From the IMG/VR virus record IMGVR_UViG_3300027754_003435: a stretch of DNA of 64,000 bases, one strand, 5' to 3'. Below are positions 1 through 64,000 of the stretch, in pieces (position 1 is the stretch's first letter; each line of letters opens with the position of its first letter). Position numbers and translations under genes: made by a program. The stretch comes from a virus. The notes under the pieces are model-generated. The model saw only the letters and a program-made list of their open reading frames with translations, ran no database searches and was not told the DNA's origin.

Positions 1-395
1 TCATAAAAAAGATTTTTAAGTATTTTACGAATATTATCATTGTCAGTTTTTATAGTTAAAACATCACCTTGATCATTTTTTAGTGTACTCTCATCTGCGT
101 AAATATCCAATGCAGAAGAAATTATTGCGTCGGTATCCATTGCTTCATAATCTGTATATAAGTCTATCTTAGTTGCTGAAAATGAGTTGTATTGATTGTA
201 AACAGAAATAGGTGTACCACGAGTACCATGTAGTCTACCGTAACGATCGATAACTTTTGAAGTATGAGGATTGCCATCCGCTTGATAACGAGCAGTATCC
301 ACTACTTTCAATTGTTTTCCACCAACATTGCGAACAACAACATTTGTAGAAAATAAAGTTTTAAGTCTATCAAATAATGATTTCTTTTCAGCCAT
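1..395 (-). CDS. Portal protein, T4 gp20-like (N-terminal part, runs off the left edge; not in the ORF track)
   Basis: Manual translation from ATG at 395: MAEKKSLFDRLKTLFS...LYTDYEAMDTDAIISSALDIYADESTLKNDQGDVLTIK, matching the gp20-type 'Y..M..D..I..AL.IYADE' segment; directly downstream of terL. Confidence 0.8.
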   Translation of the reverse strand, partial: MAEKKSLFDRLKTLFSTNVVVRNVGGKQLKVVDTARYQADGNPHTSKVIDRYGRLHGTRGTPISVYNQYNSFSATKIDLYTDYEAMDTDAIISSALDIYADESTLKNDQGDVLTIKTDNDNIRKILKNLFY

Positions 396-456
396 TTAGC
401 ACCTATTGTATTTATGTTTCTTATTTATATAAATATGTATTAAAAATAGTTAAACC

Positions 457-2052
457 TTATTTTATCAACCAAGTTAAATCTTCATCGTTTCCATTTACTT
501 CCATTGACCAACCATTATCGTTTCCGTTTCCAAAACCATACATTGGCTTGTGTATAGAATTCGCTTTACCAACATAATCCAAACTCATACGAGTTTGTGC
601 CATACCTTCTTTTCTTAATTTCATAGCGGTGTCTCGTACCCATAATCCTATTGCAAAAGACATTACTAAATCGTCATTATAACCACGCTGTGCTTCTGCT
701 TTTGCACCATTCCAAATGAATACATATAATTCTTCAATTAACCTTCTTGAATGAACTATTGGACCCCTTTCTCTGAAGTATGTTTCTAATTTAGAAATTA
801 GAAGTGGACGAGTTTTCGATGACGTTGTAAAACCAGGAACCATATTTTGCTTTAATTTTAAGTCATAGCCTTTTGGTAATTGTACCGATGGGTCTACATA
901 ACCATCTTCACGGTACGTATAATATAGGTTTCCATAATTTCTGTCAATTATTTGTTGAATTGCTGCCCAACCAACATTCGCATTTTCAACAACAAGTAAT
1001 GCGTCATTATACTCAGTTGCTATTGAAACTAATGTATTACCATAAGATTTCGTGTCCAACTTGCCTTTATACTCAGCAACTTGTTCTAAACTTTCAACAT
1101 CAATTACATGGAATGCGGAGTAATCGTTTCCGTCACCACGTGCAACGTCAGCAACTACAATATAATCTCTCGTTGGGTCTGGATATTTCCAAATCCATAA
1201 TGCTTCTTCACCACCACGTTTTTCGAGTGGATCCATTGTATGTGTTTGCTCATACCATTGTACCAATTCCCCATCAACAACTGCACGTCCAGAAGCTAAG
1301 AAGTTCCCATCACATTCTTGTTTAGCCATGTTTGGACCAAGTAGTATATCTTGTTCATCTCGCCATTCTTGATCACGTTCGGGATGGAGTTGCCACAATA
1401 ATTCTATTGGATTAAATCCACCCTGACCTAATTTTGCGTCTACCCATTTTTTATGATAAAAATTACCAACACCGTTTGGAGTAGAATTTATAATTGCAGA
1501 TCCACCTGTTGAAAGAGTTTGTTGTGCGGAAGCCCATATTGGTTCAATCTCTTCAATAAACGCTGCTTCATCTATCACCAAAAGTGACAACGCTTCAGAA
1601 CGTCCAGAGTCCGATGCAGCCGACGCGGCTTTAATCTGTGAACCATTATTAAAACGGAGTGATAATTTATTATCTTCTTGAACTCCTGTCTTTAACCAAC
1701 TTGGTAAATTATCATACATAACTCTAACTTTAGTTACCAAGTTTTTAGCTGTATCTTGTTTTGTAGCAATAACAAGAATATTTTTGTCATTATTAAATAA
1801 CATCATCCAAAGCGAATATCCAGCGATTAACGTAGAAATGCCTAACTGCCTTGACTTGAGTACAATGTTGTAACGGTGTTCATTGAATTCATGTAATACA
1901 TCTTCTTGGAATGGGTATAATTCAAATAACATTTTGCCACGAGTTGGATGTTGAATCTTTGCATATCGTTTCATAAAGTACGCAGGATTTTTAGCACATT
2001 TTGCATACTCGTCTTTTACAATTTCTTTAAGATTCTTTGGAATACCACTCAT
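457..2052 (-). CDS. terL: Terminase large subunit, T4 gp17-like
   Basis: Walker A KSRQLGIST, Walker B LLVIDEAAF, motif STPNG, nuclease motifs ADVARGDGNDYS and DDLVMSFAIG. Confidence 0.95.
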   Translation of the reverse strand: MSGIPKNLKEIVKDEYAKCAKNPAYFMKRYAKIQHPTRGKMLFELYPFQEDVLHEFNEHRYNIVLKSRQLGISTLIAGYSLWMMLFNNDKNILVIATKQDTAKNLVTKVRVMYDNLPSWLKTGVQEDNKLSLRFNNGSQIKAASAASDSGRSEALSLLVIDEAAFIEEIEPIWASAQQTLSTGGSAIINSTPNGVGNFYHKKWVDAKLGQGGFNPIELLWQLHPERDQEWRDEQDILLGPNMAKQECDGNFLASGRAVVDGELVQWYEQTHTMDPLEKRGGEEALWIWKYPDPTRDYIVVADVARGDGNDYSAFHVIDVESLEQVAEYKGKLDTKSYGNTLVSIATEYNDALLVVENANVGWAAIQQIIDRNYGNLYYTYREDGYVDPSVQLPKGYDLKLKQNMVPGFTTSSKTRPLLISKLETYFRERGPIVHSRRLIEELYVFIWNGAKAEAQRGYNDDLVMSFAIGLWVRDTAMKLRKEGMAQTRMSLDYVGKANSIHKPMYGFGNGNDNGWSMEVNGNDEDLTWLIK

Positions 2053-2438
2053 TTAGTAACCAATATTATTGAAATCACAGTTGCGGCTCCACTCATAAAC
2101 CACAATAATTTATTATCGTACCAACGTGGTTGTAATTCATCCACAGTTCTTTGTAGTGCATCGGATTGAATTCTACAAGCATCAAACGCTTTTTGGCGAT
2201 TCGATAACATTAAATTATACCAATTAACTCTTGTTTTATGTAAATCAATCAAAGTGTCTTGTTCACTTACTATCAATTTCAAATAATCAATTGAATCCTT
2301 TAATGTCTGTATTTTATTAGCAAGAATTGTAATTTCTATTTTGTTGAAGCAAACAACAGAATCTATTTTTTTAATAGTTTCTTTTTCCTTAGAAAACATA
2401 ATTGTAGTTGCAAATAAAAAAACTAATATATATTTCAT
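2049..2438 (-). CDS. Secreted/membrane coiled-coil protein, possibly spanin-like
   Basis: Hydrophobic N-terminus, central coiled coil, C-terminal hydrophobic helix (LLWFMSGAATVISIILV). Confidence 0.4.
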   Translation of the reverse strand: MKYILVFLFATTIMFSKEKETIKKIDSVVCFNKIEITILANKIQTLKDSIDYLKLIVSEQDTLIDLHKTRVNWYNLMLSNRQKAFDACRIQSDALQRTVDELQPRWYDNKLLWFMSGAATVISIILVTK

Positions 2439-2441
2439 AAC

Positions 2442-2774
2442 TTACTCTTTTATAAAATTCTGAATGTACTTTGTTGCTGAATCTGGATTATTGATTTTCG
2501 GTGTTTTAAATATATAAAAGTTTTTCTTAATATATTTTACCTTCTCGGTTTGCGACTTTATAATCGAATCTAATCTATCAGAGTGTTCTTTTAGAATTAT
2601 GTACTCCGCTTGATACATTTGAATTACACCTTCCAAACTATCTTTTGTTTTTGTGTATTGTTTAATTTCTTCTGCTGAATTCTGTGTGTCCTTAAACATA
2701 TAGAATACAAATAACAAACCAACTAAAGTTGCAACTCCCTTTAGAATCCATTCTAATCTTTTATCTGCTTCCAT
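2442..2774 (-). CDS. N-terminal TM plus coiled-coil protein, possibly inner-membrane spanin-like
   Basis: Single N-terminal TM (VATLVGLLFVFYMF) followed by heptad-rich helix. Confidence 0.4.
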   Translation of the reverse strand: MEADKRLEWILKGVATLVGLLFVFYMFKDTQNSAEEIKQYTKTKDSLEGVIQMYQAEYIILKEHSDRLDSIIKSQTEKVKYIKKNFYIFKTPKINNPDSATKYIQNFIKE

Positions 2775-2776
2775 AA

Positions 2777-3121
2777 CTAACCTTCTGTATAAGTTGAAAC
2801 CATTTTTGCCTTTCCACGTTCAGTTGAACCATATTTTCTTTTACGTGTTACTGCACTTTTCTTTTGTTTTGAAGTCATTGATGTTGCTTTACTTGCAGGT
2901 ACACATTTTGGATATGCTCGCTTTCCACCTTTTCTTGACTTACTTCCAGCGGAATCACCACATGGTGGATGCCCACCTTTTTTGCTTTTACGTGAAATAT
3001 CAATCCATTTTTCTTTAAACCATTTGGAAAGGCCACCTTTTGGCTTCTTACCTTCCATTAAATAGTTTACCACATACTCACGTATTATTTTCTTTGTTAT
3101 ATTTTTTTGATTTTCATTCAT
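2777..3121 (-). CDS. Small basic T4-like phage protein (WFKEKW / PCG / YPKCVP family)
   Basis: Lys/Arg-rich domain with two conserved-looking Cys, preceded by a leader ending YLME. Confidence 0.6.
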   Translation of the reverse strand: MNENQKNITKKIIREYVVNYLMEGKKPKGGLSKWFKEKWIDISRKSKKGGHPPCGDSAGSKSRKGGKRAYPKCVPASKATSMTSKQKKSAVTRKRKYGSTERGKAKMVSTYTEG

Positions 3122-3139
3122 GTATATAAATATAAAGTT

Positions 3140-3679
3140 TTATATTATCCCAACCCAATCGCTAGTTAAATTCGTAGGAGGCGTTCCTGTAACAATCCCA
3201 CTATAAGTTCCTTTAATTGTGGTTTGATGTTTTATCATTGCTGTAGTTAGAATACCTAAAAATCTATCAGTTATTCCCTGAATAAACGCAAATCGTAAAT
3301 CGTTTGTAAGTGAACCAATGTCACCTGGATAAGTTACTTTAGTTCCTTTTACTGGAATTGACATCGGTGCTAGTGCAGGTAATGGCGTAAATACGGCAGA
3401 TGCCCAATATCCACATATACCTATTGCAAATAATTTATAAGTAATTTCTCCTGCAAATCCTCTACCATCAGACATATTTGCTGCAAACGCTTTATTAATA
3501 GAATCTTCTAAAAAACTTTTATTTGCAGAAACTAATTTTGAACCAAATATCGTACCACTCATACCAACATTAGACAAATTATATGCAGTTGCAAATAACT
3601 CAGCAAATTGAGTAGTATCTTTGGGCAATGTACCTTCTATTGCTGGTTTTAATAGATTTTTAAATAATTCTTTATTCAT
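3140..3679 (-). CDS. Hypothetical protein
   Basis: 179-aa ORF packed in the operon. Confidence 0.6.
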   Translation of the reverse strand: MNKELFKNLLKPAIEGTLPKDTTQFAELFATAYNLSNVGMSGTIFGSKLVSANKSFLEDSINKAFAANMSDGRGFAGEITYKLFAIGICGYWASAVFTPLPALAPMSIPVKGTKVTYPGDIGSLTNDLRFAFIQGITDRFLGILTTAMIKHQTTIKGTYSGIVTGTPPTNLTSDWVGII

Positions 3680-3682
3680 AAC

Positions 3683-4258
3683 TTATGTTTTATCTATTGC
3701 ACCTTTGCCAGATGATGGCCACCCAAAACGGCATGACCAATATCTCGCTTTATCTCTTGGGCCAGGTGATTGACAATTGTGCCTTGAACGAAACGCTTTT
3801 CTACGAGTAGGGTTACTTTTCTTTATACGCATTGTTTTTTCACCGCCTTTTCCTTTATGTCCAAAGTTTACTTTTACTATATTTCCGTTTGGTTTTCTTA
3901 CATAAACAGAAAATTTCTTTGGTCCACCTGGTGTTCTGAATGGTTTACCAAGTGAAACTTTTCTTCCACGGTATTTTGCTTCTGTTAAATTTTCTTTTGT
4001 ACCTTCACCGAGTTTGAAATGTAATTCAACAATTGAATCACTACAATCAGTTGCAAATCCTTCTAATGTATATTGCGGATTTTGAATAGTTTCCTTAACA
4101 GTTCTATATCCTCCGCCTGCTTTTTTGTATGCTTTTACTAATGCAGCGGAAGCATACGCACTTGGCCATACCTTAAATCTTTTTTTAACACGAGATTTTA
4201 TACTAGAGTATAATTTCTTGTTAGTTGGTACTGCTCGCTCTACTATTAACTGTTTCAT
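3683..4258 (-). CDS. Two-domain basic T4-like phage protein (WPSAYAS domain plus KVNFG...RHNC...ARYWSC domain)
   Basis: Start placed at ATG 4258 (GGAG 6 nt upstream); two basic modules separated by an acidic spacer. Confidence 0.6.
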   Translation of the reverse strand: MKQLIVERAVPTNKKLYSSIKSRVKKRFKVWPSAYASAALVKAYKKAGGGYRTVKETIQNPQYTLEGFATDCSDSIVELHFKLGEGTKENLTEAKYRGRKVSLGKPFRTPGGPKKFSVYVRKPNGNIVKVNFGHKGKGGEKTMRIKKSNPTRRKAFRSRHNCQSPGPRDKARYWSCRFGWPSSGKGAIDKT

Positions 4259-4862
4259 TCTGTTCTCCATTTTCCAACTTTGCAATAAAGTTTTTTCTAA
4301 ACTCTTCAAATTCCTTTTCTATTTTTTCTAATAATTCATCTTTACTTATTGGAACATTCCATTTTTCAGAATCACCGAAAGAATTAGCAAAATCTACTTT
4401 AGACAATTCCTCTGCTACTACATTTTTATCTCTCTCTGCTTCAACTAACCACGCTAATGCGTTTTCTTTTACTTTTCTGTTTTCATATTCATCCCACTTA
4501 CCTTCTAAACGAATTTTATGTTCCATATCAATTGCACAATCAAAACACATTCCATGAATAGTTCTCATTTTTTCATCCAATCGCTTTGGCATTGAACAAG
4601 TACAAGTTTCTTTTGGACAATTTTTGAATGTAGTTAAATACTGATGTAATTCTTGTTGCCATTGTTTTCCAAGTTTTACTTTGTATCCATTCTTTTGTTC
4701 CCATTCATTTCCATCAGAATCAAACCATTTATCACCAACTTTTCTTGTTTCTGTATCTTCTAATTTTTCACCTACATAACCGATTTGAACTTTATTCTGA
4801 CTATCGTGTTCACCTGCAAGAAGTTTTTTAACATCTTGTATATTCTCAATTTTTATTTCCAT
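4221..4862 (-). CDS. Hypothetical protein with Cys cluster (CPKETCTC...CFDC)
   Basis: ORF track; possible metal-binding motif. Confidence 0.6.
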   Translation of the reverse strand: MEIKIENIQDVKKLLAGEHDSQNKVQIGYVGEKLEDTETRKVGDKWFDSDGNEWEQKNGYKVKLGKQWQQELHQYLTTFKNCPKETCTCSMPKRLDEKMRTIHGMCFDCAIDMEHKIRLEGKWDEYENRKVKENALAWLVEAERDKNVVAEELSKVDFANSFGDSEKWNVPISKDELLEKIEKEFEEFRKNFIAKLENGEQNETVNSRASSTN

Positions 4863-4884
4863 AACATAACCTTTTATTACTTTA

Positions 4885-7176
4885 TTAACTTTTATCTATG
4901 ATTTGATAAACTGTTTTTATAAATCTTTTCTTAACTGGATCATTTGGGCTATTACCCATTTCCTTGAAAAACGCATTGTAATATTTTTTTAGTGCGTCTG
5001 ATGCATCAGGTGGTATTTCATTGTATTGTAACATTTTCAATATTGATTTATCAGTTTCCATTGGAAAATTCGATCTCATTTGTTCTACAAATTCTTCTGC
5101 ATGAGCACCAATTTCCATAGTATCAGACAAATATGTTTTCCAAAAATTTGGATCATCTTGCGATAAACGATTATATGTGGTCGGCTTAATTGTAAAAGAA
5201 TTTAAAAATTCCTTTACTCTTTGTACATAATGTATCAACTCATGTGCAATAGCAGGTAAAAATACTTTCTTAACAAATTCTGATATTATACTATCAACGG
5301 AAGTTTCAATTGAACCACGCTTTGCAAGTTGTATCTTTACAAAGAATGGAACAAATTCAAGTGTGAAATATATTGCAAATTCCATATTATCCAAAGGGTT
5401 AGCACCAGAAGTCCCCATCGAAGCACCGCCAGAGAACTCATCACTATTTGTAGAAAATTGTGTCAACTCAGAATTAAATTTTGTATAATTTATTTTATTG
5501 TTTAATTCATATTCTGAATCAAAATCGGTATCAAGTAAATGTTCTATTTCCAAAGAGAATCCTGCATTTTCTTTATCTTTACCATTTTTAAGACAATACT
5601 GTAAAACTTTTGTTATTTCAGGAAATTTGGCATCAAGCGAACCTCCAAGTTCAATATTAACAGATTGTAATTTAATACTATTAGAAATTTTTTCACCATA
5701 TTTTTTAATATAGTCTTCGTTTCTAATCCAACGGTTTACAATTGATGTAATATATTGTTGATTTTCAAGTCCAGATTCGGTTTTAGAAACTATAATACTC
5801 TTAAATCCATTAAAACTAGAATCTAATCGTATTAAATCAGCAATTTCCGTAAAAAGTTCTATGGCAACTGGTTCTATTTCTTTCAATAAACCAGTCGGTA
5901 ATGTTGCTACTTCATTTATTTGTTCTACTTCTTCTGTTATAACAGATTCAAATACTTTATCATATTTAATATCTTCAATAGTTATAGAATCATCATTAAA
6001 TAATATATAATCATTCCAATTATTACTTATCCTATTTTTTAAACCATCAACGCCATTATTAAATAAAAATAAAGAAGCGTATTTATCACCACCTAAAATT
6101 CTTGATAAAGTTTTGTAAAATAACCAACCACTATAAGCAAACTTAACAACTTCATCAGAATTTTTACCATACCCCTTAATTGATTCTACAATTTTATTAA
6201 CTATATCTTCTTCAACTGGATTCTGTGTGTCTATTAAAACATATTCTTTTTTATCTTTAAAAAGTTTTACTTTATATAAGTAATCACCGTACTGATTGTG
6301 TGGTATATTATCAGAAAAATAAAGCCCATATCCATATCTTTGTCTATTACTATCAACACTAACATTTGATATATCAAACTTATGAAGATTTTTTGAACTT
6401 CTGTGATAAGCTATTATTTCTTCTGTTATAACAGATTCATATACTTTATCCCAAAACTTTTTTGTTATCATGTGAAGTGGTCTTAACTCGCCTTTCTTTT
6501 TCTTTTTTACTTCAATCATTTCACCGCGTTTTACATTCATTCTTGCAACAACTGTATTAAAAATCTGAGCATCAAACCAACCAAAAATAGAAATAAAACG
6601 AGATTTTAATTCTGTTAGTTTAGCAGTTCTATCACCCAATGCTTTTTGAATATTTTCTTGATTCATTTGTCCAAAGCTGGGTATATTATAAACAACATGA
6701 TTTGTAATTACATAATATAAATAAGGATTTTGAATATCTTTATAAGGTAAATTAGAAGCCTTATTATACTTAGTTAACCGCTTGAATTCATTTAATTTAC
6801 CGATATTATCTTTTCCAACTGCGTATATAACTACCGTATGTGTTGAATCGAAGTCTTCTAATAATTCAAGTGGATTATAAGGATTTGTTGTTTTAATAAC
6901 ATTCTTTACATTATGACGTTTCATTATAGCGTTTTTTTCTGCAAACGTAAGTGGTTTTCTAATAGCGTCTTGCATATCATCGGTAACAATATACACACTA
7001 TCTGAACCAAATCTACGGCATAATCTATCATATTCTTCTTTATGGTGCAAAGCCATTGGATTAAAAGTACCTGGATATAAAACAATAATCTGTTTATCTA
7101 CCAAATCATTTTCATTGAAGATAGCAAGATTCATTTCTTTTATTAATTGTAATACTTTATTTTTCACTTTATGCAT
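4885..7176 (-). CDS. Polyvalent protein: cytidylyltransferase-like (HIGH-type) + ADP-ribosyltransferase-like + zincin metallopeptidase
   Basis: LYPGTFNPMALHH (HIGH variant); AYHRSS...F...GYGLYFS...GVDG...YILF (ART-like); HELIHYVQ...Y...EIGAHAEE (HExxH zincin). Confidence 0.7.
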   Translation of the reverse strand: MHKVKNKVLQLIKEMNLAIFNENDLVDKQIIVLYPGTFNPMALHHKEEYDRLCRRFGSDSVYIVTDDMQDAIRKPLTFAEKNAIMKRHNVKNVIKTTNPYNPLELLEDFDSTHTVVIYAVGKDNIGKLNEFKRLTKYNKASNLPYKDIQNPYLYYVITNHVVYNIPSFGQMNQENIQKALGDRTAKLTELKSRFISIFGWFDAQIFNTVVARMNVKRGEMIEVKKKKKGELRPLHMITKKFWDKVYESVITEEIIAYHRSSKNLHKFDISNVSVDSNRQRYGYGLYFSDNIPHNQYGDYLYKVKLFKDKKEYVLIDTQNPVEEDIVNKIVESIKGYGKNSDEVVKFAYSGWLFYKTLSRILGGDKYASLFLFNNGVDGLKNRISNNWNDYILFNDDSITIEDIKYDKVFESVITEEVEQINEVATLPTGLLKEIEPVAIELFTEIADLIRLDSSFNGFKSIIVSKTESGLENQQYITSIVNRWIRNEDYIKKYGEKISNSIKLQSVNIELGGSLDAKFPEITKVLQYCLKNGKDKENAGFSLEIEHLLDTDFDSEYELNNKINYTKFNSELTQFSTNSDEFSGGASMGTSGANPLDNMEFAIYFTLEFVPFFVKIQLAKRGSIETSVDSIISEFVKKVFLPAIAHELIHYVQRVKEFLNSFTIKPTTYNRLSQDDPNFWKTYLSDTMEIGAHAEEFVEQMRSNFPMETDKSILKMLQYNEIPPDASDALKKYYNAFFKEMGNSPNDPVKKRFIKTVYQIIDKS
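5929..5961. repeat. 33-nt direct repeat copy 1 (encodes DKVFESVITEE; contains palindrome TCTGTTATAACAGA)
   Basis: 32/33 identical to 6418-6450; copies 489 nt apart, in frame. Confidence 0.95.
6418..6450. repeat. 33-nt direct repeat copy 2 (encodes DKVYESVITEE)
   Basis: 32/33 identical to 5929-5961. Confidence 0.95.
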
Positions 7177-7621
7177 CCGGTGGATTTGGCCATTCTATTG
7201 AAAATGGGTTAGATTGGGTAGTTATATCACGTAATTCTTGACGATATATTTGCCATTCCGTTTGTTTTTGATTTACTAACGGTGAGTCTGCTAATTGTGT
7301 CCAATCAGACTCTAATAATTTTTCGTTTCTAATATTTCTAATTGAATTCCATTGCACATTTATATTGTTTTGAATTTCTTCTTCGGTTTTGTTACGAACT
7401 TTTTGATACTCAACAACTTCTGTTTCTTCAATTACAATATCACTGCCGTCATAAACCTGGTTTCCGTTAATATTTGCAGTAACAAATCTATATGGATACC
7501 AACCGTATTGTTTTACAGTCTCAGAATCTAACACATGAAAATTGGAAATATTTGCCCAAATAGTAGGAAGTGGACTTGGATTGCCTATAATTTTATTGTT
7601 TTCTACTAATATATAATCCAT
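7169..7621 (-). CDS. Phage tail (fibre) assembly chaperone-like protein
   Basis: C-terminal WNSIRNIRNEKLLESDWTQLADSP...WQIYRQELRDIT...WP motif; likely start ATG 7621. Confidence 0.8.
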   Translation of the reverse strand: MDYILVENNKIIGNPSPLPTIWANISNFHVLDSETVKQYGWYPYRFVTANINGNQVYDGSDIVIEETEVVEYQKVRNKTEEEIQNNINVQWNSIRNIRNEKLLESDWTQLADSPLVNQKQTEWQIYRQELRDITTQSNPFSIEWPNPPDA

Positions 7622-7679
7622 TGATAATTCCGATTTATTTGAAATATGATACAATTATAAATATGTATAATATTTTTTA

Positions 7680-8315
7680 TTATACTATTTTCTCCCATAC
7701 CAAAAACTTTATGTCAAATCTTCTTGGATACGGATGTTCTGCGACTAATCTGAATTTCTTTGATATTATTTCATCTACTTTTATACCGTCATCATCCCAA
7801 TATATTAATCCAGAATTTTTTTCATCAATTCCAATTGGTATAAACCGTTTTTTCTCATTTACGGACATAAATTTACCACCCAATTTTAGAGAATTATAAA
7901 TAAAATCAATATCTTGCTCCGGTGTTGGACTGTGTTGTATAACATATATTGCTGTAATTAAATCAAATTTATCTAAAAATTGTTTTTGTTTTTCATCTGA
8001 TAACGGTGTATGTATAGGTATAAATTTTTTACTCTGTACATATTCTACTGCACTATTCAGCATAGGTTTACTAAAATCAAAACCATAAACTTCACACCCC
8101 AAATTACTTATAAGACCCTTTGGTATTCTACCAACACCACATCCAAAATCACCAACAACACAATAATTATAAGCATAAAAATTTTCTAATATCGTTCTAA
8201 TAGTGACTTCTGTTTCCATATCAAATTTATATGACACACCCGGTTCTGGTGAAAGACATATATCTTTAGCATGACCAATATCTCTCGGATAAAATGCTTC
8301 AATAACATAATTCAT
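7680..8315 (-). CDS. Class I SAM-dependent methyltransferase
   Basis: Motif I VGDFGCGVGRI, YGFDFSKPML, FDLITAIYVIQH. Confidence 0.85.
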   Translation of the reverse strand: MNYVIEAFYPRDIGHAKDICLSPEPGVSYKFDMETEVTIRTILENFYAYNYCVVGDFGCGVGRIPKGLISNLGCEVYGFDFSKPMLNSAVEYVQSKKFIPIHTPLSDEKQKQFLDKFDLITAIYVIQHSPTPEQDIDFIYNSLKLGGKFMSVNEKKRFIPIGIDEKNSGLIYWDDDGIKVDEIISKKFRLVAEHPYPRRFDIKFLVWEKIV

Positions 8316-8318
8316 ATA

Positions 8319-9335
8319 TTACCTTTTTAAAAAATCTTTCGTAGTATCAACCAATTCATTACGAATTTCCTCAAATATGTCTTCCCATACACCATATTTT
8401 TTTTGTTTAAATAGTGTAACTGAGTTATACCAATTTGATTTATTTCCAGGAACTACCCACGTGTAATACGGCATTATAGGTGTAACAACCCATGTATTTA
8501 TCCCCATAGCAGCTGATAGATGTGCAACAGATGTACATGATGTTATTATTAAATCACAATCGGCTATTATATTCGCAGTATCTTCCCAAGAATTCATTGC
8601 ATTCCGCATATCAGCAAATGGTAGTCCGTCTATACAATTTTCATCACGTTGTAATGAATAAAAAGTTGTATTTGGCGTATTATATAAATTTATCATTAAT
8701 TCTGGTGGGAATCTTCTATGTTGTTCATCTTCAAATTTAGAATTTCCACTCCAACGAATACCAACTTTTAATGTTTGTTCTTTTGCAAAAAGTTTTTTTG
8801 GATTTTTTGATGTGATATATGGTAATCCATCTAAATCGTCATATTGCATGTTTAATATATATGGAGCAGACATTGCAGGTATCCAATAGTCATAATAAAT
8901 GCCTAATACGACTTCGTTATCTATACAAATATATCCATGACGAGAAAATAATTCTTTTAATTCTGGCGTACATGATATTAAAACCCTTGCACCCATTTCT
9001 TTAAATATTTTAGCAAAACGAAAGTTAAGAATTTGATCTCCATAACCACCCTCACACCTGAAAAGGAGTGTTTTATTTTCTAATGGTTCATCTTTCCAAA
9101 TTTTACCCGATATTGCTGGTAAGCCAAATACATCAATGTATCTACCATAATTGAAATATTCAAAAGCTTTTTTCATATTACGATGACGCATTTCATGCCA
9201 ACCTAAATTAAAAAGAACTCTTAAATCATCTTGTGGCTGACTGCGTAGTATATCTTCGCTAATATCCACATTTCCATTTTGAGACGCTTGTAAAGCCATA
9301 TCTAATGGATGCATTATTTTCTTTTCCATATACAA
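8319..9335 (-). CDS. TPR + GT-B glycosyltransferase (GT9/RfaF-like)
   Basis: Short TPR-like N-terminus; EGGYGDQILNFRF, VGIRWSG, EDTANIIADCDLIITSCTSVAHLSAAMG. Confidence 0.75.
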   Translation of the reverse strand: MYMEKKIMHPLDMALQASQNGNVDISEDILRSQPQDDLRVLFNLGWHEMRHRNMKKAFEYFNYGRYIDVFGLPAISGKIWKDEPLENKTLLFRCEGGYGDQILNFRFAKIFKEMGARVLISCTPELKELFSRHGYICIDNEVVLGIYYDYWIPAMSAPYILNMQYDDLDGLPYITSKNPKKLFAKEQTLKVGIRWSGNSKFEDEQHRRFPPELMINLYNTPNTTFYSLQRDENCIDGLPFADMRNAMNSWEDTANIIADCDLIITSCTSVAHLSAAMGINTWVVTPIMPYYTWVVPGNKSNWYNSVTLFKQKKYGVWEDIFEEIRNELVDTTKDFLKR

Positions 9336-9387
9336 AACCTTTTATTAAAAAATACAATATAAAGATTTTTATCAAAAAAACAAAAAA

Positions 9388-11646
9388 TTATGATGTTATT
9401 GCAATTACAGTATCATACGACCCACCAAAAGCAGCATCTTTTGATATAGATACGTTTGACCAATTTGTTAATGTTCCTATTTGAACAGGTGATGAACGAC
9501 TTGTGATTCCACCATCACCAAGTTGACCATTAGAACCATTCCCCCAAGCCCACATAGTTCCATTTGTTTTTATAGCTATTGTTGTTGAATTTGCTCCAGT
9601 ATAAACCGTTGACCAATTTGTTAAAGTTCCTATTTGGACTGGTGATGAACGGTTTGTGGTTGTACCATCACCCAATTGACCATAAGAATTATTTACACCC
9701 CAAGCCCAAAGAGTGCCATTCGTTTTTACACTCATGGTATATGAACCGTATGCACTCACCTTTGACCAATTTGTTAATGCACCAACTTGAACAGGTGATG
9801 AATATGTAACTGTGCTACTCAATCCCAATCTACCATTAGCACCCGCTCCCCAAACCCAAAGAGTTCCGTCTGTTTTTACAGCAACTGTGTGACTGTAGCC
9901 ACACGTTACTTCTGACCAATTTGTTAATGTTCCTATTTGAACAGGTGATGAACGACTTGTGATTCCACCATCACCCAATCTACCATTAGAACCATTCCCC
10001 CAAGCCCAAAGAGTTCCGTCTGTTTTTACAGCCATGGTATAATCAGCCCCATGTGCTATTTTTGACCAATTTGTTAATGCACCAACTTGGACAGGTGATG
10101 AATATGTAACTGTGTCAGTATTACCCAATCCTAATTGACCATTTGCATTAGCATGACCCCATGCCCAAAGTGTACCATCTGTTTTTATAGCATGTCTCCA
10201 ATCTGAGTTTGCATATATTTTAGACCAATTCGTCAAAGTTCCTATTTGAACTGGAGATATGTATAGTTTATACGGAATAGAAGTGGTTTCAGTTCCTAAT
10301 CCAGTAGCTTCACCCATACCCCAAAGACTACCAGATGTATTTATAAAAAATGTTTTATTATTTCCATTTGATATAAATGAAATATTACTTATATTTGAAA
10401 GTTGTATTGGTGAAGAATATGATAAGGTTGTTAAAGCGTCATAACCAGCTGTTGATCCTCCACCGTAAACGTCACCCGTGGTTGTTAATGCTATAAATGG
10501 TCTATTAGTTGTTGTGATTTGGTATCTTCTCATCGCTGCTACTTTTGACCAACTTGTTAAAGTTCCAATTTGAACAGGAGATGTATATTGAAATCGGGAA
10601 GTATTGTATACATTACTAGTTTCATCATACAAATAATCCGTACTCTCGCCATTAAAACCGTTAGTACCCCAAGCCCAAAGAGTGCCATCTGTTTTTACAG
10701 CCATCGTATGAGAATTATCACACGTAATATTTGCAGTCCAATTCGTTAATGTTCCTATTTGAACGGGGGATGAACGACTTGAAAAATCTCCAATGCCTAA
10801 TTGTCCAGAATTATTGTCACCCCAAGCCCACAATGTACCATCTGTTTTTACAGCCATGGTATAAAAATGTCCACACGATACCGATAACCAATCTGTTAGT
10901 GTACCAACTTGGACAGGAGACGAATATGTTGTAATTGTCTCATCTCCCAATTGTCCAGAATTATTTTCACCCCAAGCCCACAATGTACCATCTGTTTTTA
11001 TACCCATACTATAATTTATTCCACATGATACTTTTGACCAATTCGTTAATGTACCAACTTGGACAGGAGATGATTTAGGTATTGTACTACTATCGCCACA
11101 TTGTCCAACCGAATTTCTACCCCAACCCCACAGAGTACCATTTGTTTTTACAGCCATGGTATGACTAGTTCCACACGATACATTTGACCAATTAGTTAAT
11201 GTACCAACTTGAACAGGAGATGAATATGTTGTTACAGAATTTAATCCCAATCTACCATTTAAACCCGCTCCCCAAGCCCAAAGAGTTCCGTCTGTTTTTA
11301 CAGCTATAGTATGCGATGAAGCTAATGCCACTTTTGACCAATTTGTTAATGCACCAACTTGAACTGGTGATGATATATTGGAGTTTGTATTATTGATACC
11401 TAACTGAGCATTGAAATTACCACCCCACCCCCAAAGAGTACCATCTGTTTTTATAGCCATTCCAGTAAAATTAGAAGTAGTTATTACCGACCAATTACTA
11501 GAAGTGACTACTAATTTTAACCTTGCATATGTTGTGTTATAATCTAATTCACCATATCTTCCCAAACCCCACCCATATAATTTCGTAGTAGTTACTACGG
11601 GAACAGGAGGTGTTTTAGAAGCATTTATTATTATATTTTTAATCAT
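9388..11646 (-). CDS. RCC1/BLIP-II-like beta-propeller protein (14 repeats), putative fibre-tip adhesin
   Basis: 14 copies of GTLW(A/G/V)WG...LG...SSPVQ(V/I)G.LTNWS-type repeat, a few degenerate. Confidence 0.9.
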   Translation of the reverse strand: MIKNIIINASKTPPVPVVTTTKLYGWGLGRYGELDYNTTYARLKLVVTSSNWSVITTSNFTGMAIKTDGTLWGWGGNFNAQLGINNTNSNISSPVQVGALTNWSKVALASSHTIAVKTDGTLWAWGAGLNGRLGLNSVTTYSSPVQVGTLTNWSNVSCGTSHTMAVKTNGTLWGWGRNSVGQCGDSSTIPKSSPVQVGTLTNWSKVSCGINYSMGIKTDGTLWAWGENNSGQLGDETITTYSSPVQVGTLTDWLSVSCGHFYTMAVKTDGTLWAWGDNNSGQLGIGDFSSRSSPVQIGTLTNWTANITCDNSHTMAVKTDGTLWAWGTNGFNGESTDYLYDETSNVYNTSRFQYTSPVQIGTLTSWSKVAAMRRYQITTTNRPFIALTTTGDVYGGGSTAGYDALTTLSYSSPIQLSNISNISFISNGNNKTFFINTSGSLWGMGEATGLGTETTSIPYKLYISPVQIGTLTNWSKIYANSDWRHAIKTDGTLWAWGHANANGQLGLGNTDTVTYSSPVQVGALTNWSKIAHGADYTMAVKTDGTLWAWGNGSNGRLGDGGITSRSSPVQIGTLTNWSEVTCGYSHTVAVKTDGTLWVWGAGANGRLGLSSTVTYSSPVQVGALTNWSKVSAYGSYTMSVKTNGTLWAWGVNNSYGQLGDGTTTNRSSPVQIGTLTNWSTVYTGANSTTIAIKTNGTMWAWGNGSNGQLGDGGITSRSSPVQIGTLTNWSNVSISKDAAFGGSYDTVIAITS

Positions 11647-11655
11647 AGTATAACC

Positions 11656-14244
11656 TTATATATTTTGTCCACCGATAAAACCCATGAAGTTAGTTCCACT
11701 ATTCAATGAAATAAAACCAAAAACATCTTTTTTACCGTTTGTACTTGTAAGTGTTGGTGCAGTACCGCCTGGCCACAATATCGATGCACCCCATGAAACA
11801 ACTCTCGCTGTTCCATCTGCGGTAAATATCAACACAAATGAACCAGCATTATTTGCAGCGGGTGGATTTGAAATAGTTAATGTTGTTATATTAGCGTTAA
11901 GGGCAACATCAAATACATTACCGTTTGCTAAATTCAAAGTTAATACACCAGGTGATGGTGCAATTGAAATTCCAGGTGTAGAAAAACGTTCTTCATAATC
12001 AATAAAGGTCGGTGTATTTAATGAGCCAGATAGAAATATACTACCCGATACCGTTACATTTTGAGTTAGTGTGTTTACAAACGATGCAGTTGATGCAAAT
12101 GACGCTGAAGTTGCAAATGATGAACTAACGGCATTCAATACATAAGAAGCGGTTGTTGCTGTTCCTTGTAAAGAACCAGTAAATGATGTTGCATTCACTA
12201 TACCGTTTACAAGAATAGAACCAGTTGCAATTATTCCATTTGTTGCTGTTATCGATCCACTATTAACGACTAACGCTGTGTTGTTTACTAAATTAGTACC
12301 AGAAATTCTTACTGTTCCACTATTAGTATATAAGTTAATAGACGATCCAGTTACCGTGATGTTGTTTCCTAGTGCGTATATACCAGTTGACAGACTTGCC
12401 GGTGAACTCGAATTTGCATCAAATGTAATATAATTAACATTTGCAATTGAACCACTTACAAATACTGATCCACTAATTGTAACATTTTGAGTTAGTGTGT
12501 TTACATATGAAGCAGTTGTTGCAAATGATGCAGAAGTTGCAAATGAAGAACTCACACTATTACGTACATATGAAGCAGTTGTTGCAAATGATGCAGAGGT
12601 TGCAGTTGTTTCAGTACCGGGTAAAAGACTAGTTATTTCATTCGTAGTTGAATTATAATATAAAGAACCAGATGTATATGATGATGCTCGAATTGGAGCA
12701 ACATAAAAGCTACCAGTTTGATTAGCAACATAGTTAATCGTATAACTTCCACTTGCATTTATTACAATTGTTTTTGCAGGTTGACTATTGTATCCGGCGT
12801 TACGTCCAATTGCAATAGAATTCTCACCCAATGACAAAACACCTGCTTGATAACCAATCGCAACAGAGTAATTACCTTGGGCTGAAGTACCAGCTTGATA
12901 ACCAACAGCGGTTGATCCCGTACCCTCTGTTCCGGCTGCAGCACCAATTGCAACGCCATACTCACCCTGCGAAGTTGCGCCTGCTGCGTAACCCATTGCA
13001 ACGGCAAAATTTCCTTGAGAAGAATTTCCTGCATTATAACCTATTGCAATAGAACTCGTACCATGTGAAGTTTGTCCAGCATTATGTCCAATTGCTATTC
13101 TGTTGCCATTTGCATCTGATTGTACTTTTACGGTATTTGATAACTTAAATTCACCTGTATTTGGATTTATAGAAGTTGGAGTTGTTGTTGTATCTGCATA
13201 TAAAGTTTTTCCAGAACCGGCTCCATCTACAAAAACTGGATAATAAACTGCATTAGTATTATCGTCGGTTATATTCATTGTACTTGGTGGTGGTACATTA
13301 AGTACATAAGACGCTGTTGTTGCAAATGAAGCAGACACTACCGTTCCACTTAAAAAAGATGCTGTTGATGAATTAGTTGCAAATGAAGCAGACACCACAG
13401 TTCCACTTAAAAATGATGCTGTTGATGCAAATGATGCTGAAGTTGCAGTTGTTGCAGTTCCTTGTAATGAACCAGTAAATGATGTTGCTTGTAGTGAACC
13501 AGTTATACCATACGAACCAGTAAGTTGTTTTGAATTTGTCCAAACGGAACCACTTCTAACCAATAAGTCACCATAAGAAGCGGTAGTTGATGTATCTAAA
13601 ACATTATGCAGTTCATCTAATTGATAACCATTATCTATTTTTACAAATATAGAACCAACCGATGCATGAACTCGTTGAACAAAACCAACAATAACAGTAT
13701 GGGTTGGAGAAACCGGTTTTGTTTGGGTATATCCACCATTCGTACTTAAATATAAAGTAGCACCCGCTGTTAAACCAATCGTATTTAATCCATTAACAAC
13801 CCCATTTGTAGTAACGAATCCTTCTGTTCCTGCAAGAATTGTCTCTGTTATCATACCAATAGTATTCCGTGAACCTTCTTCGGCTGAATTTCCTGCCCTC
13901 TTAACAGAAATTCGATTTCCTTGTGAACCTGAAATATAAACTATTTCACCATCATTAAGAGTTGTTGCTTCTGCATTGTAAACTCTTGCAACTTGTTCTT
14001 GTCCTAATTGGAGTGTTACATTTCCACCTTTCAATCCTAAATCAAGTGTACCATCACCGTCATTCCAAACAAATCTACCAACTGCACCGGCAGCAGATGA
14101 TGTTGTATAGAAGTTGAGATTATCAACATTGTTTATAGATCCACTCATGGTAAGTGAACCGGATATTATAGAACCATTAGAAGCAGTTACAGACTGAAGA
14201 TGTGCATGACTACCACTTGCTACGAGTTTTTTCCAATTAGACAA
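11656..14244 (-). CDS. Tail fibre protein with YadA-head-like repeats
   Basis: AIAIGYNAG/AVAMGYAAG repeats; TASF repeats; Ser/Thr/Gly-rich; TTG start with GGAG upstream. Confidence 0.8.
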   Translation of the reverse strand: MSNWKKLVASGSHAHLQSVTASNGSIISGSLTMSGSINNVDNLNFYTTSSAAGAVGRFVWNDGDGTLDLGLKGGNVTLQLGQEQVARVYNAEATTLNDGEIVYISGSQGNRISVKRAGNSAEEGSRNTIGMITETILAGTEGFVTTNGVVNGLNTIGLTAGATLYLSTNGGYTQTKPVSPTHTVIVGFVQRVHASVGSIFVKIDNGYQLDELHNVLDTSTTASYGDLLVRSGSVWTNSKQLTGSYGITGSLQATSFTGSLQGTATTATSASFASTASFLSGTVVSASFATNSSTASFLSGTVVSASFATTASYVLNVPPPSTMNITDDNTNAVYYPVFVDGAGSGKTLYADTTTTPTSINPNTGEFKLSNTVKVQSDANGNRIAIGHNAGQTSHGTSSIAIGYNAGNSSQGNFAVAMGYAAGATSQGEYGVAIGAAAGTEGTGSTAVGYQAGTSAQGNYSVAIGYQAGVLSLGENSIAIGRNAGYNSQPAKTIVINASGSYTINYVANQTGSFYVAPIRASSYTSGSLYYNSTTNEITSLLPGTETTATSASFATTASYVRNSVSSSFATSASFATTASYVNTLTQNVTISGSVFVSGSIANVNYITFDANSSSPASLSTGIYALGNNITVTGSSINLYTNSGTVRISGTNLVNNTALVVNSGSITATNGIIATGSILVNGIVNATSFTGSLQGTATTASYVLNAVSSSFATSASFASTASFVNTLTQNVTVSGSIFLSGSLNTPTFIDYEERFSTPGISIAPSPGVLTLNLANGNVFDVALNANITTLTISNPPAANNAGSFVLIFTADGTARVVSWGASILWPGGTAPTLTSTNGKKDVFGFISLNSGTNFMGFIGGQNI

Positions 14245-14280
14245 AGGTAACTCCGTAAATTATATTAATACTTATAAATA

Positions 14281-14463
14281 TTACTTAATATATAATTGTT
14301 GAAGTTTATAAACCAAATCATAAACAACTTGAACCTCGTTTCCCTTGAATGTACAATCGGAAACCAATTTTAGTAAAAACTCCAATTCCTCCTTGCTAAA
14401 GGGAGGAATCGGTGGTATATTATTATTTTGTTCTATTTTTTCGTTTCTATTAGCTAAGCCCAT
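14281..14463 (-). CDS. Small hypothetical protein
   Basis: Likely start ATG 14463; lies between fibre genes. Confidence 0.5.
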   Translation of the reverse strand: MGLANRNEKIEQNNNIPPIPPFSKEELEFLLKLVSDCTFKGNEVQVVYDLVYKLQQLYIK

Positions 14464-14501
14464 AAAAAACCTTTTAATTTTTTGTAACATAAATTTATTT
14501 A

Positions 14502-15890
14502 TTAAGAATATATCCAAACACTATCATCAGCTGTGTTAATATACATCTCACCTTTACCATACTCTTGTGCACTAGGTGCGCCGGATGCAAGTTTAACAGT
14601 TGTTACATATTCCAATGCAGTAACTGATGTTGCATTTGTAGCAACACCTTTTGCAACTGCCCATCTACTGTCTCCAATATCATGGTACATTGCAGAACCA
14701 GATGCTAATGAACCCGATGAAGCAACAATACCTGCATCAAGTCCTATTGCAGAACCAGATGCTAATAATATAAATTGGTCTTCAATATTAACATTAGTAA
14801 CATTAAGATTAACTAGTGTTCCGTTAACTGTTAAATCACCGGGAACAACCAAATGATTACCAACGGTAGTTGTTGATGATGCATTTCCAATTGATACAGT
14901 AGTTGCATCGGAAGTACCAATTGCAATTGTTGTTGCATTTGATTGTAATATATTAAATGTACCTGCTGTTGCTGTTCTGATATATGCGCCATTAACAAAA
15001 AGTCCACCCGCTGTTGTAACTGTACCGTCTGAAGGTTTAATTGTTAAGGTATTTGTAGCAACTTTAAGAGTTTCTGCACTTGTGCCTGTATTGTTTGTTA
15101 CAAACGGTATCGGAAAACTAGTAGCAGCTGCATCGGTAGTAGTATTTATGCTATTTGCATTCGTAGCAAATGAAGAACTAACGGCATTCAATACAAAAGA
15201 TGCGGTTGATGCATTAGTTGCAAATGAAGAACTTACACTATTGAGTACATAAGATGCGGTTGATGCATTAGTTGCAAACGAAGAACTTACACTATTGAGT
15301 ACATAAGATGCGGTTGATGCATTAGTTGCAAATGAAGAACTAACGGCATTCAATACAAATGACGCTGTTGATGAATTAGTTGCAAACGAAGAACTTACAC
15401 TATTGAGTACATAAGACGCTGTTGTTGCAAATGATGCAGAAGTTGCAGTTGTTGCAGAAGTTGCAGTTGTTGCAAATGATGCAGTACCTAGTAATGAACC
15501 AGTAAACGAGGTTGCACTAACAGATGTAAGACCGGTTATTGTACTTGCAAGTTGTAAAGAATCAGAAGATTCAACTGCTAAGTTAGTGCCTGCTAAATCA
15601 GTTAAAAGATTTCCATAGGTAGTAAATGAGTTAGTACCATCACTTGTGAAAAATTTATCACCGGATGTTAAATTTGTAATTTCAACAGTTGGAAATGTTG
15701 CGGTTGCTGTTACGCCGGTTATGTTAGTTCCATCGCCACTAAAAGAACCAGTGAAAGAACCCGTAAGTTTTGTTGCTGCCTGTGTAGTTCCAATTATTTG
15801 TGTTGAACCAACTAATACCCCAATCGATGCAGTAACTTGTGCAAGCTCTGCATTACTACCCGATACTATAATTTTTTTCCACGTTGCCAT
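14502..15890 (-). CDS. Tail fibre-like protein with 18-aa tandem repeats
   Basis: N-terminus MATWKKIIVSGS paralogous to MSNWKKLVASGS of 11656-14244; SSSFATNASTASYVLNSV repeats. Confidence 0.75.
   Translation of the reverse strand: MATWKKIIVSGSNAELAQVTASIGVLVGSTQIIGTTQAATKLTGSFTGSFSGDGTNITGVTATATFPTVEITNLTSGDKFFTSDGTNSFTTYGNLLTDLAGTNLAVESSDSLQLASTITGLTSVSATSFTGSLLGTASFATTATSATTATSASFATTASYVLNSVSSSFATNSSTASFVLNAVSSSFATNASTASYVLNSVSSSFATNASTASYVLNSVSSSFATNASTASFVLNAVSSSFATNANSINTTTDAAATSFPIPFVTNNTGTSAETLKVATNTLTIKPSDGTVTTAGGLFVNGAYIRTATAGTFNILQSNATTIAIGTSDATTVSIGNASSTTTVGNHLVVPGDLTVNGTLVNLNVTNVNIEDQFILLASGSAIGLDAGIVASSGSLASGSAMYHDIGDSRWAVAKGVATNATSVTALEYVTTVKLASGAPSAQEYGKGEMYINTADDSVWIYS
15160..15445. 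repeat. 54-nt coding tandem repeat (about 5 units)
   Basis: GCAAA(T/C)GAAGAACT recurs with 54-nt period. Confidence 0.9.
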
Positions 15891-15915
15891 TTAATTCTCC
15901 AAATTAAATTTTTTG

Positions 15916-17382
15916 TTATATAAATAAATATGCGTTACTTGCAGAAATAACTAAACTTCCAGTAGAATTTATTACTGGTAATGAATTAGTAGACGGTAAT
16001 ACAAATGAACCGCTTATTGTAAGTGAGCCGGTAAACTCATGTGTATCATCGGTTGAATCCCCAAACTTGCTTGAACCCGATACTAATAGAGTTTGGTAAT
16101 TAACTACCGATGAAGAAACTACATACGTTCTTGCAGTTATAGTTCCACCAACAACTACGTTACCGTCAAAATTACCATTTGTTGCGTATAAAGTTGCAAA
16201 TCTTGGTGAATCCGATTCTCCTAACCCAAGAACACTTCTTTGTCCAGAACCAGAAATTATATTTGTTCCAAATAAATGTGTTAGAGTTTGAGTGGAAGAT
16301 GAAACTAAACCAATTGGTTTACTTAGAATATTATTCCAATAAACAGAACCACTTAACTCACCACTTGTAACAAATCCCAAATTACTAATTTGTTGTGATG
16401 AAGAAATTGCACCATCAAAGCTACCACTAAATAATGGAGCTACTATTGTTCCACGTGAAGTAAGTGAGCCACTTAGAAATAAAGAACCTGTGAACTGGTG
16501 TGTGTCATCTATTGTATCACCGAATTGAGTTGAACCAGATGCTTTTATTGATTGAATATTAACGATGGATGATGAAATTACATAAGTTCTTGCAGTAAGT
16601 GTACCGTCTATGTAAGCGTTACCTAATAGTGTAAGTCCACTACCAGAAATATTGCCGAATGTAACATTATCGGAAGTACCCAAGCCAATTGAACTTCTTT
16701 GTGTGGATGATGATATAATTCCAGTTCCGCCTAATACTTGAACAGAACTTGATACAATTCCACTTGGTTTATTTACAAGTCCATTCCAATCGGAAGAAGT
16801 TATAAATCCAAAATTTTGTATTTGTTGTGAAGATGATAATGTTCCAAGAGCAACAATATTTGTTAATCCACTACCATTACCAACGAATGTACCATATACA
16901 GAACCAGTTATGTAAACTGAACCCGTGAACTGATGTGTGTCATCCAAACTGTTACCGAATATGTTTGAACCACTACTGAATGATTGTGTTACATTGATTA
17001 CTGATGATGATATTATAAGTTGCCTTGCAGTTAAATCACCAGTCAATGTTAAATTGTTGAATGTAGGTGAATCAGTTGTTGCAAGTCCAAGAACACTTCT
17101 TTGTGCAGAACTTGATATTATACTAGTACCTACAAGGTTTTTAACTGTTTGTGCAGATGAAGATACAACACCACTTGGTAATGCTGCCGGTGAAATGGTT
17201 GTTAACTGAGAACCATCACCTTTAAAATAATAGGCATCAACAGTTCCAGATACAGCTAAGTACGTAACAAGAGACCCAGTTCCATCGAGGAGTGTAGAAT
17301 CATCGGTTGGGTCAGTCTGAAGCAGCCTATAATACGATTCAGATACGTAAAGGCTGGTTAAATCTCTTTGCATACTTGGCAA
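15916..17382 (-). CDS. Virion fibre-like protein with three internal ~160-aa repeats
   Basis: Three copies of VSSS.Q...QRS.(L/I)GL...TAR...SSS...SGS..FG...DDTH.FTGS. Confidence 0.75.
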   Translation of the reverse strand: MPSMQRDLTSLYVSESYYRLLQTDPTDDSTLLDGTGSLVTYLAVSGTVDAYYFKGDGSQLTTISPAALPSGVVSSSAQTVKNLVGTSIISSSAQRSVLGLATTDSPTFNNLTLTGDLTARQLIISSSVINVTQSFSSGSNIFGNSLDDTHQFTGSVYITGSVYGTFVGNGSGLTNIVALGTLSSSQQIQNFGFITSSDWNGLVNKPSGIVSSSVQVLGGTGIISSSTQRSSIGLGTSDNVTFGNISGSGLTLLGNAYIDGTLTARTYVISSSIVNIQSIKASGSTQFGDTIDDTHQFTGSLFLSGSLTSRGTIVAPLFSGSFDGAISSSQQISNLGFVTSGELSGSVYWNNILSKPIGLVSSSTQTLTHLFGTNIISGSGQRSVLGLGESDSPRFATLYATNGNFDGNVVVGGTITARTYVVSSSVVNYQTLLVSGSSKFGDSTDDTHEFTGSLTISGSFVLPSTNSLPVINSTGSLVISASNAYLFI

Positions 17383-17413
17383 TTATTCTCTCTCATTAAT
17401 TCCCATATAAATA

Positions 17414-20080
17414 TCAATTATCTGAAACTAATAACCTTTTTTCTAATTCTTCTATTCTTTCCAAAAGATATTTTATTAATAAACTATGATACGCAGTTAT
17501 TTGATCGGTATTAACAACAAGTTGAGTATCTTTCGGTGAAATAAATCCGTCATTATCTACTGTTTCTTCTAATCCTGTTTTTGGAACAGCACCGACCATG
17601 TGCTCAAATCCTGTTTTTATAAGTTGTTGAGCAGAATATCCTGTTTTTATTCCCTTATCTATTTCATCTTTCCATGTAAATTGAATTGAATCAACTTCGT
17701 TAATGAATCTAATTGCATCTGCTAATTTAATTTTACCAATTATATTTTTAAGTCTTTCATCCGACGTTGCATTAAATTCAGATGCTTGAATACGAGCAGT
17801 TGCAGTTAATGAATATGGATTTGTTCCAGAAGAAACTCCAGTTGATGTTGATGGAGAAAAACCTCCTATATATGAATAATATGCATATGCATATGTTGCA
17901 TTAACACTACCAGTTATAGTTACATAATCGAATAAACCAGATCCAGTAAATGAACCTGTAAATGAACCGGTTGCGGTTGTAAGTTTAGAACCACTAGCAT
18001 ACACAACCAAATCAATACCATCCCATTTTAAGTAAGAACTACTTATAGAACCACTATTACCGATTAACACAGTAGAATTACTTCCAACCGCATTAAACTT
18101 AAATGAGTCTGGATTAGAACGGAATTCAAATCTGGAACCACTTTGATTAATCATCTGTACCGTTGCTTGTGGATAGCTAACACTTGAGTATGGATTTCCT
18201 TGCGTTATACTCCAACCATAATTTGAAGCAGTTAGTGGATAAAGTGTTGCCCATTCTATTCCTTTGTATCCGTAAGAACTTATATAAGAACCAGATTTTG
18301 AACCTGATATATTACCGTATAATTCTATACCACTTGAAGAATATGGTGCAACAAATGTAGAACCAGTAATTATATTATTATCACCAACAATGTATTGATT
18401 TCCACCCTCAATAAATATATTATTTACAGGCGAATCTATATTAGCCTCTTTGTAATCGTCATTAAAATACTTTATTACAAAATCCCAATATTCAGATTTA
18501 TGATTTTGGTCAATCGGAACATATAATGTAGTTCTATTTGGTGTAAATCCCCTATCTATAACTTCTTCAACTCGTATATTCTGCAATATAATTCCTTCAC
18601 TTATAAGGAATTTTAGTATTCCATTGCCATTATTAGCGGTATAAATTGGAATTGAAAAGTTTGATACAAAAGCAGAAAAATCATCGGTCGAAGTATCAAC
18701 TCCCCCCAAATATTTTCCATACTCAGTATCGGCAAAAGTTGCACTACCACTCATATAAACATTTAATGTAGGAGTAGTTGTTATTTCTTTATCTATTAAA
18801 TAATCAAATTTTAATAAGTACAATGTGTCATTGTATAGATTAAAAGCACTACTTCCAGTCTGTTCTAACATAATATACTGACTTGATGATAGTTCAGTTG
18901 CAGTAGTTATTGTTATACCACTAAATAAATTAGAAGAATAAAAAAATTTAGAAGCAGTTGGTGCAGAATTAATTGATGTTACATTCCAATAATCAATTGC
19001 AGATTTAGTTACCGATGTCTGAATACCCGCTCTTGTGAGATTTGTATAGTCTTTAAATTCACCTACATTGAAATCTATAAAATCCGATGAACTATCTATT
19101 AAAATATTATTTAGATTTACTCTATAATCATATAAAGTCTTATAATCAGATGCAGGATTTATTTTGCTCTTCCCCATCACTTTTATTCTTGAAACATATC
19201 CAGTAGATGGTGTGAGACCATCTATATCGATTTTAATATAATTTTTTATATTTTGTGTTACGTTTCTATCAGTTGATGATTTGTAGTAATTTAGAAGATA
19301 CGGTTGATTATATGATTCAATTATATCATAATGTACACCGCTTTGTCCATAAACAACAGGACGAGAATCCAACTCCATCTGTGATGGTAGTTTCACAGAA
19401 ACAACACTAGCACTATAACTAAAACTATTAGTCGATTCTGTTATATTAGGAAGATGAGTATTTGATAGATTAGGAAAAGATAAAATACCATTTTCAAAAT
19501 CTTTAGAAAATGATTGAGAAGTACAAAACAGAATATTTTTTCCATCCAAATACTGAAATGCAGCACTACCACTTACTATAATATTTTTATCAGAAGTAAA
19601 TTTTTCTTCAAGTATAGAATATTTTCTTTCACTCAATGATACGACTGGCTTGTATGTGTATATTATATCATTTCTATTCGGAGCGAGTAAATTTACATCA
19701 AGTTTATGAGTATAACGTACTAATTTATTTTTATCCAATTTAAAGGCGTTTTTACGTGTACCAATAAAAGTTATAGTACATTCACCTACGCTAACATCTT
19801 GATACACATATGCAGAAATTACATTAGATCCATTTATTTCCGCATAATATAAATTAGAATGATAGATGGTATTTCCGGAAGAATCTAAAATTTCAATTTC
19901 TATTGGATTTTCAGTTGATAATGTTTTAAAGTTTGGGTTGTATTTTATTATATTTTTACCAGCTGTAAAATAGCTTGGAGTATATGTTATATTAAAAAAT
20001 GTAGGAGAATTCAATTCAATATCCTCGTAAGATACAGGTATTGCAATCAAACTTTTCTTTAATCTTTTATAATATATCAT
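17414..20080 (-). CDS. Large virion protein with C-terminal peptidase S74 intramolecular chaperone
   Basis: TSDERLKNII...FTWKD...GYSAQQL...C-terminal coiled coil. Confidence 0.8.
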   Translation of the reverse strand: MIYYKRLKKSLIAIPVSYEDIELNSPTFFNITYTPSYFTAGKNIIKYNPNFKTLSTENPIEIEILDSSGNTIYHSNLYYAEINGSNVISAYVYQDVSVGECTITFIGTRKNAFKLDKNKLVRYTHKLDVNLLAPNRNDIIYTYKPVVSLSERKYSILEEKFTSDKNIIVSGSAAFQYLDGKNILFCTSQSFSKDFENGILSFPNLSNTHLPNITESTNSFSYSASVVSVKLPSQMELDSRPVVYGQSGVHYDIIESYNQPYLLNYYKSSTDRNVTQNIKNYIKIDIDGLTPSTGYVSRIKVMGKSKINPASDYKTLYDYRVNLNNILIDSSSDFIDFNVGEFKDYTNLTRAGIQTSVTKSAIDYWNVTSINSAPTASKFFYSSNLFSGITITTATELSSSQYIMLEQTGSSAFNLYNDTLYLLKFDYLIDKEITTTPTLNVYMSGSATFADTEYGKYLGGVDTSTDDFSAFVSNFSIPIYTANNGNGILKFLISEGIILQNIRVEEVIDRGFTPNRTTLYVPIDQNHKSEYWDFVIKYFNDDYKEANIDSPVNNIFIEGGNQYIVGDNNIITGSTFVAPYSSSGIELYGNISGSKSGSYISSYGYKGIEWATLYPLTASNYGWSITQGNPYSSVSYPQATVQMINQSGSRFEFRSNPDSFKFNAVGSNSTVLIGNSGSISSSYLKWDGIDLVVYASGSKLTTATGSFTGSFTGSGLFDYVTITGSVNATYAYAYYSYIGGFSPSTSTGVSSGTNPYSLTATARIQASEFNATSDERLKNIIGKIKLADAIRFINEVDSIQFTWKDEIDKGIKTGYSAQQLIKTGFEHMVGAVPKTGLEETVDNDGFISPKDTQLVVNTDQITAYHSLLIKYLLERIEELEKRLLVSDN

Positions 20081-20089
20081 TTTTTTGTA

Positions 20090-23000
20090 CTACCAATTTA
20101 TTTTTGAAAATCCATTCTCTTTCTTAATTTCTATCTGACTATCCACCATATCCCTAACAACATCAATATGGGATATTAGAATAACGAAATCAAACTGAGT
20201 TTTAAGATACTCTAAAAACATAGAGAAACTCATTAAAACGCCAGAATCTAATGTTCCCAAACCTTCATCAATTGCTATAAAGTTTGGTCTTGGTAAAGAA
20301 CAGACATTTATAAGTGCCGCTCTAATTGCTATAGATGAAATAAATTTTTCCATTCCACTAGTTAATTCAAGTGGCCAGAAGTTATCATCATCATACACTA
20401 TATAAGTATTAATACTCTTACCATCTGTCTCAAAAATCACTTGAAAATCAACGATTTGAGATAAAATATTATTTGTTTCCGCTTGTATCTTCGGTAAAGC
20501 GTCACCTATGAGTGCGTACGGAATACCGTTTCTATTTACACATTTCAAATAATAATCATAAGCGAGATATTCTGTTTCAAGTTCTTTTAATTTCTGAATC
20601 GATTCATTACAATCGTTTATAATTCTTTCTTGTACTTTAATATCACCACTATAATCTATAATCTTTCCTTCAATTTGCTTTAACTCTTTAGTAAACATTA
20701 ATTTAGAATTCTTAGAATCTTCTATAATTTCCATCAGTAAGGAATTTGTTTTAATAGATTCTTCATTTTCTTTATATTTTAATATTCTATTTTGAACATT
20801 TACCAAATCTTCTTCAAATCCTTTCAATGTTTCTTTATTACTATAAATATTTTTTTCTAAATTAAATACCGTTTTTTGATGAAAATGTTGATCGTTTTCT
20901 GACTTCTGTAATCTGTCTAGTTCAGTATAAACATTAGAATTTTTCTTGAATTCTTTTTCAAGTCCTTCAATTTCAGCAAGTAAATCATTTTTATCTTTAT
21001 TTAATCCAATTAAACTTGATTCTGCTTTCTTTGCATCTTGAACAAACACATTACCAAGACAGAATTTACATTTTGGATCGTACTGATGATTCTTTAAATT
21101 ATTTACTTTATCTTCACAATGTTGAATCTGAAGTCTTATATTTCTCAAATCGGATTCATTCTTAGAAAGTTTTAACCTAATTTCATCAACCATCTTTCTA
21201 CGTTCTAACAAATCTTCTTTGTTGAACTCAGAAAGAATTAGCGTATATCTATCAAGACTTTCATTCGCACCTTTTAATTCATATTCAAGTGATTTCATAC
21301 CGCGAATAGTTTCATCTATTTTTCTATCAATTGAAATTTCTTTTTCTAAAAGTGTTTGTAATGAATTAGGCGATAAATTAGAATCTATTTGTATTAATTT
21401 ATTTTCATTGTCTCTAACTGTACTATTCAACTTTTCTATTTTTTCTTCAATTTCAGATTTTTCCGAATTCAAATTCAATAAAATTGTATTTGCTTCATCA
21501 CGTTTTGCTTCTGCACTTAATATCTTTGTTGAATAATCCTGTTTACTAAACTCTTTAATAAGTGTACTTACACTTTTGGAATCATCGTTTGCTATTGTAT
21601 GTAATTCTTCAAACAATTCTAAATCTAAAAACTGAGCAAGTAAGTCTTTACGTTCACGCTGTGCCTTATCAATAAAATTAGTATTGTTACCCTGAACAGA
21701 CATTGCAGTTAAAATAAAGTCATCGTATGTCCCCAAATACTTTCTAATTATACGATTTGTATCGTCTCTGTCCTCACCATTGAGTGAAACTTTGTTCTCT
21801 CCATCTAAGTACCAAAAGTTCACTACAACCTTCACAGCACCCTTCTTGTCCTTAGTTGCAACCCTTTCAATGAAGTAATTACGTTCACCGATATTAAAAC
21901 TAAGTTTACAGTTGAAGTTTTCTTTTTTATTATTCATTACCTGAATTGCTCTGTATGTTCTTGGACATTTATCAAAAATACAATACATAAGAGCGTCTAA
22001 CACAGAAGATTTTCCACTTGCATTCGGTGCGAATAAACCATAAACACCATTCATAGAATCAAAGTTTACAGAATTACCTTCACCGTATGAAAACATATTA
22101 TCAAACTTAAAATAGTTTGGAGTCCAAATTAAATTTCTAACAACATCACTATCATCAACTTGCTTGTTTACGTTTCTGTTTATTTCATAAATACGTTCTA
22201 ACAATGCAGTATCAGTTGGTAACTTATTATTTTTAATGTAATCAGAAATTAATGTGTTCTGATATGCAATATCTCTAATATCACCTAATTTATTGTGTGA
22301 AGTATTTCCTGCTTCCGATGAACCACCGACTCTTTGTACTTTAACATCAAGAACATTTGCTAATGATTTTATCTCGGTAATGACTTTATGAATGTCCGAA
22401 TTAGATGTATTAATTGAATGTAAGCGTACGTAATTATTTTTTGAAAATTCGTCTGGTAAGTTTTTAATTTTTCCATCTTCAACCTCAATTGTGTGGTAAG
22501 TAAAATCATTTTTTATTTCTACAAACTTCGATGTACCATTGGTTAAATTCCATTCAATTACACCGTGTTTTAAGTCTTCCCCAAAGTTTTGTTGTATAAG
22601 TGAACCTGGATAAGCAAAACGTTTGTTTGAATCTAAATATTGAAATCTGTGAATATCACCAAAGAATCCATAGTCAAATCCCTCAAATAAATCAATAGTA
22701 ACATCGGTATTATGTAACTTCATACCTGTATCTGTTTCTGCTGCATTAATCGCACCATGATAAAGAACTATTTTCTTTCTACCGTTATCTTCTAAATCCG
22801 ATGCTTTAATAAAGTTCTTAGTATCATCGAATACTGAATTTACCACAAAGTCTACGTTACCCATTGGATAAACGCCAGTTTCTTTGAAATAAAATAAATT
22901 ATTATTGTTATTAAATGAATTGAAAATTGGAGTTAAAGAATCCATTCGGTCTTTATTATTCAAGTTGCAATCGTGGTTTCCTGCTATAAAAAAAGTAGTT

Positions 23001-23236
23001 GCTATCTCAGATAAATTTAATAAAAAATTTCTCGTCATTTCTATCAGTTCTGGACTCATATCTGTTTTTGCGTGAACAATATCACCCGCAACATAAATCA
23101 AAGTATTTTTATGTTTACTAACAGTTTCACGGCAATAATCGTATAATCTATTAAATACTATTTCATATTCTTCATGGCGTTTATAATTTCTAATATGTAC
23201 ATCAGCTATGTGTATAACTCTATGTAAGTTAAGCAT
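20090..23236 (-). CDS. Mre11/SbcD nuclease - Rad50/SbcC ATPase fusion (T4 gp47-gp46-like)
   Basis: Phosphoesterase motifs IADVH, GDIVH, GNHD, GDIH; Walker A APNASGKSS; zinc hook CKFC; TSGMEKF; Walker B IAIDEG. Confidence 0.92.
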   Translation of the reverse strand: MLNLHRVIHIADVHIRNYKRHEEYEIVFNRLYDYCRETVSKHKNTLIYVAGDIVHAKTDMSPELIEMTRNFLLNLSEIATTFFIAGNHDCNLNNKDRMDSLTPIFNSFNNNNNLFYFKETGVYPMGNVDFVVNSVFDDTKNFIKASDLEDNGRKKIVLYHGAINAAETDTGMKLHNTDVTIDLFEGFDYGFFGDIHRFQYLDSNKRFAYPGSLIQQNFGEDLKHGVIEWNLTNGTSKFVEIKNDFTYHTIEVEDGKIKNLPDEFSKNNYVRLHSINTSNSDIHKVITEIKSLANVLDVKVQRVGGSSEAGNTSHNKLGDIRDIAYQNTLISDYIKNNKLPTDTALLERIYEINRNVNKQVDDSDVVRNLIWTPNYFKFDNMFSYGEGNSVNFDSMNGVYGLFAPNASGKSSVLDALMYCIFDKCPRTYRAIQVMNNKKENFNCKLSFNIGERNYFIERVATKDKKGAVKVVVNFWYLDGENKVSLNGEDRDDTNRIIRKYLGTYDDFILTAMSVQGNNTNFIDKAQRERKDLLAQFLDLELFEELHTIANDDSKSVSTLIKEFSKQDYSTKILSAEAKRDEANTILLNLNSEKSEIEEKIEKLNSTVRDNENKLIQIDSNLSPNSLQTLLEKEISIDRKIDETIRGMKSLEYELKGANESLDRYTLILSEFNKEDLLERRKMVDEIRLKLSKNESDLRNIRLQIQHCEDKVNNLKNHQYDPKCKFCLGNVFVQDAKKAESSLIGLNKDKNDLLAEIEGLEKEFKKNSNVYTELDRLQKSENDQHFHQKTVFNLEKNIYSNKETLKGFEEDLVNVQNRILKYKENEESIKTNSLLMEIIEDSKNSKLMFTKELKQIEGKIIDYSGDIKVQERIINDCNESIQKLKELETEYLAYDYYLKCVNRNGIPYALIGDALPKIQAETNNILSQIVDFQVIFETDGKSINTYIVYDDDNFWPLELTSGMEKFISSIAIRAALINVCSLPRPNFIAIDEGLGTLDSGVLMSFSMFLEYLKTQFDFVILISHIDVVRDMVDSQIEIKKENGFSKINW

Positions 23237-24185
23237 TCAAAATCCTTTGTTTAATAATATCGTATGTATCGGTCTTCTTACTGTTACTCTTGATTAAAGT
23301 AAATGCGTTGAATCCAACTTCGTTTACATCTTTTTCTTCTAAATTTACAATGTAAACATTTATTCCATTTCTAACTAAATAACTTGAAATGTTTAATGCA
23401 TCTTTTCTTGCATCATTATCCAAAGCAACAATTACTTTCGGTGGTTTACGTAGTAATATTTTCTCTTTCAATAAGTTTGACATTAGTTTGCCGAAAAGTG
23501 GTATAGTGTTATATCTGGCACTAATTGCGTCAAACACACCCTCGACTAAAGTTATTGGTTCATTCCAATTAATAAATGAATCAAAACCAATAACGTCTTT
23601 ACTCCATTTTGGATTTTTATATTTTAATGTATCTTCTTCAAAAATAGAACGAGAAACAAAAAAATTCAAATTGAAATTATCATCATACGATGGAACGATT
23701 ATTCTACCAGAGTAAGAACCATTTGGGCAATAACCAATATCATATCTAATCATATCGGTTCTACTGATTCCTCGTTTTTTCAAATAATTTATTGCCTGCT
23801 TTAACTGCATTTTAGTTTGTATGTCTTTTATTTTGCCGTATTCATACAAACGAATAGTTTCCGATGGAATACTCAACTGAATTTCTTTTGTTTGATTTTG
23901 GTCAGGAACATAAAGTTTTCTAATCTTTATAATTTTATCCAAATCAGTATAGTAAGACCTATCGACTTTTAATTTTTTGAATAGTGATGATATATTTCTA
24001 CCCTTAGCGTTACTCACCCAACAATGCCATACATTTTGTCCATCGTTAGATGCACTTAAATCTATTTCTAATTTTGGTTTGTAATGGGAAATGAACGGAG
24101 AGAAAAAAGAGTAGTTATTGCCAGAAGTTTTGCGTCCTTTACCAAGAACTTTTTCTAACAAATTGAGTAAATCATAATTTATCAT
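23229..24185 (-). CDS. DNA primase (TOPRIM)
   Basis: YLKKRGI, GRIIVP, KYKNP, LVEGVFDA, IVALDNDA. Confidence 0.85.
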   Translation of the reverse strand: MINYDLLNLLEKVLGKGRKTSGNNYSFFSPFISHYKPKLEIDLSASNDGQNVWHCWVSNAKGRNISSLFKKLKVDRSYYTDLDKIIKIRKLYVPDQNQTKEIQLSIPSETIRLYEYGKIKDIQTKMQLKQAINYLKKRGISRTDMIRYDIGYCPNGSYSGRIIVPSYDDNFNLNFFVSRSIFEEDTLKYKNPKWSKDVIGFDSFINWNEPITLVEGVFDAISARYNTIPLFGKLMSNLLKEKILLRKPPKVIVALDNDARKDALNISSYLVRNGINVYIVNLEEKDVNEVGFNAFTLIKSNSKKTDTYDIIKQRILNA

Positions 24186-24217
24186 AACAACACTTTTTTA
24201 TAGAATAGTTTATATCA

Positions 24218-24249
24218 CAAATATAATAAAAATTTGTGACAATTACAAA
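24218..24249 (-). promoter_or_regulatory. Bacteroidota-type sigma70 promoter for primase/SbcCD
   Basis: Minus strand TTTG (24249-24246), 20-nt spacer, TATATTTG (24225-24218). Confidence 0.75.
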
Positions 24250-24650
24250 CACTCATCCAACCATTCTTTTGGAATATCTTTCTTTGCCCACTTCCAACCT
24301 TTTTTATCACAATACTGAGCGTATGTGGTTTTACTTCCTTTGTATAACTTTGCATTTGGATTTTGAAATACAAATCGAATATCTATTTCTGAATACTGTT
24401 CAAATATTAAATCAAACTTTAATCTGTCAGTTTTTACCCAGCGACCTTTTGATTCAATATAAAGTTTATCACCTGTTTTCTTATTAAGAATAAAATCAGG
24501 AGTGTAGTTGTGTTTTGTTGCTGGTTGTATATAGGATATTTTATCCGTTTCATAACCAAATTCTTTTTTCGATTCTTGAAGTGAATCATTTATATTGTCT
24601 TCCAATCCACTTCTAAAACCATTCTTTATTGCTACGGCATTTCTTTTCAT
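24243..24650 (-). CDS. T7 endonuclease I-like (PD-(D/E)xK) resolvase
   Basis: FRSGLE...YTPDF...YIESKGRW...DR.K...DIRFVFQ. Confidence 0.9.
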   Translation of the reverse strand: MKRNAVAIKNGFRSGLEDNINDSLQESKKEFGYETDKISYIQPATKHNYTPDFILNKKTGDKLYIESKGRWVKTDRLKFDLIFEQYSEIDIRFVFQNPNAKLYKGSKTTYAQYCDKKGWKWAKKDIPKEWLDECL

Positions 24651-26383
24651 TACATATCAAATCGTACAATAATATTCATATCAACATCTTTTCTTTTCTT
24701 TATTGGATTAGCCAGTTTAGCAAGAGCAACCAATTCGTTATTATCGGTATAAAGGCCAATTGTTGTAATATAAGGAGTGAAATATGATCCGGTAACGTAA
24801 TCTTCAACATATATAGATTCACTATCTTTATCTTTTCTAATAGAAGGATTCTGTGTAAAATTAAATTCAGATTTTCTTATTTTACAAATAATTTCAGATT
24901 GATAAAAAGTAGTTGTTCCTCTGAATTCGCCATCAAACCCATATGTATCGTTAGAATAATCAAGATTTCCAGTTTGTCCCATTAATGAATTTTTATATTT
25001 TGGTCTTGGATCCGATACAACAACAAGTCCTTTTTTATAAAAAATATTACCAACTCGTGAAGTCTGATATGCATACCCATTTTGTAAGCTATTATTTGCA
25101 AGATAGCCAATTTCGTCTGCTGTTATAACTCTATTATATACACGTATCTCATCTAAAGAACCAGAAAAAGCAAAAGTATCTATACCGTTTCCACCCATGT
25201 AAAAATTATGAGTGTTCTGTATATTTCTTGTTATTTTACTATACTTGGATGCGTTTAATGAACCATCAACCCAAATTTGTAAATAACTTGCACTTTTTTG
25301 ACAAACAACATGATGCCAAGAACGAGTTGCTAAAACACTTGATGTTAATTCACTTGTTTCTAATGCAGATGATTGTTTAAAGACTAATTTATACGGAGAC
25401 GCAGAATTAGTATTTGTTATTGCAATATCAAACGGATAACGATCAATTGATTTCGTAACATCTTTATTAGTATAAATTAGCCGTGTTTCATCTAATGTAT
25501 CTATGTTTACAATTCTATTTTTACTAAACAAAGAATTATATGTATTGATGTTATTAGACTGACTTATTGGTACATTTATCCAAAAACTAAAAGCAAAGTT
25601 TTTATCTTTACCAAAATTGAAATTTTTATGATTTTTTACTTCAAAATAGCCACCATCTAAAGCAACGGATACTCCACTTGACTGTGATGTGTCTGTTGTT
25701 GGTATTCCTGGTTGATATGAGATTTTTTTAGGATATATAATATCTATATCATTTCTCAACGGGGAAGCATCTAGCAGATAATCTACATTTTTATTTCTAA
25801 AATAATAATCTCTATATTTTTCGTTAAATCCAACATACAATGAAAGGTAGCCATTATCAATGAATTTAGTTTCATCAAATGTTGTATCTCTTAAATTACC
25901 ATAGCCATCATCGACCAATGTATACTGATAAATAGAAGAAGTACTTTGGTTAGTTATTCTAAATGAGTTTTTTTGTATTCCTTCACCAAACACTTTCATC
26001 GGAATAGTCATCATAGAACCAGATTCAGATAAATCGGTAAATGTATTGTAGTCTGTTATATTAGTTGGTAGTTTATTTTTATCATAATCAGTATAATAAT
26101 TATGGTCCAAGTAATACCATAGAACTTTTGGGTCAATACTTTGTGACACATAATGATTTTCGTATAATGAAGAAGAAATGTTCAGTATTCTTCCAATATA
26201 TTTATGATTCTCTGGATATAATACACGATAAACTTTTATACCCAACTTACTATACAAATAGGCAGAATTATCTAATGTATTTATTTTCCAAAATTTATTT
26301 GATTCAAATGGCGTAACCGTATAGTCCCCTCGCTTTAAGGACTTATTACATATACTTAAAATATTTCCAGTTTGGAATAGCAT
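24650..26383 (-). CDS. Virion protein with LamG/ConA-like domain; paralog family member
   Basis: FAFSFWIN, WHHVVC, FSGSLDEIRVYNR; shared C-terminal YITTIGLY...LVALAKLANPIKK. Confidence 0.8.
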   Translation of the reverse strand: MLFQTGNILSICNKSLKRGDYTVTPFESNKFWKINTLDNSAYLYSKLGIKVYRVLYPENHKYIGRILNISSSLYENHYVSQSIDPKVLWYYLDHNYYTDYDKNKLPTNITDYNTFTDLSESGSMMTIPMKVFGEGIQKNSFRITNQSTSSIYQYTLVDDGYGNLRDTTFDETKFIDNGYLSLYVGFNEKYRDYYFRNKNVDYLLDASPLRNDIDIIYPKKISYQPGIPTTDTSQSSGVSVALDGGYFEVKNHKNFNFGKDKNFAFSFWINVPISQSNNINTYNSLFSKNRIVNIDTLDETRLIYTNKDVTKSIDRYPFDIAITNTNSASPYKLVFKQSSALETSELTSSVLATRSWHHVVCQKSASYLQIWVDGSLNASKYSKITRNIQNTHNFYMGGNGIDTFAFSGSLDEIRVYNRVITADEIGYLANNSLQNGYAYQTSRVGNIFYKKGLVVVSDPRPKYKNSLMGQTGNLDYSNDTYGFDGEFRGTTTFYQSEIICKIRKSEFNFTQNPSIRKDKDSESIYVEDYVTGSYFTPYITTIGLYTDNNELVALAKLANPIKKRKDVDMNIIVRFDM

Positions 26384-26384
26384 A

Positions 26385-27668
26385 TTAATTCAATCTCACT
26401 CTTATTTGAAATACGTGCTCATCATCTTTTGTTTTTAATATTGGCTTTGGTAATTTACCAATTGCAACCAATTCATTTTCAAAATTGTACAAACCGATAG
26501 TTGTAATATAAACTCTTGGATTTGAAGAAAAAGAATTATATTTTAATTTGTTAGTAGTAGAGTCTGTATAAGTTGGATTCGTTGAATAATTAAATTCGTT
26601 TCTGTCTACTCTACAAAAGTATGCTTCAGATATAGTTGTTGTTGTTGAACGTCCAAATAAAGATCCAGTTGTTTGTCTTACTACGTTTGGACTACATGAA
26701 CCACTAATAGAAACAAAAAGTTTTCTCATATTATCACCATCGATAGATGCAGTAACGGTATTAAAAGAACATGATGTATCTAATACAGTACCGTCTAATA
26801 TAACAAAGCCAAGCCTTGGAAAAATCATTCCCCATGCATCATCAGTTGACTCGCCATAAACACCATCGATTAATGAACCAGAAACTAAATAATAATAATC
26901 TCTTATTTCACCTTCGTTTAATGTTTGCTCAGAACCGTCTCCACTATCATCAATCAATGAATAAATAACACTTGAAGAAGGATTTGCATAAAAATTACTT
27001 CCAGTATTTACTAGTTGATTTGCACTCGAAGATAATGGTGATAATAATAATTCAAAATTACCTGGATCTAATCTATCTTTGATTAAATTAGTATCGAAAT
27101 TTAATACATAAAAATAATCACCATTCTTATCATTCTTAAACTTAAATTTTCCCTTATTTGTATCAAAGCAATTCAACATATATTGTCTATATAAGGATTT
27201 AGCAGGTACTAAATCTGTCCATTTATCTATTATGTACGATGAACCAGATCCAGAAATATGAGCGTAACATACATCGAGTATATGTTCTGCATTTATAGTA
27301 TTTGGATTTTCTGAATAAACTGGTAAATAATATTTTGAATGACTATAAGGTGTTGAACCAGTAAAAAAATTATTTATTTTTTCAGAATAGCACTCAAACA
27401 AACCTGCAGACTTATATCTAAGAATAGGTTTACTATAATCGGTTTCAGTAGATATTCGTTTATATACTAAATTGTTAGTAACCGTATTTTCAGTAGAACT
27501 AATCGGCACAGTAGGTGTGGGTGGTTTTATAGTAAACGATACACCAGTACTATTAATTAATATCTGAATGTATTCCCGTGAAGGAAATCCATTTGAAATC
27601 TGAAACAGTAAATATTCTTCTATCAGTTGGAGTGTTTTTTTATTTATTTCAAAGCTATGCTTTTGCAC
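26385..27668 (-). CDS. Virion structural protein, paralog family member
   Basis: Shared DRLDPGNF / SLIDDS / YITTIGLY...AIGKLPKPI motifs. Confidence 0.7.
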   Translation of the reverse strand: MQKHSFEINKKTLQLIEEYLLFQISNGFPSREYIQILINSTGVSFTIKPPTPTVPISSTENTVTNNLVYKRISTETDYSKPILRYKSAGLFECYSEKINNFFTGSTPYSHSKYYLPVYSENPNTINAEHILDVCYAHISGSGSSYIIDKWTDLVPAKSLYRQYMLNCFDTNKGKFKFKNDKNGDYFYVLNFDTNLIKDRLDPGNFELLLSPLSSSANQLVNTGSNFYANPSSSVIYSLIDDSGDGSEQTLNEGEIRDYYYLVSGSLIDGVYGESTDDAWGMIFPRLGFVILDGTVLDTSCSFNTVTASIDGDNMRKLFVSISGSCSPNVVRQTTGSLFGRSTTTTISEAYFCRVDRNEFNYSTNPTYTDSTTNKLKYNSFSSNPRVYITTIGLYNFENELVAIGKLPKPILKTKDDEHVFQIRVRLN

Positions 27669-27671
27669 AAA

Positions 27672-28022
27672 TCACCCCTTTAAAAATTTAGAAAAAAGTA
27701 TTGGGGTATTGATTCGTGTGTTTGGTAACTCATCATTAATAGATGTATTTAATATAGTTGTATCAACACTTTCAATTTGTCTATCCAACTTTTGCTGTGC
27801 TTCTTTAATTAAACGTATATAATACTGAGCAACATTCATTTTATTAGAATTGTTACTAATATGAAATAAGTGGTTTGGTGTTTTATTGTTTGAATCCACC
27901 GATAATATAGATAAAAATAATTGCTTAGTATATTCTGAAATATCATTACTATCAACCACTGGTGGAAAATCTGACATCATTGATCCAGACATAATATCGA
28001 TTATTTCTGTTTCGGTTATCAT
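27672..28022 (-). CDS. Hypothetical protein
   Basis: 116-aa ORF tightly packed in the operon. Confidence 0.55.
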   Translation of the reverse strand: MITETEIIDIMSGSMMSDFPPVVDSNDISEYTKQLFLSILSVDSNNKTPNHLFHISNNSNKMNVAQYYIRLIKEAQQKLDRQIESVDTTILNTSINDELPNTRINTPILFSKFLKG

Positions 28023-28023
28023 G

Positions 28024-31000
28024 TTACCAATTCAATCTTATTTTTATTAAAATATCGTTTTCTTTTGTTTTCTTAATAGGTTTACTCAACTTTGCAATAG
28101 CCAATAATTCTCTGTCTTTATTATAAAGACCAATCGTTGTAATGTAAGTCATAGGATCATTTATAAAACACGCATTCTTTATTTTACCTATGTTAGCAGA
28201 GTCATCATAAGTATATGTTGGATTGTTACTATAATTAGAATCACTATTTGCAACTCTCACGAAGTAATGATTTGTAGTTTTTCGTGTAACACTTCTTGCT
28301 TGCATTGGATAACCCATTGCAGCAGCACCACTTATTGAAGTAAATAACTTATAAGAATTGTCACCTAAAATATTACTACCAGTAACAGTATTAAATGTCA
28401 AATAAGAATTTAATTTAGAAGAATCTAATACTATAACACCGAGATTTGGATATACTTTACCATAAGTTGTAATCGCTAAGTTAGTATATATACTACCAGT
28501 ACCACTAGAATGTACACCAGAACTTATACTTCCACTAACAATATCATAATAAGTTGTTTCTGTGTCTGAACATACCGTATCACCAAGTATTTCTGATGAA
28601 TTATCTATAAGTGATAATATAATTGGAGTTGAACCTGAAACTTTAACCTTACTACCAGTATGTTGTGAATTCACTATTCCACTACCAGAAAGTGCAGCTA
28701 AATTTATTTGAAAATTACCAACATTTAATTGATCGCTTATTCCGTTTCTGTTAAAGTTTATAACGTAAATATCATTGGGTGTTTCAAGTGTTCCACTATT
28801 ATAGAATGAATAATATTTTTCTGTAGATTCCATTGATAACAATCTATATTGAGAATATATCGCTCTCGATACACTATCACGATTATTATATCCAGTTGCT
28901 AAAGAACCAGATCCATTGTGATTACCGTAAGTAACAGCAAAATAAGGCGTCTTACCACACGTATCACAATCAGTTACTTCATAATAATATGCCGTTGAAG
29001 CAGTATATTGTGTTGAACTTGTATAATAACAATCAAGTGACGCTGAAGCACCAAACAATCCACGCTTAGTGTCTTTAACCACCGCAGTTAAAACGTCAGT
29101 ACCAAATAAAAATGGATGTTGTACTTTATTTGCTTTATCAAAGCAATCGTCTTTTTGTCTTGTTGCACCTGTCAATTCTTGACCGTCTGTTAATCCGTAT
29201 GGATTTCTTGCTATATCAGTTGGTGCGGTTGGTTTAGTAGCTCTCTTTCTTTCTTTCTTACGTTTATAGTATCCGTCACCTAAAATTGGGTGATCGTACG
29301 ATAATGCTGGATAAGTAAGGTAATTTGTTCTGACTTCAATCTCTGTACATCCACATGGATTAGTTGGATCTGTCTTATATTCAGTTTCAAAGTCTTTTGT
29401 TATAAATTGTTCACACTCACCAAATGGATTAAATTGAATACTATCATACGCAATAAACGTACCGTCATCTGGCTGTCTGGATGGTATATTCAAAGCCATA
29501 ACAACTTCATCTAATGCGTAATAATAACCATCAGTTGTTGTTAAAAATTTACCAGTATCGCTCTTTAATGCAACAATTGGAATTGAGTTTGGTAACTTAC
29601 CATTTAATGCATCTAACATATACTGATAACCAATATCAGACTCTTTTCTATATGGAAGTTCTTGCTCAGTTATTCTACACTTTATTTTAAAAATACGAAT
29701 TCTTTTTCTTTTTACTCCACGTTGAAATCTAGATAAAATACCAGTTAAACATGGATTTGTTGGTAAAGCTATTCTTGTTTGAATTAAAGAACCATCATCA
29801 AACGCTTCAAACGCTAAGTAAGGAGAATATCTTGTAATACCTTCATTGTAAATTGCAAGCATTAATCCAGTATCATCTACATAACCAGGAGTACCATCTC
29901 TCTTTTTGATAAGACCGGCAATGATAGGATAATCAACATAGCTAGATTCAAAAGTCTCGTTCGATAACTCAGAATATACTGCCCAATATTCTCTATTGGC
30001 ACAGTCGTTAGAAGTAGCAGGTGGAACACCACTACCCCCACCACCTTGTGTTGCTGTACAATCAGATACACCAGACGCTCCTGTGCATTTAGCGTAAACA
30101 GCACCATTCTCTGTTTCGACTAGCAACCCACCACCAAACGCATTAGCATCTTTCTTTATGTCTGTGTCTGCCAAATATACTGCTTGATTCAATAAGTGTT
30201 CTAACTTACCCATAGCACCGGAATTTACTATATCTGTCTTCCATTGATGTGTGTGATCTATTTCTCTAATCTTTGCATCAAATGTAAAACTTTTAGGACT
30301 TGCAGCGAGCCATGCTGCACAATCTGTTTTCCAGCCATCTACAACAGGATTATTATTAACAAATACTTTTATATTATTTTTTAAGTTTTCATTTATATAT
30401 TCTAAATCATTGAAGCCAGCAGCGTCAGTAACATTTAATGCTGTATTTATACCGGCGGATACTTCATCAAAATCATAATAATACTGCCAAGTAATTCTAT
30501 CTTTATTTGGATTGCCTGGACAAGCATCCTGTTTGTAAGCGATTTTAGAAGTTGCTACTATTTTATCGGTTGCAATCAGTTCTGGAGTTGGGAATAAATT
30601 TTGACCTGATGTAGAACAACATCTCCAAATATCAATATATAATTGACAAGGTCCAGGTATTGTTACTCCACTAATAGAAGCTTTCTGTGTAGTTTGCTTT
30701 TGTTTCACCGTAAACGTATATCTACATGCAGCAACACCAGTTGTGGAAACAGCACCAGTTGTGGAAACAGCTCCAGTTGTGGAAACAGCACCAGTTGTAG
30801 AAGCAGCACCAGTTGTAGAAGCAGCACCAGTTGTAGAAGCAGTACTAGTTGTTGTACTAGTTGTTGTTGTAGCTACGTATAATGCAGGAGCATTTAAAAA
30901 ATTTGAAATTAGTCTTTTAGTTTCGTCATACGATCTAATACGTAATGTATCATTAGTACCCGCTATTCCTGCTGGAGATGTCAATTCAGGAGAATTTATT

Positions 31001-31473
31001 ATATTAACGTACTTGTCATATAATGTGGCACCAGAAATTACTCTTCCAAACAATAATATTGATTTAGTTGTATTTGCTTTCAAATAAGTAGAGAATGAAC
31101 CAAGAGTCTGTGCTACTAAATTTTCATTATCACCTACAATTCCAGCTGATTTAGTTCGCCAATATTCGTCATAATCAGCCAATAATGATGCTAAAGGAAG
31201 CCAAGCGTACGAATCTCTCACTATAATGTTAAGAGTGTTTCCCTGACCATCATCTGGTGTATATCCCTGTGTAAAATTTTCAAATGTTTTCGCTTGGTCA
31301 AACTGTGTAAGCCAGTTTAGATAATTGGTGTTAAATCCACCCGTTGTTTCTATAGTGGGCCATGTAGTATACTTTGGAAAAGTAGAATATGGTTGATTAG
31401 CACCATAATAATTTAATGCACTAAGTATACTATTGGTGAAACCATCAAAACTACAACAACTATAAATGGCCAT
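28024..31473 (-). CDS. Large virion protein, Cys-rich middle, C-terminal paralog-family domain
   Basis: C-terminal ~330 aa homologous to 31484-32587 and 32593-33696; STTGA linker. Confidence 0.75.
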   Translation of the reverse strand: MAIYSCCSFDGFTNSILSALNYYGANQPYSTFPKYTTWPTIETTGGFNTNYLNWLTQFDQAKTFENFTQGYTPDDGQGNTLNIIVRDSYAWLPLASLLADYDEYWRTKSAGIVGDNENLVAQTLGSFSTYLKANTTKSILLFGRVISGATLYDKYVNIINSPELTSPAGIAGTNDTLRIRSYDETKRLISNFLNAPALYVATTTTSTTTSTASTTGAASTTGAASTTGAVSTTGAVSTTGAVSTTGVAACRYTFTVKQKQTTQKASISGVTIPGPCQLYIDIWRCCSTSGQNLFPTPELIATDKIVATSKIAYKQDACPGNPNKDRITWQYYYDFDEVSAGINTALNVTDAAGFNDLEYINENLKNNIKVFVNNNPVVDGWKTDCAAWLAASPKSFTFDAKIREIDHTHQWKTDIVNSGAMGKLEHLLNQAVYLADTDIKKDANAFGGGLLVETENGAVYAKCTGASGVSDCTATQGGGGSGVPPATSNDCANREYWAVYSELSNETFESSYVDYPIIAGLIKKRDGTPGYVDDTGLMLAIYNEGITRYSPYLAFEAFDDGSLIQTRIALPTNPCLTGILSRFQRGVKRKRIRIFKIKCRITEQELPYRKESDIGYQYMLDALNGKLPNSIPIVALKSDTGKFLTTTDGYYYALDEVVMALNIPSRQPDDGTFIAYDSIQFNPFGECEQFITKDFETEYKTDPTNPCGCTEIEVRTNYLTYPALSYDHPILGDGYYKRKKERKRATKPTAPTDIARNPYGLTDGQELTGATRQKDDCFDKANKVQHPFLFGTDVLTAVVKDTKRGLFGASASLDCYYTSSTQYTASTAYYYEVTDCDTCGKTPYFAVTYGNHNGSGSLATGYNNRDSVSRAIYSQYRLLSMESTEKYYSFYNSGTLETPNDIYVINFNRNGISDQLNVGNFQINLAALSGSGIVNSQHTGSKVKVSGSTPIILSLIDNSSEILGDTVCSDTETTYYDIVSGSISSGVHSSGTGSIYTNLAITTYGKVYPNLGVIVLDSSKLNSYLTFNTVTGSNILGDNSYKLFTSISGAAAMGYPMQARSVTRKTTNHYFVRVANSDSNYSNNPTYTYDDSANIGKIKNACFINDPMTYITTIGLYNKDRELLAIAKLSKPIKKTKENDILIKIRLNW
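30734..30841. repeat. 18-nt coding tandem repeat, 6 units (A/V-S-T-T-G-A linker)
   Basis: GCACCAGTTGT(A/G)GAA(G/A)CA-type units. Confidence 0.95.
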
Positions 31474-31483
31474 AATATATTCC

Positions 31484-32587
31484 TTAGTAATCTAATTTAA
31501 CTTTAATAATAACTTCTCTATCAAATGATTTTTGAATTGGTTTACTTAATTTTGCAATAGCAAGTAAGTTTCCTGAATCATCGTATAAACCGATAGTAGT
31601 TATATAAACTTTTGGATCTTCTCTCATTCGTTGGAATTTTATTTTGTAATTTGAATCCAAGAAACTTGAATTTGTGGTGTAATTATATTCATTGGAATAT
31701 ATTCTAACAAAATAATATGCAGAAGAAACCACTTCACTCGTTCTACCTTGAAATGAATGTGTAGTTGGACTATAAGCAATAGCACCACTTACAGAATTAA
31801 AGAAACGATAAGCACTATTATCACCCCACATAGATCCAGTATATGTATTTTGAGATACAGTTGGAACGTAAGACCGAGATGTGTAATATGAAGCAGAAGC
31901 ATCGAGTGCTTTACCATTTAATACAATAACACCATTATCTGGATAGAATAAACCCCAAGGTGTATTTGCATATGTACCAGTATAAAGACCGTCTTTCAAA
32001 CTACCACTACGAACACTATACACTCTACCGCCCTGTTGAGCCAACGCTGTAGTTGAAGTACCAGAATCATCTATTAAAGTAATAATATCAGCGTTGGATG
32101 CTATACTAGCAGAACCCTTTCCAGTCAATTTAGAGAGTGACAACTGCCATGTATTTGTATCCATTCTATCTTTAAATCTTGAACGGTTTACATTTACAAC
32201 ATATATATGTTCCGATGTTTGAATTGTACCATCGTTGTACGGAAACTCAAATAAATCAACACCAGAGTTAAGAAGTAATCTTTTATATTGTGAATAAATT
32301 GCTCTCGTGGGGTAATCATAATCTGAAACATTGTAAGAACCAGTAGAAGAACCACTACCTGGATAATCACCATACGTAAGACTAAATTGAGACTCAGAAC
32401 CTTGTATATACGATTGTGTATTGTAAACTTCATAGAAGTATCTTTTTTGAGTATTGGATTGTTCAGAACTCGTATAAACACTATACAAACCAAATGAATT
32501 ACCAGACCATAACGGAGCTGAAACCAATTCTCTTGCACTTATATTTTTTGCATTATCTGTAAACGACTTATAAGTATAATTTGCCAT
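31484..32587 (-). CDS. Virion structural protein, paralog family member
   Basis: RAIYSQY, TLIDDS, VYITTIGLYDDSGNLLAIAKLSKPIQK. Confidence 0.75.
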   Translation of the reverse strand: MANYTYKSFTDNAKNISARELVSAPLWSGNSFGLYSVYTSSEQSNTQKRYFYEVYNTQSYIQGSESQFSLTYGDYPGSGSSTGSYNVSDYDYPTRAIYSQYKRLLLNSGVDLFEFPYNDGTIQTSEHIYVVNVNRSRFKDRMDTNTWQLSLSKLTGKGSASIASNADIITLIDDSGTSTTALAQQGGRVYSVRSGSLKDGLYTGTYANTPWGLFYPDNGVIVLNGKALDASASYYTSRSYVPTVSQNTYTGSMWGDNSAYRFFNSVSGAIAYSPTTHSFQGRTSEVVSSAYYFVRIYSNEYNYTTNSSFLDSNYKIKFQRMREDPKVYITTIGLYDDSGNLLAIAKLSKPIQKSFDREVIIKVKLDY

Positions 32588-32592
32588 ACCTT

Positions 32593-33696
32593 TTAATACT
32601 CCAATTTAACAGTAATTGATAATTCGGTATTTGGTGTTTTTAATACTGGTCTACTCATCTTACCAACTGCCACTAAGTCATAACCGCCAGTATTATTCTG
32701 TACGTACAAACCAATAGTTGTTATGTAAACTTTAGGAGCATCTACAAATCTTGTATTAAGAATTTTACCTTGCGTAGTAGACAGTTGACTCACATACGTA
32801 GGATTATTAGTATGATTGAAAGAATCAGTTGGTATGGTTACAAAGTAATATAATTCATTTTTGTTTTTAACTGACCTTGCGGTAAATCCAACTGGTGAAG
32901 AAACTGCCGCTGCACCACTTATTGCTGTAAACAATTTATAAGCATTATCACCTGCAATGTTACTACCAGTAACCGTATTAAAAGAAGCAGATTGATTTAA
33001 TTTTTCTGCTGATATTAATAGTGTTCCTTGACTTGGAAATACTTTACCATAATAATGTGGGTTAGTAGAGTTATATATACCGTTGGTTAAACTACCACTA
33101 ACTAAATGTCTTACAATTGAAGTTTGAGATGGGTATTCACTTGCATCGTTCAAGTCATTAGAATCATCTATCAATGATATATACTTTTGTGTTGCACCTG
33201 AACCTGAAACTTTAACCTTACTGCCAGTATGTTGTGAATTCACTATTCCACTACCAGAAAGTATTGCTATATTTACTTGAAAATTACCTGGATCTAATTT
33301 ATCACCAAATTTATCTCTATTAATGTTAATAGCATAAAAATCGGTCATTGCAGCACCATTAGAACTAGACATAATTAGTCCAGTTTCATTGCCGTCTAAA
33401 CACAATAATTTATATTGTGAATAAATTGCTCTAGCTGCAGTATCATTTACATCACCACCTTGATTTATAGAACCAGAACCACTAACATGACCGTATGCTA
33501 CTGAAAACATTCTTTCATCGTTACATGATAATGAAGCAGATCCCCATACTTCATAATAGTATTCAAGTGATGCTGTATTTTGTGTTGAACTTGTAAAAAA
33601 AGTTAGAAGTTCGCCAGTATTAGTTTCCCATAAACCACGGGCATAAGCAATTGTTTTTGCCGAAGGCGCTTTTCTAACTGAACCAAAATAACTCAT
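32593..33696 (-). CDS. Virion structural protein, paralog family member
   Basis: RAIYSQY, SLIDDS, VYITTIGLY...LVAVGKMSRPVLK. Confidence 0.75.
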   Translation of the reverse strand: MSYFGSVRKAPSAKTIAYARGLWETNTGELLTFFTSSTQNTASLEYYYEVWGSASLSCNDERMFSVAYGHVSGSGSINQGGDVNDTAARAIYSQYKLLCLDGNETGLIMSSSNGAAMTDFYAININRDKFGDKLDPGNFQVNIAILSGSGIVNSQHTGSKVKVSGSGATQKYISLIDDSNDLNDASEYPSQTSIVRHLVSGSLTNGIYNSTNPHYYGKVFPSQGTLLISAEKLNQSASFNTVTGSNIAGDNAYKLFTAISGAAAVSSPVGFTARSVKNKNELYYFVTIPTDSFNHTNNPTYVSQLSTTQGKILNTRFVDAPKVYITTIGLYVQNNTGGYDLVAVGKMSRPVLKTPNTELSITVKLEY

Positions 33697-33743
33697 AGTG
33701 TATATCCATTTATAACTAAATCAATAAAATATTATTTTTAATT

Positions 33744-34388
33744 TTAAGCAACTGCTTGTATTGTAACAGGAACAACAACTCTTGAACCGTAGATATTATG
33801 TGTAATAATAATTTTAGTTGTTTTTGGTGTAGAGAATGTTGTTGAATCATACGCTGCTTTTAATTTGACTAACGGAGTACTAGTAACATTTGACCAAGTT
33901 TTTGATAAACCAGATGTTCGCCCTGCTCCAATTTCCGTTATATCTAAGTATGTAGTGTCTAACAATTGTATGGTGTACGGTCCTTGTGGAACAGGTGCAC
34001 CAGGCGATGAAGACCATTGTTTTGTTGAAACAGTCATTATTTGCTCTGGAATACTTTGGGTGCCAGAACCAACAATTAAAGTTACAGATGTTGGTGCAAC
34101 TTCCAAATAAGGAATACTCTCAGTTCCTGCATCTAATGTAATAAGTTTATATTTCATAGATTGTGTTTCATCGGGAACGGCTTCTGTTATCGGAAGATTT
34201 TCAATAACAACACCCATTTTTGCATCACCAAGTGGATGATTCTGATTCCAAAGATCGTAATCAATCTCATCATCGGCTAAAGCAAATTGTGTTATATTAA
34301 ATGCGTTACCACCCTGTGCGAGTAACTCTCTGCCTTTTTTTGTAAGAATTGCGTCTACTGTAACCGTAGTGTTGTTTAAATATCCCAT
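33744..34388 (-). CDS. Virion protein with N-terminus resembling tail-collar/fibre baseplate-attachment domains
   Basis: AILTKKGRELLAQG...ITQFALADD resembles the P2 gpH N-terminal pattern. Confidence 0.55.
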   Translation of the reverse strand: MGYLNNTTVTVDAILTKKGRELLAQGGNAFNITQFALADDEIDYDLWNQNHPLGDAKMGVVIENLPITEAVPDETQSMKYKLITLDAGTESIPYLEVAPTSVTLIVGSGTQSIPEQIMTVSTKQWSSSPGAPVPQGPYTIQLLDTTYLDITEIGAGRTSGLSKTWSNVTSTPLVKLKAAYDSTTFSTPKTTKIIITHNIYGSRVVVPVTIQAVA

Positions 34389-34488
34389 TTGAAACTCCTT
34401 TTTATAAAACTTGTTTAGTACTACTATAAATATAAGAAATAAAACAAAATAAATTATTTTCTAAGATTTTTATTTATGTTTAATTTCA

Positions 34489-37400
34489 TTAAATTTGTTT
34501 CTTTCTTTTCAGATATTGACACCTACCTATATCCAATGTTGGATAATATTCTGCCCATAAAGTTTCACATGGTAATAGTAAAACGATAACCGGTGACGGA
34601 TCATTTAAAATAAACGAATTACCATCATATCCAGTAGGTTTCCACATAGGAAATGAAACAGAAGTATATGTTACCTTGCAGCCTTCAAATCTGTTTCTTC
34701 TCTGAGGTGTTGGGTAATTGTTAGGATTCATTAGACTCGAAGTTACATAATCAAATGAATTCCAATTTGAAGCAGCAATATCGATTGGTTCTGTAAAATA
34801 GAATTTGAATGCATCGTAATAATTATCTTGCCTATATGATTGTATAGATTCAAAATATGCAGTTGCCTTTGAAACATCATTATCAGTAAAATACCAATTA
34901 CCATTATTATATGTTGCATTTTGTCTTGCATAAGTATTACCAAATGTAGCGTCTATTATACCAGAATAATTATAAGAATTAAAACTACCCACCAAATTAA
35001 CAACATTTGATATTGTTGTAGAATATTGATTATATTCAAAAGCCAAAGATTTTTGAGACACATTTATAGTAGGATTAAATATTTGATATGTTCCAATTAA
35101 AGTATCTGATTGTTTATACATCGTACTTACTATATTTTGTATGTCAGCACTTGATGTTAGTTCAGTATTAATTTCTGTTTCTATATCATCAAATTGAGTA
35201 TCAAATTCAGTTATAATATCAATTTCACCATCAAAATCTTTTATGTCAGATTCATTAACATCAAATCCAATTAAAACAGAAGTAATTTTTGATGTAACTT
35301 CCGATGTTGGTTTTGGTGTTTTAACCAATTCAGTAGTTTCATGTACAAATTTTTCAGGAGACTCAGCAGTAAAATCACGATATGTACTTACTTTCGAGCG
35401 TTCTAATATATTTGGCTCTATGACTAACCCAAGAATCTCTTGAACTCTTGCAGGCAATGTTTGACGTATTTGATCGAATATACTAAAATCATATATAGAA
35501 ATTAAATTTATGTATGAGTTTATATCATTTTTGTTTTTATATTTTTTCCAATATTCACTTGCAAACCATTTTAACTTTGGATATTCATCTTTTTTTACGT
35601 TTTCATATTCACCAAAATAATCGTCTATCCAAGTATTACCGATTGCAGAATAAATATCTTCATTTATCATAGTTTGTGGTGAAAACGCAACCATTAATTT
35701 ATTTGAATCTAAAGAATATCTATCAAATGAAGTTAATGCAACAGAGTTTTCTGGCTGTAAAGGTCCAATTAACGTAGCGGAATCAATACGCACTTTTTCA
35801 GAAAATGGTGTATTTGAACCAACAGTTGCAACAGCCATATTGTAACTTTCAACTATAGATTCAAATGAACTCGAAGTAAATCCATAAAGATTAGCAGATT
35901 TTGAAGAGCTATAAAAAGTTGATTTATCACTATTTGGGTGATTACTTTGTATACTTGAAGTTGCTGCAGCATCAAACGGTTTCCAAAATTTGAACTGTGC
36001 TTGTAAATCGTAAAACGATGAAGTTGGTGTATTACCGTTATATGACCTTGCAGACAAAACATGATCATCAAATGCTGATGATGTTAACTGATTTGTCCAG
36101 TATCTTAATTCATAAATAGAACCAGATAAAATATTATTTGTTTGTGGATTTGATCCAGAACCAATAAATAATTGTCCATCGGATGACCAGGCTCTGTTAT
36201 AACTTCCACTTAAACTTCCACTAACAATAATAGAAGCGGATGCTTCAACTGCTAATTTTCCATATTTTGATGTTTTTAAAAAGAAATCATATTTTTGATT
36301 GGAAGCGGTTAAATCGGTTGATACACTTCTTCTAATCATAATGTTTAACGGAACATCATCATACAGATATTGGTCTGTAATTGAAGCAGATTTATATGCA
36401 CTGGCCCCATCGTGCATATGGAAAGTTAAACTTCCTTTTTCTGGATCTGTACCATTTTTGTTTATACTAACATACCAATCTAATCTACTACCTGATTGTT
36501 TTTGAAGAACAGTTTGAATCGGATCGTTTTGATAAGCATAATTTATTTCTGGATCCATTTTCCAACGAAATGTTAAAGTATCTGGATATTGCCAACTACC
36601 ATATTCGTTACTTACACGTTCCCATGGAACTCTTACATATTGAGTTTGAGTTGGTAATGGATATGAACTATGAAAGTTTAGATAATAAGTATATTTTGGA
36701 ACTTCATACCGTGGAGTAATACCTAAATCTGCATTATCTGGACCACCAAATTCTCTTATAGTTAATATTGTTTCCGGGATACCATAGGCAGACAGTAAAG
36801 CTCGTATCGATCTCGCAGTACCTTTTGTTTTGTATATGTAAGGTAAATTATTAAATATTCTACGCCAAACTTCTTTTGTACGGTCTTCTTCAGATCTAGA
36901 TAAATTTTTATCTATTGTTGTTGAATTAGTCCAAATTGGATCACCACTACCACTCAATCCAAGTCCATATTCCCATAAATCTTTTGTTTGTGTACCACTA
37001 TTTAATGTCCAACCTAAATTTTTAGTTACTTCGTATATTAAATCCTGAGATAAGCCATCTTTCGGATGTTGTTCTCTTAAATTTTTCTTTAACAAATGAT
37101 TTGTATAAAAATACATAATATCAAAATGCTGACCAATCATATTTACAAATGTTATAAATTGATCGTTATCATTTGATTCTCGTATATGTTCTGGAATTGC
37201 AAAAAGTAAACTATTATAATTATTTTTATCATAATCAGTTGCTACTTCTAAAAGAGAAGAGTACCAATCATCTACTGTACTCGATGTTATTGGATATAAT
37301 TTATATTTACCTTCAACTGTAGCTATTGAATAATCACTACCTGTTACTTCATATTTTGGATATGGAGTTATAGAAGATGAATTTTGTGAAGTATAATAGT

Positions 37401-38526
37401 TACTACCAGTTGTTTCATAATATAACCACTTTTCAAAATCATCAAACGCACTTACTAATTTATCACGTAATACTTTAACTTTTACTTTATTAACTTCAAG
37501 TGAACCAGTATAACTGTTCAAGTTACTTAGTTGTGTATTATATGATTCTACTAATTGTAATTTATATACAAAATTTTCTACTCTACCTTCTGCCGAAGAA
37601 TAAAAAACAAAATTTTCAAATTCTCTAAAATTCAAATTCAATTTAATAGAAGAGCCAGAATTAATATATTTGTTTAATAGTTCCTGCGACGTTTGCGCGT
37701 TTGTATCTAATAATTCATTCCAAGATTTATAGTCAGTTTCAGATGTAGTCCAATATCCGTAATCAACTTCAAAGTTTGGACCAGAAATAAATTTAGGTAA
37801 TGCTAACTTTTCCTCACGTATTCTAACCACATTGTCTATATATGGCTTCATAATTTCAATTGAAAGCCAGCACTCAAAGTATAAATCTAAATCACTTGGT
37901 AATTCATCTAAAAGTTTAACATAGAAGTAGTCCGTGTTTCCGTCTGATGTTACATTTACAACACTTAATATATTATTTTGACCAAAATTAAGAATAACAG
38001 GAGAAATATATTTTGTGCCAGACATATATTGTAAAACAAAAGATGCTAAATTATCTCTTGAAACTTTATCTTCTGGATTTGTCAATGTTAATCGTAATTC
38101 TTTTCTGTTTGGTGAAATGTCAGAAATAAATAATCTATTTACTTGTTCATTGGTATTATTACTAGAATACCCAATAAGATTTCTAAAAAAATTATAAACA
38201 ATTTTATAAGTACCAGGAACAATTTTAGCTCGTTCTAAATGTTTATGAACATCCAACAAAACATAATTTCGAGATGACCCATCTATTATTTTATTTTGAA
38301 TTGAATAGTCTGCGTTATATAAAGTGTCAACATAAGCGCCATTATGTAAAAATACATGAAATTCAACATTAGTATTAGGAGTAGTTGGATCTTCTACATT
38401 AGATATACTTTCAAATTTAGGTATAATTATTTTCCCATTCAATCTATTTACATTGAATCTATTACCACGAATTGGATCGCTAGTAGATAGTATTTGACTT
38501 ATGTTTTTATAGATAAAAGTTGGCAT
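34489..38526 (-). CDS. Large baseplate wedge protein (gp7/P2 gpI-like)
   Basis: YKTKGTARSIRALLSAYG segment; position in the baseplate cluster. Confidence 0.6.
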   Translation of the reverse strand: MPTFIYKNISQILSTSDPIRGNRFNVNRLNGKIIIPKFESISNVEDPTTPNTNVEFHVFLHNGAYVDTLYNADYSIQNKIIDGSSRNYVLLDVHKHLERAKIVPGTYKIVYNFFRNLIGYSSNNTNEQVNRLFISDISPNRKELRLTLTNPEDKVSRDNLASFVLQYMSGTKYISPVILNFGQNNILSVVNVTSDGNTDYFYVKLLDELPSDLDLYFECWLSIEIMKPYIDNVVRIREEKLALPKFISGPNFEVDYGYWTTSETDYKSWNELLDTNAQTSQELLNKYINSGSSIKLNLNFREFENFVFYSSAEGRVENFVYKLQLVESYNTQLSNLNSYTGSLEVNKVKVKVLRDKLVSAFDDFEKWLYYETTGSNYYTSQNSSSITPYPKYEVTGSDYSIATVEGKYKLYPITSSTVDDWYSSLLEVATDYDKNNYNSLLFAIPEHIRESNDNDQFITFVNMIGQHFDIMYFYTNHLLKKNLREQHPKDGLSQDLIYEVTKNLGWTLNSGTQTKDLWEYGLGLSGSGDPIWTNSTTIDKNLSRSEEDRTKEVWRRIFNNLPYIYKTKGTARSIRALLSAYGIPETILTIREFGGPDNADLGITPRYEVPKYTYYLNFHSSYPLPTQTQYVRVPWERVSNEYGSWQYPDTLTFRWKMDPEINYAYQNDPIQTVLQKQSGSRLDWYVSINKNGTDPEKGSLTFHMHDGASAYKSASITDQYLYDDVPLNIMIRRSVSTDLTASNQKYDFFLKTSKYGKLAVEASASIIVSGSLSGSYNRAWSSDGQLFIGSGSNPQTNNILSGSIYELRYWTNQLTSSAFDDHVLSARSYNGNTPTSSFYDLQAQFKFWKPFDAAATSSIQSNHPNSDKSTFYSSSKSANLYGFTSSSFESIVESYNMAVATVGSNTPFSEKVRIDSATLIGPLQPENSVALTSFDRYSLDSNKLMVAFSPQTMINEDIYSAIGNTWIDDYFGEYENVKKDEYPKLKWFASEYWKKYKNKNDINSYINLISIYDFSIFDQIRQTLPARVQEILGLVIEPNILERSKVSTYRDFTAESPEKFVHETTELVKTPKPTSEVTSKITSVLIGFDVNESDIKDFDGEIDIITEFDTQFDDIETEINTELTSSADIQNIVSTMYKQSDTLIGTYQIFNPTINVSQKSLAFEYNQYSTTISNVVNLVGSFNSYNYSGIIDATFGNTYARQNATYNNGNWYFTDNDVSKATAYFESIQSYRQDNYYDAFKFYFTEPIDIAASNWNSFDYVTSSLMNPNNYPTPQRRNRFEGCKVTYTSVSFPMWKPTGYDGNSFILNDPSPVIVLLLPCETLWAEYYPTLDIGRCQYLKRKKQI

Positions 38527-38534
38527 ACTCTATA

Positions 38535-39251
38535 TTAACCCCCCTTTGATATTGCATCGTTTAATGATGGTAAGTTGGAAGATTTTCTTATTCTATCAGT
38601 TTCTAATGTAATTTGTTCGAGTGATGTGTTAACTTCTTTTGCAAAACCAGAGAAGTTGTCTTTGAATGCGTCCGCTTGATTTGTAACATCATTACTTAAT
38701 TTATCAAGAGTGTCTTCTTGTTGTTTCTGTAACTCTACGTTTATATCTGAGAGTTTATCTATTCCAACGCCTAAACGTGTTAATTCCACTCCCCATTCTT
38801 TCATAGAAGCCATGTATTTAGTTTCTTCATTATATAAACCTTCAATATGAAGACTCTTTCTTTTAATATCGTCTTGTAGGTCTGATATTTTATTTTTAAG
38901 TGCAGCAATAGAATTATCATTATCTTTTATAAGATTAGCCAAATTAGAGAATAATTCATTCTTAGCAATATTTGTTATGTCTGCAATATCATTTCGTGTA
39001 AGATTACCTAATAATCCAGGTTGAGTATATAAAACTTTTTCATAATCTTTAAGTAGTGTTAATGCTCTCTCTTCTGCAGTTATTGCAGATGGCATACTAT
39101 CAAACTCAGATTTAATTATACGTCTAAAATCCGTTGTTAAAAATCTTTGATCAACAACTGGAATTTCTAATTGTCCACTATTTTGTTTACCACTATTAGC
39201 AGAGTAATTTATTATTTTATTCGTTCCAACTTCTCTAACTAATTCACTCAT
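38535..39251 (-). CDS. Coiled-coil hypothetical virion protein
   Basis: Long heptad pattern; baseplate cluster. Confidence 0.55.
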   Translation of the reverse strand: MSELVREVGTNKIINYSANSGKQNSGQLEIPVVDQRFLTTDFRRIIKSEFDSMPSAITAEERALTLLKDYEKVLYTQPGLLGNLTRNDIADITNIAKNELFSNLANLIKDNDNSIAALKNKISDLQDDIKRKSLHIEGLYNEETKYMASMKEWGVELTRLGVGIDKLSDINVELQKQQEDTLDKLSNDVTNQADAFKDNFSGFAKEVNTSLEQITLETDRIRKSSNLPSLNDAISKGG

Positions 39252-40420
39252 CGTGTTACCTTAAAGTAGTAATTATTATCAAATAATTGTACTGTATTTC
39301 CACTATTCATTTCAGTTTTTACAACTACTCTATAAAATCGTTCTGGTTGAAATGAATCCATCCATAAGTTAAAGTAACTACTTGTCCCATCGCAACTTAT
39401 TTTAGAACCAGATATATCAAACGGTAAAATTATCTCATCTGTATGTGCATCTCTTACTTCATAGTATGAGGATGATGGTAAATGATAGTTTATTGTTTGA
39501 TATGATTGAGTTGTATAATTTTTTTCTGGATATTTTTTATTTGCATAAATTCTTATTTTAGCTTTTTCGGTTTGTGCATAAAATTTGTTAAGTTTAACAT
39601 TTATATTTAAACCGTCATCTGAAACTGGTTTTAAACTTCCAGTAATAAATATAGAATCATCCCACACCACATTTAGACGTGGAACATATATTGTATTACT
39701 ATCTGTTCCAAAAAATTTAAGTCCAACTATACTATCCCGTAAACTTTCAATTTCATCACTAAACTTAATAAGTATACCGTCATTTTCAAAACGTCCAGAT
39801 CCAGTAATCCATTTTTTAACGATGTTTGTAACATTCATATAAACATCAGAAGTTTGAAATGAAAACGATTGAGTACATTCTAAATTATCATAATCCCACC
39901 AAGTACCACCCCCCTCGTTTGTAAAATAAGAAGAAGTAACATCTGCTGCAAGGTTTACACCAAATAAAATATTAGCGTCAACCCAAGTCATTGAAAGATT
40001 ATCCCATTCAAAATTTTTAATTGTAGGTGGAATATCCCATTCAGTACCTACTGTCTTTGATGTTCTGTATTTCCAAGAAACACCATTTGTAGTAATTGGA
40101 TTATTTCCCCATCTGCCAGTTCCATTGGTCCATGATGAACTAAGTGGATATGCGTAAATAGTATATTCTTGTGGTATTTCTCGCACATCCGCTGTTACTA
40201 ATGACAGGTAGTATTTAGCGTTACTTGATATTTTACCCAAATTTACATTTGCTTCTATATTCGATACGTCAAATTTTAGTAAAGCTCTTGTATTATATAT
40301 AGAAGAACCAGATGTAATAGACTCATGTGATATTTCCAACATAGAATCTATACCCGTATTCATATCTATAGATTTTTCATATATAGTGGCGTCTCTTTGT
40401 GCAAAAATTGAATATATCAT
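39248..40420 (-). CDS. Virion protein with DNRLRE-like beta-sandwich
   Basis: RDATIYE...N.G...MLEI...TRALLKFDVS pattern. Confidence 0.55.
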   Translation of the reverse strand: MIYSIFAQRDATIYEKSIDMNTGIDSMLEISHESITSGSSIYNTRALLKFDVSNIEANVNLGKISSNAKYYLSLVTADVREIPQEYTIYAYPLSSSWTNGTGRWGNNPITTNGVSWKYRTSKTVGTEWDIPPTIKNFEWDNLSMTWVDANILFGVNLAADVTSSYFTNEGGGTWWDYDNLECTQSFSFQTSDVYMNVTNIVKKWITGSGRFENDGILIKFSDEIESLRDSIVGLKFFGTDSNTIYVPRLNVVWDDSIFITGSLKPVSDDGLNINVKLNKFYAQTEKAKIRIYANKKYPEKNYTTQSYQTINYHLPSSSYYEVRDAHTDEIILPFDISGSKISCDGTSSYFNLWMDSFQPERFYRVVVKTEMNSGNTVQLFDNNYYFKVTR

Positions 40421-42309
40421 CCGAATGCCCTCGACCTACCAATTATATCATTATTGGGGTATTTTATTTCAAAAATAGATGGATCTAATGATGGAAAAAG
40501 TATTCCATTTTTTGTTGCTTGGTCAATATTATAAGCATGTGGAGAATAACCCAATGTTTGATCATATAAAGTTTTAAACTTAACATTTACAACAGTTTGA
40601 ACCCCTTCGACTTTATCTATCTCGGTATATACATTGCTTATAACAATTGGCTGATTTATTTGCCATTTTTTAACATCAAAATACTTTTTTAAAGTATCTA
40701 TACAATTTAATACAACACGATTACTATTTTCATCAGGTAAAGTTATTATATCAAATTCAATACCGATATTTATTATATAAGCGTCACGTAAATTTATAGC
40801 GTCTGTTAATATTCTGTGATGATTAAGATAAGTTTTTAAGTTTTCTTTAGTTGCATCATTCACAGGAATAAGTTTATTATTACCATCATATCCCAACGTA
40901 TAAAAATTCAATCCAAAATTATTTTCAATTCTATCACTATTATAAATAGATTCACGAGTTAGTTGTGTGTCTTTTGTAATATATGCTTTTGCAATAGAAC
41001 CATATTTTTGCGGTAAACTATATGCTCTTATTATATAATCTTCTTTTGTTACAGCACGATTTTGTGAAGCAAAATGGGCTAAAGCGTTTTGACGAATTTC
41101 ATTTATTTCTTCAGATATTTTAGCTCCAGTTGCAGGCTTAGGATTTGTTACTGCTAAACTACCAACACATTGAAAACTAAGATTTGCGTCCAAACCAGTT
41201 TCATCTACAACAAGTGTTCTTGAAACAATATTGGTAATAACTTCACTTGAAACATTGTCTGTTATACCAGCACCAGTTGTATAATAAATAGTCAATGTTG
41301 TATTATTGGGTGCTAATCCATAAGTCTTGGTATATAAAAAGTTTGAAGGATCAATATCTGGAGAATAGTTTGGAGCAATTCCATTTAATGAACTACCAAC
41401 TAAATCTGGATTTGGTATTAATAGTTCATCATCCAAATCAGCAACACCTGCACCGAATTGTATACTAAATTTACCTTCCGCGGTTTGTCTTGATGTAAAG
41501 CGTCTTGAGACTTTTCTTAATTTAAGTAAATATGGAGTCTCTGTTCTGTATTGACTTAAACTCTTATCGTTTCTTGTTATGTTTGGAGTTGGTTCAAAAA
41601 TAGTATCCATCGCTAAGTAAGGAACATGATGCCATTTATTACCGTCTGAATCCATTGCATATAAAATTTCAATTAAATTTGGTTCATCCAAAACAACTTT
41701 ATCATATGGTTTTGGTTCATTAAATATAAATTCAGTTGAATTTAATTTTCCAGATACAACTTTTGTTGATTTTTTAAGTAACCAAAATAATATCTCACCT
41801 GTACCTTCATCCACCTCATATGGAGTAACTTCAGTTGGACTAAAACTACTACTAAACTTAAAATCCAAATAATCAATTGTTCTGAATTGTGTTTTTGCAT
41901 TATTATTAACATCAACTAACATTCCTGGTTCGATTGCAAATGCGTAAGTATAATCTGGAACTATATTACCGTTAATTTGAATCGATGGTAATATCTGAAA
42001 TACATCAAGAAGTGTATTTGAAGCAACTCGATTCTTAGGCATATAACCTAACGATTGTGCTATGTTTAAAATATTTTCTTTTTCGGAAGCATGTAATATT
42101 AATGATTCTTGTAAAGTAACATCAGTATAATATGACAATACATCACCAACGTATGCTGCCATTTCTAAAAAAAGCATACCAGGTGACGTTTCGTTAAAAT
42201 CTTGATAACTATCTGGAAAATAATTCTTTGTAAAATCAATCAAGTTTTGTTTTAACGAACCGAAATCTCTAGATAAATATCTAATATCCTTGCGTACCAA
42301 ATCACTCAT
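40417..42309 (-). CDS. Baseplate wedge protein (T4 gp6 / baseplate J-like)
   Basis: YLSRDFGSLKQNL...GMLFLEMAAYVGDVLSYY; QNRAVTKEDY; likely start ATG 42309. Confidence 0.9.
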   Translation of the reverse strand: MSDLVRKDIRYLSRDFGSLKQNLIDFTKNYFPDSYQDFNETSPGMLFLEMAAYVGDVLSYYTDVTLQESLILHASEKENILNIAQSLGYMPKNRVASNTLLDVFQILPSIQINGNIVPDYTYAFAIEPGMLVDVNNNAKTQFRTIDYLDFKFSSSFSPTEVTPYEVDEGTGEILFWLLKKSTKVVSGKLNSTEFIFNEPKPYDKVVLDEPNLIEILYAMDSDGNKWHHVPYLAMDTIFEPTPNITRNDKSLSQYRTETPYLLKLRKVSRRFTSRQTAEGKFSIQFGAGVADLDDELLIPNPDLVGSSLNGIAPNYSPDIDPSNFLYTKTYGLAPNNTTLTIYYTTGAGITDNVSSEVITNIVSRTLVVDETGLDANLSFQCVGSLAVTNPKPATGAKISEEINEIRQNALAHFASQNRAVTKEDYIIRAYSLPQKYGSIAKAYITKDTQLTRESIYNSDRIENNFGLNFYTLGYDGNNKLIPVNDATKENLKTYLNHHRILTDAINLRDAYIINIGIEFDIITLPDENSNRVVLNCIDTLKKYFDVKKWQINQPIVISNVYTEIDKVEGVQTVVNVKFKTLYDQTLGYSPHAYNIDQATKNGILFPSLDPSIFEIKYPNNDIIGRSRAFG

Positions 42310-42805
42310 TATATATAGCCTCTTGTATGGACAACCCACCAGTTTCAGATATAAATATCTTAATGGGTAAATATATTGTAGTTCCTATTATATTAACCGA
42401 AAATTTTATACTAACCGCATGGTCTGGTTCAGAAACTCTTCCATCGTCGGTTAAGTCTAACTTTATTGTTAGATTTTCAACAGTTAAAAATGGCATCCAT
42501 TCTGTGAATGCCGATATTATCTCATTTTTTAAACTTGTTATGAACGTATCTTCATCTGTAATATTTTCAAAAAGTATAGCACGTAAATTTGTCCCAAACG
42601 TAGGTGACATATATCGTTCACCTTTTGCTGTTAATAAAAGATTTCTGACATTTGATAATATTTGTACACGGTTTGTTGTACTTTGAAAAAAGACACCAGC
42701 TGGATTATTAAATGGTAGTGTAACACCGATGTATTTAGTTCCAGAATCGTTTCCAGTAAGAGATGTTGTAACAGATTCTTGCCGTTTTCTTCTATAAATT
42801 GACAA
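42302..42805 (-). CDS. Baseplate wedge protein gp25-like
   Basis: LLLTAKGERYMSPTFGTNLRAILFE...WMP. Confidence 0.9.
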   Translation of the reverse strand: MSIYRRKRQESVTTSLTGNDSGTKYIGVTLPFNNPAGVFFQSTTNRVQILSNVRNLLLTAKGERYMSPTFGTNLRAILFENITDEDTFITSLKNEIISAFTEWMPFLTVENLTIKLDLTDDGRVSEPDHAVSIKFSVNIIGTTIYLPIKIFISETGGLSIQEAIYNE

Positions 42806-42808
42806 TTG

Positions 42809-43240
42809 TTATCTCCCTTTCTTTTCATCTATTTTTTTCATTAAATCAGAATAATTTCTTGTTAACGCATTCATAACATCGTCTGGTACTTCATTTGGTT
42901 CAACTCCTTGTGGAATAGCACCGTGTTTATTACTTCCAAACGATTTCGCCATGTCAGATGTGAAATGAAGTTCGTCTTCAATATCATAACTCTCTTGTAA
43001 ACTCCTACGAGTTTCTTCTAATAAATCATGTATAGAGTTAAAATTAGTCTTTTTTTGTTTTTTTATATCAGAAGTTAAATTAGATTTTTGAACTGTCTGA
43101 TGTAAATCCATTCCATGCTGTAATTCTTTTATTTGACTTTTTTTACTTAACTGAGTTGAATTCATTTTTTTATCGATGGCATATTCAACCTCTTCTCTTA
43201 TGATCTGCCGTATCGTATTAAAAAATTTAGACGTTTCCAT
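42809..43240 (-). CDS. Hypothetical protein
   Basis: IRQIIREEV N-terminus; late-motif candidate 30 nt upstream. Confidence 0.6.
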   Translation of the reverse strand: METSKFFNTIRQIIREEVEYAIDKKMNSTQLSKKSQIKELQHGMDLHQTVQKSNLTSDIKKQKKTNFNSIHDLLEETRRSLQESYDIEDELHFTSDMAKSFGSNKHGAIPQGVEPNEVPDDVMNALTRNYSDLMKKIDEKKGR

Positions 43241-43288
43241 AAAACTACCTTTTGTTTATTTAACATTTCATATAAATAGAAAAAATTA

Positions 43289-45169
43289 TTATTTCTCAAC
43301 TATATCGTCATATATACTTTTCAGAGCAGAATTTAATTTTCCTGTATTTTTTGATGTAATTTTTTTATAGTAATCGTTTACTGCAGGAGTTCTTCTAAAT
43401 TTACCATTCAATTGTGATATTACTTTTTGTGGTTGTCCAGTAGGAGTACATTTTAATAGTCCAAATAGTCCATCTTCACCAAATTTCCAAATAGTAGTAA
43501 CTTTAACTGTCATATCAGTTCCGTTTGCAGCAATACCACCATTTGTATTTCCACCCATGTGAACACACGTACCATCTGGATTTAAGAATATCAACATTTC
43601 CACGTGACCACCTTTACTTACAATAGCTGTTTCCCACCCACAAGTTAATAAGTGCCGTATTAAAGCAAGTCCTTCTTTAGTCATACCATTCGCAGTATAG
43701 TGATATTCTTCCCAAAAAAAGCAAACAATTGGATCTGGTAAATATTTTTCATAAACTGTTATTGGTAACTTTGGTCCAGAAAGTGTTGTTGTTTGTTTTA
43801 TCTTATAATCCAATAAAATCGGATCACCTGGTCCAGTTGTACCATCTGGATTTGTAATTGTAGTTTCCTGATACTGATCAAGTAGGGTTGGGTCGGTAGA
43901 TAAACCATCTTCATCTATTTGTCCTTCTACTTTTTGTCCTCTTTTAGTTTTTTTTCCAACTTTTAAATTTTTTGTTAGAATTTTTTCTTCTGTTATAACA
44001 GATTCTTGCGCTTCTGTTTTGAAATAGAATGCTCTAGCTCTAACAGCATCCGCACTTGATCTACCAGCAAAAGAAATTTTATCAAAACCAGGTACTAATT
44101 GTTCTTTACCATTTATTATACAAGCAGGTACTCCTGCAAAACCACCGCCTTCTGGAAATGGTATTTTTTTTGAATGATTCCATCCCGCTCCATTACCTGC
44201 TGCAGCTCCTGTTACAGATGTACCTTTAAATGCTTTATATTTACCGGCTCTAACATAAAAATTAGTAGAAAGTCCGCACCACCAAGGTTCATCTGCCCAA
44301 GTTGCATTTTTACCATGTTTACCACCATACGTTCCAATTGTAAATTCACCACCCTTATTATATACAGACATAGTCATCATCATCAATTGTTCGGTATTTT
44401 CTTGTCCAACATAAGGTACTATTGGATTCCATATACCAGTCTCTGGAAAGTTTAGAAATAACGGAACATCTATAACACCCTGTGGTCCCTGTGTAAATCC
44501 AGTTGCTCCACTATATAAAGTAGTTTCCGAAGCATTAAATTTATATGGAACAAAAAATTGAATTGGTCCAGCCCATTGTTCTAATTCCCATTTTGGAAAG
44601 CCCGAACCTTGCGGGTTCGCGTTAACGCCTCGATACGCCCAATATTTTCCACCTAATTTTCTATCGACTCCATAAACTTTTTTTACCCAAGGATTACCCG
44701 CAAGACTCACATTCTGCCATATAAAATTCCAATTAGCAACTTGGTAATTTGTAACACTTGTACCTGCTGGTGGTTGAGTATTACTTCTTGATAATTCTAT
44801 ACTTTTTTGGTCAGTCATTGCAGCACTTTGTTCAACATTTTCATCCGCCTTTGCAGGTGTTGTATTGGATTTTTCCTTAGCTTCATTTTTTTCATTTGGT
44901 GTAACAACAGGTGGTGTAACAACAGGTGGTGTAACAACAGGTGGCGTAACAACAGGTGGTGTAACAACAGGTGGTGTAACAACAGGTGGTGTAACAACAG
45001 GTGGTGTAACAACAGGAGTTGGTGTTGGTGTAGGTGTTACAGTAGTTCCTTGACCTACATTACTATCACCACCTCTATCTGGATCGTAATCTATTAATAT
45101 AGTTTTTCTTTCAGAATTACTAACACTTGGATTTTCATCTTCAACATCATACAATATAAGATCTGCCAT
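43289..45169 (-). CDS. CHAP/NlpC-P60-like peptidoglycan hydrolase with Pro-rich linker
   Basis: PWWCG (Cys at 44276-44278) and GGHVEML...MGGNT (His at 43604-43606). Confidence 0.6.
   Translation of the reverse strand: MADLILYDVEDENPSVSNSERKTILIDYDPDRGGDSNVGQGTTVTPTPTPTPVVTPPVVTPPVVTPPVVTPPVVTPPVVTPPVVTPPVVTPNEKNEAKEKSNTTPAKADENVEQSAAMTDQKSIELSRSNTQPPAGTSVTNYQVANWNFIWQNVSLAGNPWVKKVYGVDRKLGGKYWAYRGVNANPQGSGFPKWELEQWAGPIQFFVPYKFNASETTLYSGATGFTQGPQGVIDVPLFLNFPETGIWNPIVPYVGQENTEQLMMMTMSVYNKGGEFTIGTYGGKHGKNATWADEPWWCGLSTNFYVRAGKYKAFKGTSVTGAAAGNGAGWNHSKKIPFPEGGGFAGVPACIINGKEQLVPGFDKISFAGRSSADAVRARAFYFKTEAQESVITEEKILTKNLKVGKKTKRGQKVEGQIDEDGLSTDPTLLDQYQETTITNPDGTTGPGDPILLDYKIKQTTTLSGPKLPITVYEKYLPDPIVCFFWEEYHYTANGMTKEGLALIRHLLTCGWETAIVSKGGHVEMLIFLNPDGTCVHMGGNTNGGIAANGTDMTVKVTTIWKFGEDGLFGLLKCTPTGQPQKVISQLNGKFRRTPAVNDYYKKITSKNTGKLNSALKSIYDDIVEK
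43985..44005. repeat. Third copy (21 nt exact) of the ESVITEE repeat core
   Basis: TTCTTCTGTTATAACAGATTC, identical to the first 21 nt of 5929-5961 and 6418-6450. Confidence 0.95.
44898..45017. repeat. 15-nt coding tandem repeat, 8 units (PVVTP)
   Basis: GGTGTAACAACAGGT x8 with two single-base variants. Confidence 0.97.
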
Positions 45170-45189
45170 TAATTTCTCTGTTTTTTACA

Positions 45190-47709
45190 TTAAGGATTAA
45201 CTTCAGGACATTTATCATCACCTATATAACCCCAAGGAAATTCTACCGTATAACCCTGATCATCTGGTTTCAATGATACAAAATAATTTTTATTCTCCGT
45301 GTTCCAAATTTTTTGACGTGCATTTGCTCTTTGATTATTTTGATTTCTACCTTGGCCAGAGCAAATAACATACGTATACGTTTTATCACCAATAGTGTAC
45401 GTACTAATATCTGGTTTTTTAACATCATCCTTACCGATGGAAGGATACGATGTTTGTTCATTAAATACACCACCATCGAGAATTAACTTTCCACCAATTT
45501 CAATTATTCGATAATCACCCGACTCTAAACCACCATTTTTAACACTTCTATCAATACCAGCACTATATCTATCAAATTTTTTAATATTTCCAGTAATGTA
45601 ACAATCACCATCAATTAATGTAGGTAAATATGATAATGTTTTTAACTCTGCATTTTTACATTCAAAGTTTCTACACGAAATATTTGCAAGTGTTGTTGGA
45701 AACTGTGTTATAGGATTACTACTACAAATAAAATCACCATAATTTCCGTTTCTATCTCCAAGCATTATTGGATGACCTTCTAATGAAGTTAATTTATTAT
45801 TTTGACAATTAAAACCACTAACCCCTTTTGAAAAAATCTGCGTCATTCCTGTTAATGATGTTAATAGATTTTCAGAGCAATCGAATATGCCACCACCTAA
45901 TGTTTGAAGTGACTCACCACCACTAAAACTTGTCAATCTGTTACCAGAAATATCATATACAACACCGTTACTAATTGCATTTTTTGAAATATCAACACCA
46001 GTAACTTCTTTTGGTCCAAATTTTAATCCTGTTCCACTACCTAATTTATTATCATTTGCCCAAAATGCAAAACATTTTTCTGGTCCACCCGCTAAAGATT
46101 CTAGCTCATTTTTTGAACAATTAAATACACTTCCAACTACTTTAGGCGCTCCGTCTAAAGATTTTAAACCAATACCACTACAATCAAAAACAGAATCAAC
46201 AACACCAAACTTAAATGGAAGTTTACCATCCGATGTAAGTGCCGCTACTGTAAATTTTATATCACCTTTCCAATCAACCGAACCATCTGATTGTATAATA
46301 CCTGTATTTGCTCCTGTTATAATAGCTTTCTTTTCTATTAAACTTTTTATTAAATCTGCAATAGATTTATCACCTTGTATCTCGTCAACTGTTGTTTTTG
46401 GTGGATCAGTCGTTTTAGTAGATGGTTCTGGTGCGGGCGCAGCACCTACTTTGTCTCTCCATTCTGGATCACTTCCACCAAGTACTTCGGGTACAGACCC
46501 CAAACTATCTTTCAATTCTGAATATGGATCTTTTGTTATAGTAGTATCTTCATGCATTGCTTGTATAGTATCCGCTCCCAACGCCAGTTCGTCATATGCT
46601 TCAGTCATTAATGCAGAATTACCAAATCCACCTTGCCCACTTTCATCTTTTATCCTATCCCAATTTTTTGCTTTTTCTATAATTGAATTTTTTAATGAAA
46701 TCGCTTGTTTCATAGAGTCTTCAAATTTTCTAGCTTTATTAATTGTCTCTGATAATTTTTTTACACCATCTTTTTTTGGATCTGAATCTGGAATAAAACC
46801 AAGTCCAACTGCAATAATTTTTTGTAATTTTGGGTCAAGTTTATCAAAATTTCTCCAGCTACTTGCACCAGGTGCAAATTCATTTAAGAAATCTTCACGA
46901 AAAGTAGATACTGCTTCATCAAAAACACTTTTGGCACTTAAATTAGATTTACCTGTAGCAACATCAGTTAATTTACCAGATACTTTAACTATGTTACCGA
47001 GATATGATTCTTTAACGCCCAAACTTCGTGCAAGTTTAGTTTTAAGTTCAGGTGGTAATGAATCATACGCTTTTGGACCGTTTTTAGTCAAATCATATAA
47101 GTTTTTAGTTACGGCAAAAACTTCCCAATATTTTGCTATTTCAAGTGGAGTTATTCCAAATTGACCACCTGCCTGTACAATAAGTGCTTGTAACGGTTTT
47201 GGTAAAGCACCAAAATTAATAGTATCAAAAATTTCCATAAATTGAACACGCTTGTATTTATCATATACAGATAATGCGTTTTTACTAGCTCCAAGAATAC
47301 TGTTTACTGTATTTTTTGTTTTCTCTGAATCAGTTCTTGATACATAATTAGTTGCCGTGTCTATCGTTACATCACCTGAATTGACTAAATCATTAAAAGC
47401 AGATTCTAATGTAATATCTTGTACATATTTCAACTTTCCAAAATACGAAGAAAGTGGTGGTGTATTAAAGTCAAAACCTTCAATATTTGGTAAGTCTTTT
47501 TTATTTCCAGAAAGAATAGCGAGTAATGCTTCTTTAGGCAGGGGTTTTCCCAATGTAGTACTAACAGAAATTAATTCCAACAAAGCTGCTTTTGCCGATT
47601 CTTTTGGATCAATTACCGTTTTAGTTGAAGAAGATGCTGGTGGTACTTCTGGTTCTGCATCATCATTTCGTTTTACTACATAATCTGGATCATTTGAGTC
47701 TATCGGCAT
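45190..47709 (-). CDS. Large protein: helical N-terminal half plus LRR-like repeats
   Basis: FDCS..GLKSL.GAP, FNCSKNELESL.GGP, FDCSENLLTSL, FNCQNNKLTSLEGHP repeats. Confidence 0.7.
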   Translation of the reverse strand: MPIDSNDPDYVVKRNDDAEPEVPPASSSTKTVIDPKESAKAALLELISVSTTLGKPLPKEALLAILSGNKKDLPNIEGFDFNTPPLSSYFGKLKYVQDITLESAFNDLVNSGDVTIDTATNYVSRTDSEKTKNTVNSILGASKNALSVYDKYKRVQFMEIFDTINFGALPKPLQALIVQAGGQFGITPLEIAKYWEVFAVTKNLYDLTKNGPKAYDSLPPELKTKLARSLGVKESYLGNIVKVSGKLTDVATGKSNLSAKSVFDEAVSTFREDFLNEFAPGASSWRNFDKLDPKLQKIIAVGLGFIPDSDPKKDGVKKLSETINKARKFEDSMKQAISLKNSIIEKAKNWDRIKDESGQGGFGNSALMTEAYDELALGADTIQAMHEDTTITKDPYSELKDSLGSVPEVLGGSDPEWRDKVGAAPAPEPSTKTTDPPKTTVDEIQGDKSIADLIKSLIEKKAIITGANTGIIQSDGSVDWKGDIKFTVAALTSDGKLPFKFGVVDSVFDCSGIGLKSLDGAPKVVGSVFNCSKNELESLAGGPEKCFAFWANDNKLGSGTGLKFGPKEVTGVDISKNAISNGVVYDISGNRLTSFSGGESLQTLGGGIFDCSENLLTSLTGMTQIFSKGVSGFNCQNNKLTSLEGHPIMLGDRNGNYGDFICSSNPITQFPTTLANISCRNFECKNAELKTLSYLPTLIDGDCYITGNIKKFDRYSAGIDRSVKNGGLESGDYRIIEIGGKLILDGGVFNEQTSYPSIGKDDVKKPDISTYTIGDKTYTYVICSGQGRNQNNQRANARQKIWNTENKNYFVSLKPDDQGYTVEFPWGYIGDDKCPEVNP

Positions 47710-47810
47710 AAATTGATTCCACGTTAAAAAACTATATAAACACTTTCTAAAATAAATATAAAAAGATTTTTAATTCAGCTAATATCGTAATAACTATAAA
47801 CGTTTTATTT

Positions 47811-49280
47811 TTATCTAATAGCCTGTTTTATTGTTGTTAGTTTTTGTTCATCAGTCTTTCCTACAAATTCTCGAAGATTTATAGTAGTTGTCCCAACGAT
47901 AAATACATCATCTTCCCATGCAAATCCATTACCGTCATCCACCGTGTACATCCTATCAATTGGATAATTTTTTGTTATGTATTGTTCGCCATTGGGTGTC
48001 ATAATATACTGAATATACTCTACTACCGTACCTTTACTTCTATTTCTTTTTTCATATATAACCCGAACCGTCTCACGAATTTGTTCGAGTGGCTTTGCTT
48101 CTGCTTTTGCTGCTGCTTCTGCTTCTGCTACTGCTTTTGCTGCTGCTTCTGCTTTTGCTGCTGCTTCTGCTTTTGCTTTTGCTGCTATTTCTTCTGGCGT
48201 TGTTTCAGGTGTTGCCGGTGGTGTATAAATCAGTTTGCCATCTTTATCTGTTTTATAAGAAATACTATTACCATCAATACCAGTAGTTGTAGTCAACGCA
48301 CTACCATCTTCAAAAACAGTTTTTTTAGTAGTAACACCGTTTTCCTTAGTAGTTGTAGTCGTTGAACCATCTGAATTTTTAGTTATAATTGGTCCAGTTG
48401 GTGGTCCATTTCCTACTGCTTGTTTAAATAAATCACCACTAATCAACGCTTGTATATCTGGATCAAGATCTTCAATACTTCCTTTTCCATATTCACGTAA
48501 CATAAATTGTGTAAGTCCGTCCCAATCTTCAGCAGCTACTAATTCTTCAACAGTTGCTAATTTTTTTATAATAACAACAATTCGTTTTATTGTTTTGGGG
48601 TTTGTTCCTAATGCAGAAGCAATAATAGCTTGAGTCGATGGTGGTAAGTCATTATAAACAGTTAAATCTTTCAATGATGATATTATTTGTGCTTTTGTTA
48701 TTGCATTTTTTGCAGTAACATAAGTTCTATATAATCTCACAGATGTTGCTAATATGGGTAATATATCTCTTGAAGGTAAACCAATTAATTTAGCGAATAC
48801 ATCTTTTTCTGCATTTTTTTCTCTTTTTTGTAATGTCTCCACATCCTCTTTAGATATAGGATTTGAGCCAGATGGATTCAAATAATTTTCAACATAATTT
48901 ACACCAGTACCAACTTGCCCTGCACTCCATTCATATGCACCCGCTACAAACCCACCAAGTGTACCCATTGCGGTTTCAATATACTTTTCTACTGATTCCA
49001 TGTACGGTGTTATAACACCACCGTCACCAAAAAATGAACCAGCCATGACAGTAACCACACAAGTTATAGTAGTTCCACTACCATCGGTTGCTGTTATATT
49101 TGCAGTACCATTTATTATAGATGTAATTGTAGCACTATTTCCAGTTTCACTTGCTTTAATAACAGCAACCGATAGATTATCAGATTTCCATTCTATTGTA
49201 CCAGTTCCACCCGAAGTTTCTATCTTCTGAGTTTTTCCTGCTTCCATAGATATTTTATCTAAACTAAGTTTTAGTGCCAT
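47811..49280 (-). CDS. Ig-like (Big_2) N-terminal domain protein with Ala/Lys/Glu linker
   Basis: WKSDN.SVAVI...G.ANITAT Ig pattern; AKAEAAAK repeats at 48094-48186. Confidence 0.65.
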   Translation of the reverse strand: MALKLSLDKISMEAGKTQKIETSGGTGTIEWKSDNLSVAVIKASETGNSATITSIINGTANITATDGSGTTITCVVTVMAGSFFGDGGVITPYMESVEKYIETAMGTLGGFVAGAYEWSAGQVGTGVNYVENYLNPSGSNPISKEDVETLQKREKNAEKDVFAKLIGLPSRDILPILATSVRLYRTYVTAKNAITKAQIISSLKDLTVYNDLPPSTQAIIASALGTNPKTIKRIVVIIKKLATVEELVAAEDWDGLTQFMLREYGKGSIEDLDPDIQALISGDLFKQAVGNGPPTGPIITKNSDGSTTTTTKENGVTTKKTVFEDGSALTTTTGIDGNSISYKTDKDGKLIYTPPATPETTPEEIAAKAKAEAAAKAEAAAKAVAEAEAAAKAEAKPLEQIRETVRVIYEKRNRSKGTVVEYIQYIMTPNGEQYITKNYPIDRMYTVDDGNGFAWEDDVFIVGTTTINLREFVGKTDEQKLTTIKQAIR

Positions 49281-49308
49281 ATTACTTCTCTATTTAATAA
49301 ATTATATA

Positions 49309-50751
49309 TTAATTATCTATTATAGAATCTAACACATCCACTTTAATAGTTTCTTGTTCTTCAATAGCCATGTTATAACCTATAATTTCGTCAACGTTAT
49401 AAGAATTTTCATCCTCTTCAATACCATCTAATAAACTAGCAGGCTTATCCCCTTCTTTCCCAAACTTACTAGGTTTTACATATTTATTAGTTTTTCTATT
49501 TTTTGCTTCTTCTTGATCCACTCCAGACGGTCCACCTGGATTTTCATTTACGAACGCTTGTTTACTTGGTAGTCTTTCTAAATCGGATAATAGAGTAGCT
49601 AACTGAGAATTAGCGACTGCAAAGTCTCCTGAATTTACTGGTGTACCAGATGGTCCAACTCCAGTTGGGTGCGTTTGAACTTGAATAGCACTAATAACAT
49701 TTTGTAATACAATACATAAATCTGCCAACCATTGTATAGTTCTATTACCCAATAGAATAGGAGAAACCGCATTTAAACCTAAACTTATTTTATTGGATTC
49801 CAATTCAACTACTTGTTTGCCATCTAATGAAATTCCTTTTTCAGAAGAAAATCCTATACCTTCCTTACTAAATCCAATTATCTCTTGTCTTTTTGCATTA
49901 AGAACAATTCTATCACTAGAAATAAGAACCTGATTTCCACCCAACTCATTTTTTTCGTATAATGAAACTTGTTTATTTTTTATAGATGGTGAATAGGTTG
50001 AACTTGGGGTAAATTTAAGATATTGACCAGATGTTAACCATATTGATGCATCATCCACGTCTGGATTTTCTATAATAAATTCATTAAAAGGTGTAGACTT
50101 TGGATTTGTTCCATTTGAAATTATTAATATTGGATTTCCAGTTTCACCTAATCCTTTTTTCCAATGTGGTCTTTGTGGGTAGATTCTACGTTCATCTATT
50201 GTTGAACCAAACCGTATAGATTGACCCCACCTTCCTTCTATTATAATGTCACCAGAATAAGGTTGTATTGGATATACATCCAATCGTTCTGCAAACGCTT
50301 TATCTATTGTATTATCAACTGCTAATCTTGTTTTAACTTTATTTAAAATACCAACTCTTGATTCCTCTCTTGCCGTTGCATTATAAGGTTGTGTAGTAGT
50401 AAGATATGAAGTTGCACCAGGTAGTCCGTTATGATGAACAGAACTTTGTATTGATATTGGATTAGTGTAATAATATTCTTGTGATGTACCGATTGCACTA
50501 TTATATGCAGTTGGTCCTTTCATAAGCATTACTATTTCCCCAATAATAGGAATGTTTTTTATATTTGCATCAAGTGCCCTTGCTTGTACAACGTCGTATT
50601 GTGTTTGAGAACCGAATGCTCCAACAAATTTACACATTATAGAATATAACTTTTCTTTATTTTTTCCAGAAAAATCTACATCTACAACTTCAGCCGGAGT
50701 AATCTCATACTCAACTCCATTCAGAACTATTTTCTGTTGATCCAGTGCCAA
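49309..50751 (-). CDS. Baseplate hub/central spike protein (gp5/VgrG-like)
   Basis: N-terminal OB-like region (IPIIGEIVML), GDIIIEGRWGQSIRFG, beta-helix-like RIVLNAK...ISLG, apex-like THPTGVGPSGTP. Confidence 0.65.
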   Translation of the reverse strand: MALDQQKIVLNGVEYEITPAEVVDVDFSGKNKEKLYSIMCKFVGAFGSQTQYDVVQARALDANIKNIPIIGEIVMLMKGPTAYNSAIGTSQEYYYTNPISIQSSVHHNGLPGATSYLTTTQPYNATAREESRVGILNKVKTRLAVDNTIDKAFAERLDVYPIQPYSGDIIIEGRWGQSIRFGSTIDERRIYPQRPHWKKGLGETGNPILIISNGTNPKSTPFNEFIIENPDVDDASIWLTSGQYLKFTPSSTYSPSIKNKQVSLYEKNELGGNQVLISSDRIVLNAKRQEIIGFSKEGIGFSSEKGISLDGKQVVELESNKISLGLNAVSPILLGNRTIQWLADLCIVLQNVISAIQVQTHPTGVGPSGTPVNSGDFAVANSQLATLLSDLERLPSKQAFVNENPGGPSGVDQEEAKNRKTNKYVKPSKFGKEGDKPASLLDGIEEDENSYNVDEIIGYNMAIEEQETIKVDVLDSIIDN

Positions 50752-51094
50752 TTTTGTTTTCCTCTTGTTCTACTTGAATGTCTTGAATTCCTTTTAATAA
50801 GGCTTCTTTTTCTTCATCGGTCAAGAATGAGGAAGATTCCTCTGTTTTATTACTTGTAGCACGTTGTATAACCGCTGCCAATTTAACTAAATGTTCATCA
50901 TTCTTAACTGACACTTCCATTAAGTCTTTGATAGAAGGAACTAACATACCCGCATCACTTATATTTGTTATAAGTGGTTTTAGGTCTGCAATCAATAAAT
51001 TTAATTGCCGTTCCTTTTTTTTCTGATTGTCATAAATGTCTTTCAACAAATCAGAAAACTTTTTATTTCCGAATAATTCTTGGTCAAAGCTCAT
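50711..51094 (-). CDS. Hypothetical coiled-coil phage protein
   Basis: Likely start ATG 51094 (MSFDQELFG), 3 nt from a TATTTATT motif. Confidence 0.65.
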   Translation of the reverse strand: MSFDQELFGNKKFSDLLKDIYDNQKKKERQLNLLIADLKPLITNISDAGMLVPSIKDLMEVSVKNDEHLVKLAAVIQRATSNKTEESSSFLTDEEKEALLKGIQDIQVEQEENKIGTGSTENSSEWS

Positions 51095-51107
51095 ATTAAT
51101 AAATATG

Positions 51108-51842
51108 TTAGTTGTTAATAATGTCTTGTATATCATACCAAGACATATTTTCTATATTGTTTCCGTCTCTATATTCTTTATATAAACAAGAATAAATTAT
51201 TTTTATTTTGTTCATAACATTTGTTATATATTGAGACTCCACACCAGTTCTTTCACGAATTAAAATATAAATTGCTTTTTTATTATAATTTTCTATAGTA
51301 TCACGAGTTTTGAATAAATATAAAATCGTATCAGCAACCTGTATATCTCTATTTTTAGAGAATAGAAGTGGTAAATATTTTTCAACCACAGAAACAAATA
51401 AATTTATAAAATCATTTTTCTCTTCTATTAAATCCGTTCTTATTTTTTCGTTTATAATATTCCGCTCAGTATCAATATTAACCATGTCCTGACTTCTTTT
51501 GAAATGATAATAATTTTTATTGTTTTCTGCAATTAAATAATTCTTAGCAACTATAGAAAAATAGGAAAAAGCTTTACCACTTTCTGCTTTATATTTATTA
51601 ATTTTTTCATGTAAAAAAGTAACAACTTCGTGTTTAACATCTTCATGTGAAACATCAAAATTATAAAACTTGAATCTGTGTATCATAATCTCTGCAAGTT
51701 TATAAAATGCAGGATGAATCTTTTTGGTATAAATTATATTACGTTGTATATTATCATCCGTAGTATTGTACTCAACAATTGCGTCTTCCGTTTCTTGAGT
51801 AAAGTACATAGTTTGTTTTACTTTTGGTATAATCATACTCAA
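51108..51842 (-). CDS. T4 gp55-like late sigma factor
   Basis: YFTQETEDAIVEY...KLAE...FKFY...AFSYFSIVAKNYLI parallels the gp55 region-2 layout (RFNFSGY...HAYITQACFNAF). Confidence 0.65.
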   Translation of the reverse strand: MSMIIPKVKQTMYFTQETEDAIVEYNTTDDNIQRNIIYTKKIHPAFYKLAEIMIHRFKFYNFDVSHEDVKHEVVTFLHEKINKYKAESGKAFSYFSIVAKNYLIAENNKNYYHFKRSQDMVNIDTERNIINEKIRTDLIEEKNDFINLFVSVVEKYLPLLFSKNRDIQVADTILYLFKTRDTIENYNKKAIYILIRERTGVESQYITNVMNKIKIIYSCLYKEYRDGNNIENMSWYDIQDIINN

Positions 51843-52201
51843 TAATCCCTTTCAAATTTTGTATTAAATTTTTGTTTTTCAAGAATACTTGTTTTGTCAT
51901 CGCCCATAGGTTCTTCACCGAAATAAACTGTAATATCATTTACAATATCTTTCATTTCTTTAAAGAAATAGCCAGTTTCGTCGTCTGCTTCAAACGAACC
52001 AATTCTATCTAATTGTCTTAAATAAGATTGTTGAGATAGTATTCTAGTTTTCAATTCTATTAAAAATTTTTCATTTTTAAGTAATTCATCTACCGAATTT
52101 TCTGCCATCTCCTCCATCGTTTCAAATTTTTTTAAGAGATTCACATTTATGTAAATAGAAGCAATTAGTAATATAACGGTTATATAAAACAAAATAACCA
52201 T
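51839..52201 (-). CDS. Membrane-anchored hypothetical protein
   Basis: N-terminal TM then helical acidic region. Confidence 0.6.
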   Translation of the reverse strand: MVILFYITVILLIASIYINVNLLKKFETMEEMAENSVDELLKNEKFLIELKTRILSQQSYLRQLDRIGSFEADDETGYFFKEMKDIVNDITVYFGEEPMGDDKTSILEKQKFNTKFERDY

Positions 52202-52204
52202 AAC

Positions 52205-52861
52205 TTATCTCCTCGGATGTTTTGATTGAATAATTGTATCAATAACACCTAATTCCAATGCTTCTTTCGGTGAAATATAAAAATCTTTAATTGTAGTTGT
52301 TTTCCACCATTCAACGTCTTTTTTGGAATTTGTATGCATAATATCTAATAAAATGTCTTCTAACTTTTCCATATGCTGAACATTTGCCTTCATATCAGAC
52401 GATTTACCGTAAATATCGGAGGACATTTCGTGGAACATTATTGTACTGTTTTTAGATGCTGCACGAACACCTGTACCGGCACATAAAATAAGAGCAGCGG
52501 CTGACATTGCGCATCCACGTACAATTGTATTTACTTTAACATCTAAACTTTGAATGTAATCAATAATACCTAACGCTTCGTATACAGAACCGCCAGTTGA
52601 ATTAATAACAAGGTTAATTGGTTCATCTTTTTTACTTTCTTCTCTCATATGTAAAACTGCTCTAATCCGAGTAATTAAATCATAAAGAGTACCATCCATA
52701 ATTTCACCAAACAAAAGAACACTTGAAGCATTTACGTCTATACCATAATCCATTTGAGTAGTTGCTTCTTTCCATCGTAAAGGAATATCTTCTTCTTGCT
52801 TTGCATTTTTTTCAATTTTATTATTTTCTACACTAACTCCGTCATCATAAAAATCTTCCAT
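52205..52861 (-). CDS. clpP: ClpP-family serine protease
   Basis: INSTGGSV, AMSAAALIL (Ser), IMFHE (His), DFYISPKEALELGVID. Confidence 0.92.
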   Translation of the reverse strand: MEDFYDDGVSVENNKIEKNAKQEEDIPLRWKEATTQMDYGIDVNASSVLLFGEIMDGTLYDLITRIRAVLHMREESKKDEPINLVINSTGGSVYEALGIIDYIQSLDVKVNTIVRGCAMSAAALILCAGTGVRAASKNSTIMFHEMSSDIYGKSSDMKANVQHMEKLEDILLDIMHTNSKKDVEWWKTTTIKDFYISPKEALELGVIDTIIQSKHPRR

Positions 52862-52893
52862 ATAACTACTCCAGTATATATAATAATAATATT

Positions 52894-53922
52894 CTATAAA
52901 GAAATTCCTCTTCTATAAGATTGAATTGGAGGTTCTCCATAGAATACATGCTGTTCATCTTTATTAACTTCAAAGATACTCATTTTTTCCTCATTTTCCA
53001 AGTCTTTTTTTTCTATAACCGTATCTATATCAACTACTTCCGTTATTTCTTCAGTTGGAACAGTTTCTATTTTGGAAACGGTTATGGCATCTGTTATTTG
53101 GGATTCTACGTTTATCCGTTCTTTTTCTTTATGTCTTAAATGATTTGCAGCAATTATTAAAGAAACCGCCAATGGGTCAAACACAGAAACAAGAACAAGT
53201 ATAAACCAATTTGCAATTACGTCCATTGGTTTTCCTGTTAATCTACTCAAATAAAGTAATGGACCAATTTCAGAACTAAATGTTGAATTTTCCAATACTA
53301 ATTTATCTTGTTCTAATAAAGCAACCGAATCTGATAAATTAATTGATTTCTGATTTAATTGAGAAATTTCGCCATTGAGTGTTTGTGTGGATTGATCAAC
53401 TGATTGAATATTTTTTTGTAAACCGCGAGTTCCTTGCTTCTGAGTTAATTGGGAATTCAATGAGTTTTCTTGTGAAAGTCTCAGTCTATCGTATGAGGAA
53501 ATACGTTCAGTTTTTTGTTTAACCAATGTATCTATTTGTGTTTTTTGTTCCGTAAATATTTTTTTCTTTTGTTCAAGAAGAGCAATTTTATTTTGTGTTT
53601 CATAAATAGATTTTGCTGTTTCTTGATACGAGTTGGTAAGATAACCATATACACCAACAGAAGTTAATATCATTAGTACCGCTGCGGATGACATTAAATA
53701 AAACTTAAATAAAAGTTTAAGTGTTTTGAAGTGTTCATGTAAAAATGTTATAACAACTAACTTGGAAAATTCAAGCATTGTAGCCATTCCTATGATTGAC
53801 CATGAACCACCAGAAAATAATTTGGATATTCCGTATATAGAATAATATCCAGAAAAAGATGCTAAACCTATTGCACAAAACCAGATAAGTGTCTGTAATG
53901 ACAATAATTTGGATTTCATCAA
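52894..53922 (-). CDS. Multi-TM plus long coiled-coil membrane protein
   Basis: Three N-terminal hydrophobic helices, coiled coil, one C-terminal TM. Confidence 0.6.
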   Translation of the reverse strand: MMKSKLLSLQTLIWFCAIGLASFSGYYSIYGISKLFSGGSWSIIGMATMLEFSKLVVITFLHEHFKTLKLLFKFYLMSSAAVLMILTSVGVYGYLTNSYQETAKSIYETQNKIALLEQKKKIFTEQKTQIDTLVKQKTERISSYDRLRLSQENSLNSQLTQKQGTRGLQKNIQSVDQSTQTLNGEISQLNQKSINLSDSVALLEQDKLVLENSTFSSEIGPLLYLSRLTGKPMDVIANWFILVLVSVFDPLAVSLIIAANHLRHKEKERINVESQITDAITVSKIETVPTEEITEVVDIDTVIEKKDLENEEKMSIFEVNKDEQHVFYGEPPIQSYRRGISL

Positions 53923-53929
53923 ATTCTCA

Positions 53930-54718
53930 CTATGGTTCTAAATTTCTCATTAAACCAATAAGTTCTTCACTTATTGATAAATTTGTAAGATACGCAACAC
54001 CTTCTTTTTGCATAAGTTGTATTAATTTTTTACCAACTTGATTTTGCAATGGACTTTCCAATATACTTTTACCTTTTCTAAAAAGTTGAAGCATCAAATC
54101 AGAATATTCTTCTGAATCAGAACTGTATGATTTGTTATTATCAACTACATGAAAGTGTTGATTTCCAAAATAGCTTTGGAAAGCACCAATGTTATGTTGA
54201 ACTTCTTCCCATTTCTTTGCTACTATCATTGGTGGTACTTTTCTTGGACGCATTTGATTTCTTTGTTGAGCTATATCTAATGAAGTATTTACCATTACCA
54301 TGTCAACATCATATCCCAATGAATGTAACATACTTGAAACTCTCTGAATTTTAGGTAAATCTGCACCAGTTCCATCGATAAAAACAGGTAAACAACCGTT
54401 AACTATCTGAAAAAACTGATTTGAAGCCATTAATTTTGCTTTTTCTCTCTGAAACATCTGTGTAGAATATATATCAGAACCAGGGTCCATTATCAATGGA
54501 AGATTGTTTTTTTTCAATAAAAACTCGTAAAAAGTGTCAGAATTAACTACTTTTACCCCAAATGGACTGATTCCACCCGCTGTTGTACCTGTTAAAACCC
54601 CCAATACGAATCCTTTACCAGATCCAGGTCCACCGCCAAGAAACACTGCTTTGAATATGTTCTTGTCATGCACACTTTCTTTTAGTATACCTTCTATTAT
54701 TTTTTTTAGCTTAATCAT
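53930..54718 (-). CDS. Zeta-toxin/AAA_33-like P-loop kinase
   Basis: FLGGGPGSGKG, VVNSDTFYE, FIDGTG, VNTSLDIAQQRNQMRPR. Confidence 0.75.
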   Translation of the reverse strand: MIKLKKIIEGILKESVHDKNIFKAVFLGGGPGSGKGFVLGVLTGTTAGGISPFGVKVVNSDTFYEFLLKKNNLPLIMDPGSDIYSTQMFQREKAKLMASNQFFQIVNGCLPVFIDGTGADLPKIQRVSSMLHSLGYDVDMVMVNTSLDIAQQRNQMRPRKVPPMIVAKKWEEVQHNIGAFQSYFGNQHFHVVDNNKSYSSDSEEYSDLMLQLFRKGKSILESPLQNQVGKKLIQLMQKEGVAYLTNLSISEELIGLMRNLEP

Positions 54719-54763
54719 AGCTCTACCGATTGTTTTAGAATATTACGAATAAATATAAAAATT

Positions 54764-55654
54764 TTACTTTTTAATCATTTTTAGAAGTGTCAACTCTTTC
54801 TGTTTTGTCTCTAACATAACATCAATATCTAACCCATACGTGTTTGGTAATGTATGTATATAGTCTGAATGTGCTTGTGGTTTTATCTTATCGTCATTCT
54901 CATGAAGTGCTTTACTTTCTGAGTAGTGTACAACAGGTTTTACAGTACCCCACGTCGATGTGGCGAGTCTTAATGCATCTTCCTCTGATAAGTCACCCGT
55001 ACAGAATGTATGGTGGTGGTAATCGAATACAATAGGAATACCGATGGTGTTATGAATCTGCGTTAAGTCTTTAACGGAATACATACTTGCTTTATCATCG
55101 TTCTCTACTGTTAGTCTTAATTTAACAGAATCAGATAACATATCGAATTTACGGCAGAAGCGTTCCATAGTTGTTACTTTGTCACCGTATGTGCCGTTAC
55201 AATGTATGTTAATTTTGTTGAACGGTGTTTTAGATAAATTCATTAAATCAAATATTTTACCATGTGTTTCTAAATCAATAATAGTTCTTCTAACTACATC
55301 GTCATTTGGAGAACCTAACACATTGAATGGACCAGGATGGCAAGTGATACGTATATTGTTTTCTTGTACGAATTTACCGATACGTTGAAGTACAATACGG
55401 ATTAAATGAATTTGCGGTAAAGTTTCTAAGTCATACTCAGAAGCCCAAGGAAAAATATCAGATGAAACACGAAAGAAATAAATACCGTTCTTTACGTTCC
55501 ACTTGAGAATCTTTTCTAAATCAACAACATTTTTATATGCAAGTTCAGAAGCATAACTTACACCTTTAGTTAAAAAAGTTTTTTTAATCATAGAACGATT
55601 AGTGGTAATTTTTTCTTTACCCAATGTCATGTTAATACAAGCGTAGCCAAGCAT
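54764..55654 (-). CDS. uvsE: UV-damage endonuclease (UvsE/UVDE)
   Basis: LGYACIN, FFRVSSDIFP, RITCHPGPF, INIH, LTVENDD, IPIVFDYHHH, HYSES, HSDY, MLETKQKE. Confidence 0.95.
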   Translation of the reverse strand: MLGYACINMTLGKEKITTNRSMIKKTFLTKGVSYASELAYKNVVDLEKILKWNVKNGIYFFRVSSDIFPWASEYDLETLPQIHLIRIVLQRIGKFVQENNIRITCHPGPFNVLGSPNDDVVRRTIIDLETHGKIFDLMNLSKTPFNKINIHCNGTYGDKVTTMERFCRKFDMLSDSVKLRLTVENDDKASMYSVKDLTQIHNTIGIPIVFDYHHHTFCTGDLSEEDALRLATSTWGTVKPVVHYSESKALHENDDKIKPQAHSDYIHTLPNTYGLDIDVMLETKQKELTLLKMIKK

Positions 55655-55698
55655 AAAAAATCCGTATAAAGTTTTAATACAACAAGATACGGATTTTA
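55655..55698 (-). terminator. Hairpin with U-tract abutting the uvsE start codon
   Basis: AAAATCCGTAT-N19-ATACGGATTTT(TT) then ATG on the minus strand. Confidence 0.55.
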
Positions 55699-56067
55699 TT
55701 AGAATTTTGCTATTGCTAATATGGTTTGAATTTGTCTATCACCACTTGAATTAAATCTTGAGTCTGGAACTTTATCAGCAGTTTTCTTACTTAATACATT
55801 TATATTACTAATCCGATCAACCCTAAGTAATTTCCAACCAGGAATCTGTGTTGTTGTTTTTCCAGTTGTTTGCCATACTCGTAAATATTTTTTACCATTG
55901 GTTAACCCAAAACAAACAGGAATAATTCCAGTTCGCCAACCAGGTGAGTTTTCTCTATCACCCTTATAATAAAGTGCTAATATTTTTTTATCATTAACAG
56001 CATTAACCAAAACAGAATCTTGAGGAGCTGCTTCAGTAAGTAGTAATATTTCGGTTAAACTTATCAT
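55699..56067 (-). CDS. Stand-alone WYL-domain protein
   Basis: LYY...GWR...P...G....YLRVWQ...GWKLLRVDRISNI; start placed at ATG 56067. Confidence 0.7.
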   Translation of the reverse strand: MISLTEILLLTEAAPQDSVLVNAVNDKKILALYYKGDRENSPGWRTGIIPVCFGLTNGKKYLRVWQTTGKTTTQIPGWKLLRVDRISNINVLSKKTADKVPDSRFNSSGDRQIQTILAIAKF

Positions 56068-56155
56068 AACCATAAATATATAAAAATAAAAAACCCCCAA
56101 CCAAAGTTGGAGGTTATTTAGGGTATCATCCCTTTTCCCATTCCGTAGGAATTTT

Positions 56156-56707
56156 TTATGATTTTTTTCGTTCACATGGTAGTTGGCCAGTTAACTTCCA
56201 TTTATTAAAAATTACCAATTGTTCTTCAGTAAGTAAACCTTCAATCAAAGAAAGTGTTGTTTCATTGCATTTTTTCATATTAACTTGAAATGTAAGTTGT
56301 GTTTCTTTAGCAAGTTTACCATATTCTTTTCTAATGGATTCAACTTGCTGACGTACTAAGGAATCTTTTTCTAAACCTTTGTATTGAGCCAACTTTTCTG
56401 CTTGTTGTTTTCTCAATGATTCCATTGTTGTTTTTAATTTTAACTTACATTCTTTTTCACAAGTACGAGCTTCTGATAAAATAAATTTAATTTTATTCAT
56501 TTGCTCTTGTGAAAGATTCAAGCAAGGTAAAACTGCTTCTAACGGAACTCTTTTTTGCATTCCAATCGAATCTTTTTTTATTGAATCACGTAAATCAATC
56601 GGTGTTCTTTTTTCAAATGCAGTTGTATCTTCAACTTTTGTTAATTGTTCTTGACAACCAACAACCAATAATAAACTTAAAACCAAAATCTTCATATAGT
56701 TTTTCAT
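56156..56707 (-). CDS. Lipoprotein, Spy/CpxP (LTxxQ)-like
   Basis: Lipobox-like LVVG-C; LNLSQEQ and LLTEEQ motifs framing a helical region. Confidence 0.55.
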   Translation of the reverse strand: MKNYMKILVLSLLLVVGCQEQLTKVEDTTAFEKRTPIDLRDSIKKDSIGMQKRVPLEAVLPCLNLSQEQMNKIKFILSEARTCEKECKLKLKTTMESLRKQQAEKLAQYKGLEKDSLVRQQVESIRKEYGKLAKETQLTFQVNMKKCNETTLSLIEGLLTEEQLVIFNKWKLTGQLPCERKKS

Positions 56708-56730
56708 AACTACTTCCTTTAAATAAAAAA

Positions 56731-57354
56731 TTAAAAATCAATTGCTGGATTTCCACTCATACTACCTGAGTATGTACTCGTATGCACTAAACGAATTGCA
56801 AGTCCCATCCCAAATGGTGTATTTATCTTAACAACATTATCGTTTGACCAATATAAACGAGTTGCAACTGCCGCTGCTGCTGAAGCTGTTGTTGCTGTCC
56901 AAAAATTTGCACTCCAACCAAAATCGTATTGTTCTGCATTTTCTTTCATATAACCATTTGGATTTCCACAAAAGTTACTTTCATTACTACCATTACCAGA
57001 ACGTTTATTAAGAGTTGACCAATTAATATTATTTTTTAATAAATTACCGGCTGCTTGTTGACCACCTTCTGCAGTAATCAATGTGTTCCAATCACTTTCA
57101 GTTGGAACTCTAAATCCTGTTGGAGCAATTGCTGCATGTGAACCAGATACGGCATACCAATTATACAATTTTCCGTATTCTTCTTCCATACCTTCGTCGA
57201 AATCATAGTAACACCAACCAGGTGTACCATTTTGAGAATATGCTTCCCATTGTTCTGAACTAGAAACTTCTGCGATGGCTGTGCCATCTTGAAAAGATTC
57301 TACTGCAAGATTTTCTTTAAACCAATATTGTGAACCTATTTGAACAATAGCCAT
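56731..57354 (-). CDS. Fibrobacter succinogenes major paralogous (FISUMP) domain protein
   Basis: IGSQYWFKENL, YGKLYNWYAV, PTGFRVPTESDW, FWTAT. Confidence 0.9.
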   Translation of the reverse strand: MAIVQIGSQYWFKENLAVESFQDGTAIAEVSSSEQWEAYSQNGTPGWCYYDFDEGMEEEYGKLYNWYAVSGSHAAIAPTGFRVPTESDWNTLITAEGGQQAAGNLLKNNINWSTLNKRSGNGSNESNFCGNPNGYMKENAEQYDFGWSANFWTATTASAAAAVATRLYWSNDNVVKINTPFGMGLAIRLVHTSTYSGSMSGNPAIDF

Positions 57355-57428
57355 CAAATTCTCCTAACAATTTTAATAATCATGTATTATCTATAATAAA
57401 TATAAATATAACCGCAATAACCAAAAAA

Positions 57429-57692
57429 CTATTTTGTTCTTGTACTTCTTGTCTTTTTTGGTGGAGATGTAATTGTTTTTATATTATGATCTTTAGAAAG
57501 TTTTTTTACATTTTTTCTTTCTATTTCATCAGAATGATGAACTAATGCAGAAATAATTACTTTTTTATCAGTCAACTCTTCTAAAACAGAAATAAATTTA
57601 CTTCTATAATATAACCAAACACCAATAACCCCAACTAAAAATGGTATTACCGAATTAACGATAATCATTAAAATTGAATTTCCATCTAACAT
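57429..57692 (-). CDS. Small single-TM protein
   Basis: Hydrophobic N-terminal helix, basic C-terminus. Confidence 0.5.
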   Translation of the reverse strand: MLDGNSILMIIVNSVIPFLVGVIGVWLYYRSKFISVLEELTDKKVIISALVHHSDEIERKNVKKLSKDHNIKTITSPPKKTRSTRTK

Positions 57693-57697
57693 AACCT

Positions 57698-58234
57698 TTA
57701 CTCCGTAGTACGTATATAAAATATATAATTATTTTCTGAAATTTTTTTCACACACACATGATTATATAGTGATGTAAAATGTTGAAATAGATAAACCATA
57801 CTATATCTGTAAACAGGTGTTGGAAACTCTTTTATAGAAAAAACAACATTTTTTGAAAATTTAAAACATTCTCTTATTATAGTGTCTATAAATTGATATT
57901 GTCTTTCACTATACAATGGTTTATCAAAAATACCAGTTATTATAGACCAATCATATTGATTATAATCATTATTATCTATAAATTCTTGTATTGATTCTTG
58001 GACATAACTCCAATTGTGAGTTTTTTCTAATGGTTCATTATCTACAAATATATTATGAATATCATCACTAATATCAACTGCTGTGTACTCAATATCCAAT
58101 CCAAATTCATCAATTTTATTTATAAAGTTTAATTCTTTATCGCATGCTCCAAAATGAACCACTCTCTCATTTTGGCCAATTCCACAATAAATAATTTCAT
58201 CGGCTGTTCTAATTACGTTTGTTATTTGTTCCAT
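57698..58234 (-). CDS. Possible degenerate SAM-methyltransferase fold protein
   Basis: VVHFGACD, YTAVDIS, YDWSIITGIF. Confidence 0.45.
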   Translation of the reverse strand: MEQITNVIRTADEIIYCGIGQNERVVHFGACDKELNFINKIDEFGLDIEYTAVDISDDIHNIFVDNEPLEKTHNWSYVQESIQEFIDNNDYNQYDWSIITGIFDKPLYSERQYQFIDTIIRECFKFSKNVVFSIKEFPTPVYRYSMVYLFQHFTSLYNHVCVKKISENNYIFYIRTTE

Positions 58235-58863
58235 TTTAGCGCTTCCGAAATGTTAGGAAAATTTATAATAAATATGTCTTTAATGTCATTCGCAATAATT
58301 CTGTGTTCAAGTTGTGTATCTTCTGAACACCGTAGATCAAGATAGTGAATCCAACTACGAATAGAACCTTTCATATACATAGTTGTTTCAGTTGCTAGTG
58401 GAAGAACATCACGAGCAGTTTCTCGTGATACACCATCATCAATTAAGTATTGATATAGTTCTTTACTTTTTTCTAAATGGTTATCAACCATTTTACTTAA
58501 AGTAGAATCTAAAATAATTTCTTCTGAACTTTGTCTGTTTGTTTTTCCTTGTTTACGCAATTCAATTGGTTGAATGTCTGTTGCTGTTGAATATCTTTGA
58601 GAAAATTCTTGAAAAGAAAAACTACGGTGGCGTAAAATTTGAGCTGCAATACTTCTGCGAGTAACTATCGAAACTGTCATGTCTACCATTTCAAAAGGCG
58701 ACCAATGCTTATGCTTAATTAAATAACTTAGGAGTTTAGACGATGAATCCATATTCATCTGATTAGACGGATTACTAACTCTTGCACAATACGAAATCAA
58801 TTCTTCTGCCGTTGTTAACCCACTCATCGTTGGAAGAGTAATCGAAACTAATTTTACGGACAT
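58222..58863 (-). CDS. thyX: Flavin-dependent thymidylate synthase
   Basis: HWSPFE, AQILRHRSFSFQEFSQRY, ETARDVLP, HYLDLR. Confidence 0.97.
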   Translation of the reverse strand: MSVKLVSITLPTMSGLTTAEELISYCARVSNPSNQMNMDSSSKLLSYLIKHKHWSPFEMVDMTVSIVTRRSIAAQILRHRSFSFQEFSQRYSTATDIQPIELRKQGKTNRQSSEEIILDSTLSKMVDNHLEKSKELYQYLIDDGVSRETARDVLPLATETTMYMKGSIRSWIHYLDLRCSEDTQLEHRIIANDIKDIFIINFPNISEALKWNK

Positions 58864-58866
58864 AAC

Positions 58867-59328
58867 TTATTTTTTACCTTTATCCTTCTTTATTTTTATC
58901 AATTTTATATAAATACCACTAGTGTCTTCGGATATAATTACCGAGTGATTTCCTGTGTATAATACAAGTGTTAACCACTTTAAAAATTTATTTATATCTG
59001 TACTAATTGGATCACTTAAATTTTTATCATTTTCATTTTGTGTTTTTTTTTCATCAAATGAATCATAACTATCTTCTTCCGACCAATCTTCACTAAAATC
59101 TTCATCTTCATTATCATTATCATTATCAAATGGTGATGACTTTTCATCTTTTGTTTTTTGTTTTATTTTTTCTACAATATCCTGTAGAATTAAAGAATCA
59201 TATATTTGATTAAATCTATCAATAAATTTATTTTTTTCTTTGATTGATATTTTTTCATCAGTTACACTCTTTAAATCAATCTGAAAATAATTTAGCATAG
59301 ATTTAAGTTTACGTTCTTGCTTTGTCAT
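58867..59328 (-). CDS. Hypothetical protein with acidic tract
   Basis: ORF track. Confidence 0.55.
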   Translation of the reverse strand: MTKQERKLKSMLNYFQIDLKSVTDEKISIKEKNKFIDRFNQIYDSLILQDIVEKIKQKTKDEKSSPFDNDNDNEDEDFSEDWSEEDSYDSFDEKKTQNENDKNLSDPISTDINKFLKWLTLVLYTGNHSVIISEDTSGIYIKLIKIKKDKGKK

Positions 59329-59584
59329 TATTTTGCCTTTTTATAGTGTCAATAACTTCAACATATTCATAATTACCATGTTGTATTTGTACCATGGAAT
59401 ATCGTTTCAGTTCGTTACAAATTTTTTCGTTTGATCCATAATTACTTGCAATATTAAGCATTGTGTTTTTTAATGGACAATTTTGTTTAAATATAGTAAT
59501 TGGTGTTCTGGAAATAAACCACATACTTATAAAACCGATAATGAATGAAGTAACTAATTCCATTTTCATCTCCAATTTATACAA
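59309..59584 (-). CDS. Small membrane-anchored hypothetical protein
   Basis: N-terminal hydrophobic helix; real start may be ATG near 59566 (GGAG directly upstream). Confidence 0.5.
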   Translation of the reverse strand: MYKLEMKMELVTSFIIGFISMWFISRTPITIFKQNCPLKNTMLNIASNYGSNEKICNELKRYSMVQIQHGNYEYVEVIDTIKRQNNDKART

Positions 59585-59609
59585 AATTTCCTTTTCAATA
59601 AATAGAATA

Positions 59610-59660
59610 CAAACAAAAAAACGAGAGAAAAATGGTCGGTATATTTAATATCTCTCGTTT
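59610..59660 (-). terminator. Large-loop intrinsic terminator after the transglycosylase-like gene
   Basis: AAACGAGAGA-N22-TCTCTCGTTT followed by a T-run on the minus strand. Confidence 0.65.
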
Positions 59661-59675
59661 ATGTATAACTGAAGA

Positions 59676-60179
59676 TTATACTGAAATTCCTTTATTCTTT
59701 AATTCAGAACAAACTAATCTCGATACTTTCTTCCAATAGTGTTTGGTAGCCCCTTTTTTGTGTCCATGTGGACCACCGTTCCACTTTCTCGCTAATATCT
59801 CCATTTCGGTCATCGTAATGGTTTCCCAGTTAAGTTTGGGATTGTAGAAATTCTGATAAATCCAAAACATTTGTTCAGACTTATCAGGATTTAACCTGTC
59901 TTGTAAAGCAAATTGTTTATGTATTCCCTTTGCTTTACAGATACGATTCACTTCCTTTACCATTATTGGTAAAATTTGAACTATTCCAAGTGAACCATCC
60001 TTTGATCGTGCGGTTGCATTGCCCTTAGACTCAACCCAAACGATAGATGAATATAACACATTCTTAACTATTGCTGACTTAATCTCAGCGTTTTTGTTTA
60101 CTACAGAAGTCATAGTTACTATAGGTAAACAAAAAATAATAAAGAACGATGTTATAACCCGTTTACATTTGTTAGTCAT
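59676..60179 (-). CDS. Lytic transglycosylase/lysozyme-like protein with N-terminal signal anchor
   Basis: IVWVESKG (catalytic Glu), GIVQI, ARKWNGGP. Confidence 0.7.
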   Translation of the reverse strand: MTNKCKRVITSFFIIFCLPIVTMTSVVNKNAEIKSAIVKNVLYSSIVWVESKGNATARSKDGSLGIVQILPIMVKEVNRICKAKGIHKQFALQDRLNPDKSEQMFWIYQNFYNPKLNWETITMTEMEILARKWNGGPHGHKKGATKHYWKKVSRLVCSELKNKGISV

Positions 60180-60289
60180 AATTTATGTCCTCATTTATGG
60201 ATAATATATTTAACTGACCATTTCGTTGAAGTCAACGTTATGGTTAAAACATATACCGACCATATTTTTCTATGTAAAAGAACGATGTA

Positions 60290-60321
60290 CAAATATAAGC
60301 AAAAAGATAAATATTAACAAA
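60290..60321 (-). promoter_or_regulatory. Bacteroidota-type sigma70 promoter
   Basis: Minus strand TTTG (60321-60318), 20-nt spacer, TATATTTG (60297-60290). Confidence 0.75.
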
Positions 60322-60479
60322 TCAAATTTTTCCTAATAATTTTATCTCTAGTAGTATATACTATATAATCTAGTATATAATATTAATATATAATAATTAA
60401 CACTTTTCTCTGTGTTCACACCTTTCCCGTGTTCACTGGCAATATACAAAAAAAATGAATACAAAACAAGAACTTTTTT

Positions 60480-61139
60480 TCACCAAGTCAAAATATTTGG
60501 ATATTTTCTCATATTTTTTACTGCTGACTGAACATAAAGATATTCAGAGTTCTGATAAAGGAAGGTAGAACCACCGCCATCACAATTAATTGCATCTTTA
60601 CAACCAAGTTCCAATAATCGTTTCGGCATATCAACGATTCGTATGGAAGAGTTAATGTAGATAAAAACACTATCAGGGTGATGACTACCAAATACAGTTC
60701 TAGGACGTTTGGTGAGTGTAAACTTGTTGTTTGGTATCTTTTGTGGTATACTATCCTTAACAATCAATGGTGTCCCCGTAACGATGTATTTTGACCATAT
60801 AGCTGGTACATCAGTATAGCGATTAAAGTGTAAATGTGGTTTCAAATTAGGAACGCCTAACTGATTTGAATAATCGATTGATACAAACGGCCATAGTAGT
60901 GGATTGTTTGGATTAAACCTAACAGAATCTTTATACGGAGGAACAAAAGTTTTAGTTGTAAAAAAAGATAGGTTAATCATATTTTTTACTTTATATTTGT
61001 AAACAAACCAGGAAGGATGTTTTAATCCAGCGTTAGATAATAACCTAACCTTATTCAAAGGAAGTTTAATTATCCATTCTTTTGAATAAGCGGTACTAAG
61101 TGATAATATCACTAATAATATTTTTATTATCTCTTTCAT
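60480..61139 (-). CDS. Phosphodiester glycosidase (NAGPA-like) family protein
   Basis: RPRTVFG, LLELGCKDAINCDGGGST; signal peptide. Confidence 0.8.
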   Translation of the reverse strand: MKEIIKILLVILSLSTAYSKEWIIKLPLNKVRLLSNAGLKHPSWFVYKYKVKNMINLSFFTTKTFVPPYKDSVRFNPNNPLLWPFVSIDYSNQLGVPNLKPHLHFNRYTDVPAIWSKYIVTGTPLIVKDSIPQKIPNNKFTLTKRPRTVFGSHHPDSVFIYINSSIRIVDMPKRLLELGCKDAINCDGGGSTFLYQNSEYLYVQSAVKNMRKYPNILTW

Positions 61140-61174
61140 TTTTATAAGTATGATTCAAAAAAATAAAAATATTA

Positions 61175-61206
61175 TTTGGAATAGATTGAACCATTTTGTA
61201 TATTTG
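61175..61206 (+). promoter_or_regulatory. Bacteroidota-type sigma70 early promoter
   Basis: TTTG-N20-TATATTTG. Confidence 0.8.
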
Positions 61207-61243
61207 TACATGATTATTAACAACAATTATTTAAGGATTATTT

Positions 61244-61453
61244 ATGGCTTACTACCTCGCTAAAGTACAGTTTGAAATTACTAGCGATAATGGTAAAGTG
61301 AGAAGAAATTCTCGCAGTTACATGGTGAATGCAGTATCTATTACTGATGCAGAAGTTCAACTAACCAAATACTTGTCAGCAAGTGTTGAACCGTTTGAAG
61401 TTAAAACTATTTCAGAATCAAAAATTGTGGATTACATCAATGAACAAGAATGA
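61244..61453 (+). CDS. DUF4494-like small protein
   Basis: YYLAKVQFE...NGKV...YMVNAVSITDAE...FEVKTISESKI. Confidence 0.75.
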   Translation: MAYYLAKVQFEITSDNGKVRRNSRSYMVNAVSITDAEVQLTKYLSASVEPFEVKTISESKIVDYINEQE

Positions 61454-61859
61454 TTTCAAAAAAATGTTAAATGAGTTTGAAGAAGAATTTATTAAAGTGA
61501 ACAATTCAGAAAACTTACAGCAGTTGAAAGAGAATTATATTAAATTAGAATTAGTACGTGAAAACATATTTGATTCTTTATTTGAGAAAGTTCAAGACAC
61601 AGAAGAACGTGGAGAATTTCTAAAAATATTTTCCAAGTTTGAATATGAAATACCATATCAGATTCCTTTGTTTAGTGATGATGATATGGATCAGGTTGAC
61701 CAATTGTTTGAAGATTACAATGGTTACTTCCAAAGATTTGCATGCTTAAACGCTGAACAAATTATTTCATGGAGTGATACCGAAGTTCTTTTTGATGATG
61801 AGTTCGGCAACATTGATATAGTAACTCGACCCGATACTCTGGTGGGAAAAGCAGAATAA
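61440..61859 (+). CDS. Acidic hypothetical protein
   Basis: Likely start ATG 61440, overlapping the previous stop. Confidence 0.6.
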   Translation: MNKNDFKKMLNEFEEEFIKVNNSENLQQLKENYIKLELVRENIFDSLFEKVQDTEERGEFLKIFSKFEYEIPYQIPLFSDDDMDQVDQLFEDYNGYFQRFACLNAEQIISWSDTEVLFDDEFGNIDIVTRPDTLVGKAE

Positions 61860-61871
61860 CCTTAATAAAAT

Positions 61872-61899
61872 AAAGTCCAACAGATTGTTGGACTTTTTT
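61872..61899 (+). terminator. Intrinsic terminator
   Basis: AAAGTCCAACA-GAT-TGTTGGACTTT followed by Ts. Confidence 0.85.
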
Positions 61900-61902
61900 G
61901 TT

Positions 61903-61934
61903 TTTGGTTGTTATTAGAAAAAAACGTATATTTG
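61903..61934 (+). promoter_or_regulatory. Bacteroidota-type sigma70 early promoter
   Basis: TTTG-N20-TATATTTG. Confidence 0.8.
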
Positions 61935-61964
61935 TGTGTTAGGGATTTTCAAATGAAATAAAAA

Positions 61965-62381
61965 ATGGAGCTTAAAAATATGAGTACGAGTATGAAAAAA
62001 TTAGCGTGTGAAGGAAACAATCCATTAAGTAAATATTATCACACAGATCCATGCGATCAATACGTTAAAGTTGCTGATAACGTAGTTAAGGTTATTTGTT
62101 GGAAATGTACTTCCAAAGGAATTCCAGCACCAACTAATGTAAACAAATCAAATGCAGCAAGTGGGTTTCTTCGTGGTTGGAAGTTTATGAAAGAATTTGT
62201 ACATCAGAACGGAACTGTTTATCATAAGGGAGTAGAGCAACCAAGTCTACGTGGTACACTTGAACCAACGCCATTCAAAACTTCTAAGTCACGTAAAGTA
62301 AAACCTACGTTGGATGATAAAATTCAAGAAGAGTACAACAAGAAATTAAAAAATAAAAAATCTAAATCTAAAAAATCATAA
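61965..62381 (+). CDS. Hypothetical protein (CWKC motif, basic C-terminus)
   Basis: ORF track. Confidence 0.65.
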   Translation: MELKNMSTSMKKLACEGNNPLSKYYHTDPCDQYVKVADNVVKVICWKCTSKGIPAPTNVNKSNAASGFLRGWKFMKEFVHQNGTVYHKGVEQPSLRGTLEPTPFKTSKSRKVKPTLDDKIQEEYNKKLKNKKSKSKKS

Positions 62382-62392
62382 GGGGTATTGTT

Positions 62393-62605
62393 ATGAACAT
62401 CTGGCTAACGGTGAAAGAGTTATCCACCGAACTCGAATGTTCCGAACAATATGTTCGGTACTTGATAGTAGGTAGAACCCGTAAATATGGTGATATAACC
62501 CGCAAGGAATCACCTAAGATAGACGAAAGATATATGAGAGTTATAAGGAATGGCAGACGGATTAAATACTTAATACACAGTTCTATATTGGAAAAATTAA
62601 AATGA
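62393..62605 (+). CDS. Small HTH DNA-binding protein (excisionase/MerR-like HTH)
   Basis: WLTVKELSTELECSEQYVRYLI. Confidence 0.7.
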   Translation: MNIWLTVKELSTELECSEQYVRYLIVGRTRKYGDITRKESPKIDERYMRVIRNGRRIKYLIHSSILEKLK

Positions 62606-62868
62606 AAAAGAAAATTCCAACAAAGCGAAAAAATACAAACGGTATATATGAATATAACGTGTTTGATAATTTATGGGGTTCAAAACATTATCCAACTAAC
62701 TATGAATTTGCAGTAGTTTCGTATGAAGGCGGTTCAGATGAACCATACGTATTTGCAATGGAAAATACTATGGATGCTGCAGAAAAAAGAAAAACATATT
62801 GGACTAAACAAAGTTTCATTAACTACAACATAGAAATCGTTCCAATAGAAGATATTACACAAATATAA
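62602..62868 (+). CDS. Hypothetical protein
   Basis: ATGA overlap with previous gene. Confidence 0.6.
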   Translation: MKKKIPTKRKNTNGIYEYNVFDNLWGSKHYPTNYEFAVVSYEGGSDEPYVFAMENTMDAAEKRKTYWTKQSFINYNIEIVPIEDITQI

Positions 62869-62875
62869 TTTTTAC

Positions 62876-62934
62876 TTTGTTATATCAAATCAATTAGCTA
62901 TCTTTGTATGTAAGATTAACAACAACCAATTAAA
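62876..62934 (+). promoter_or_regulatory. Early promoter cassette copy 1
   Basis: TTTG-N19-TATCTTTG plus conserved TATGTAAGATTAACAACAACCAATTAAA. Confidence 0.85.
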
Positions 62935-62945
62935 GGAAACAAGTT

Positions 62946-63272
62946 ATGAAAAAATACATTTCAACTAAAACAGAGTACATTAGTACAGACGGATGGAGAG
63001 GTTATGTACAACCAATAAATGCAGTAGCCGGTGCAAATGATACTGGTACATGGGATGATTCACCATGCAATTCTAATGTATGTGAAAAAGAAATCAAAGA
63101 ATATCGTTCTATACTCCGCAAGAATAAAATACAAAGTCGTACAATGTCTTGTCAAACTTCAAACGTATTTTGTGTACATACCTATGTTTTGGTTCATCCA
63201 GATGATAGAGCTAAAGCGTTAGAACTTGCTAAGGAACATCATCCAAATACTAAATTATTCTACGCCGTATAA
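62946..63272 (+). CDS. Hypothetical early protein
   Basis: Follows cassette 1; AAGGA RBS. Confidence 0.7.
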   Translation: MKKYISTKTEYISTDGWRGYVQPINAVAGANDTGTWDDSPCNSNVCEKEIKEYRSILRKNKIQSRTMSCQTSNVFCVHTYVLVHPDDRAKALELAKEHHPNTKLFYAV

Positions 63273-63277
63273 AAACA

Positions 63278-63332
63278 TTTGGAATTATCAGATAGTTTCA
63301 CTAGCTTTGTATGTAAGATTAAGAACAACCAA
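63278..63332 (+). promoter_or_regulatory. Early promoter cassette copy 2
   Basis: TTTG-N20-TAGCTTTG; 27/28 nt identical to cassette 1 core. Confidence 0.85.
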
Positions 63333-63345
63333 CAAGGATACGGAC

Positions 63346-63576
63346 ATGACGTTAGATAATTTATTGAGAGGAAAAAATTCTGGTGTTTTCAAGAATAATA
63401 ATGGCGAATATTGTCAAATTATTAGATATTATGTTGGTAATAACAAAAAGTTTCAAATAATCTTTTCTAAAAGTTTGACTGATATTGCAAAACGTAATGC
63501 TATTATCACAACTTCTGAAAAAAGGGTATTAAAGCTAATTAAAAACGAAGAGTTTATTTTGGAAGAAATAAAATAA
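63346..63576 (+). CDS. Hypothetical early protein
   Basis: Real start ATG 63346 after cassette 2 (the ORF-track start reads through the promoter). Confidence 0.65.
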   Translation: MTLDNLLRGKNSGVFKNNNGEYCQIIRYYVGNNKKFQIIFSKSLTDIAKRNAIITTSEKRVLKLIKNEEFILEEIK

Positions 63577-63579
63577 TAC

Positions 63580-63638
63580 TTTGGTATTTCTAATAAATAC
63601 ACTAGCTTTGTATGTAAGATTAACAACAACCAATTAAA
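63580..63638 (+). promoter_or_regulatory. Early promoter cassette copy 3
   Basis: TTTG-N19-TAGCTTTG; 33 nt (63606-63638) identical to 62902-62934. Confidence 0.85.
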
Positions 63639-63665
63639 CAACCAACAAATTAGGAAAAAATAATT

Positions 63666-64000
63666 ATGAATACGATTCAACAAACAATTGAAAATGCTCC
63701 ATCATTTCGTCCAGAAAATCTGATTATATCAGATGTTAAATGGAAATATTTAGTACGTTCCGTGTTACGTGGCAACAACCTTATGATTACGGGACCTGCT
63801 GGCTGTGGTAAAACACTTGCAGTTTCAACTGTTGCTAAAGCTATGGCAAGACCGTTCTTTTACTTCAACTTAGGTGCTACACAAGATCCGCGTTCTTCTC
63901 TTATCGGTAATACACACTTTAACAAAGATACTGGTACTTACTTCGCTGATTCTACTTTTGTTCGTGCTATTCAAACAGAAGGTGCGGTAATTTTATTAGA
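63666..64000 (+). CDS. MoxR/CbbQ/NirQ-type AAA+ ATPase (partial, runs off the right edge; not in the ORF track)
   Basis: Manual translation: MITGPAGCGKT...FFYFNLGATQDPRSSLIGNTHF...FVRAIQTEGAVILL. Confidence 0.9.
   Translation, partial: MNTIQQTIENAPSFRPENLIISDVKWKYLVRSVLRGNNLMITGPAGCGKTLAVSTVAKAMARPFFYFNLGATQDPRSSLIGNTHFNKDTGTYFADSTFVRAIQTEGAVILL

Follow-up and report, generated by a model that had tools for sequence, protein, structure and literature searches.

Conserved junction peptides mark the exchange points of toxin modules in polymorphic toxin loci (VENN in CdiA and PxxxxDPxGL in Rhs), where the junction motif offers homology for module replacement and, in Rhs, is also a site of proteolytic release. 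In T4-type phages, the places where close relatives differ by an insertion, a deletion, or a replacement are flanked by short repeated stem-loop cassettes (PeSLs) (Arbiol et al., 2010, PMC2839356); exchange there relies on general recombination, and modules can travel from one genome to another on excised mini-circles (PMC2839356). Polyvalent proteins, known from phages and conjugative elements, combine unrelated enzyme domains, are encoded among late or virion genes, and have been proposed to be delivered with the DNA and released by proteolysis (Iyer et al., 2017, PMC5512222). T4 Alt, a head-packaged ADP-ribosyltransferase, is trimmed by gp21 at an N-terminal ITE (ITE-6) and a C-terminal LTE (LTE-619) (PMC5694885), and the leaders of the T4 internal proteins are short, N-terminal, and end in [LI]xE (Mullaney and Black, 1996; Black et al., 1994; PMC5694885).

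The locus described here lies in a 64-kb stretch of DNA (the window; IMG/VR record IMGVR_UViG_3300027754_003435) that belongs to a complete 177-kb genome. As with the PeSLs, what its repeats bracket is inserted, deleted, or replaced from one close relative to the next; as in the polymorphic toxins, a variable effector module is bordered by a short coding motif that is conserved; and, like the polyvalent proteins, its product (P0001) possesses an HExxH domain together with an ART domain that appears to belong to the ART-PolyVal family (PF18760).

A multi-domain protein encoded between terminase and tail-fibre-like genes

P0001 is encoded between terminase and tail-fibre-like genes and comprises a leader, a nucleotidyltransferase-like domain, an ART domain that appears to be inserted, and a C-terminal HExxH domain. 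Its features are as follows, with a slash marking a putative cleavage site:

4885..7176, minus strand: gene for the 763-aa P0001 (ORF and translation; 25 homologues)
7135..7176, minus strand: N-terminal leader MHKVKNKVLQLIKE, candidate capsid-targeting and cleavage sequence (IKE/M)
6532..7095, minus strand: nucleotidyltransferase-like (cytidylyl/adenylyl-transferase-like) domain, assigned from identity and weak structure matches
6451..6531, minus strand: Lys-rich stretch within the native interdomain linker, shared by the long and the short forms
6418..6450, minus strand: repeat copy 1 in reading order (DKVYESVITE/E), putative native host linker and left cassette junction; a recurrent mosaic breakpoint
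5962..6417, minus strand: putatively inserted ART-PolyVal domain of 152 aa, present or absent among relatives
5929..5961, minus strand: repeat copy 2 in reading order (DKVFESVITE/E), putative duplicated linker and right cassette junction
5911..5919, minus strand: INE/VATLP, second I-x-E site, near-invariant columns N421-P427 of alignment A1
4888..5910, minus strand: C-terminal domain with HELIH (5230-5244), possible zincin-type peptidase

A DNA search with the gene against deposited phages gave no match, a protein search recovered only the N-terminal domain of P0001, in two deposited phages, and direct Pfam and PHROG scans of P0001 and of a second protein, P0002 (see below), yielded nothing useful. 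The nucleotidyltransferase-like domain is 44.9% identical to a 'cytidylyltransferase like' protein of Microcystis phage Mel-JY01 and shows weak matches to PPAT/NaMNAT structures (E 0.02-0.9). In the C-terminal domain, H645, E646, L647, I648, and H649 are nearly invariant among the aligned homologues; its model resembles stand-alone viral proteins of 208-241 aa, with a weak lead to Peptidase_U49 and no peptidase family match by sequence in Pfam or in a PDB sequence search. The full-length AlphaFold2 model is poor over residues 218-422, i.e., the linker, including its Lys-rich part at 6451-6531, and the cassette (pLDDT <50), and is thus uninformative on how exposed the linker is.

The enclosed 152 residues, modeled alone, form one compact domain (AlphaFold2 pLDDT 94.1). 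Foldseek matches this model to the ART domains of diphtheria toxin, tankyrase, and PARP (TM 0.34-0.5), and also to a cyanophage pre-ejectosome chain (E 6e-5). The window's own domain has no Pfam match at E <= 0.01, and PF18760 matches 14 of the 19 aligned homologues, which are 27-72% identical to it (best E 3.1e-10). The ART motifs AYHRS and YGLYFS are present, with H5 and Y33, corresponding to the first-strand His and the G-x-G-x-Y-F aromatic residue, nearly invariant. Together, the model and these motifs point to an ART-type fold. Relatives of the domain (191 representatives) include stand-alone genes and giant polyvalent proteins. With at least two unrelated effector-type domains and a late/virion gene setting, P0001 can be assigned, by its sequence and context, to the multi-enzyme polyvalent proteins.

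In-frame direct repeats enclose the ART domain

Upon re-measurement, the direct repeats described in the earlier note, 5929-5961 and 6418-6450, are indeed 32/33 identical (34/36 if extended to 5926-5961 and 6415-6450) and lie exactly 489 nt apart, in frame within the minus-strand ORF; as that note had stated, they enclose the whole ART domain. They encode KV[FY]ESVITE/E, and most of the long forms examined keep ESVITEE in both copies. The first residue is always D in repeat copy 2, like the donor-type end IKYD, and is D or N in copy 1 and in the short forms. The repeat flanks are as conserved as the repeats themselves in the available close relatives. The core of the repeat is a 14-bp palindrome, TCTGTTATAACAGA, whose three exact occurrences in the window are also the only ones in the complete genome. 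The third of these falls in the second gene:

43985..44005, minus strand: third exact 21-nt copy, encoding ESVITEE where the variable linker of the 626-aa P0002 begins (ORF 43289-45169)

While this copy is exact, the CHAP identity that the earlier note gave to P0002 rests on weak hydrolase leads (Atlas feature scores of 0.87-0.89, structure TM <0.5, model pLDDT 0.30), and neither Pfam nor PHROG returned a CHAP or NlpC-P60 match. Likewise, the purported insertion of ~85 aa at this position is better described as a variable interdomain linker (residues about 393-468), with no demonstrated inserted domain. A large protein search found just two relatives of P0002, a search for them among viral contigs was unsuccessful, and the contigs of four relatives contain no true P0002 homologue. 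In a relative of the second gene the motif reads ESVTTEE, a version that does not fit [LI]xE. Scans of viral and metagenome contigs for the exact 21-mer recovered P0001 homologues and four unrelated ORFs (L021, L032, L033, and L035), which by a rough estimate would be chance matches, at the scale of the databases, for a heptapeptide in common codons.

Presence, absence, and mosaicism of the ART domain among relatives

The earlier note had proposed looking for alleles that lack the domain, and in 16 related clusters 163 residues are missing exactly at the repeat (short forms), versus nine long forms (eight clusters and the window's protein). In L010 and the 16 short-form clusters the junction reads ...FW[DN]KV[FY]ESVITEEVEQINE..., and distant homologues (53-59% identity in the search) are also short, with a single linker, FWNKVYE[SN][VI].., and no domain. 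Since the distant homologues show this simpler state, we infer that the domain was inserted and that about 30 nt of the host linker were duplicated with it.

Several comparisons catch the module in different combinations. The long P0009 and the short P0021 are 92-100% identical in every 50-nt bin on both sides of the difference, while the cassettes of P0009 and P0005 are 100% identical over most bins and their N parts 48-78% identical. The window and L008 share 66% nucleotide identity in the N part versus 99.6% in the cassette; conversely, the window and L004 are 97% identical in the N part, 82% in the cassette, and 97% in repeat 2, with identity switching some 20-40 nt away from the repeats. 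Between divergent alleles in general, the mosaic breakpoints fall within about 20-100 nt of the repeats. A single metagenome yielded two long alleles with different cassette types (L029 and L031) alongside a short one (L030); metagenomes in which both alleles occur are the GROS21 project samples and Ga0208975. The repeat/domain arrangement was found in more than 10 independent assemblies, which dismisses an assembly artefact. On the trees, presence and absence require six changes at the fewest, with at least three forced, and the tree of the N part conflicts with that of the C part. Divergent blocks reach beyond the gene, and mosaicism is general in this phage population. Only one domain type was seen at the site among the homologues found.

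These sequence comparisons support the view that the ART domain behaves as an exchangeable module in wild relatives, and to this extent the domain-cassette exchange put forward in the earlier note holds, in the form of natural in-frame loss and swapped cassettes; what is not supported is its use of the palindrome as a dedicated recombination or integration site. Recurrent deletion and recombinational transfer fit the present data alike.

The linker peptide as a candidate protease site

P0001 has (L/I)-x-E sites at its boundaries (IKE12, ITE250, ITE413, and INE420), and the genome encodes a gp23-type capsid protein and a homologue of the gp21 protease, of family S77 (PF03420 match of 103.6 bits), whose gene lies at 71791-72216 of the genome, a little beyond the window. 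The leader MHKVKNKVLQLIKE is conserved across alleles whose N parts share only 52-62% identity, and the leader-type pattern is present in 13 of 199 N-termini, including that of P0001, versus 0-3 in internal windows. In the second I-x-E site, the N, the E, and the VATLP of INE/VATLP are nearly invariant across the aligned family. Among relatives of the ART domain, [LI]xE ends 1-4 residues before the domain in 16/44 leader-bearing stand-alone homologues versus 2/78 internal copies, with 5% expected. The motif itself is weak, with 10 instances in P0001 and a frequency of about 1.3% per position in the family.

As the ITE of the repeat is also the T4 Alt gp21 site (PMC5694885) and the genome has its own gp21 homologue, the suggestion of the earlier note that ESVITE/E doubles as a protease linker is a credible one. 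Each repeat copy would thus offer I-T-E/E as a T4 gp21-type prohead-protease site; P0001 would enter the prohead by means of its leader, be cut into separate enzymes, and travel with the DNA. Judging from the motifs and the gene inventory, we consider this packaging and delivery probable.

A proposed route of insertion and shuffling, and its alternatives

We propose that the starting point was a T4-like phage protein in which a leader and a nucleotidyltransferase-like domain were joined by a long linker to a C-terminal HExxH domain, and that one sub-lineage then acquired an ART-PolyVal domain within this linker, in frame. Elsewhere, this domain is found in small leader-bearing phage genes and as a part of giant polyvalent proteins. 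Offset between the two junctions would account for the duplication of about 30 nt of host linker (KV[FY]ESVITEE). The left junction would lie in ...ITEE, which is also present directly before the domain in the closest stand-alone gene, and the right junction at a shared Asp codon. A donor-like protein, P0031, reads ...GYITEE/IVAYHRS... (here the slash marks the start of the domain) and ends in IKYDPY; it shares ACAGAAGAAATA with the left junction, while the right junction is backed by 3 nt of microhomology, with the donor 67% identical. These mechanics are a reconstruction from extant alleles. Thereafter, the repeats and their conserved surroundings would supply homology for general recombination, possibly via the RecA/UvsX homologue encoded in the genome, or for replication slippage, with precise deletion of the module, its return from a co-infecting relative, or an allele swap as outcomes; in consequence, the module segregates as present, absent, or variant in nature. 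Taken as a whole, offset insertion into the linker followed by shuffling through general recombination or slippage, with the ITE linkers being cut by a gp21-type protease, is the best explanation and, in our estimation, a fairly probable one. The third 21-nt copy, in an unrelated and probably tail-associated gene, falls outside this insertion model and is not explained by it.

The most ambitious alternative is a dedicated system for in-frame exchange of domain cassettes, with the palindrome being the recognition site of a specific recombinase or nuclease acting at several genes. Chance is very far from explaining three exact copies in a single genome (with up to two mismatches, the window has six occurrences against 0.49 expected, a count that none of 100 shuffles reached, and the proteome is expected to hold 3.4e-4 chance occurrences of ESVITEE); moreover, all three copies lie at interdomain junctions and the cassette is gained or lost precisely at the site. 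Nevertheless, we regard such a system as very improbable. The palindrome consists of commonly used codons for S-V-I-T-E (P = 0.02 for the same codons given the same peptide), its hairpin is weak (-2.8 kcal/mol; z between -1.2 and -2.9), and palindromes of 14 bp are not enriched in the genome (27 versus 25 expected). In relatives it is broken by substitutions (ENVITEE, ESAITEE, ESVIKEE, and ESVTTEE, with the core broken in L009, P0006, P0009, and P0028), and it is absent from the distant homologues, whose linkers cannot encode it. The motif was absent from the flanks in all 150 other ART-PolyVal contexts, and the site holds a single domain type. The earlier note had seen no recombinase in the window, and in the complete 177-kb genome no tyrosine or serine recombinase (PF00589 or PF00239) was matched although the controls were positive. 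The site is also intact on both sides of the insert, unlike the targets of homing endonucleases, and we accordingly rejected that identity. A variant in which the ESVITEE-coding sequence is a 'domain attachment site' for some phage or host enzyme that puts in and takes out domain cassettes, in frame, at more than one gene, with the third copy being an empty or used site, would, if true, represent an integron-like system for protein domains; it appears to us equally far-fetched, and the single cassette type, the broken core in relatives, and the recombinase result stand against an integron-like cassette system. An intein, which would call for Cys, Ser, or Thr as the first residue of both the insert and the C-extein and for a terminal His-Asn, is incompatible with the ends of the insert (Ile-Ile-Ala at the start and Ile-Lys-Tyr at the end, followed by Asp) and with its ART rather than Hint fold, and ribosomal bypass between the repeats would probably demand too much, 489 nt being far past known hops.

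Two further alternatives retain the insertion and differ on the linker. The duplication might be a neutral by-product of a single illegitimate insertion, with a linker that is no protease site and a polymorphism arising from ordinary homologous recombination plus occasional repeat-mediated deletion. The general mosaicism, with its disagreeing N and C trees and divergent blocks that pass the gene ends, and the frequency of [LI]xE by chance are in keeping with this reading, which seems unlikely, though less so than the next; against it stand the coincidence of ITE with the T4 Alt gp21 site, the enrichment of [LI]xE directly before the ART domain in stand-alone homologues, the conservation of the leader IKE and of INE/VATLP, and the retention of ESVITEE in both copies of most long forms examined. 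Alternatively, P0001 might process itself, with its own C-terminal HExxH domain cutting the linkers before packaging or after injection. The nearly invariant HELIH, the weak Peptidase_U49 lead, and the model of Iyer et al. (2017, PMC5512222), wherein MPTase domains release other domains, lend this some plausibility, but it seems distinctly unlikely given that sequence searches place the C-terminal domain in no peptidase family, that the linker fits the Glu-specific gp21 consensus, and that stand-alone ART homologues devoid of the HExxH domain share the placement of [LI]xE. On balance, the event is of an ordinary kind, recombination that adds and drops enzyme modules, and not the work of a new dedicated system.

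Comparison with known systems

Polyvalent proteins are thought to be built by domain shuffling, but such events are rarely seen; here, one has been caught with both of its junctions, and it is accompanied by the unoccupied ancestral site, by alleles from one sampling project that are near-isogenic but either have or lack the module, and by swapped versions of the module. Offset insertion into a linker that would itself be a protease site suggests that a new domain, by duplicating the linker upon arrival, becomes at once releasable and removable. This offers a model for gain, loss, and polymorphism in the sets of capsid-delivered effectors, perhaps under pressure from host defences, and possibly a principle for engineering T4-type heads that carry enzymes.

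Each of the described systems differs from this locus in specific respects. The toxin modules of the polymorphic toxins are C-terminal tips swapped from silent downstream cassettes in bacteria, whereas the module here is internal, bounded on both sides, and part of a phage gene. The PeSLs lie between genes, consist of a promoter and a terminator, and mobilize entire genes, while the present repeat is coding, in frame, and confined to one gene, where its product is a linker peptide and its cargo a single protein domain; it also has a weak hairpin in place of the PeSL stem-loop. For the polyvalent proteins, Iyer et al. inferred shuffling from domain architectures and had an MPTase as the cutting enzyme; in contrast, we observe one gain/loss event with its junctions, duplicated linker, and segregating alleles, and the enzyme suggested is a gp21-type prohead protease. 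Finally, Alt is encoded by a gene of its own and comes from a different ART family, whereas the ART domain here is an internal module of a three-domain protein, and the ITE sites on its two sides, known from sequence, would have been made by duplication.

A single ART domain enclosed by a duplicated linker

The window (genome 75483-139482 of the complete 177,312-bp virus record) codes for a multidomain protein, P0001, in which an ADP-ribosyltransferase (ART) domain occurs between two direct repeats:

4885-7176, minus strand: P0001 gene, ORF of 763 aa
6418-6450: repeat 1 (copy 1), the upstream copy in reading order, DKVYESVITEE
5962-6417: inserted domain of 152 residues, between the repeats
5929-5961: repeat 2 (copy 2), the downstream copy, DKVFESVITEE

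As described in the earlier note, the repeats are in frame, 489 nt apart, built around a palindromic core and identical at 32 of 33 positions. Extended to 5926-5961 and 6415-6450, they agree at 34 of 36. Its further claim that they bracket a whole ART-like domain also holds: folded alone, the cassette is modeled with a pLDDT of 94.1, and Foldseek searches with this model recover ADP-ribosyltransferase folds of the H-Y-E type (diphtheria toxin, tankyrases, PARPs). The module's top match is to the cyanophage A4 pre-ejectosome, in a chain of 1071 aa (PDB 9k3a_B, E = 6e-5), which suggests that unrelated phages have ART-like domains in their ejection proteins. Searching 1.8 billion representatives yielded 191 relatives of the cassette, ranging from stand-alone proteins of 150-260 aa to domains in giant proteins as long as 5,566 aa; Pfam ART-PolyVal (PF18760) is matched by 14 of the 19 aligned relatives, with the window's own copy below significance. 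The cassette start (I-[IV]-A-Y-H) and end (I-x-I-E-x-I-K-Y) coincide with the domain limits in relatives, so that exactly one domain lies between the repeats.

The remainder of P0001 comprises a nucleotidyltransferase-like region (residues 28-215), which shares 44.9% identity with a 'cytidylyltransferase like protein' from Microcystis phage Mel-JY01 and weakly matches PPAT/NaMNAT structures, and a C-terminal region (residues 423-763) with a nearly invariant HELIH motif, which resembles stand-alone viral proteins of 208-241 aa and gives a weak Peptidase_U49 lead. The two are joined by a Lys-rich linker, poorly ordered in the model. The PPAT/NaMN-adenylyltransferase-like domain (6532-7095) adjoins the NAD-consuming ART (5962-6417) in one polypeptide; speculatively, this may be a functional pairing in which an adenylylated nucleotide is locally supplied or used.

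Gain, loss, and swapping of the cassette

The protein search with P0001 recovered 25 homologues; these and P0001 itself include nine long forms with the ART domain versus 16 short forms without it (585-596 aa), confirming the presence/absence polymorphism at the repeat that the earlier note had envisaged. All close short forms read ...FW[DN]KV[FY]E[SNY]VI[TK]EE[VIE]EQINEVATLP..., a junction in which the left flank of copy 1 is fused to the right flank of copy 2. Among the homologues, the five most distant (53-59% identity in the search) are short forms throughout, with a single related linker (FWNKVYE[SN][VI]..). Absence of the domain is therefore the ancestral state, with the linker belonging to the host gene from the start and the domain being the insertion.

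On trees of the N and C parts, which conflict with each other, the long/short label needs six changes, at least three of them forced by well-supported branches, and clusters no more than shuffled labels. Compared to the allele on contig L008, that of the window is 66% identical in nucleotides in the N part and 99.6% in the cassette; compared to L004, the values are 97% and 82%, with 97% in repeat 2. At base resolution, these change-overs lie about 15-40 nt away from the repeats. The clearest case is a pair from one sampling project, the long P0009 and short P0021, which are 92-100% identical in each 50-nt bin on both sides of the cassette. The P0009 cassette in turn matches that of P0005 at 100% identity over most bins, with N parts only 48-78% identical, and the right-hand change-over falls no more than about 100 nt beyond repeat 2. 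In the metagenome Ga0208975, the empty form is found alongside two cassette types. The module is therefore precisely lost or gained, and swapped, among co-circulating relatives, and the recurrent crossover zones are the conserved linker regions. Genes upstream of the P0001 homologue also vary (DUF5907 and a 52-aa ORF versus Phage_tail_APC; contigs L026, L027), so that the divergent N-terminal allele belongs to a larger mosaic block ending at repeat 1.

P0031, the closest stand-alone gene among those with retrieved DNA (67% identical), reads ...GYITEE|IVAYHRS..., where its ACAGAAGAAATA exactly matches the cassette's left junction, and terminates ...IKYDPY-stop; at its right junction the cassette reads ...IKYD, followed by host KVFESVITEE. 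The first residue is always D in repeat 2, D or N in copy 1 and the short forms, and N in all distant forms, a distribution that fits a donor-derived D codon in repeat 2. We infer that the left junction would have involved short homology in ITEE and the right one a 3-nt microhomology offset from the left, and that two such offset junctions would duplicate about 30 nt of host linker.

The palindrome and its third copy

The complete genome has exactly three copies of the 14-bp palindrome TCTGTTATAACAGA. The third copy lies, as previously noted, inside an exact 21-mer likewise encoding ESVITEE, a heptapeptide with 3.4e-4 chance occurrences expected in this proteome:

43289-45169, minus strand: P0002 ORF, 626 aa
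43985-44005: exact 21-mer, ESVITEE
44879-45040: Pro/Thr/Val-rich tandem (PPVVT)n run, P0002 residues about 44-97

Within a single genome the third copy is too improbable to be put down to chance, and the sequence on either side of it has no relation to P0001. The motif marks the start of a variable linker (about residues 393-468) that separates two conserved blocks. No insert polymorphism was found there in two P0002 relatives, of which one (80% identical) has ESVTTEE and small indels further on, and the other (34% identical) has a shorter linker that does not contain the motif. The CHAP-like assignment is a weak lead, and the gene lies 5' of gp25- and gp6-like baseplate genes. P0028, the 80%-identical relative, has about 21 residues fewer in the (PPVVT)n run, so copy number varies. 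In public contigs, GAATCTGTTATAACAGAAGAA, the exact 21-mer, occurs in frame as ESVITEE in four unrelated ORFs, which we take as coincidence at database scale:

L033:6807-10217, minus strand
L021:3682-3960
L032
L035

One belongs to a distant myovirus of 211 kb and codes for a gp6-like baseplate protein of 1130 aa; another is on a contig with 62% G+C, a composition at which these codons are unusual. A second perfect 14-bp palindrome, ATAGTATATACTAT, also occurs three times (genome 150112, 150291, 151041; outside the window), always within one 1-kb stretch where ORFs are few or short, and is possibly a regulatory site.

The earlier note proposed the palindrome as a recombination or integration site. 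Against this, each of the codons GAA TCT GTT ATA ACA GAA GAA is commonly used in the genome (30-84% of its synonymous set), with a chance of 0.02 that an independent ESVITEE has the same ones; perfect 14-bp palindromes number 27 in the genome versus 25 in shuffles; and the hairpin is weak (-2.8 kcal/mol; z between -1.2 and -1.8 in P0001). The palindrome is disrupted in relatives by ENVITEE (L009, P0006), ESAITEE (P0006), and ESVIKEE (P0009), and by one base in the ESVTTEE of the P0002 relative, and the linkers of distant homologues are unable to encode it. Of 150 other ART-PolyVal contexts, none carries ESVITEE at the domain edge, and only ART-PolyVal is found at the repeat site among the 25 homologues. 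The complete genome encodes no tyrosine or serine recombinase but does encode a RecA/UvsX homologue. Recombination or slippage between repeats is well known in T4-type phages (PMC2839356), and such general processes suffice to account for the cassette dynamics.

The linker as a probable prohead-protease site

Just upstream of the window lie genes for a gp23-type capsid protein and for a prohead protease of the T4 gp21 type (PF03420, 103.6 bits). T4 gp21 cleaves C-terminal to Glu, at a consensus (L/I)-x-E reported by Black et al. (1994). ITE-6 and LTE-619 are the positions at which T4 trims its ADP-ribosyltransferase Alt (PMC5694885). P0001 has ten [LI]xE motifs, four at predicted boundaries:

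IKE12: leader
ITE250
ITE413
INE420: in the nearly invariant INE420/VATLP

The leader (M..VL.LIKE|MNL) is retained among alleles with N parts only 52-62% identical. Its general pattern, M..KL..[LI][LI].E, occurs at 13 of 199 predicted N-termini of the genome, versus 0-3 in same-size internal windows, and looks like a T4-like capsid-targeting and cleavage leader. The 13 proteins include ART-like genes, a vertex-protein-like gene, and P0001; leader-type genes are:

53930-54718: in the window
Genome 11367, 21865, 64796, 65345, 101867, 118291, 146011-148767, 156055, 157989: outside the window

The gene calls of the homologues P0008 and P0017 begin at MNLSIF, directly after the predicted cleavage site IKE|M, which could mean that translation starts at an alternative site or that these are variants with no leader. 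An [LI]xE ends 1-4 residues before ART-PolyVal in 16 of 44 stand-alone homologues with short leaders, and in 2 of 78 copies internal to large proteins (composition predicts 5%). Together, the gp21 homologue, the Alt precedent, the boundary sites, and the leader enrichment argue that P0001 is likely targeted to the prohead and cleaved into separate enzymes. The duplicated linker would then give the inserted domain one cleavage site per side.

Relationship to known systems

In P0001, a phage polyvalent protein, an effector domain has been gained, lost, and swapped in frame, and the case is both genuine and unusually clean. The exchange is mediated by a duplicated linker that probably serves as a prohead-protease site as well, and it does not amount to a novel type of recombination system. 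The repeats of P0001 flank the exchanged piece, as in T4-type repeat-mediated modular shuffling; several enzyme domains share one phage polypeptide, as in polyvalent proteins; and its predicted leader and candidate [LI]xE sites ally it with gp21-processed capsid-targeted proteins. Modular shuffling, polyvalent proteins, and gp21 processing are each already known, and P0001 adds a variant to them.
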